NCBI GenBank assembly: GCA_964360965.1 | Contig: CAYHYM010000016.1 | Coordinates: forward strand, 1-11,805 | DNA length: 11,805 bases | From: an uncultured Gammaproteobacteria bacterium | Lineage (GTDB): Bacteria > Patescibacteriota > Microgenomatia > Daviesbacterales > UBA10151 | Reading direction: 5' to 3' | Shown here: piece by piece, positions 1 through 11,805 of the stretch | Numbering within the stretch: the first letter of the stretch is position 1 | Layout: every line of letters begins with the position of its first letter | Notes under the pieces: generated by a model | The model's input: only the letters and a program-made list of their open reading frames with translations | The model's database searches: none | Told to the model about the DNA's origin: nothing | Position numbers and translations under genes: made by a program

Positions 1-2
1 TG

Positions 3-266
3 GAGGCTAAAGAATATAAATCTCAATCAGGGGTAACTGTGGGAGCGGGTAAAATCCTCTCAAGACAAAAATCAGTGGATATTTTAAGTATTTTGGTTAA
101 ACCATTCTCCAGAATTCTGGTTACCCCCACCACGGAAACTGCTCTGACCTTATCAGTGACCAGTAAGACTGAAGGGCAAAAATTCACTGTTTCCATACCT
201 ACTCCTTCAGCCCAAGATTTAGACTTTGACTGGTTTATTATAAATGAAACTACAACACCTAATTGA
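3..266 (+). CDS. Hypothetical protein, C-terminal fragment (5' end lies outside the window)
   Basis: Frame 3 is open from base 3 to the TGA at 264-266, so the GTG at 39 in the ORF track is probably internal. No motif recognised. Confidence 0.4.
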   Translation, partial: EAKEYKSQSGVTVGAGKILSRQKSVDILSILVKPFSRILVTPTTETALTLSVTSKTEGQKFTVSIPTPSAQDLDFDWFIINETTTPN

Positions 267-291
267 CAAATTTATCCAATAGGTCTAATTT
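263..291 (+). promoter_or_regulatory. Putative sigma70-type promoter for the 308..2572 gene
   Basis: Perfect TTGACA at 263-268 overlaps the upstream stop codon. A 17-nt spacer leads to TAATTT at 286-291. The ATG follows 16 nt later. Confidence 0.35.
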
Positions 292-307
292 GTTTAATTA
301 GTCTAAT

Positions 308-2572
308 ATGTCTGAACAATTTGAAGAATCATTAAATTTAAGTTTTAAAATAGGGCTTTGGGCAGTAATATTAGTCTGCCTGTTTCTTTTTTGGGATCAG
401 ACCACGGAATTTTATCTGATGCCAAAATTTATCACCCTGGTCTTTTTAATGGGTTTGATTTTGCTCTTTTTAAGCCTGAGGTTTTTATCTGAGGGCAAAA
501 TTACATATGTGCGCACCAAATTAGATTTATCCTTGCTGGCCATATTAGTGGCAGCCTTACTTTCCACTCTCCTTTCCCCTCATAAATATATATCTCTTTT
601 TGGCCAGATGCCAAAAATAGACACCGGTCTGATCAGTATTACTTTATATATATTGTTTTATTTTCTAACTGTTAATCTGGTCAAAAAAAAAGAGGAAGTC
701 AAAACCATTATCAATATCTTAATCTTTAGCGGGGCAGCGCTGTCAACTCTTTCTTCTCTGTCATACTTTAATCTTAAAGTTTTCCCCTTCTCTTTCACCC
801 AAAGTACCAACTTTACCCCCTCCGGTTCTATCTTCTCCACTACTGCCATTTTAACTATGCTGCTGCCATTTTTAATCATCTTTATTTTAAAATCACCCAA
901 CTTTTATGTTAAAATCTCATACACTGCTCTCTTGTGCGTATTTTCAGTTGGCTTGGTGCTGACAGGCTCTTTGCCAATTTGGGTGGGAGCATCTTTGGCA
1001 TTGGCAATTACGCTGCTGCTTTACAAAGATCAACAACTTAGTAAAAACTTAATCTTTTTAAGCATTCCTTTGGTTTTATCCTTAACTTTAGCACTGCTTA
1101 TCTTTATCCCGGCAGCTTCAGGATTTAAAAATCCCTTCTATGATCAGGCTCAATCCTTTCCCAGAGAAATCCAGCTTGACCCTGCCACATCATGGCAAAT
1201 ATCAATATCAGCTTTCAGAGACGCCCCGCTTTTGGGCACCGGACCCGGCAGTTTCCTTTTTAACTTTAGCCAATATAAACCTTTAGATTTTAACTTATCC
1301 CCTTTTTGGAATATCAGATTTGACAGCGCTTTTAATCAGTACTTACAAACTCTATCAGAGCAGGGAGCATTGGGATTTTTGGCGCTGGTCTTTTTAACAT
1401 TATTTTTTGCGCGGTCGGCTATTTTAGGAATGCTTTCCAAAAGAGCTGATTTGGATACTGCTCTTTTTATCTCCGGCATCACCTTTTTTATCATACTTTT
1501 GCTTCACAGCGGCACTTTGATCCTCTTTATAATTGGAGTGTTGATTTTAGGATTGGGGCAAGTTGCGGGTGGTTTGACCAAAAAAGAGACTGCTCCCGCA
1601 GTGATGGTTAATCTGTCTTCAGATGATACATCCCGCCTCAACATACTGCCTGCTTTATTTTTTATGGCTGTGATCTTATCTTTGGGAATATCCTTTTACC
1701 AGGTGGGCAAATTTGCCATGGCTGATTGGCACCACCGCAAAGCCTTAACCTCCATAGCCCAAAATCAGGGTCTTTTAGCCTACAATGAACTGATTGAGGC
1801 AGAAAAACTCTCTCCCCAAAACGATCTTTACCGCATCAATCTAGCTCAGACCAATTTTGCCCTTGCCAACTCCATTGCTCAAATCAAAGGTCCCACAGAG
1901 GCCTCTTCTGGCGGATCTTTAACAGATGAAGATAGAAAAAATATCGGGCAGCTGCTGCAGCAGGCCATCTCGGAGGGTAGAACAGCCACCAGCCTATCTC
2001 CCAGAAATCCTGTCAACTGGGAAGTTTTAGGATCAATCTACCGTCAAATTTCAGGAGTGGCCCAAAATGCCCTTTCCTTTTCCCTGGATTCTTATGGCCG
2101 TGCCATCAAGCTTGATCCTTTAAATCCCCTCTTGCGGCTTAATGTGGGTGGAATATATTATTCCATTAAAAATTATGACCTGGCCATCAGATTTTTCCAG
2201 GATAGCGTCAACTTAAAACCGGATTTCACCAATGGGTTATATAATCTGTCGGTGGCATTGCGGGATAAGGGCAACTTACAGGAGGCCCAGACCGTTGCGG
2301 AAAGAGTTGTTTCGCTGCTTACTCCATCTTTACCCGCCTCTGGCAAGGCTTCGCCCGATTATCAACTGGTGGCAGATTATCTGGCGGATCTAAAGATGCG
2401 GATTGCCACCAAGACTGCTCAACCATCTCTTATCCAGGCTCCTGCCGGAGAGGAGTCAGCCCCGCTGCAGAAGAAAACACTACCCAAAGTTTTGAATCTA
2501 CCTGCTCCTTCGCAAATTGCCACTCCGGCAGCTGTAAAAAAACCCTCCCCCACACCAACCCCAAGACCATAA
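308..2572 (+). CDS. O-antigen ligase (Wzy_C)-like polytopic membrane protein with C-terminal TPR repeats and a Pro/Ala/Ser-rich tail
   Basis: 754-aa ORF. The N-terminal ~470 aa contain many hydrophobic helices and a Wzy/O-antigen-ligase-like loop (..SAFNQYLQTLSEQGALGFLALVFL..). The C-terminal part has TPR-like repeats (..GRAIKLDPLNPLLRLNVGGIYYSIKNYDLAIRFFQDSVNLKPDFTNGLYNLSVALRDKGNLQEA..). Confidence 0.8.
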   Translation: MSEQFEESLNLSFKIGLWAVILVCLFLFWDQTTEFYLMPKFITLVFLMGLILLFLSLRFLSEGKITYVRTKLDLSLLAILVAALLSTLLSPHKYISLFGQMPKIDTGLISITLYILFYFLTVNLVKKKEEVKTIINILIFSGAALSTLSSLSYFNLKVFPFSFTQSTNFTPSGSIFSTTAILTMLLPFLIIFILKSPNFYVKISYTALLCVFSVGLVLTGSLPIWVGASLALAITLLLYKDQQLSKNLIFLSIPLVLSLTLALLIFIPAASGFKNPFYDQAQSFPREIQLDPATSWQISISAFRDAPLLGTGPGSFLFNFSQYKPLDFNLSPFWNIRFDSAFNQYLQTLSEQGALGFLALVFLTLFFARSAILGMLSKRADLDTALFISGITFFIILLLHSGTLILFIIGVLILGLGQVAGGLTKKETAPAVMVNLSSDDTSRLNILPALFFMAVILSLGISFYQVGKFAMADWHHRKALTSIAQNQGLLAYNELIEAEKLSPQNDLYRINLAQTNFALANSIAQIKGPTEASSGGSLTDEDRKNIGQLLQQAISEGRTATSLSPRNPVNWEVLGSIYRQISGVAQNALSFSLDSYGRAIKLDPLNPLLRLNVGGIYYSIKNYDLAIRFFQDSVNLKPDFTNGLYNLSVALRDKGNLQEAQTVAERVVSLLTPSLPASGKASPDYQLVADYLADLKMRIATKTAQPSLIQAPAGEESAPLQKKTLPKVLNLPAPSQIATPAAVKKPSPTPTPRP

Positions 2573-2617
2573 AGTGCTATAGCACTGAGCGTCAGTAAAG
2601 TGCTACAGCACTGAGCG
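2570..2617. repeat. Two direct copies of a 22-bp unit (TAAAGTGCTAYAGCACTGAGCG), each containing the palindrome AGTGCTAYAGCACT
   Basis: Copy 1 is 2570-2591 and copy 2 is 2596-2617, with one mismatch (T2580 versus C2606) and a period of 26 bp. They lie between the stop of the 308..2572 CDS and the 3' end of tRNA-Ala. On the minus strand each small hairpin is followed by TTTA, so they may be weak terminators. Confidence 0.7.
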
Positions 2618-2634
2618 AGTGAAACGAGTCGAAG

Positions 2635-2705
2635 TGGACCTACCGAGAGTCGAACTCGGATCTGAGCAATGCGAATGCCCTGTTCTTCCATTGAACCATA
2701 GGCCC
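2635..2705 (-). tRNA. tRNA-Ala (anticodon CGC), CCA not encoded
   Basis: The reverse complement is GGGCCTATGGTTCAATGGAAGAACAGGGCATTCGCATTGCTCAGATCCGAGTTCGACTCTCGGTAGGTCCA. It folds as a cloverleaf with a 7-bp acceptor stem including the G3:U70 Ala identity pair, anticodon loop UUCGCAU, and T-arm CCGAG-TTCGACT-CTCGG. Confidence 0.85.
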
Positions 2706-2726
2706 CAATACCTAGAAAAGAGCCAG

Positions 2727-2797
2727 TGGACCCGAGGGGAATCGAACCCCTTCCTCCTCGATGCCATCGAGATGTTCTACCAGTATACTACGGGCCC
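2727..2797 (-). tRNA. tRNA-Ala (anticodon GGC), CCA not encoded
   Basis: The reverse complement is GGGCCCGTAGTATACTGGTAGAACATCTCGATGGCATCGAGGAGGAAGGGGTTCGATTCCCCTCGGGTCCA. It has an acceptor stem with G3:U70, anticodon loop AUGGCAU, and T-arm AGGGG-TTCGATT-CCCCT. The D-stem is imperfect (one A.A and one U.G). Confidence 0.8.
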
Positions 2798-2798
2798 A

Positions 2799-2826
2799 AA
2801 ACCCTAACCCCTAGACCCTAAACCCT
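2799..2826. repeat. Four tandem heptamers (AAACCCT AACCCCT AGACCCT AAACCCT); the minus strand reads as TTTAGGG-like G-tracts
   Basis: Read directly. The repeat lies exactly between the M23 peptidase stop (2826-2828) and the 5' end of tRNA-Ala(GGC) at 2797. Confidence 0.8.
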
Positions 2827-3941
2827 TACTTAAGTATTGCCAAAGGATTAATCGGTACTCCTTTGTAATGTATTTCAAAATGAAGATGGGTTCCGGTTGA
2901 TCTGCCTGTTGACCCCATTTGTCCTATTATTTGTCCTCTGGTGACATTTTGGCCTGCTGATACGTAAACATTAGACAGGTGGGCGTATAAGCTCTGATAA
3001 CCATTTTGATGATCAATTACCACCCGATTACCATATCCCTGTCCGTCAGGCCAGCCTGCCACCACTGCTATCCCTCCATCTGAGGCGGCAATGCCCGGGG
3101 CGCTCTTATTGGGTATATCAATGCCCGGATGATACCAGGCAAAATATTGAGAAATTCCACCGTCTGTGGGCCAGACAAAATTGCCCCCGAAAGGCGCCTC
3201 AAAAGCAGGAGAAGATGGGCCTTGAGATAAATATTTTGGTCGGGGCTTGATTTTAACAGGAACTTCCGGTGGCTGACCATCAGGCACCATTAGTACCTGG
3301 CCTACTTTTAGAGCAAAATCATCAGGAATATCATTAAAGGGAAAATCCAATATGGCCTGAGACTCAGCAGAATATTTTTTGGCAATGGATTCCAGCGTGT
3401 CACCTGATTGTACCTTATGGGATAAACCTGAAACAGGCAGTATCTTTAAAGTTTGTCCCGGAGAAAGACTGTGAATATCTGTCAGATTATTGGCCCACTT
3501 GATAGTGTCAGCAGATAGGCCATATTTTTTGGCAATGGAACTTAAGGTATCGCCGCTCTCCACTTTATATTCCTCTACCTCTGAACGGGGTTTAACTGAG
3601 ACATCTGTATGCGGATCTTGTATCTCATCCAGTATCAGACCCGAAGGATATGGCTCAAAAGCCTGTATAAATCTGGGATCAGGTCCACCTATGCCCGGAT
3701 AGGTGGATGAAACAATGCTACCCCCTCCAAACACGCCTGATGTTAAAACTCCCACTGAAAAAAGACCCAGCATAGAGGTATGAAAGATGCTTTTTTGCAA
3801 AGCCCCCCGCCTTCTCATCATCACCTCAACGGAAATGTTTTTGATACTCTCAAAACGGGCAGCAAAATAGGCTATCTTTCTTTTTGAATACCAGACAGTT
3901 GCTTGAAATAAGGCTTTGATGTCTTCAGCATGAGAATTCAC
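2826..3941 (-). CDS. LysM-domain (x2) M23-family metallopeptidase, a peptidoglycan hydrolase
   Basis: 371-aa ORF with an N-terminal TM segment (MLGLFSVGVLTSGVFGG). It has two LysM repeats (YKVESGDTLSSIAKKYGLS..., HKVQSGDTLESIAKKYSAES...). M23 zinc motifs are present (YHPGIDI; GRSTGTHLHFEI). Confidence 0.9.
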   Translation of the reverse strand: MNSHAEDIKALFQATVWYSKRKIAYFAARFESIKNISVEVMMRRRGALQKSIFHTSMLGLFSVGVLTSGVFGGGSIVSSTYPGIGGPDPRFIQAFEPYPSGLILDEIQDPHTDVSVKPRSEVEEYKVESGDTLSSIAKKYGLSADTIKWANNLTDIHSLSPGQTLKILPVSGLSHKVQSGDTLESIAKKYSAESQAILDFPFNDIPDDFALKVGQVLMVPDGQPPEVPVKIKPRPKYLSQGPSSPAFEAPFGGNFVWPTDGGISQYFAWYHPGIDIPNKSAPGIAASDGGIAVVAGWPDGQGYGNRVVIDHQNGYQSLYAHLSNVYVSAGQNVTRGQIIGQMGSTGRSTGTHLHFEIHYKGVPINPLAILK

Positions 3942-3983
3942 AGGTTACATTTTAACAGATGCTTGCAACAATGTGTAATCGTA

Positions 3984-4006
3984 CCTCCAAGGGGACGCCT
4001 TGGAGG
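3984..4006. repeat. 23-nt hairpin element, CCTCCAAGG-GGACG-CCTTGGAGG (upstream copy)
   Basis: A perfect 9-bp stem with a 5-nt loop, 44 nt upstream of the transposase ATG. A 21/23-identical copy lies at 4750-4772 in the same orientation. Confidence 0.85.
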
Positions 4007-4007
4007 C

Positions 4008-4034
4008 TTGACAAATGTGTCAAATTTTTATAAC
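4008..4034 (+). promoter_or_regulatory. Putative promoter for the transposase-like gene, embedded in the palindrome TTGACA-AATG-TGTCAA
   Basis: TTGACA at 4008-4013 and TATAAC at 4029-4034, with a suboptimal 15-nt spacer. TGTCAA at 4018-4023 makes a 16-bp palindrome with the -35 element. Confidence 0.3.
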
Positions 4035-4049
4035 CTAAAAGTTAGAACA

Positions 4050-4748
4050 ATGCCAGCAAGAAACTCACTAAAAACCTATATACAGGAAGGATATTACCAT
4101 ATCTACAATCGAGGTGTAGAAAAAAGGTTAATCTTTCAAGATCAACAAGATTACTCAGTCTTTCTCTCCTATCTTAAAACATACCTATCTCCAAAAGATG
4201 AAAAGGAACTCCAGGATAAATTATCCAACTCAAATATAACAGCCAGAGAAAGGGATCAGATTTTGAAGCTTTTACGACTTAATAACTTCTTTGGCGAAAT
4301 CATTCTTTTTGCCTACTGTCTTATGCCTAATCATTTTCATTTTCTTATAAAACAAAAATCAGCTGATGCAATAGATAAGTTTATGAATTCATTCAGTACC
4401 AGATATACAATGTATTTTAATCGTAAAAATGGCAGAGTTGGACCTTTATATCAAGACGTGTATAAGGCAGTTCTGGTTGAGTCAAATGAGCAACTTCTAC
4501 ACCTTAGTAAGTATATTCATCGTAATCCTGTTGGTTCTGCTCCATTACGAAGAGATGCTTTACAAGCTAAGTTATTCAAACAACCATCATCTTACCCTGA
4601 GTATCTTGGTCAAAGACAAACAGGATGGGTGCATCCGGAAGAGATATTGAGCTATTTTTCAAAAACCAATCCACAACTTTCCTATCAGTCTTTTGTGGAG
4701 CAGACAGAAGATATTAATGTAATAAAAAATATATCAATAGATCATTGA
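4050..4748 (+). CDS. IS200-like HUH / Y1 tyrosine transposase family protein (REP-associated tyrosine transposase, RAYT-like)
   Basis: Family hallmarks are YYHIYNRG near the N-terminus, the HUH motif in CLMPNHFHFLI, and the catalytic-Tyr region LSKYIHRNPV. I start the CDS at the ATG at 4050 (MPARNSLKTY...). The 40 codons upstream in the track ORF run through the hairpin and promoter region and overlap the divergent M23 gene start. Confidence 0.8.
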   Translation: MPARNSLKTYIQEGYYHIYNRGVEKRLIFQDQQDYSVFLSYLKTYLSPKDEKELQDKLSNSNITARERDQILKLLRLNNFFGEIILFAYCLMPNHFHFLIKQKSADAIDKFMNSFSTRYTMYFNRKNGRVGPLYQDVYKAVLVESNEQLLHLSKYIHRNPVGSAPLRRDALQAKLFKQPSSYPEYLGQRQTGWVHPEEILSYFSKTNPQLSYQSFVEQTEDINVIKNISIDH

Positions 4749-4749
4749 G

Positions 4750-4772
4750 GCTCCAGGGGGACGCCTTGGAGG
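4750..4772. repeat. 23-nt hairpin element (downstream copy), GCTCCAGGG-GGACG-CCTTGGAGG
   Basis: 21/23 identical to 3984-4006, with the same loop orientation. The stem is 8 bp including one G.U. It starts 2 nt after the transposase stop and sits in the 32-nt gap to the convergent rho stop. Confidence 0.85.
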
Positions 4773-4780
4773 TTCACAAA

Positions 4781-6058
4781 CTAGATTTTAACATCTTTTA
4801 AGGCTTTTAAAAAGTCTTCATTGGAATCAGATTTTGATAATCTTTCCAAAAATACCTCAGTTCTTTCGTTCTCATTTAAAATAAACAACATCCTTCTGAC
4901 CAGTATCATCTGTTTATAATAATCTTCAGGGAACAACAGCTGTTCCTGCCTGGTACCTGATGATTCTATATCAATGGAGGGGAAGATGCGACGCTCTGCA
5001 AGCTTCCTGTCCAAATGCAACTCCATGTTGCCGGTGCCTTTAAATTCCTCATAAATCAAATCATCCATCCGGGAGCCGGTATCTACCAGGGCCGTGCCTA
5101 TAATGGTTAAGGATCCTCCTTGCTCGCAATTTCTGGCCGCCCCAAAAAAATGTTTGGGAGGATATAAAGCCACCGGATCAAAACCGCCGGATAAGGTCCT
5201 GCCTGATGGAGGAACAGATAAATTGTAGGCCCTGCCCAGCCTGGTGATAGAGTCAAGTAGAATAACCACATCTTTACCTTCTTCTACCAGTCTTTTGGCT
5301 CGCTCCAGGGCAATTTCTGCGGCGGTGGTCTGATTTTCTGCCGGCTCGTCAAAATTAGAGGCAATCACATCTCCCTTGATGGAGCGTGACAAATCTGTAA
5401 CCTCCTCCGGCCTCTCACCTACCAAAACTGCCATTAAAATTACTTTGGGAAAATTTTTGGAAATTCCTTCCGCAATATCTTTTAAAATGGTAGTTTTACC
5501 GGCTTTGGGGGGAGAAACAATCAAGCCTCTTTGGCCAAAGCCAATGGGGACAATCAAATCTATCACCCTTTGAGAAAGCGGAGTTTTACCTGTCTCCAGT
5601 TTTAAGTGTTTGTTTGGATAAACGGCTGTTAAATCTTCAAAACGCTTGCGTTTCGCCCTGAGTGTACCTGTATTTACAAGCTTTTCGGCATCTTCACCGT
5701 TAACTTGTGTCACCTGCAGCAGACCAAAATATCTTTCATTTTCTTTTGGAGGACGGGCAGCTCCCTCTACCAAATCTCCAATGCGAAGTTGAAATCTTCT
5801 GATTTGGCTGGCTGAAATATAAATATCTAAATCAGTGGGAATATATTTGGGGCGCAAAAATCCATGACCCTCCGGCATGATATCTAAAATGCCGGAAACT
5901 TGCTGAGTGGGAACATCACGGGTAGGATAATCGTCTGACGATTGACGATAGGCGGTAGAAGCAGCTTCTCCCACTAACTGATCTGCTAATGGTATAGCTT
6001 CTTTAGGCCCGTCCTGAGCTTTGCCGAAGGATTTAAATGATTTTGTAACTCGAGGCAT
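4781..6058 (-). CDS. rho: Transcription termination factor Rho
   Basis: 425-aa ORF with an OB-fold RNA-binding region (GILDIMPEGHGFLRP...YISASQIRRFQLRIGD). It has Walker A (GQRGLIVSPPKAGKTT), RPEEV and Walker B (VVILLDSITRLGRAYN). The C-terminus is MELHLDRKLAERRIFPSIDI. Confidence 0.95.
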   Translation of the reverse strand: MPRVTKSFKSFGKAQDGPKEAIPLADQLVGEAASTAYRQSSDDYPTRDVPTQQVSGILDIMPEGHGFLRPKYIPTDLDIYISASQIRRFQLRIGDLVEGAARPPKENERYFGLLQVTQVNGEDAEKLVNTGTLRAKRKRFEDLTAVYPNKHLKLETGKTPLSQRVIDLIVPIGFGQRGLIVSPPKAGKTTILKDIAEGISKNFPKVILMAVLVGERPEEVTDLSRSIKGDVIASNFDEPAENQTTAAEIALERAKRLVEEGKDVVILLDSITRLGRAYNLSVPPSGRTLSGGFDPVALYPPKHFFGAARNCEQGGSLTIIGTALVDTGSRMDDLIYEEFKGTGNMELHLDRKLAERRIFPSIDIESSGTRQEQLLFPEDYYKQMILVRRMLFILNENERTEVFLERLSKSDSNEDFLKALKDVKI

Positions 6059-6130
6059 AGTTTAATTGGTATTAAATAGTAAGTATTTAAGTATAAGGGA
6101 AACTGCAAAATTTGGAGCTTACTATTATTA

Positions 6131-6159
6131 AGTAAACCATATTCCATCTTCTTTGTCAA
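6131..6159 (-). promoter_or_regulatory. Putative rho promoter (extended -10)
   Basis: The minus strand reads TTGACA (6159->6154), a 17-nt spacer ending in TGG, then TTTACT (6136->6131). This would give a leader of roughly 65 nt before the rho ATG at 6058. Confidence 0.4.
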
Positions 6160-6189
6160 CCCTTCAATCTAATTCCCTTCAATCTAATT
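6160..6189. repeat. Perfect tandem duplication of a 15-mer (CCCTTCAATCTAATT x2), enclosed by the 8-bp inverted repeat TCAACCCT (6156-6163) / AGGGTTGA (6191-6198)
   Basis: Read directly. It abuts the -35 hexamer of the putative rho promoter. Confidence 0.85.
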
Positions 6190-6202
6190 CAGGGTTGATA
6201 GC

Positions 6203-6247
6203 CTGAAATGGGGACTAGTCCCTGCCCAAGACTAATCCCCATTTCAG
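6203..6247. promoter_or_regulatory. Nested palindromes: 12-bp arms CTGAAATGGGGA (6203-6214) / TCCCCATTTCAG (6236-6247), and an inner perfect 12-bp palindrome GGGACTAGTCCC (6211-6222)
   Basis: Read directly. The GGGGA segment can pair with either TCCC (6219-6222) or TCCCC (6236-6240). It lies between two divergent putative promoters, so an operator or RNA-switch role is only an inference. Confidence 0.5.
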
Positions 6248-6276
6248 ACTACCACCACACTGCTTATTTTGGGGTA

Positions 6277-6304
6277 TTGACAACCCTGAAATTTTTGCTC
6301 TAAT
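6277..6304 (+). promoter_or_regulatory. Putative strong promoter with extended -10, driving the three-hairpin RNA
   Basis: TTGACA at 6277-6282, a 16-nt spacer, TGc at 6296-6298, and TCTAAT at 6299-6304. The predicted TSS is near 6311, 4 nt before hairpin 1. Confidence 0.45.
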
Positions 6305-6363
6305 CTTAAGTCAAGAAGATGTATGATTTGTCTGCTTAAAATCATATGTCTTCGTTATAAATC

Positions 6364-6412
6364 AAAGAGCATTGCTATTCGAGTCCGTCTGCGGTAGTAA
6401 TGCTCTTTTTTT
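6364..6412 (+). terminator. Intrinsic terminator (hairpin 2 plus T7)
   Basis: Stem AAAGAGCATTGCTA / TAGTAATGCTCTTT has 14 bp including one G.U. T-tract at 6406-6412 (the first three T pair with the A-run at 6364-6366). Confidence 0.6.
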
Positions 6413-6456
6413 AAAAAGGATTCCCTGGTCCGTCTGCCTCCAGGGAATCCTTTTTT
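6413..6456. terminator. Bidirectional intrinsic terminator (hairpin 3, A5-stem-T6)
   Basis: An 11-bp GC-rich stem GGATTCCCTGG / CCAGGGAATCC is flanked by AAAAA (6413-6417) and TTTTTT (6451-6456). On the minus strand it starts at the stop codon of the 44-aa ORF. Confidence 0.55.
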
Positions 6457-6589
6457 ACCCTCTAACCATCAGTATCAATTTTTGATCAGATGATCCTAAA
6501 ACTTTCTTGACCTGTTCTGTCATCACATCAATACTTTTAATTTTCAGCTTTTTCTCGCTTTTAGGAGCCCAAATCCTTTGTATAAACAT
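6455..6589 (-). CDS. Small hypothetical ORF (44 aa, MFIQRIWAPKSEKKLKIKSIDVMTEQVKKVLGSSDQKLILMVRG)
   Basis: It falls below the 60-aa cutoff of the ORF track and was read by hand. The ATG is at 6589 and the TAA at 6457->6455. Its own TTGACA-17-TAGAGT promoter lies 12 nt upstream, which predicts a near-leaderless mRNA. The stop abuts a terminator hairpin. There is no SD and no recognisable homology. Confidence 0.25.
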   Translation of the reverse strand: MFIQRIWAPKSEKKLKIKSIDVMTEQVKKVLGSSDQKLILMVRG

Positions 6590-6601
6590 AAAGTAATAAT
6601 T

Positions 6602-6630
6602 ACTCTACCACCCAAAAAACTATTTGTCAA
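6602..6630 (-). promoter_or_regulatory. Putative promoter for the 44-aa ORF
   Basis: The minus strand reads TTGACA (6630->6625), a 17-nt spacer, then TAGAGT (6607->6602). The ATG follows 12 nt later. Confidence 0.35.
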
Positions 6631-6793
6631 GTATTTGCTAACCCATAGATTTTTTTATACTAAAATTCCATAGTCCTGTAGTTTTAAAAGGGGGTTACCA
6701 TGAGTAATTTAGGCTGTTATAACAAGCTAAAATAAGTGTATATTTTTGGATATTAACAGGAATTTAGGAGATGTGGATAACTTGCTAATGACA

Positions 6794-7669
6794 CTAAAAG
6801 GATGTCTTTCCAAATATCATTCTGCCTGCATCCTGCTGCAGCAGTTTTGTCACTTCTATATTGATCTCTTGACCCACAAATAGGGCCCCTTCACTTACCA
6901 CCACCATGGTACCGTCAGACAAATATCCTATCCCTTGAGCAGGATTTTTGCCTAAATGCATTATCTTCACAGTCATTTTTTCTCCTGGAATAACTATGGT
7001 CCTTAAAGCATTACTTAGCTCATTGACATTTAACACCTCTATACCATGAGTTTGGGCCATTTTATTTAAATTAAAATCAGTAGTTAAGATTTTACCGGAG
7101 ATGGCTTTGGCCAGTTTGATCAGTTTCTCATCAACTTCGGCTTTGCCTGCTTCCTTATCCCATATCTCCACTTTGATCCCGGCCATCTTTTTCAAATCAT
7201 TTAAAATTTCAAAACCCCTCCTACCCCTGGCCCGCTTGATGGAATCTTTGGAATCTGCCACCTGTTGAAGTTCCAGCAGGATAAAATTGGGCACAATTAA
7301 AATACCTGAAATAAAACCGGTTTTGGCAATATCCAAAATCCTGCCATCAATCAAACTGGAAGTGTCAACCACCAGTGATTTTCTAAGATTGGTTCTTTGG
7401 GCAGGTCTGGGCAGTCGCAGTAGTTGATTTAAAATCTCTGAGGATACCCTTTGAACTACAAAATTAAAAATTGATATGGTGGATGTGGTCGCCTTGGTGG
7501 CAATGTCGGGGAAAAATAGAAACCCCAAAAATCCAGCCACCACAGTTACCAATATTTTAACAGCTAAGGTATCAGTCCCTTTAAGTGGAGGGATCAGTTC
7601 TGAGTAAATAACTGCCAATGTGGCAAAAATGGCAGCTACCAGTAGCCGCAATATTAACCTGATAGGCAC
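6794..7669 (-). CDS. Membrane-anchored PIN/TRAM domain protein (YacL-like)
   Basis: 291-aa ORF with a GTG start preceded by AAGGAA 8 nt upstream. It has N-terminal TM helices. The PIN-like core is VVDTSSLIDGRILDIAKTGFISGILIVPNFILLELQQVADSKDSIKRARGRRGFEILN. The C-terminal TRAM-like segment is GQEINIEVTKLLQQDAGRMIFGK. Confidence 0.85.
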   Translation of the reverse strand: MPIRLILRLLVAAIFATLAVIYSELIPPLKGTDTLAVKILVTVVAGFLGFLFFPDIATKATTSTISIFNFVVQRVSSEILNQLLRLPRPAQRTNLRKSLVVDTSSLIDGRILDIAKTGFISGILIVPNFILLELQQVADSKDSIKRARGRRGFEILNDLKKMAGIKVEIWDKEAGKAEVDEKLIKLAKAISGKILTTDFNLNKMAQTHGIEVLNVNELSNALRTIVIPGEKMTVKIMHLGKNPAQGIGYLSDGTMVVVSEGALFVGQEINIEVTKLLQQDAGRMIFGKTSF

Positions 7670-7721
7670 AAAATAATTCCTTTATCTACCTTAGTATTTT
7701 GCCACAAAAGCAGAGAAAAAT

Positions 7722-8354
7722 CTAGAGGCGGTCTTTTCCCAAAATTACTTCTGCCGAGGCGCTGTCTTCATCCTTTAACAAAGTTTTATCCTCAAGTGCC
7801 GCAAAATCAGGTGATAAATCCTTAATTAACTGTTTTAAAAGATCAGACAATCCACTTTTTACTCTGATTAATGTTTGGGCTGAAGTTGAGGCATTGCCGG
7901 TTTTATCAATACTATAGCCCAGTTCTTTTAACCTGGCTGAAGTTGAACCGGCCAGACCTATCTTGTCGGTGCCGTTTAATACCCTGATAATATATTTTGA
8001 GCGGCTAAATGAAGGGGTTGAAGTTAAAACAGGTGTGGGAGAGGGAGAAGAATCAAAGGTAATTTCTATTTGTGGGGAAGGTGAGGGAGAGCTTTGGGGT
8101 TTTACAGTTGATTTTCCTTTTAAAAAGTAAAATGAAACTGCAAATAAAATAGCTACTGCCAAAGATAGCAGTATCAAAATTTTCTTGCCTCCTCCGGCGC
8201 TATTTGAATTCATGACACCTGAATAAAGAGGATCTTTTGATATTTGGAATTTTCTCTTTGGTTCAATATCAATTTCTCCCATCTCTTGTACGTCCTGTTC
8301 ATTCTCAACCAGCTGATTATCCAAAGATTCATCACTTTTCTTTTGTTGATCCAT
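7722..8354 (-). CDS. LytR_C (LytR/CpsA/Psr C-terminal) domain protein with an acidic N-terminus, one TM helix and a Ser/Pro linker
   Basis: 210-aa ORF. The TM segment is KKILILLSLAVAILFAVSFYFL and the linker is SSPSPSPQ..SSPSPTP. The C-terminal region YIIRVLNGTDKIGLAGSTSARLKELGYSI...AEVILGKD is typical of LytR_C. Confidence 0.75.
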   Translation of the reverse strand: MDQQKKSDESLDNQLVENEQDVQEMGEIDIEPKRKFQISKDPLYSGVMNSNSAGGGKKILILLSLAVAILFAVSFYFLKGKSTVKPQSSPSPSPQIEITFDSSPSPTPVLTSTPSFSRSKYIIRVLNGTDKIGLAGSTSARLKELGYSIDKTGNASTSAQTLIRVKSGLSDLLKQLIKDLSPDFAALEDKTLLKDEDSASAEVILGKDRL

Positions 8355-8362
8355 TACCGCAT

Positions 8363-8391
8363 ATTAAAGATCAAATCCTCTTATTTGTCAA
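8363..8391 (-). promoter_or_regulatory. Putative promoter for the LytR_C gene; predicts a leaderless mRNA
   Basis: The minus strand reads TTGACA (8391->8386), a 17-nt spacer, then TTTAAT (8368->8363). Only 8 nt separate the -10 from the ATG at 8354, and there is no SD. Confidence 0.45.
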
Positions 8392-8429
8392 TACTTCAAA
8401 GCGTAACTATTCAGTATTTCCCGGAAACT

Positions 8430-8500
8430 GTCATCCCTGCGAAGGCAGGGATCCAATTAACTATTTCTGCTAATTAGATTCCCGCCTATGCGGGAATGAC
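8430..8500. repeat. Pair of related REP-like hairpins in inverted orientation (REPIN/BIME-like doublet)
   Basis: Copy A on the + strand is GTCATCCCTGC-GAAG-GCAGGGATCC (8430-8454). Copy B on the - strand is GTCATTCCCGC-ATAG-GCGGGAATC (8500->8477). Both have GTCAT followed by an 8-bp stem and a tetraloop. They lie in the gap between the S1 gene stop and the LytR_C promoter. Confidence 0.7.
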
Positions 8501-8539
8501 ACTGGGAAGAACTGAACTCATACTTCAAAGCAAAGGAGT

Positions 8540-9286
8540 TCATTTATATATTAACCCTTTGGTGCTAGTCAATATGGGCATTAGATTAATTCTTTTTCTT
8601 CCCTTATCAATACTATCTATTAAAACTTCCAACTTTTGGCCTGCTTTATAAGAACTGCCGGGATTAAGTTTGGCGGCAGGCAAAAAACCCGTCACTTCAT
8701 CTTCCAGTGTAACCACTATCCCAGCCGGAGTAATAGCCTCAACCACTCCTGAAACTTTATCATCGGATTTATACTTTTGCAGCTGCTCCTCTGAAACCTG
8801 TACTTTCTGGGAAAAAATTAATATGTTTTGAGATTGGTCAACTTCTGCCACTTGTACCTGAATCTGCTGACCAATCATCCCTGTTAAACCATCTACTCCC
8901 TGCTTGGTAAGAGAACTTGGCAGAAAACCCGTCACTCCATCTGCTTCCACAATTAATCCCCCTTTGTTAGCCTCAATTACCCTACCTGTTAATTGTGAAT
9001 GCCGTGTGGGAAATCTTTTCTTTTCTGTTGATCCTTTTTGTAAAGACAACACTACCTGACCATTCTCATTTTCCGCATTTATAACAAAAACTGAAATTTT
9101 ATCTCCTACTTTTGCCTCTTTAAGCTTTGGGGAATCTTTGATATTGATAATTCCTTCAGCTTTGGCACCTAAATCTACCACCATTTCTTTATCATCTCTT
9201 TCAATAATCCGGCCTTCCACCTCCATGCCCCGGGTCAAACTTAGGGGTTTATCAAGAGAGGCTAAAAGCTCCTCCATGGTTACCAT
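8540..9286 (-). CDS. S1 RNA-binding domain protein (three S1 repeats; short ribosomal-protein-S1-like)
   Basis: 248-aa ORF. The three S1/OB-like repeats are GMEVEGRIIERDDKEMVVDLGAKAEGII, LTGRVIEANKGGLIVEADGVTGFLPSS and VSGVVEAITPAGIVVTLEDEVTGFLPAAKL. An AGGTGA SD lies 6 nt upstream of the ATG at 9286. Confidence 0.85.
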   Translation of the reverse strand: MVTMEELLASLDKPLSLTRGMEVEGRIIERDDKEMVVDLGAKAEGIINIKDSPKLKEAKVGDKISVFVINAENENGQVVLSLQKGSTEKKRFPTRHSQLTGRVIEANKGGLIVEADGVTGFLPSSLTKQGVDGLTGMIGQQIQVQVAEVDQSQNILIFSQKVQVSEEQLQKYKSDDKVSGVVEAITPAGIVVTLEDEVTGFLPAAKLNPGSSYKAGQKLEVLIDSIDKGRKRINLMPILTSTKGLIYK

Positions 9287-9311
9287 CCATTTTCACCTAC
9301 TTTCTTTTTAA

Positions 9312-9432
9312 GTCCCGGCAGTGAGGTATTTTCACATATCCTTGCGAATATATTATCGTCCCCGCTGAGGCGTTTCACGACCCTGTTCGGAATGGAAAAG
9401 GGGTGGGACCACCTCGCTAAAACCACCGAGAG
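9312..9432 (-). rRNA. rrf: 5S ribosomal RNA
   Basis: The reverse complement contains GGTGGTCCCACCCCTTTTCCATTCCGAACAGGGTCGTGAAACGCCTCAGCG, which matches the conserved 5S loop B / helix III / CCGAAC / GUGAAAC blocks. Helix I closes as UCUCGGUGG (9431->9423) with CUGCCGGGA (9321->9313). Ends are good to about 3 nt. Confidence 0.9.
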
Positions 9433-9436
9433 CTAT

Positions 9437-9465
9437 AGTATACTAAAAGGAATTTCAAATCTCAA
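9437..9465 (-). promoter_or_regulatory. Putative dedicated promoter for 5S rRNA
   Basis: The minus strand reads TTGAGA (9465->9460), a 17-nt spacer, then TATACT (9442->9437). The predicted TSS 6-7 nt later coincides with the inferred mature 5S 5' end (9431-9432). Confidence 0.45.
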
Positions 9466-9579
9466 GCACCAAGTGTCATCTATTAACAAACTATATCAAA
9501 GTGAATCTGCAGTACCAGCAGTTCAACCAAGGTAAAACCCTTCGACTCTCTTCCTTCGACTTTGCTCAGGACAAGTCGT

Positions 9580-9631
9580 TCGCTCAGGGCAAGTCCTTTT
9601 TGGTGGGCAGACATAATTCAAATATACCATA
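9580..9631. repeat. Left copy of a 52-bp imperfect direct repeat bracketing the TA cassette; preceded by a partial extra copy at 9562-9578
   Basis: In an ungapped alignment with 10265-10316, 14 of the first 17 nt match (TCGCTCAGG...) and 18 of the last 22 nt match (...GACATA..TATACCATA). The centre is divergent, but GGGCAGA is present in both. On the minus strand it contains TGGTATATT, an extended -10-like element. Confidence 0.7.
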
Positions 9632-9633
9632 CT

Positions 9634-9891
9634 CTAACCATATAAATTACTATGCGAATCTATGGCCACAAAAATAATTTCATCTTGAACTTGTTTGTAA
9701 ATTACCCTCAAATCTCCTGTAACATTAATACTTCTAAAACCACGATACTTTCCCTGAAGAGAATGATTATTTAAAGTTTCGTGGAATTGATCTTGACCAA
9801 ACAGCTTTAATCTTTGCATCAATCTTTCTTTCTGTCTGATAGTTAACCTTTTAGAATCTTTAATAAAATCCTTATGATAATTAATTACCAT
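9634..9891 (-). CDS. Type II toxin, RelE/YafQ-family mRNA interferase
   Basis: 85-aa ORF (..KRLTIRQKERLMQRLKLF..HSLQGKYRGFRSINVTGDLRVIYKQVQDEIIFVAIDSHSNLY). The size, motif layout and 7-nt overlap (ATGGTAA) with the upstream antitoxin gene are typical of this family. Confidence 0.85.
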   Translation of the reverse strand: MVINYHKDFIKDSKRLTIRQKERLMQRLKLFGQDQFHETLNNHSLQGKYRGFRSINVTGDLRVIYKQVQDEIIFVAIDSHSNLYG

Positions 9892-10163
9892 TGCTTTTCG
9901 AGGTAATCAATGGCTTCATCCATATTCTTAAAGCTAGGCGAAAGATTTCTATCATGCTTAATATCCTCTTCCACTCTACCCAGTAATTTTTCCAGTTCAG
10001 GAGTCATTTGGGGGATATCGGAAAAAACAATCTCCCTGGTTCTGATAAAATTTCTTAAAGAAGCATTTATCACATCAGATAAGGTTAACCCTAAATCTTT
10101 AGCAGCCTTTTGAGCATTTTCCTTAACTTCTTTATCAGCTTTAATGTGGATTACTGTTGTCAT
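9885..10163 (-). CDS. Type II antitoxin, RelB/DinJ family (ribbon-helix-helix)
   Basis: 92-aa ORF. The N-terminal VIHIKADKEVKENAQKAAKDLGLTLSDVINASLRNFI matches the RelB/DinJ RHH pattern. It overlaps the toxin gene. Confidence 0.8.
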   Translation of the reverse strand: MTTVIHIKADKEVKENAQKAAKDLGLTLSDVINASLRNFIRTREIVFSDIPQMTPELEKLLGRVEEDIKHDRNLSPSFKNMDEAIDYLEKQW

Positions 10164-10171
10164 ATAACCAA

Positions 10172-10200
10172 AGTATATACGATGGTTACAAACTTGTCAA
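10172..10200 (-). promoter_or_regulatory. Near-consensus promoter of the TA operon; predicts a leaderless mRNA
   Basis: The minus strand reads TTGACA (10200->10195), a 17-nt spacer, then TATACT (10177->10172). Only 8 nt separate the -10 from the ATG at 10163, and there is no SD. Confidence 0.55.
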
Positions 10201-10217
10201 TAACCTACAAAAGTCTG

Positions 10218-10244
10218 ATTAGTATGATATTCTCATTAGTATGA
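10218..10244. promoter_or_regulatory. Direct repeat ATTAGTATGA x2 (10218-10227 and 10235-10244; period 17) just upstream of the TA promoter; possible operator
   Basis: The repeats were read directly. The operator role is an inference from the known autoregulation of type II TA operons by RHH antitoxins. Confidence 0.3.
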
Positions 10245-10264
10245 ATTATACTCAAAGCTCACCA

Positions 10265-10316
10265 TCGCTCAGGACAGGACCACGGGCAGATTTGGACATA
10301 TTTTTAGTATACCATA
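10265..10316. repeat. Right copy of the 52-bp imperfect direct repeat bracketing the TA cassette
   Basis: See 9580-9631. On the minus strand it contains TGGTATACT (extended -10-like). It lies about 115 nt downstream of the inferred 23S 3' end. Confidence 0.7.
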
Positions 10317-10428
10317 TATTTGTACCCTGAAATGTGAATACGTCCCGCACTAGTCGCTTTCGCTCCAGTACGGGATTAGAAGGCCATAACCACCAACAGT
10401 ACAAATGATGTACCGAATGGTGGGTCAC

Positions 10429-10845
10429 AAAAAATCTCAACCATAACCATTAGTACTGGTAGGCTAAAACTGTTACCAGCCTTACACCGCCAGCCTATCA
10501 ATCCTTCGATTACTCTCAGGATTCCCTTACGGGAGGTCGTAGTCTACGACCGGTCTTTATAGATACCTCATCTTGGGGTCTGCTTCGTGCTTAGATGCTT
10601 TCAGCGCTTATCAGTTAGCAACGTAGCTACCCAGCGTTGCAGGTTTACCCACAACTGGCACACTAGAGGTTGCCTCATCTCGGTCCTCTCGTACTAGAGA
10701 CAACTCCCCTCAAGTATCAAAACGCCCATGTTGGATAGAGACCGAACTGGCTTACGCCGTTCTGAACCCAGCTCGCGTACCGTTTTAACGGGCGAACAGC
10801 CCGACCCTTCCCACCTACTTCAGCAGGAGGATACGATGAGCCGAC
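10429..10845 (-). rRNA. rrl: 23S ribosomal RNA, 3' exon (domain V 3' part plus domain VI)
   Basis: The reverse complement contains GTCGGCTCATC...GGTACGCGAGCTGGGTTCAGAAC. It also has the sarcin-ricin loop CTAGTACGAGAGGACCGAG, then GATAAGCGCTGAAAGCATCTAAGCACGAAGC and ...GATAGGCTGG...CAGTACTAATGG. The 3' end is placed by analogy with E. coli 23S from memory and is good to about 10 nt. Confidence 0.9.
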
Positions 10846-11750
10846 CATGGTTCTCCCTCTATTACTAGAGGCATAGACTATACCATCATCCCTGCACCAT
10901 CTGGTGCGGGGCGCTCAGCGTGTGATATGAATACTTCATATCTCATCATTCTCAATCTAGAATGAATCAGTCGTTACGGGGTCACAAGAATTTTGTAAGC
11001 TAAGTTAGGAATTATAAATTTAGAAATCAAAGGTATCAATCTAAACGTTTCAGTTTTGCTGAAATACATTCTAAAACCTTTATCTCTATCCTTATAAAAA
11101 TTACTATCTAGAGCAAATTTTTTCAAAAATACTCTTTGCAGCAACTTTATTTCTCCTAATTTAAAAGAATAGGTACTTATATCGATTTTATTTCGACTTA
11201 ATGAACCATCGTCCATAATCCAAATTGCCAAAGCAAGTGGATCTAAAAGATCTACTATATTCTTCGGAACAACTTTTATTCCATGTTTGTAAAACAATTT
11301 ATGAAATAAAGTTAACTTTGGATGACGAATGGTTCTAAACCACCAAGATTTAGCATAAGGAATTCGATTTTCATCGTACCTCATACTTAATTTGGGTGGA
11401 GTTGTAACCCACTCTTTAAACACTTCATACTTCCAGAAAACATAATCCTTTTGTTTTAATCCCTGTTCTATTTTAAAGTTGGCATTAAGGGCATTTTTAC
11501 CTACCCTCATTGTGCCATCTCCTAAAAGAGAACCTACCAAAACAGAAATTTGAGTTTGATTTAAACTCAAACCTTGTTTATATCTCTGAAGTTGGCGTGT
11601 TTGCATTCTTGGACTTCCCTCGGTATTGCCCCTTAACTTTAGATTACCCGAAAGTAATCCGAATTGTCAAGTAGGGTTTCACCGATATGAGCTGAATTTT
11701 TCCATAGAGAATTGCTTCTCTAGGCGACATACCTATTTCACTATAGGTTA
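10846..11750 (-). mobile_element. Group-I-like intron (~905 nt) in 23S rRNA carrying a LAGLIDADG ORF
   Basis: rRNA similarity breaks after ...GGCACCTCGAT (exon ends in U at 11751) and resumes at GTCGGCTCATC (10845). The intron ends in G (10846), consistent with an omega-G. The 3' part contains GGTATAGTC, which resembles the conserved group I core S element. Boundaries are good to within a few nt. Confidence 0.7.
10974..11606 (-). CDS. LAGLIDADG-family homing endonuclease (two-motif, single-chain type), intron-encoded
   Basis: 210-aa ORF with two LAGLIDADG-like motifs (LVGSLLGDGTM and LAIWIMDDGSL) about 100 aa apart. It lies wholly inside the 23S intron. A GAGGGAAG SD-like element lies about 9 nt upstream. 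Confidence 0.85.
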   Translation of the reverse strand: MQTRQLQRYKQGLSLNQTQISVLVGSLLGDGTMRVGKNALNANFKIEQGLKQKDYVFWKYEVFKEWVTTPPKLSMRYDENRIPYAKSWWFRTIRHPKLTLFHKLFYKHGIKVVPKNIVDLLDPLALAIWIMDDGSLSRNKIDISTYSFKLGEIKLLQRVFLKKFALDSNFYKDRDKGFRMYFSKTETFRLIPLISKFIIPNLAYKILVTP

Positions 11751-11805
11751 ATCGAGGTGCCGAACCTTGCCGTCCTTGTGGACTGTAGGGCAAGACTAGC
11801 CTGTT
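11751..11805 (-). rRNA. rrl: 23S ribosomal RNA, end of the 5' exon (continues beyond the window)
   Basis: The reverse complement AACAGGCTAGTCTTGCCCTACAGTCCACAAGGACGGCAAGGTTCGGCACCTCGAT matches the domain V central-loop strand (E. coli ...GACGGCGGUGUUUGGCACCUCGAU). Confidence 0.85.

Follow-up and report, generated by a model that had tools for sequence, protein, structure and literature searches.

The plus-strand segment at ~6311-6412 of the window, the whole stretch of 11,805 nucleotides analysed here, is predicted to be the gene for a small RNA (sRNA) of ~100 nt, composed of a first hairpin (H1), an A/U-rich linker and a second hairpin (H2) used as terminator. In the best reading of the locus, the product of this gene would be a convergent antisense sRNA that contacts terminator hairpins of minus-strand transcripts by loop-loop pairing; taken together, the gene and this mode of action appear to us reasonably probable. 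The window derives from a groundwater organism of Daviesbacteria-like type. The sRNA gene is conserved throughout a class of ultra-small bacteria living in groundwater, is present in no RNA database, and the predicted RNA represents an undescribed family.

The initial annotation had described a promoter-to-terminator sRNA unit on the plus strand, a description supported by the conservation of the promoter, the covarying stems and the terminator in related genomes. The putative promoter (6277-6306, plus strand) contains the -35 hexamer TTGACA (6277-6282) and two candidate -10 elements, namely TGc-TCTAAT (6296-6304, spacer of 16 nt) and the equally good TAATCT (6301-6306, spacer of 18 nt), with a predicted sRNA start at ~6311-6314. 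It had been considered a strong promoter: TTGACA and TGc-TCTAAT with its 16-nt spacer are indeed as described, but the second position of TCTAAT is not the canonical A, and a simple promoter scan left the element unflagged for this reason. In 30 of the 35 family members, TTGACA precedes the modelled start of the RNA by 25-30 nt, and the TGn and nAnnnT -10 elements are kept in Daviesbacteria. As expected of an independent sRNA gene, this conserved promoter of its own is accompanied by a Rho-independent terminator, H2 and its T-run being present in all members.

Sequence and fold define H1 at 6315-6353 of the plus strand, with a 15-bp stem including two G.U pairs and the loop GTCTGCTTA (RNA GUCUGCUUA) at 6330-6338. 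The single-stranded linker (6354-6363, plus strand) is A/U-rich, its sequence being variable and its A/U-richness constant in the alignments. H2 (6364-6408, plus strand) has a 16-bp stem, a loop region delimited by 6378/6380 and 6392/6394 and seven T residues at 6406-6412. A third hairpin, H3 (6413-6455), consists of a perfect 16-bp stem and the loop TCCGTCTGCCT at 6429-6439 in the letters of the plus strand, and its T-run is a component of an A5/T5 bidirectional stem. Both H2 (16 bp, T7) and H3 (16 bp, A5/T5 on both sides) show the stable stem-loop followed by a U-run that characterizes intrinsic terminators; they were overlooked by a simple terminator scan because their loops are longer than 8 nt. 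Folding of 6305-6460, which had been proposed earlier, was run on both strands and yielded three strong hairpins, the plus-strand RNA being the more stable (-63.1 kcal/mol, z = -10.7, equalled by 0 of 200 shuffles; -50.1 kcal/mol for the minus-strand RNA). Reading of the sequence also confirmed that GTCTGC is present in all three hairpin loops and that the loops of H2 and H3 have a 10-mer in common, GTCCGTCTGC, which occurs only at 6383 and 6428. There are five copies of GTCTGC on the plus strand (374, 6330, 6387, 6432 and 10578) and three on the minus strand, for ~1.9 expected per strand, and the chance of a 6-mer common to three loops of these sizes is ~1e-4 or less.

To look at related genomes, a covariance model was used, which recovered one sense copy each in 35 of 80 related loci, all of them from Microgenomates-type CPR bacteria. 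Genomes of the Davies-, Levy-, Woese- and Shapirobacteria types carry the sRNA as a single, syntenic copy. The covariation anticipated for the stems was borne out on the proposed strand, as expected of an independent sRNA: in the H1 stem of 15 Daviesbacteria, both sides have changed in 10 of 13 pairs, which 0 of 500 shuffles matched, and double changes occur at 19 of 30 pairs in the family-wide alignment, where 95.8% of cells are paired versus 40-48% in slid controls. Read on the plus strand, this alignment contains 113 G.U against 7 A.C, an excess which indicates selection on the plus-strand RNA. The base of the H2 stem, GAGCAUUGCU...AGUAAUGCUC, is invariant, this part of the stem being conserved in all 35 members, the inner pairs covary with changes between G.U and A-U or G-C that are consistent with the plus strand, and the T-run 3' of H2 is conserved. 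Across 17 Daviesbacteria loci, the H2 core is the same save for single positions in two of them (L007 and L143).

The loops are conserved in a different manner from that first proposed, since GUCUGC is not a family-wide loop motif. The H1 loop keeps the family motif YCUGYYY across lineages, with several members lacking it (L061, L073, L059, L034 and L037), and the apical part of H2 varies by lineage, the string UUCGAGUCCGUCUGCGG carried by the H2 loop in the window being specific to Daviesbacteria. Similarly, the three-hairpin RNA has to be revised to two conserved hairpins, as H3 goes with the stop codon of a small convergent ORF.

This ORF (6455-6589, minus strand, 44 aa, MFIQRIWAPKSEKKLKIKSIDVMTEQVKKVLGSSDQKLILMVRG; gene call on the source contig) lies in the interval between rho and the PIN/TRAM gene that had been regarded as an ORF-poor gap. 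It shows conservation at the protein level and third-position variation in all Daviesbacteria, and has recognisable homologues in other Microgenomates. Comparison with Pfam and NCBIfam gave no match, and a search of 5.8 billion proteins returned two proteins, one of which was the query itself. The small protein is unannotated and almost always missed by gene callers. Its sequence is hydrophilic, basic and Lys/Arg-rich, and devoid of a hydrophobic segment of membrane-spanning length. The promoter scan placed a candidate promoter at 6602-6630 on the minus strand (TTGACA, 17 nt, TG-n-TAGAGT), and ACTTGACAAATAGT and TGGTAnnnT are conserved 5' of the ORF in 14 Daviesbacteria loci; the mRNA would be near-leaderless, with a predicted 5' UTR of a few nt. 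The proposed location upstream of rho turned out not to reflect a tie to this gene, from which the unit is separated by 0.4-9 kb in other Daviesbacteria, where it is always found beside the PIN/TRAM gene and the small ORF. A rho leader or attenuator was rejected on the basis of this distance and of the opposite orientation of the element. In nearly all loci, a TRAM-domain protein and the basic 44-aa protein are encoded adjacent to the sRNA.

The gap between H3 and the stop codon of the ORF is of -5 to +12 nt in nine loci out of nine, whereas H3 and H2 are 9 to 273 nt apart, depending on the genome, and H3 was assigned to the small ORF on these grounds. H3 is thus best assigned, as a putative bidirectional intrinsic terminator, to the convergent ORF on the minus strand. 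Ten of the 17 Daviesbacteria loci possess it; the stem differs between them, the loop does not. In the loci without H3, the ORF stops 7-19 nt from H2, which suggests that the antisense of H2 is the mRNA terminator there. The interval that separates H2 from H3 has been fluid in evolution, with insertion of extra hairpins. Together with the A- and T-runs flanking H2 and H3, which would allow termination both ways, this fluidity is what could be expected if the hairpins were no more than a stack of bidirectional terminators, without any sRNA function, insulating convergent or tandem genes (PIN/TRAM and small ORF on one side, rho on the other). Such an arrangement appears very improbable to us, because the conserved promoter aims into H1, H1 strongly covaries although it has no U-run, the G.U asymmetry denotes selection on the plus-strand RNA, and the loops are conserved while being unneeded for termination.

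On the other side of the sRNA promoter, a further hairpin (U, 6196-6254, minus strand) has a ~25-bp stem and displays on the minus strand the loop UUGGGCAGG, which is complementary to the H1 loop. In 39 distinct examples of U, the stems are variable and the loop is invariant, and the presence of 143 A.C (equivalent to G.U on the minus strand) versus 21 G.U on the sRNA strand indicates that U folds on the minus strand. The duplex between the H1 and U loops amounts to 7-10 bp in 27 loci and the two loops are complementary in most of the family, variation of the H1 loop being confined to C/U where it faces the G's of GGGCAGG. In the window, U has neither a U-run nor a promoter of its own, and inspection of Daviesbacteria revealed no convincing minus-strand promoter; lacking its own promoter in the window, U would be transcribed solely via read-through. 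In some lineages the U hairpin shows insertions or duplications. As judged from the sequence, a likely rho promoter is located downstream of U.

The H3 loop is complementary to that of H2, its sequence on the mRNA strand being AGGCAGACGGA. Duplexes predicted between loops in the window reach -17.5 kcal/mol for H2 with the antisense of H3, -13.7 kcal/mol for H1 with the antisense of H3 and -10.3 kcal/mol for H1 with U. Elsewhere, H3-type hairpins show GCAGACGG on their terminator strand, irrespective of how they are oriented in the DNA with respect to the sRNA. One of them (L007, 7161-7208) follows a surface-protein gene, 27 nt after its stop codon, and has G.U pairs and a T6 run on the strand of that gene; another belongs to a unit (L008, 16082-16172) made up of a consensus TTGACA-17-TATAAT promoter, a 19-bp hairpin and U8. 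The H2 variant of L007 (A for U) faces a partner loop without a compensating change, and a candidate compensatory change between H1 and U (A-U vs U-A at one position) is found in two lineages only and is broken by L016. Since both loops are conserved, the complementarity of H1 and U comes close to a single evolutionary observation. Moreover, to say that a motif recurs on one DNA strand is to say that it is complementary to the transcript of the other, so that the kissing model depends on the strand assignments; these are strong in the case of U, H1 and H2, whereas that of H3 itself is weak (1-3 informative pairs). Loop-loop pairing implies that CCGUCUGC and GCAGACGG loops should be unequally frequent between the two orientations relative to transcription. 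A ribosomal RNA target was also considered, as the 23S sequence AAGCAGAC at 10578-10585 complements the H1 loop, and was rejected, the rRNA of a Levybacteria locus having no consistent counterpart.

According to the mechanism that we favour, the sRNA and the 44-aa gene would be transcribed toward each other from separate promoters, that of the sRNA being of the sigma70 type. H1 would present YCUGYYY, and the sequence-invariant H2 would double as the terminator of the sRNA. The H2 loop (UCCGUCUGC) could then kiss the loop GCAGACGGA in the terminator of the small-ORF mRNA, and the H1 loop could kiss the UUGGGCAGG loop of U. Such pairing may modulate the stability, the 3'-end formation or the read-through of the partner transcript.

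The initial annotation had invoked another logic, that of the CsrB/RsmZ sponges. In this rival reading, the (G)UCUGC loops would dock or titrate an RNA-binding protein, for which we see the neighbouring PIN/TRAM RNase and the small basic protein as candidates. Like CsrB/RsmZ, the RNA described here bears a short loop motif repeated on unrelated stems, kept while the stems vary. The invariance of the H2 base across a class-level clade is commoner for a protein-binding site than for a plain terminator, and genes for a TRAM-domain and a basic protein are adjacent in nearly all loci. In contrast to the many (A)GGA repeats and the CsrA/RsmA partner of these systems, the conserved RNA has only two loops and two copies of the motif per RNA, with no GGA in either loop; the loop motifs vary with the lineage and differ outside Daviesbacteria, and the second loop is unconserved beyond one order-level clade. 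Furthermore, the U, H3, L007 and L008 hairpins fold or terminate on the strand that shows the complement of the motif, to which one sequence-specific protein would not bind. That RNAs transcribed from the opposite strand expose this complement in their loops points to RNA-RNA pairing, and the sponge logic receives little support. Protein docking is therefore unlikely in our opinion, and loop-loop pairing is the better fit.

A broader version of loop-loop pairing can be put forward tentatively, as a conjecture that we consider less likely than not. In such an RNA-RNA network of Microgenomates, terminator loops would serve as addresses and the class-wide sRNA would dock its two loops onto 3'-terminal hairpin loops. 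Its partners would include the mRNA of the convergent small protein, other mRNAs such as that of the surface-protein gene in L007, and the promoter-to-terminator 'hairpin-only' RNA of L008 (~58 nt), a possible decoy. Each time a new terminator arises by insertion between the two convergent genes, its loop alone would be retained by selection.

Membership in known RNA families was assessed with Rfam, including the SRP, 6S, tmRNA, RNase P and Y RNA/YrlA models. At the gathering threshold, Rfam 15 returned nothing at the sRNA in the window and only rRNA, 5S and tRNA-Ala elsewhere in it; at E<=10, the region 6060-6800 gave nothing beyond noise from hairpins of the miRNA type and a BTnc201 score of 15 bits versus a threshold of 105. 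No relevant family was found at gathering scores in 13 related loci searched whole, and E-value searches of the intergenic region of three related loci gave only sub-threshold, unrelated hairpin-type models. The nearest models (microRNA precursors and BTnc201) are alike only in their generic long-hairpin shape. ARAGORN recognized in the window only the two tRNA-Ala genes at 2634-2797, and thus no tRNA or tmRNA at the hairpins. The earlier opinion that the element is none of SRP, RNase P, 6S and tmRNA therefore stands, tRNA and tmRNA finders agreeing with Rfam.

A DNA-level or mobile feature was weighed as well, either REP/BIME repeats served by a nearby RAYT or the remnant of a tRNA 3' end or att site. 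A Y1/RAYT gene is located at 3930-4748, 1.5 kb off, and U insertions and duplications would be in line with mobility. The H2 loop resembles a T-loop, T-stem and acceptor, and the 17-mer TTCGAGTCCGTCTGCGG is identical to 3' sequence of a tRNA-Ile(UAU) gene located elsewhere among the Hainich contigs. Against mobility, the hairpins flanking the RAYT gene (3983-4008 and 4748-4773; CCTCCAAGGGGACGCCTTGGAGG) are unrelated in sequence, although a REP/BIME system would contain many near-identical short palindromes per genome that match them. A dispersed repeat, which had been raised as a possibility, does not fit hairpins that are single-copy per locus and whose stems differ between species. ARAGORN and the Rfam tRNA model were negative at the hairpins, and the tRNA likeness is not family-wide, UUCG and GCGGUAG belonging to the family-wide stem and the middle alone being specific to Daviesbacteria. 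A tRNA-like, T-loop fold of H2 was rejected: the sequence 5' of UUCGAGU forms no T-stem with CCGUC, and other lineages do not conserve the T-loop-like string. A metagenome scan with the H2-loop 17-mer, a pattern that proved too permissive, gave at least 120 stretches; among the matches listed, seven were true homologues and one was a real tRNA-Ile, the others, without the H2 context, being unrelated, GC-rich and apparently coding DNA. A DNA-level or mobile feature thus seems scarcely credible.

CPR/Patescibacteria have tiny genomes and few recognisable regulators. To our knowledge, almost no experimental work has dealt with regulatory RNA in these bacteria, and in the literature on sRNAs of CPR and Microgenomates we found no description of sRNAs in Microgenomates. 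Being single-copy and syntenic and having an invariant stem sequence, the sRNA is a good candidate for one of the core RNAs of this lineage, regulatory or housekeeping, and the family could readily enter Rfam. If functional, the loop-loop complementarity with terminator hairpins would provide a clean natural case of selection on terminator loops and would connect the sRNA with a conserved 44-aa protein that lacks annotation.

The par/Fst RNAI-RNAII of pAD1 and the bsrG/SR4 and txpA/RatA pairs of Bacillus subtilis are convergent pairs that share a bidirectional terminator, and pairing in par starts at the terminator hairpin loops. Here too, a short ORF and an sRNA converge from promoters of their own, with adjacent or overlapping 3' ends and complementary terminator loops. 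Such features of type I systems raise the question of a toxin-antitoxin-like pair, in which the 44-aa ORF would encode the toxin and the convergent sRNA would act as antitoxin at the 3' end of its mRNA; both units are short, each has a strong conserved promoter, their terminators are common or adjacent, and the ORF mRNA is predicted to be near-leaderless. In contrast to the usually hydrophobic membrane peptides of such pairs, the peptide encoded here is basic, hydrophilic and Lys/Arg-rich, has no transmembrane segment, and matches no toxin family. The locus is also fixed, syntenic and single-copy class-wide, neither patchy nor mobile. These differences make a toxin-antitoxin pair quite improbable. 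A further difference is that in 10 of 17 Daviesbacteria the complementarity of the two RNAs would be confined to the loops, because the separate terminator H3 is interposed.

CopA/CopT, ColE1 RNAI/RNAII and OxyS-fhlA are kissing-loop antisense regulators, with which the present locus has in common stable hairpins whose 7-10 nt loops are complementary to partner loops; as in OxyS, two loops face two partner sites. In contrast to these regulators, the partners proposed here are terminator or 3'-end hairpins, or a hairpin-only RNA, instead of ribosome-binding or replication-primer sites, and the loops are complementary on unrelated stems, not as the two strands of one DNA segment.

The initial annotation had placed on the + strand of the window a small RNA (sRNA) gene made of a promoter and three hairpins, here H1 to H3, that display GTCTGC in their loops. 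The sequence bears out this arrangement. The -35 box of the sRNA promoter, TTGACA (6277-6282), is followed by H1 (6315-6353; 15-bp stem, loop GTCTGCTTA), by H2 (6364-6408; 16-bp stem, TTCGAGTCCGTCTGCGG in the loop), which has seven T after it (6406-6412), and by H3 (6413-6455), whose 16-bp stem is perfect, with TCCGTCTGCCT as its loop and A5 and T5 on its flanks. Folding of 6305-6460 gave -63.1 kcal/mol (z = -10.7) for the + strand RNA and only -50.1 kcal/mol for the minus strand, because five G.U pairs of the + strand would become A.C. Five copies of GTCTGC are found on the + strand of the window, where about 1.9 are expected, and a search of the window confined the 10-mer GTCCGTCTGC to loops 2 and 3. 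Since the chance that three loops of these sizes have one hexamer in common is about 1e-4 or less, sequence, fold and motif counts together confirm the observation. No Rfam match was obtained at the sRNA region with gathering or permissive thresholds, and ARAGORN detected in the window only two tRNA-Ala genes, both away from this region.

Two ENA contigs encode the rho protein of the window; both derive from the 0.1 um filter fraction of Hainich groundwater, well H51. The closest relatives of this protein belong to Microgenomates (CPR/Patescibacteria) genomes, among them Candidatus Daviesbacteria. Nine Daviesbacteria loci were fetched through rho and at least seven were added from a metagenome scan. 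In these loci the H2 core, GCATTGCTATTCGAG(T/A)CCGTCTGCGGTAG(T/G)AATGC, is essentially invariant; 5' of it stand a TTGACA promoter and a hairpin with a genome-specific stem. A 15-sequence Daviesbacteria alignment showed both-side changes at 10 of 13 pairs of the H1 stem with 93% of cells paired, values reached by none of 500 shuffles. The covariance model built from this alignment was searched against 80 rho-anchored loci, of which 35 contained exactly one sense copy of the sRNA. All 35 are of Microgenomates type (Davies-, Levy-, Woese- and Shapirobacteria and unnamed Patescibacteria), with no match in the Firmicutes or other loci of the set. In the sense rows of the family alignment, which is fitted to the model and hence biased towards its structure, 95.8% of cells pair versus 40-48% with slid partners, and double changes affect 19 of the 30 pairs. 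The same rows count 113 G.U against 7 A.C, and the + strand is therefore the RNA strand. For 30 of the 35 members, a TTGACA box is located 25-30 nt upstream of where the modelled RNA starts. The base of H2 (GAGCAUUGCU...AGYRAUGCUC and a U-run) is kept in all lineages and its inner pairs covary (A-U/U-A/G-C). Since the base is common to all lineages and the apical part differs by lineage, the Daviesbacteria-type loop UUCGAGUCCGUCUGCGG is, as judged from these alignments, a clade feature. The comparative evidence establishes H1 and H2 as a conserved, structured + strand gene for a predicted sRNA of about 100 nt, at the site where an sRNA had been proposed. The Microgenomates family is real and apparently undescribed, with no entry in Rfam 15 and no description found in literature searches.

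In most loci a conserved box, perhaps bound by a regulator of the sRNA promoter, stands about 12 nt 5' of the sRNA -35. It reads TTTAGCTTCA in Levybacteria-type loci and the reverse complement TGAAGCTAA in Daviesbacteria, with an AAGCTT-like core, and is degenerate in the window (~6258-6268). Two divergent related loci, L031 (14540-14600) and L040 (15195-15255, both on the reverse complement), have an identical GC-rich element of ~70 nt (GGCCGCTCCTCAGCGCCCAGTAAGAGTGTTACCCCAAACCAGACGCCGGGGACCGGCC) just upstream of the sRNA homologue, without Rfam or tRNA match.

Readings of the hairpins as REP elements, as the remnant of a tRNA or as mere terminators are contradicted by the presence of a promoter, by the covarying stems, by the strand asymmetry and by the single copy of the sRNA; the hairpins beside the RAYT/IS200-like Y1 transposase gene that adjoins rho (3930-4748) are unrelated to those of the sRNA. 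The hairpin CCTCCAAGGGGACGCCTTGGAGG lies close to where the RAYT gene starts (3983-4008) and recurs almost unchanged, in REP-like fashion, just beyond the 3' end of the gene (4748-4773). A likeness to tRNA was nonetheless found in H2, whose exact loop 17-mer, TTCGAGTCCGTCTGCGG, is included in a tRNA-Ile(UAU) of another Hainich contig (L090, 1343-1418), covering the T-loop, the T-stem 3' strand and the acceptor 3' strand. This match is probably fortuitous, because H2 cannot form the T-stem and the flanking UUCG and GCGGUAG are parts of the family-wide stem.

The gap that holds the sRNA had been described as ORF-poor. It contains a conserved, unannotated 44-codon minus-strand ORF (6455-6589), convergent with the sRNA; gene calling on the source contig reported it. 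Its product, a basic and hydrophilic protein of 44 aa, is conserved at the protein level, with third-position variation, in all Daviesbacteria (...EQVKKVLxxxDQKLILMVRG*), and homologues are recognisable in other Microgenomates (...KQGREQFKKLxEKGISxPVxxL*). It had no match in Pfam or NCBIfam and two in a collection of 5.8 billion proteins, one of them the query itself. A strong promoter of its own, conserved as ACTTGACAAATAGT...TGGTAnnnT, serves the ORF; in the window it is TTGACA-17-TAGAGT (6630-6602, minus strand). The 5' UTR is very short, giving a near-leaderless start (ATGTTT). Conserved boxes CTACAGGnCTA and CTATGGG were noted 5' of its -35.

Hairpins of the H3 type, with (T)CCGTCTGC(Y)T as loop on stems that vary, are present in 10 of 17 Daviesbacteria loci. 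In the nine loci measurable for both, H3 always lies directly at the small-ORF stop codon, with a gap of -5 to +12 nt. Between H3 and H2 there are 9 to 273 nt, into which unrelated hairpins are inserted. In four loci without H3, 7-19 nt separate the stop codon from H2, and the ORF terminator there is therefore H2 antisense. Because the stop-codon gap is constant and the H2 distance variable, these positions establish a conserved small-protein gene convergent with the sRNA, with H3 as its predicted terminator and not as a third sRNA domain; the three-hairpin extent given in the initial annotation is thus reduced to H1 and H2. Such an architecture matches that of a true type I toxin-antitoxin (TA) pair, although the hydrophilic nature of the peptide and the class-wide synteny argue against this assignment. 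In two related loci (L004, 8862-8958, and L140, 2251-2348, both on the reverse complement), additional terminator hairpins between H2 and H3, with a base (AGAGCCUUG...AAUGCUCU and a U-run) like that of H2 and a different interior, look like local H2 paralogues.

Read as mRNA, loop H3 is A(A/G)GCAGACGGA, which is complementary to the H2 loop over 9-10 nt; the duplex predicted between the H2 loop and the H3-antisense loop of the window has -17.5 kcal/mol. In the related locus L007, an H3-type hairpin away from the sRNA (7161-7208) lies 27 nt past the stop codon of an LPXTG-type surface-protein gene. It shows two G.U pairs, T6 and the loop AAGCAGACGGAC on the mRNA strand, and the terminator loop UAAAGCAGACGGAC complements that of H2 in the sRNA. 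In L008 (16082-16172, minus strand), a consensus TTGACA-17-TATAAT promoter is separated by 11 nt from a hairpin of 19 bp with AAGCAGACGG in its loop; with the U8 that follows, this would specify a hairpin-only RNA of ~58 nt, complementary to the H2 loop. The unit, located between a Wzy/TPR gene and leuS, shares its DNA strand with the sRNA and is 15 kb away from it. The transcribed strand of both hairpins shows GCAGACGG, in either DNA orientation relative to the sRNA.

A fourth hairpin, U, absent from the initial annotation, is located just upstream of the sRNA promoter (6196-6254, minus strand; ~25-bp stem, loop UUGGGCAGG), in the window without promoter or U-run of its own. Its 39 distinct versions across Microgenomates have variable stems of 13-27 bp and an invariant loop, which on the sRNA strand reads CCTGCCC(A/T)A. 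Read on that strand, the stems contain 143 A.C versus 21 G.U; U therefore folds as RNA of the minus strand, its loop being U(U/A)GGGCAGG, and is followed on this strand by a U-run in many non-Daviesbacteria lineages. The H1 loop motif, which is missing in some family members, takes the forms CCUGCCU, UCUGCUC, GUCUGCUU, CCUGUCC and UUUGCCC, differing only by C/U where it faces the G's of GGGCAGG. In 27 loci the H1 and U loops could form a duplex of 7-10 bp, with energies of -9 to -16 kcal/mol against about -1 kcal/mol for the same-sense control.

In the related loci L015 (~2280-2660), L025 (~430-780), L036 and L059, the U hairpin upstream of the sRNA promoter is interrupted or has a duplicated arm. 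At these places sit GC-rich inserts with structure, 115-270 nt long, which may be mobile or may serve alternative pairing; the L036 insert has the 19-nt direct repeat CCAACTATCAACTCCCCAT on both sides, and no Rfam match was found in L025 and L036, the two checked. L031 and L040 have a CCTGCCC-loop hairpin downstream of the sRNA, not upstream. In the window, a further hairpin (TCAACCCT...AGGGTTGA, 6156-6193) encloses two direct repeats of CTTCAATCTAATTC and overlaps a candidate minus-strand rho promoter (TTGACA 6157-6152, 17 nt, TTTACT).

Elsewhere in the window, a 22-nt unit, TAAAGTGCTA(T/C)AGCACTGAGCG, which includes a small palindrome, occurs twice at 2570-2617 (start-to-start spacing 26 nt), between a Wzy/TPR gene and the tRNA-Ala pair. 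The rRNA locus (9313-11805) is unusual: a LAGLIDADG endonuclease ORF (10974-11606), presumably of an intron, stands upstream of the 23S 3' part (10443-10941) on the rRNA strand, and a RelB/YafQ toxin-antitoxin cassette (9634-10163), bordered by ~50-nt direct repeats (9580-9631, 10265-10316), lies between 23S and 5S.

The comparisons establish minus-strand hairpins with predicted loops complementary to those of the sRNA. We propose that the sRNA would pair loop to loop with these hairpins, and that such pairing may affect the partner transcripts. With a separate terminator placed between the convergent genes, the loop alone would have to persist to keep contact with the sRNA, which would explain the identical 10-mer on unrelated stems, the most striking point of the initial annotation. 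As motif identity on one strand is formally complementarity to the transcript of the other, this argument hinges on the strand given to each hairpin, and for H3 itself that assignment is weak. Few independent evolutionary events are represented by the conserved loops. The CsrB/RsmZ-like mode of action first suggested is probably wrong, since the partner hairpins carry the motif complement. A role of the sRNA as protein-docking RNA or sponge is possible, in line with the invariant H2 stem and with the TRAM and basic proteins encoded next door (the window encodes a PIN/TRAM protein), but it leaves that complement unexplained. Among known systems, the sRNA and its small ORF, with the loop pairing proposed here, come nearest to convergent antisense or type I TA pairs with a common bidirectional terminator, taken together with kissing-loop regulators.

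Follow-up and report, generated by a model that had tools for sequence, protein, structure and literature searches.

The interval that separates the 23S rRNA gene from the 5S rRNA gene of a groundwater Candidatus Daviesbacteria is best explained, with a probability of roughly 80%, as a flexible, pilin-bearing locus in which a mobile toxin-antitoxin (TA) cassette lies among decayed pilin genes, the two imperfect 52-nt repeats around the cassette being the starts of such genes. What do direct repeats around a cassette record? The initial annotation of this DNA took them for the footprint of an insertion or duplication event that had placed an mRNA-interferase module inside an rRNA operon. Comparison with related genomes upholds the module and its position, and gives the repeats another origin. 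The cassette itself is ordinary; its context is the part worth keeping.

Results

The window, by which we mean the whole stretch of DNA analysed (11,805 nt), is an entire contig of a genome of roughly 0.63 Mb from Hainich groundwater, assigned to Candidatus Daviesbacteria (CPR/Patescibacteria). Read in the rRNA sense, the locus runs from the 23S gene through a 24-nt box, pilin stub A, a repeat arm, an inverted vapBC-like stub, the intact TA cassette, pilin stub B and the 5S promoter to the 5S gene:

10430-10941, minus strand: 3' part of the 23S rRNA gene (Rfam RF02541 over 10443-10941)
10319-10342, minus strand: conserved spacer box CGTATTCACATTTCAGGGTACAAA, native spacer directly downstream of the 23S gene
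10264-10316, minus strand: pilin-like gene stub A, the upstream 52-mer (alignment A2 to pilin starts)
10207-10258, plus strand: stub of a second, vapBC-like TA cassette, 52 nt, in opposite orientation to the intact cassette
10164-10201, minus strand: predicted TA promoter TTGACA-17-TATACT (10200-10172, 11 of 12 consensus positions) with palindrome
9885-10163, minus strand: RelB/DinJ-type antitoxin gene, 92 aa
9634-9891, minus strand: RelE/YafQ-type mRNA interferase toxin gene, 85 aa (Pfam and NCBIfam matches)
9483-9631, minus strand: pilin-like gene stub B, the downstream 52-mer and its continuation (43-aa ORF, N_methyl, pilin-start identity)
9437-9465, minus strand: predicted 5S promoter TTGAGA-17-TATACT, ending 6 nt before the 5S 5' end
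9313-9430, minus strand: 5S rRNA gene (Rfam RF00001, 67.6 bits, full model)

The Rfam match to the 23S gene stops at model position 2912 of 2925, a little short of the true end near 10430, which was placed by alignment to relatives whose match extends to model position 2925. With the 5S gene starting at 9430, the gap is about 1000 nt, as first estimated. An ORF of the LAGLIDADG type and an intron-like gap are seen further upstream of the 23S 3' part. The whole 23S-TA-5S arrangement is 100% identical in three independent assemblies and is therefore not an assembly chimera. Exact-protein look-ups with the toxin and a neighbouring S1 protein matched contigs of the same population alone, every one with the same arrangement, and none of the contigs so matched showed an allele of this species that was empty or contained pilin genes only.

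Across this Daviesbacteria family the 23S-5S interval measures anything from 74 to 1974 nt. Most members have the two genes at most 150 nt apart; spacers of 74-148 nt are found in eight genera and spacers of 563-1974 nt in seven others. N_methyl pilin-like ORFs lie in the long spacers of G002, G011, G013 (on the opposite strand), G015, G016, G020 and G021, and a pilin-like ORF is also present in the interval of G102, G088 and probably G104, nine or ten genera in all. Type IV pilin-like genes, one to three in number, are often present in the interval on the rRNA strand, and other contents seen across the family include a 373-aa ORF, an IVP-like ORF and the TA cassette. Where relatives have pilin-bearing spacers, the pilin start follows the conserved box; CGTATTCACATTT within this box does not vary across the spacers of eight other genera (alignment A1), and G102 and G020 also have the box, immediately ahead of a pilin gene.

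The 5S gene has a predicted promoter of its own, whose -10 (TATAnT) is invariant in 8 of 8 genera in alignment A1; a -35-like TTGnnn stands at the same place in seven of eight other genera, the eighth (G014) having an extended -10 only. No 23S gene precedes the 5S gene within the sequence seen in G024 and in one metagenomic contig (L101). Because its length varies so widely, because pilin-like genes occupy it in so many genera and because the 5S gene has its own promoter, the 23S-5S interval in this family is a flexible intergenic locus and not a tight transcribed spacer. The TA genes do lie between 23S and 5S, but to call them embedded in an rRNA operon is too strong for a 5S gene with its own conserved -10. 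They are an addition to the interval, since the eight related genera with 74-148-nt spacers lack the TA operon.

The cassette is a complete operon of RelB/DinJ-type plus RelE/YafQ-type genes on the rRNA strand, and profile matches bear out the early identification of the toxin. The toxin scores 49.6 bits against Pfam YafQ_toxin (cut-off 30) and 44.1 bits against NCBIfam RelE_StbE (cut-off 27.9); against the narrower YafQ family TIGR00053 (NCBIfam) it reaches 43.3 bits, below the cut-off of 87.25, so it is filed as a YafQ-like member of the RelE/StbE superfamily and not as a YafQ equivalog. Its PDB relatives are HP0894 and YafQ; residues H43, H80, R53, R62 and Y84 are invariant across 50 homologues, and the motifs around H43 (HSLQG) and H80 (SHSNLY), likewise invariant there, align with HALKG and SHSELF of HP0894. 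There are 197 homologues, and nearly all of the 120 listed are 84-86 aa long; a scan of the single toxin sequence against genome contigs gave only 2 loci. The antitoxin scores 23.9 bits against Pfam RelB (cut-off 22.4) but, with 43.6 bits, narrowly misses the NCBIfam RelB_DinJ cut-off of 45.65; its gene lies 5' of the toxin gene with a 7-nt overlap, ATGGTAA, at the antitoxin stop codon. Relative to the copy in the metagenomic locus L053, dN/dS is 0.04 for the antitoxin and 0.15 for the toxin, with dS above 1.1. The cassette is an ordinary mobile module under purifying selection.

The near-consensus promoter that had been noticed ahead of the TA genes is also present, and a palindrome, TAACCA...TGGTTA (10165-10188), overlaps its -10 and is likely the antitoxin operator. 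With the ATG 8 nt past the -10, the mRNA is predicted to be leaderless. Across the 17 cassettes aligned in the correct orientation (alignment A6), both the promoter and the palindrome are conserved. Homologous cassettes in about 20 genomes end at 9633-9640 and 10200-10202 (window numbering), giving a compact promoter-to-stop unit of 568 bp that is limited by the stop codon at 9634 and the -35 at 10201. Among its neighbours elsewhere are genes for riboflavin kinase, NUDIX and MVD proteins and a Na/H exchanger, as well as tRNAs and pilin clusters. The closest cassette, that of L053 (79%), has the same layout of pilin stub, TA genes and pilin start.

Of the 96 family genomes, a single one carries the cassette between 23S and 5S. 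Cassettes adjoining rRNA genes are those of the window, L101 and probably G024, the latter two just upstream of a 5S gene. A single origin of these three was considered and rejected: the cassette tree, computed from alignment A6 with rows L056, L061 and L064 left out, requires three changes, and 0 bootstrap trees unite them, at poor resolution inside the clade. We likewise rejected a general link between the cassette and pilin genes, which are neighbours in just 3 of roughly 100 contexts (the window; the metagenomic organism of L053, L054 and L074; and G068).

The second TA stub retains a degenerate -35, a -10 TATTCT (10228-10233), an ATG (10241) and the first six codons (MNYTQS). In G024 (C23) a 98-aa ORF lies ahead of a PIN toxin gene, and the stub has 85% identity to the promoter and start of that ORF; it also matches 10 other family genomes at 82-93%.

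The two 52-nt segments are where the initial annotation placed them, with 32 of 52 ungapped positions identical (58-62%), two blocks at a spacing of 685 nt (9579-9596 with 10264-10281, and 9610-9631 with 10295-10316) and an extra tandem copy at 9561-9578. Against shuffled controls their similarity is weak by itself: dinucleotide shuffles average 28.9 identities with a maximum of 32, another pair of spacer segments also scores 32 of 52, and local alignment of both flanks recovers a 22-nt block only, equalled by 21 or 129 of 1000 shuffles depending on the scoring. Real homology is nevertheless shown by other genomes, in which the starts of pilin genes align with both segments. The suggestion that the duplicated segment bears a promoter holds in this form: its TGGTATAYT is the extended -10 of pilin-like genes (TATACCATA), GACATA is the ATG with a Ser codon, and GGGCAGA comprises the Ser-Ala leader codons. 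The TCGCTCAGG end is one arm of a palindromic repeat that is dispersed through this genome, where it has 15 arms; the GCTCAGGRCARG motif occurs in 15 copies on 7 contigs, one copy lying within the leader of a pilin that the genome has at C1:22068.

Stub A has an extended -10 TGGTATACT (10306-10314), an ATG at 10297-10299 and leader codons MSKSARG to 10279, and the dispersed-repeat arm CCTGTCCTGAGCGA then stands in place of the expected FTL... sequence. Because it ends at the Gly codon, comparison with pilins is limited to the promoter and the leader. It is 75% identical both to the pilin start of G016 and to the genome's own pilin start at C1:20196; a 13-nt run, ATCTGCCCGTGGT, is identical to the leader of the G016 spacer pilin, and its position directly after the spacer box is that of pilin A in G102. 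Stub B has an extended -10 TGGTATATT (9621-9629), an ATG at 9614 and the leader MSAHQKG, followed by two dispersed-repeat arms (9561-9596) and SKGFTLVELLVL, and the frame stops at 9483. Its 43-aa ORF contains KGFTLVELLV, with 10 mature-pilin codons, and carries the G-FTL(I/V)E motif; the Pfam N_methyl score of 20.3 bits on residues 24-34 falls under the cut-off of 21.2 because of the truncation. Stub B is 86% identical to the pilin start after the 5S gene in G102 and 81% identical, over 43 aligned positions, to the pilin after the TA genes in L053, and its leader resembles that of the C1:22068 pilin.

Each 52-mer is therefore nearer to pilin starts of other genera (86% and 75%) than to the other 52-mer (58%). 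By these alignments the 52-mers are the starts of two different pilin-like genes, old paralogues, with no duplication at the arrival of the cassette. In both, the repeat arm lies at an equal offset from the ATG, and foreign pilin starts lack the arm; this could reflect local duplication or gene conversion, however the genome's own C1:22068 pilin has its arm at the same offset.

Discussion

Could the repeats still be a scar? If the cassette had entered a native spacer with duplication of a 52-bp target, two co-linear blocks at equal spacing around the TA genes would be expected, and such blocks are seen, with the arm equally distant from the ATG in both copies. Yet the copies are far from the near-identity of target repeats, each has closer relatives in other genera, and shuffles match their similarity. 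Nor do they abut the insert: the cassette limits shared by about 20 genomes exclude both, and the upstream one lies 63 nt beyond the -35, separated from it by the inverted, foreign vapBC-like stub. The single-copy empty site predicted for relatives does not appear either, since the short spacers of eight genera pass from the box to the 5S promoter with no such segment. Insertion with target duplication is thus largely refuted, and we give it very little weight. Another proposal has the cassette co-transcribed with 23S and 5S, so that toxin level would track ribosome synthesis, with a stem between 10288-10316 and 9434-9462 looping the cassette out for processing. A search for terminator-like sites between the rRNA genes found none, the 29-nt inverted repeat pairs at 23 of 29 positions (reached by 0 of 200 shuffles), and cassettes just upstream of a 5S gene in L101 and probably G024 are more than chance would give for a single-copy locus in a 1-Mb genome. 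But this arrangement between 23S and 5S is confined to one family genome, the three 5S-adjacent cassettes are not monophyletic, and the cassette has its own conserved predicted promoter and operator, as the 5S gene has its own predicted promoter. Part of the complementarity arises because both arms are promoter sequences with a palindromic GTATAC core, and when the equivalent sequences of G102 are compared, by eye only, no pairing is obvious. Co-transcription with the rRNA genes seems to us quite improbable.

The recurrence of pilin fragments raises a different idea, that the cassette travels flanked by pilin 5' sequences and enters pilin loci by homologous recombination (Campbell-type or double-crossover), the stubs being the recombination arms. 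Upstream of the TA genes, a truncated 5' piece of a pilin gene is present both in the window and in its nearest relative, L053, and in both the toxin stop is directly followed by the same pilin start; in G068 a third, partly decayed copy lies between two pilin genes. Against this, the three pilin-linked contexts are near the yield that a permissive multi-gene array would give by chance, G068 lacks the upstream stub, the upstream stubs of the window and L053 are different paralogues, and the neighbours of most copies are unrelated housekeeping genes, pilin sequences being absent from the vicinity. We regard such a travelling unit as unlikely.

On the reading that we prefer, a flexible pilin locus that came to hold a mobile cassette, the antitoxin would neutralise the toxin and bind to the palindrome that overlaps the -10, and free toxin would cut mRNA on the ribosome, as family membership predicts for both proteins. 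The cassette has moved among many sites in the family, most plausibly through illegitimate or homology-assisted recombination, and here would have landed in, or come together with, a pilin array whose genes decayed later, with the repeat arms marking the deletion junctions. As to the order of events, we infer either that the pilin array came first and the TA cassette later, or that the cassette and pilin B came as one unit. Since the 5S gene has its own promoter, the interval may be a tolerated landing pad for mobile modules. There is also a practical warning here: the direct repeats that bracket a cassette can be what is left of paralogous genes and not insertion scars.

In the literature that we searched there is no direct precedent for a 23S-5S spacer with a TA module or for CPR rRNA operons with pilin genes. 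The cassette resembles the DinJ-YafQ and RelBE modules (E. coli YafQ, PDB 4ML2 and 4Q2U; H. pylori HP0894, PDB 1Z8M and 4LS4) in having the antitoxin gene first and overlapping the toxin gene, in the RelE/YafQ signature of its 85-aa toxin, whose H43 and H80 motifs match the solved toxins, and in a palindromic predicted operator over the -10. It differs in that its toxin is kin only at the RelE/StbE level, its promoter geometry predicts a leaderless mRNA and it sits between rRNA genes, with an activity that is inferred from homology only.

Unlinked or independently transcribed rRNA genes are known among small-genome bacteria. The predicted promoter of the 5S gene here and the 5S genes of G024 and L101, which have no preceding 23S gene in the sequence seen, fit that pattern, whereas most family members retain 23S and 5S within 150 nt. 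Pilins are the main surface and attachment structures of the bacteria considered here. Tentatively, and at somewhat less than even odds, the Daviesbacteria 23S-5S interval and, more broadly, the DNA directly upstream of a 5S gene with its own promoter might be a miniature hypervariable locus anchored by recombination at the rRNA genes, the CPR counterpart of the SAR11 region HVR2. In such a locus pilin genes for the cell surface would be exchanged, duplicated, inverted and lost, selfish TA cassettes would pile up and decay, and the window would be a snapshot with two pilin stubs and two TA cassettes, one of them dead and the other live.

In SAR11, HVR2 sits between the sole 23S and 5S genes and holds variable, mainly cell-surface genes, and homologous recombination has been proposed to use the conserved rRNA genes as its anchors (Wilhelm et al. 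2007, PMC2217521). The likeness rests on position and content: the same 23S-5S location, and a content that here varies among genera (74-1974 nt) and consists mostly of pilin-like genes. The differences are of scale, 48 kb in SAR11 against 0.1-2 kb here, of cargo, LPS genes there and pilins with selfish TA cassettes here, and of phylum. The parallel suggests that conserved rRNA genes can anchor the exchange of surface genes in very different lineages.

Results

The window is a complete contig (C16) of a 628-kb genome in 22 contigs. Because 1.25 kb of the same arrangement recurs at 100% identity in three assemblies, two from ENA and one from Logan, misassembly is excluded; the identical contigs originate from Hainich H51 groundwater, and Candidatus Daviesbacteria is the source organism recorded for homologues of the toxin. 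The rRNA genes that the initial annotation placed around a toxin-antitoxin (TA) operon are both confirmed by Rfam on the minus strand; the two TA genes between them and their own near-consensus promoter are confirmed as well. The 23S match reaches model position 2912 of 2925, and comparison with relatives places the true end near 10430.

Features of the 23S-5S interval and its surroundings
10974-11606, LAGLIDADG_2 homing-endonuclease ORF, interrupting the 23S further upstream
10443-10941, minus, 23S rRNA, 3' part (Rfam)
10319-10342, conserved 24-nt box downstream of 23S, CGTATTCACATTTCAGGGTACAAA
10265-10316, minus, upstream 52-nt copy: TGGTATACT-aaaaat-ATG TCC AAA TCT GCC CGT GGT (MSKSARG), then CCTGTCCTGAGCGA
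10207-10258, plus, vapBC-like cassette stub (promoter and first six codons)
10200-10172, minus, TA promoter TTGACA-17-TATACT (11 of 12 consensus positions)
9885-10163, minus, RelB/DinJ-type antitoxin gene, 92 aa
9634-9891, minus, RelE/YafQ-type toxin gene, 85 aa
9580-9631, minus, downstream 52-nt copy: TGGTATATT-tgaatt-ATG TCT GCC CAC CAA AAA GGA, then CTTGCCCTGAGCGA, CTTGTCCTGAGCAA and two GTCGAAGG units
9437-9465, the 5S gene's own promoter (spacer alignment)
9313-9430, minus, 5S rRNA (Rfam)

The endonuclease ORF sits in a gap of the 23S match (about model positions 2094-2468), which makes an intron in the 23S probable.

What are the two 52-nt segments that bracket the TA genes? They had been described as imperfect direct repeats that look like the footprint of an insertion or duplication. 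A repeat search does find both blocks at a single 685-nt spacing, with an extra tandem copy at 9561-9578, but as a bare statistic the likeness is weak: the 32 of 52 ungapped matches are equalled by another pair within the spacer and reached by shuffles, so chance alone could yield that score, and local alignment of the two flanks recovers only a 22-nt block, which 21 of 1000 shuffles equal under one scoring scheme and 129 under another. It is comparison with other genomes that shows the similarity to be real, as judged by alignment, though its cause is not the one first suggested. The -10, spacing, ATG and leader of both copies match relatives' pilin genes, and the shared landmarks of the earlier description resolve into an extended -10 (TATACCATA), ATG plus a Ser codon (GACATA), Ser-Ala leader codons (GGGCAGA) and an arm of a dispersed palindromic repeat (TCGCTCAGG). 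After its GTCGAAGG units the downstream copy continues TCG AAG GGT TTT ACC TTG GTT GAA CTG CTG GTA CTG, with a stop eight codons further on (ORF 9483-9614, product MSAHQKGLALSERLVLSKVEGRESKGFTLVELLVL; Pfam N_methyl, 20.3 bits); the motif GFTLVELL marks the site at which type IV prepilins are cleaved and methylated. Contig C1 of the same genome holds six full pilin-like genes, one of which shares the ...GLALSE.SESKGFTLVELLVV leader with this stub.

Pairwise identities speak against the footprint. The downstream copy shares 86% identity with the pilin start that follows the 5S in relative G102 and 81% with the pilin behind the TA cassette of contig L053; the upstream copy is 75% identical both to the spacer pilin of relative G016 (common 13-nt run ATCTGCCCGTGGT) and to the genome's own C1:20196. 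To each other the copies are 58% identical, versus 75-86% to foreign starts. Target duplication is rejected as their origin; the copies are best read as starts of paralogous pilin-like genes.

The dispersed repeat (CCTTCGAC..GCTCAGGRCARG / CYTGYCCTGAGC..GTCGAAGG) has 15 arms on 7 contigs, with the unit CCTTCGAC-N3-GCTCAGGRCAAG plus its complement. Sites include 9552-9596 and 10265-10281 in the window and C1:22098, C2:7863, C2:38647, C9:16488 and C10:22042 elsewhere in the genome, among others. Near-identical 25-mers (96-100%) occur in many other genera and in other families. In the pilin gene at C1:22068 the repeat lies in frame within the leader, where the full element folds as a hairpin (-18.7 kcal/mol, z = -2.9).

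The TA cassette itself has sharp limits. Among 96 family genomes there are about 12 full and 7 partial copies, whose match to the window runs from the toxin stop codon (9633-9640) to the -35 (10200-10202) and no further, and the flanks differ at every site (a riboflavin kinase gene in relative G024, NUDIX and MVD genes, a Na/H exchanger gene, tRNAs, pilin clusters). The two genes overlap in ATGGTAA, and a palindrome, TAACCA...TGGTTA, overlaps the promoter's -10. Measured against the copy in L053, the antitoxin has a dN/dS of 0.04 and the toxin one of 0.15 (dS >1.1), and H43, R53, R62, H80 and Y84 are kept in fifty toxin homologues; by these measures both genes are under purifying selection. 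From family membership we infer how the module would work, by operator binding and mRNA cleavage. In several genomes the upstream gene's stop codon abuts or overlaps the TA -35 (L039 = G024:C11 580-610; L101 1175-1186; L040 2255-2270): the riboflavin kinase TGA lies within TTGACA, in another genome TAG is followed directly by TTGACA, and the cassette is packed with zero spare bases.

The 63 nt between this cassette and the upstream 52-mer hold, on the opposite strand, a stub that shares 85% identity with the promoter and six initial codons of a vapBC-like cassette in G024 (a 98-aa ORF, then a PIN toxin gene). About ten further family genomes match it at 82-93%; truncated in the window, it is a second, dead TA cassette. 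At least two TA cassettes have therefore entered the interval, one of which has decayed.

Proximity to rRNA is rare for the intact cassette: no rRNA lies within 1.5 kb of any of ten other family copies or of 79 of 80 metagenomic copies. The sole metagenomic exception, L101, reads TA, 162-aa ORF, 5S, S1 gene, with no 23S in about 1.2 kb upstream. In G024, a contig beginning 41 nt after the toxin stop opens with TTGACT-16-TAAACT, resembling a 5S promoter, and another ends within 5S, which suggests from contig ends the order TA then 5S. In a tree of 17 cassettes the window, L101 and G024 copies do not come out together; the window's closest relative is L053 (79%), where an ordinary pilin cluster repeats the window's local layout of truncated pilin 5' piece, TA and the same pilin start. 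Apart from these two, cassette-pilin linkage is rare.

Each of the 40 relatives comes from another genus. Eight genera have short spacers (74-148 nt) made up of a 23S tail, the box (CGTATTCACATTT..., invariant among them) and the 5S promoter; seven others have long intervals (563-1974 nt). N_methyl pilin-like genes occur on the rRNA strand in the long intervals of G002, G011, G015, G016, G020 and G021 (three genes), and on the opposite strand in G013. The G006 interval (L033 = G006:C8 210-566) holds, on the opposite strand, a gene for a four-helix protein of the 23S_rRNA_IVP family, and that of G016 (L036 = G016:C56 824-1945) an additional 373-aa ORF ahead of its pilin gene. In G102 the order is 23S, box, pilin A, 5S promoter, 5S, pilin B; a pilin motif directly follows 23S in G088 and probably in G104, whose 23S is unconfirmed at that locus. 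The box, nearly invariant across genera regardless of what follows, directly precedes the pilin stub in the window as in G102, and may act in pre-23S processing or pairing. Pilin-like gene starts also lie directly 3' of 5S in several genera (L013, G014:C3, 1149-1168; L023, G016:C56, 1395-1414; L066, G102:C16, 852-1199); pilin genes in this family adjoin 5S on either side.

Across the family the 5S appears, from alignment, to be an independent transcription unit made as a primary transcript, because its own promoter has a -10 (TATAnT) invariant in eight other genera, ending 5-8 nt upstream of the mature 5' end; in seven of the eight it is preceded by a -35-like TTGnnn, and G014 has an extended -10 only. 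The 5S promoter (9434-9462) and the upstream copy's start (10288-10316) form a 29-nt inverted repeat (23 of 29 positions; 0 of 200 shuffles as good) whose arms bracket the complete 825-nt insert. Part of it is explained by the palindromic GTATAC core that the two -10 elements share; the remainder could be an RNA stem or the trace of an inversion, the latter thinkable because the G013 pilin is inverted. By eye, no obvious pairing was found between the equivalent G102 sequences.

Discussion

Our best reading is that the 23S-5S interval of the Daviesbacteria family is a permissive locus in which pilin genes reside. The TA cassette, a mobile unit running from promoter to stop codon, would have landed in it or arrived together with one pilin start; decay of the pilin genes would have followed, with repeat arms located at the deletion junctions. 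A literature search found no paper on a TA module or pilin genes between 23S and 5S in CPR bacteria. A precedent exists in SAR11, where 48 kb of cell-surface genes, the HVR2 island, separate the only 23S gene from the only 5S gene; the rRNA genes were put forward as recombination anchors (PMC2217521).
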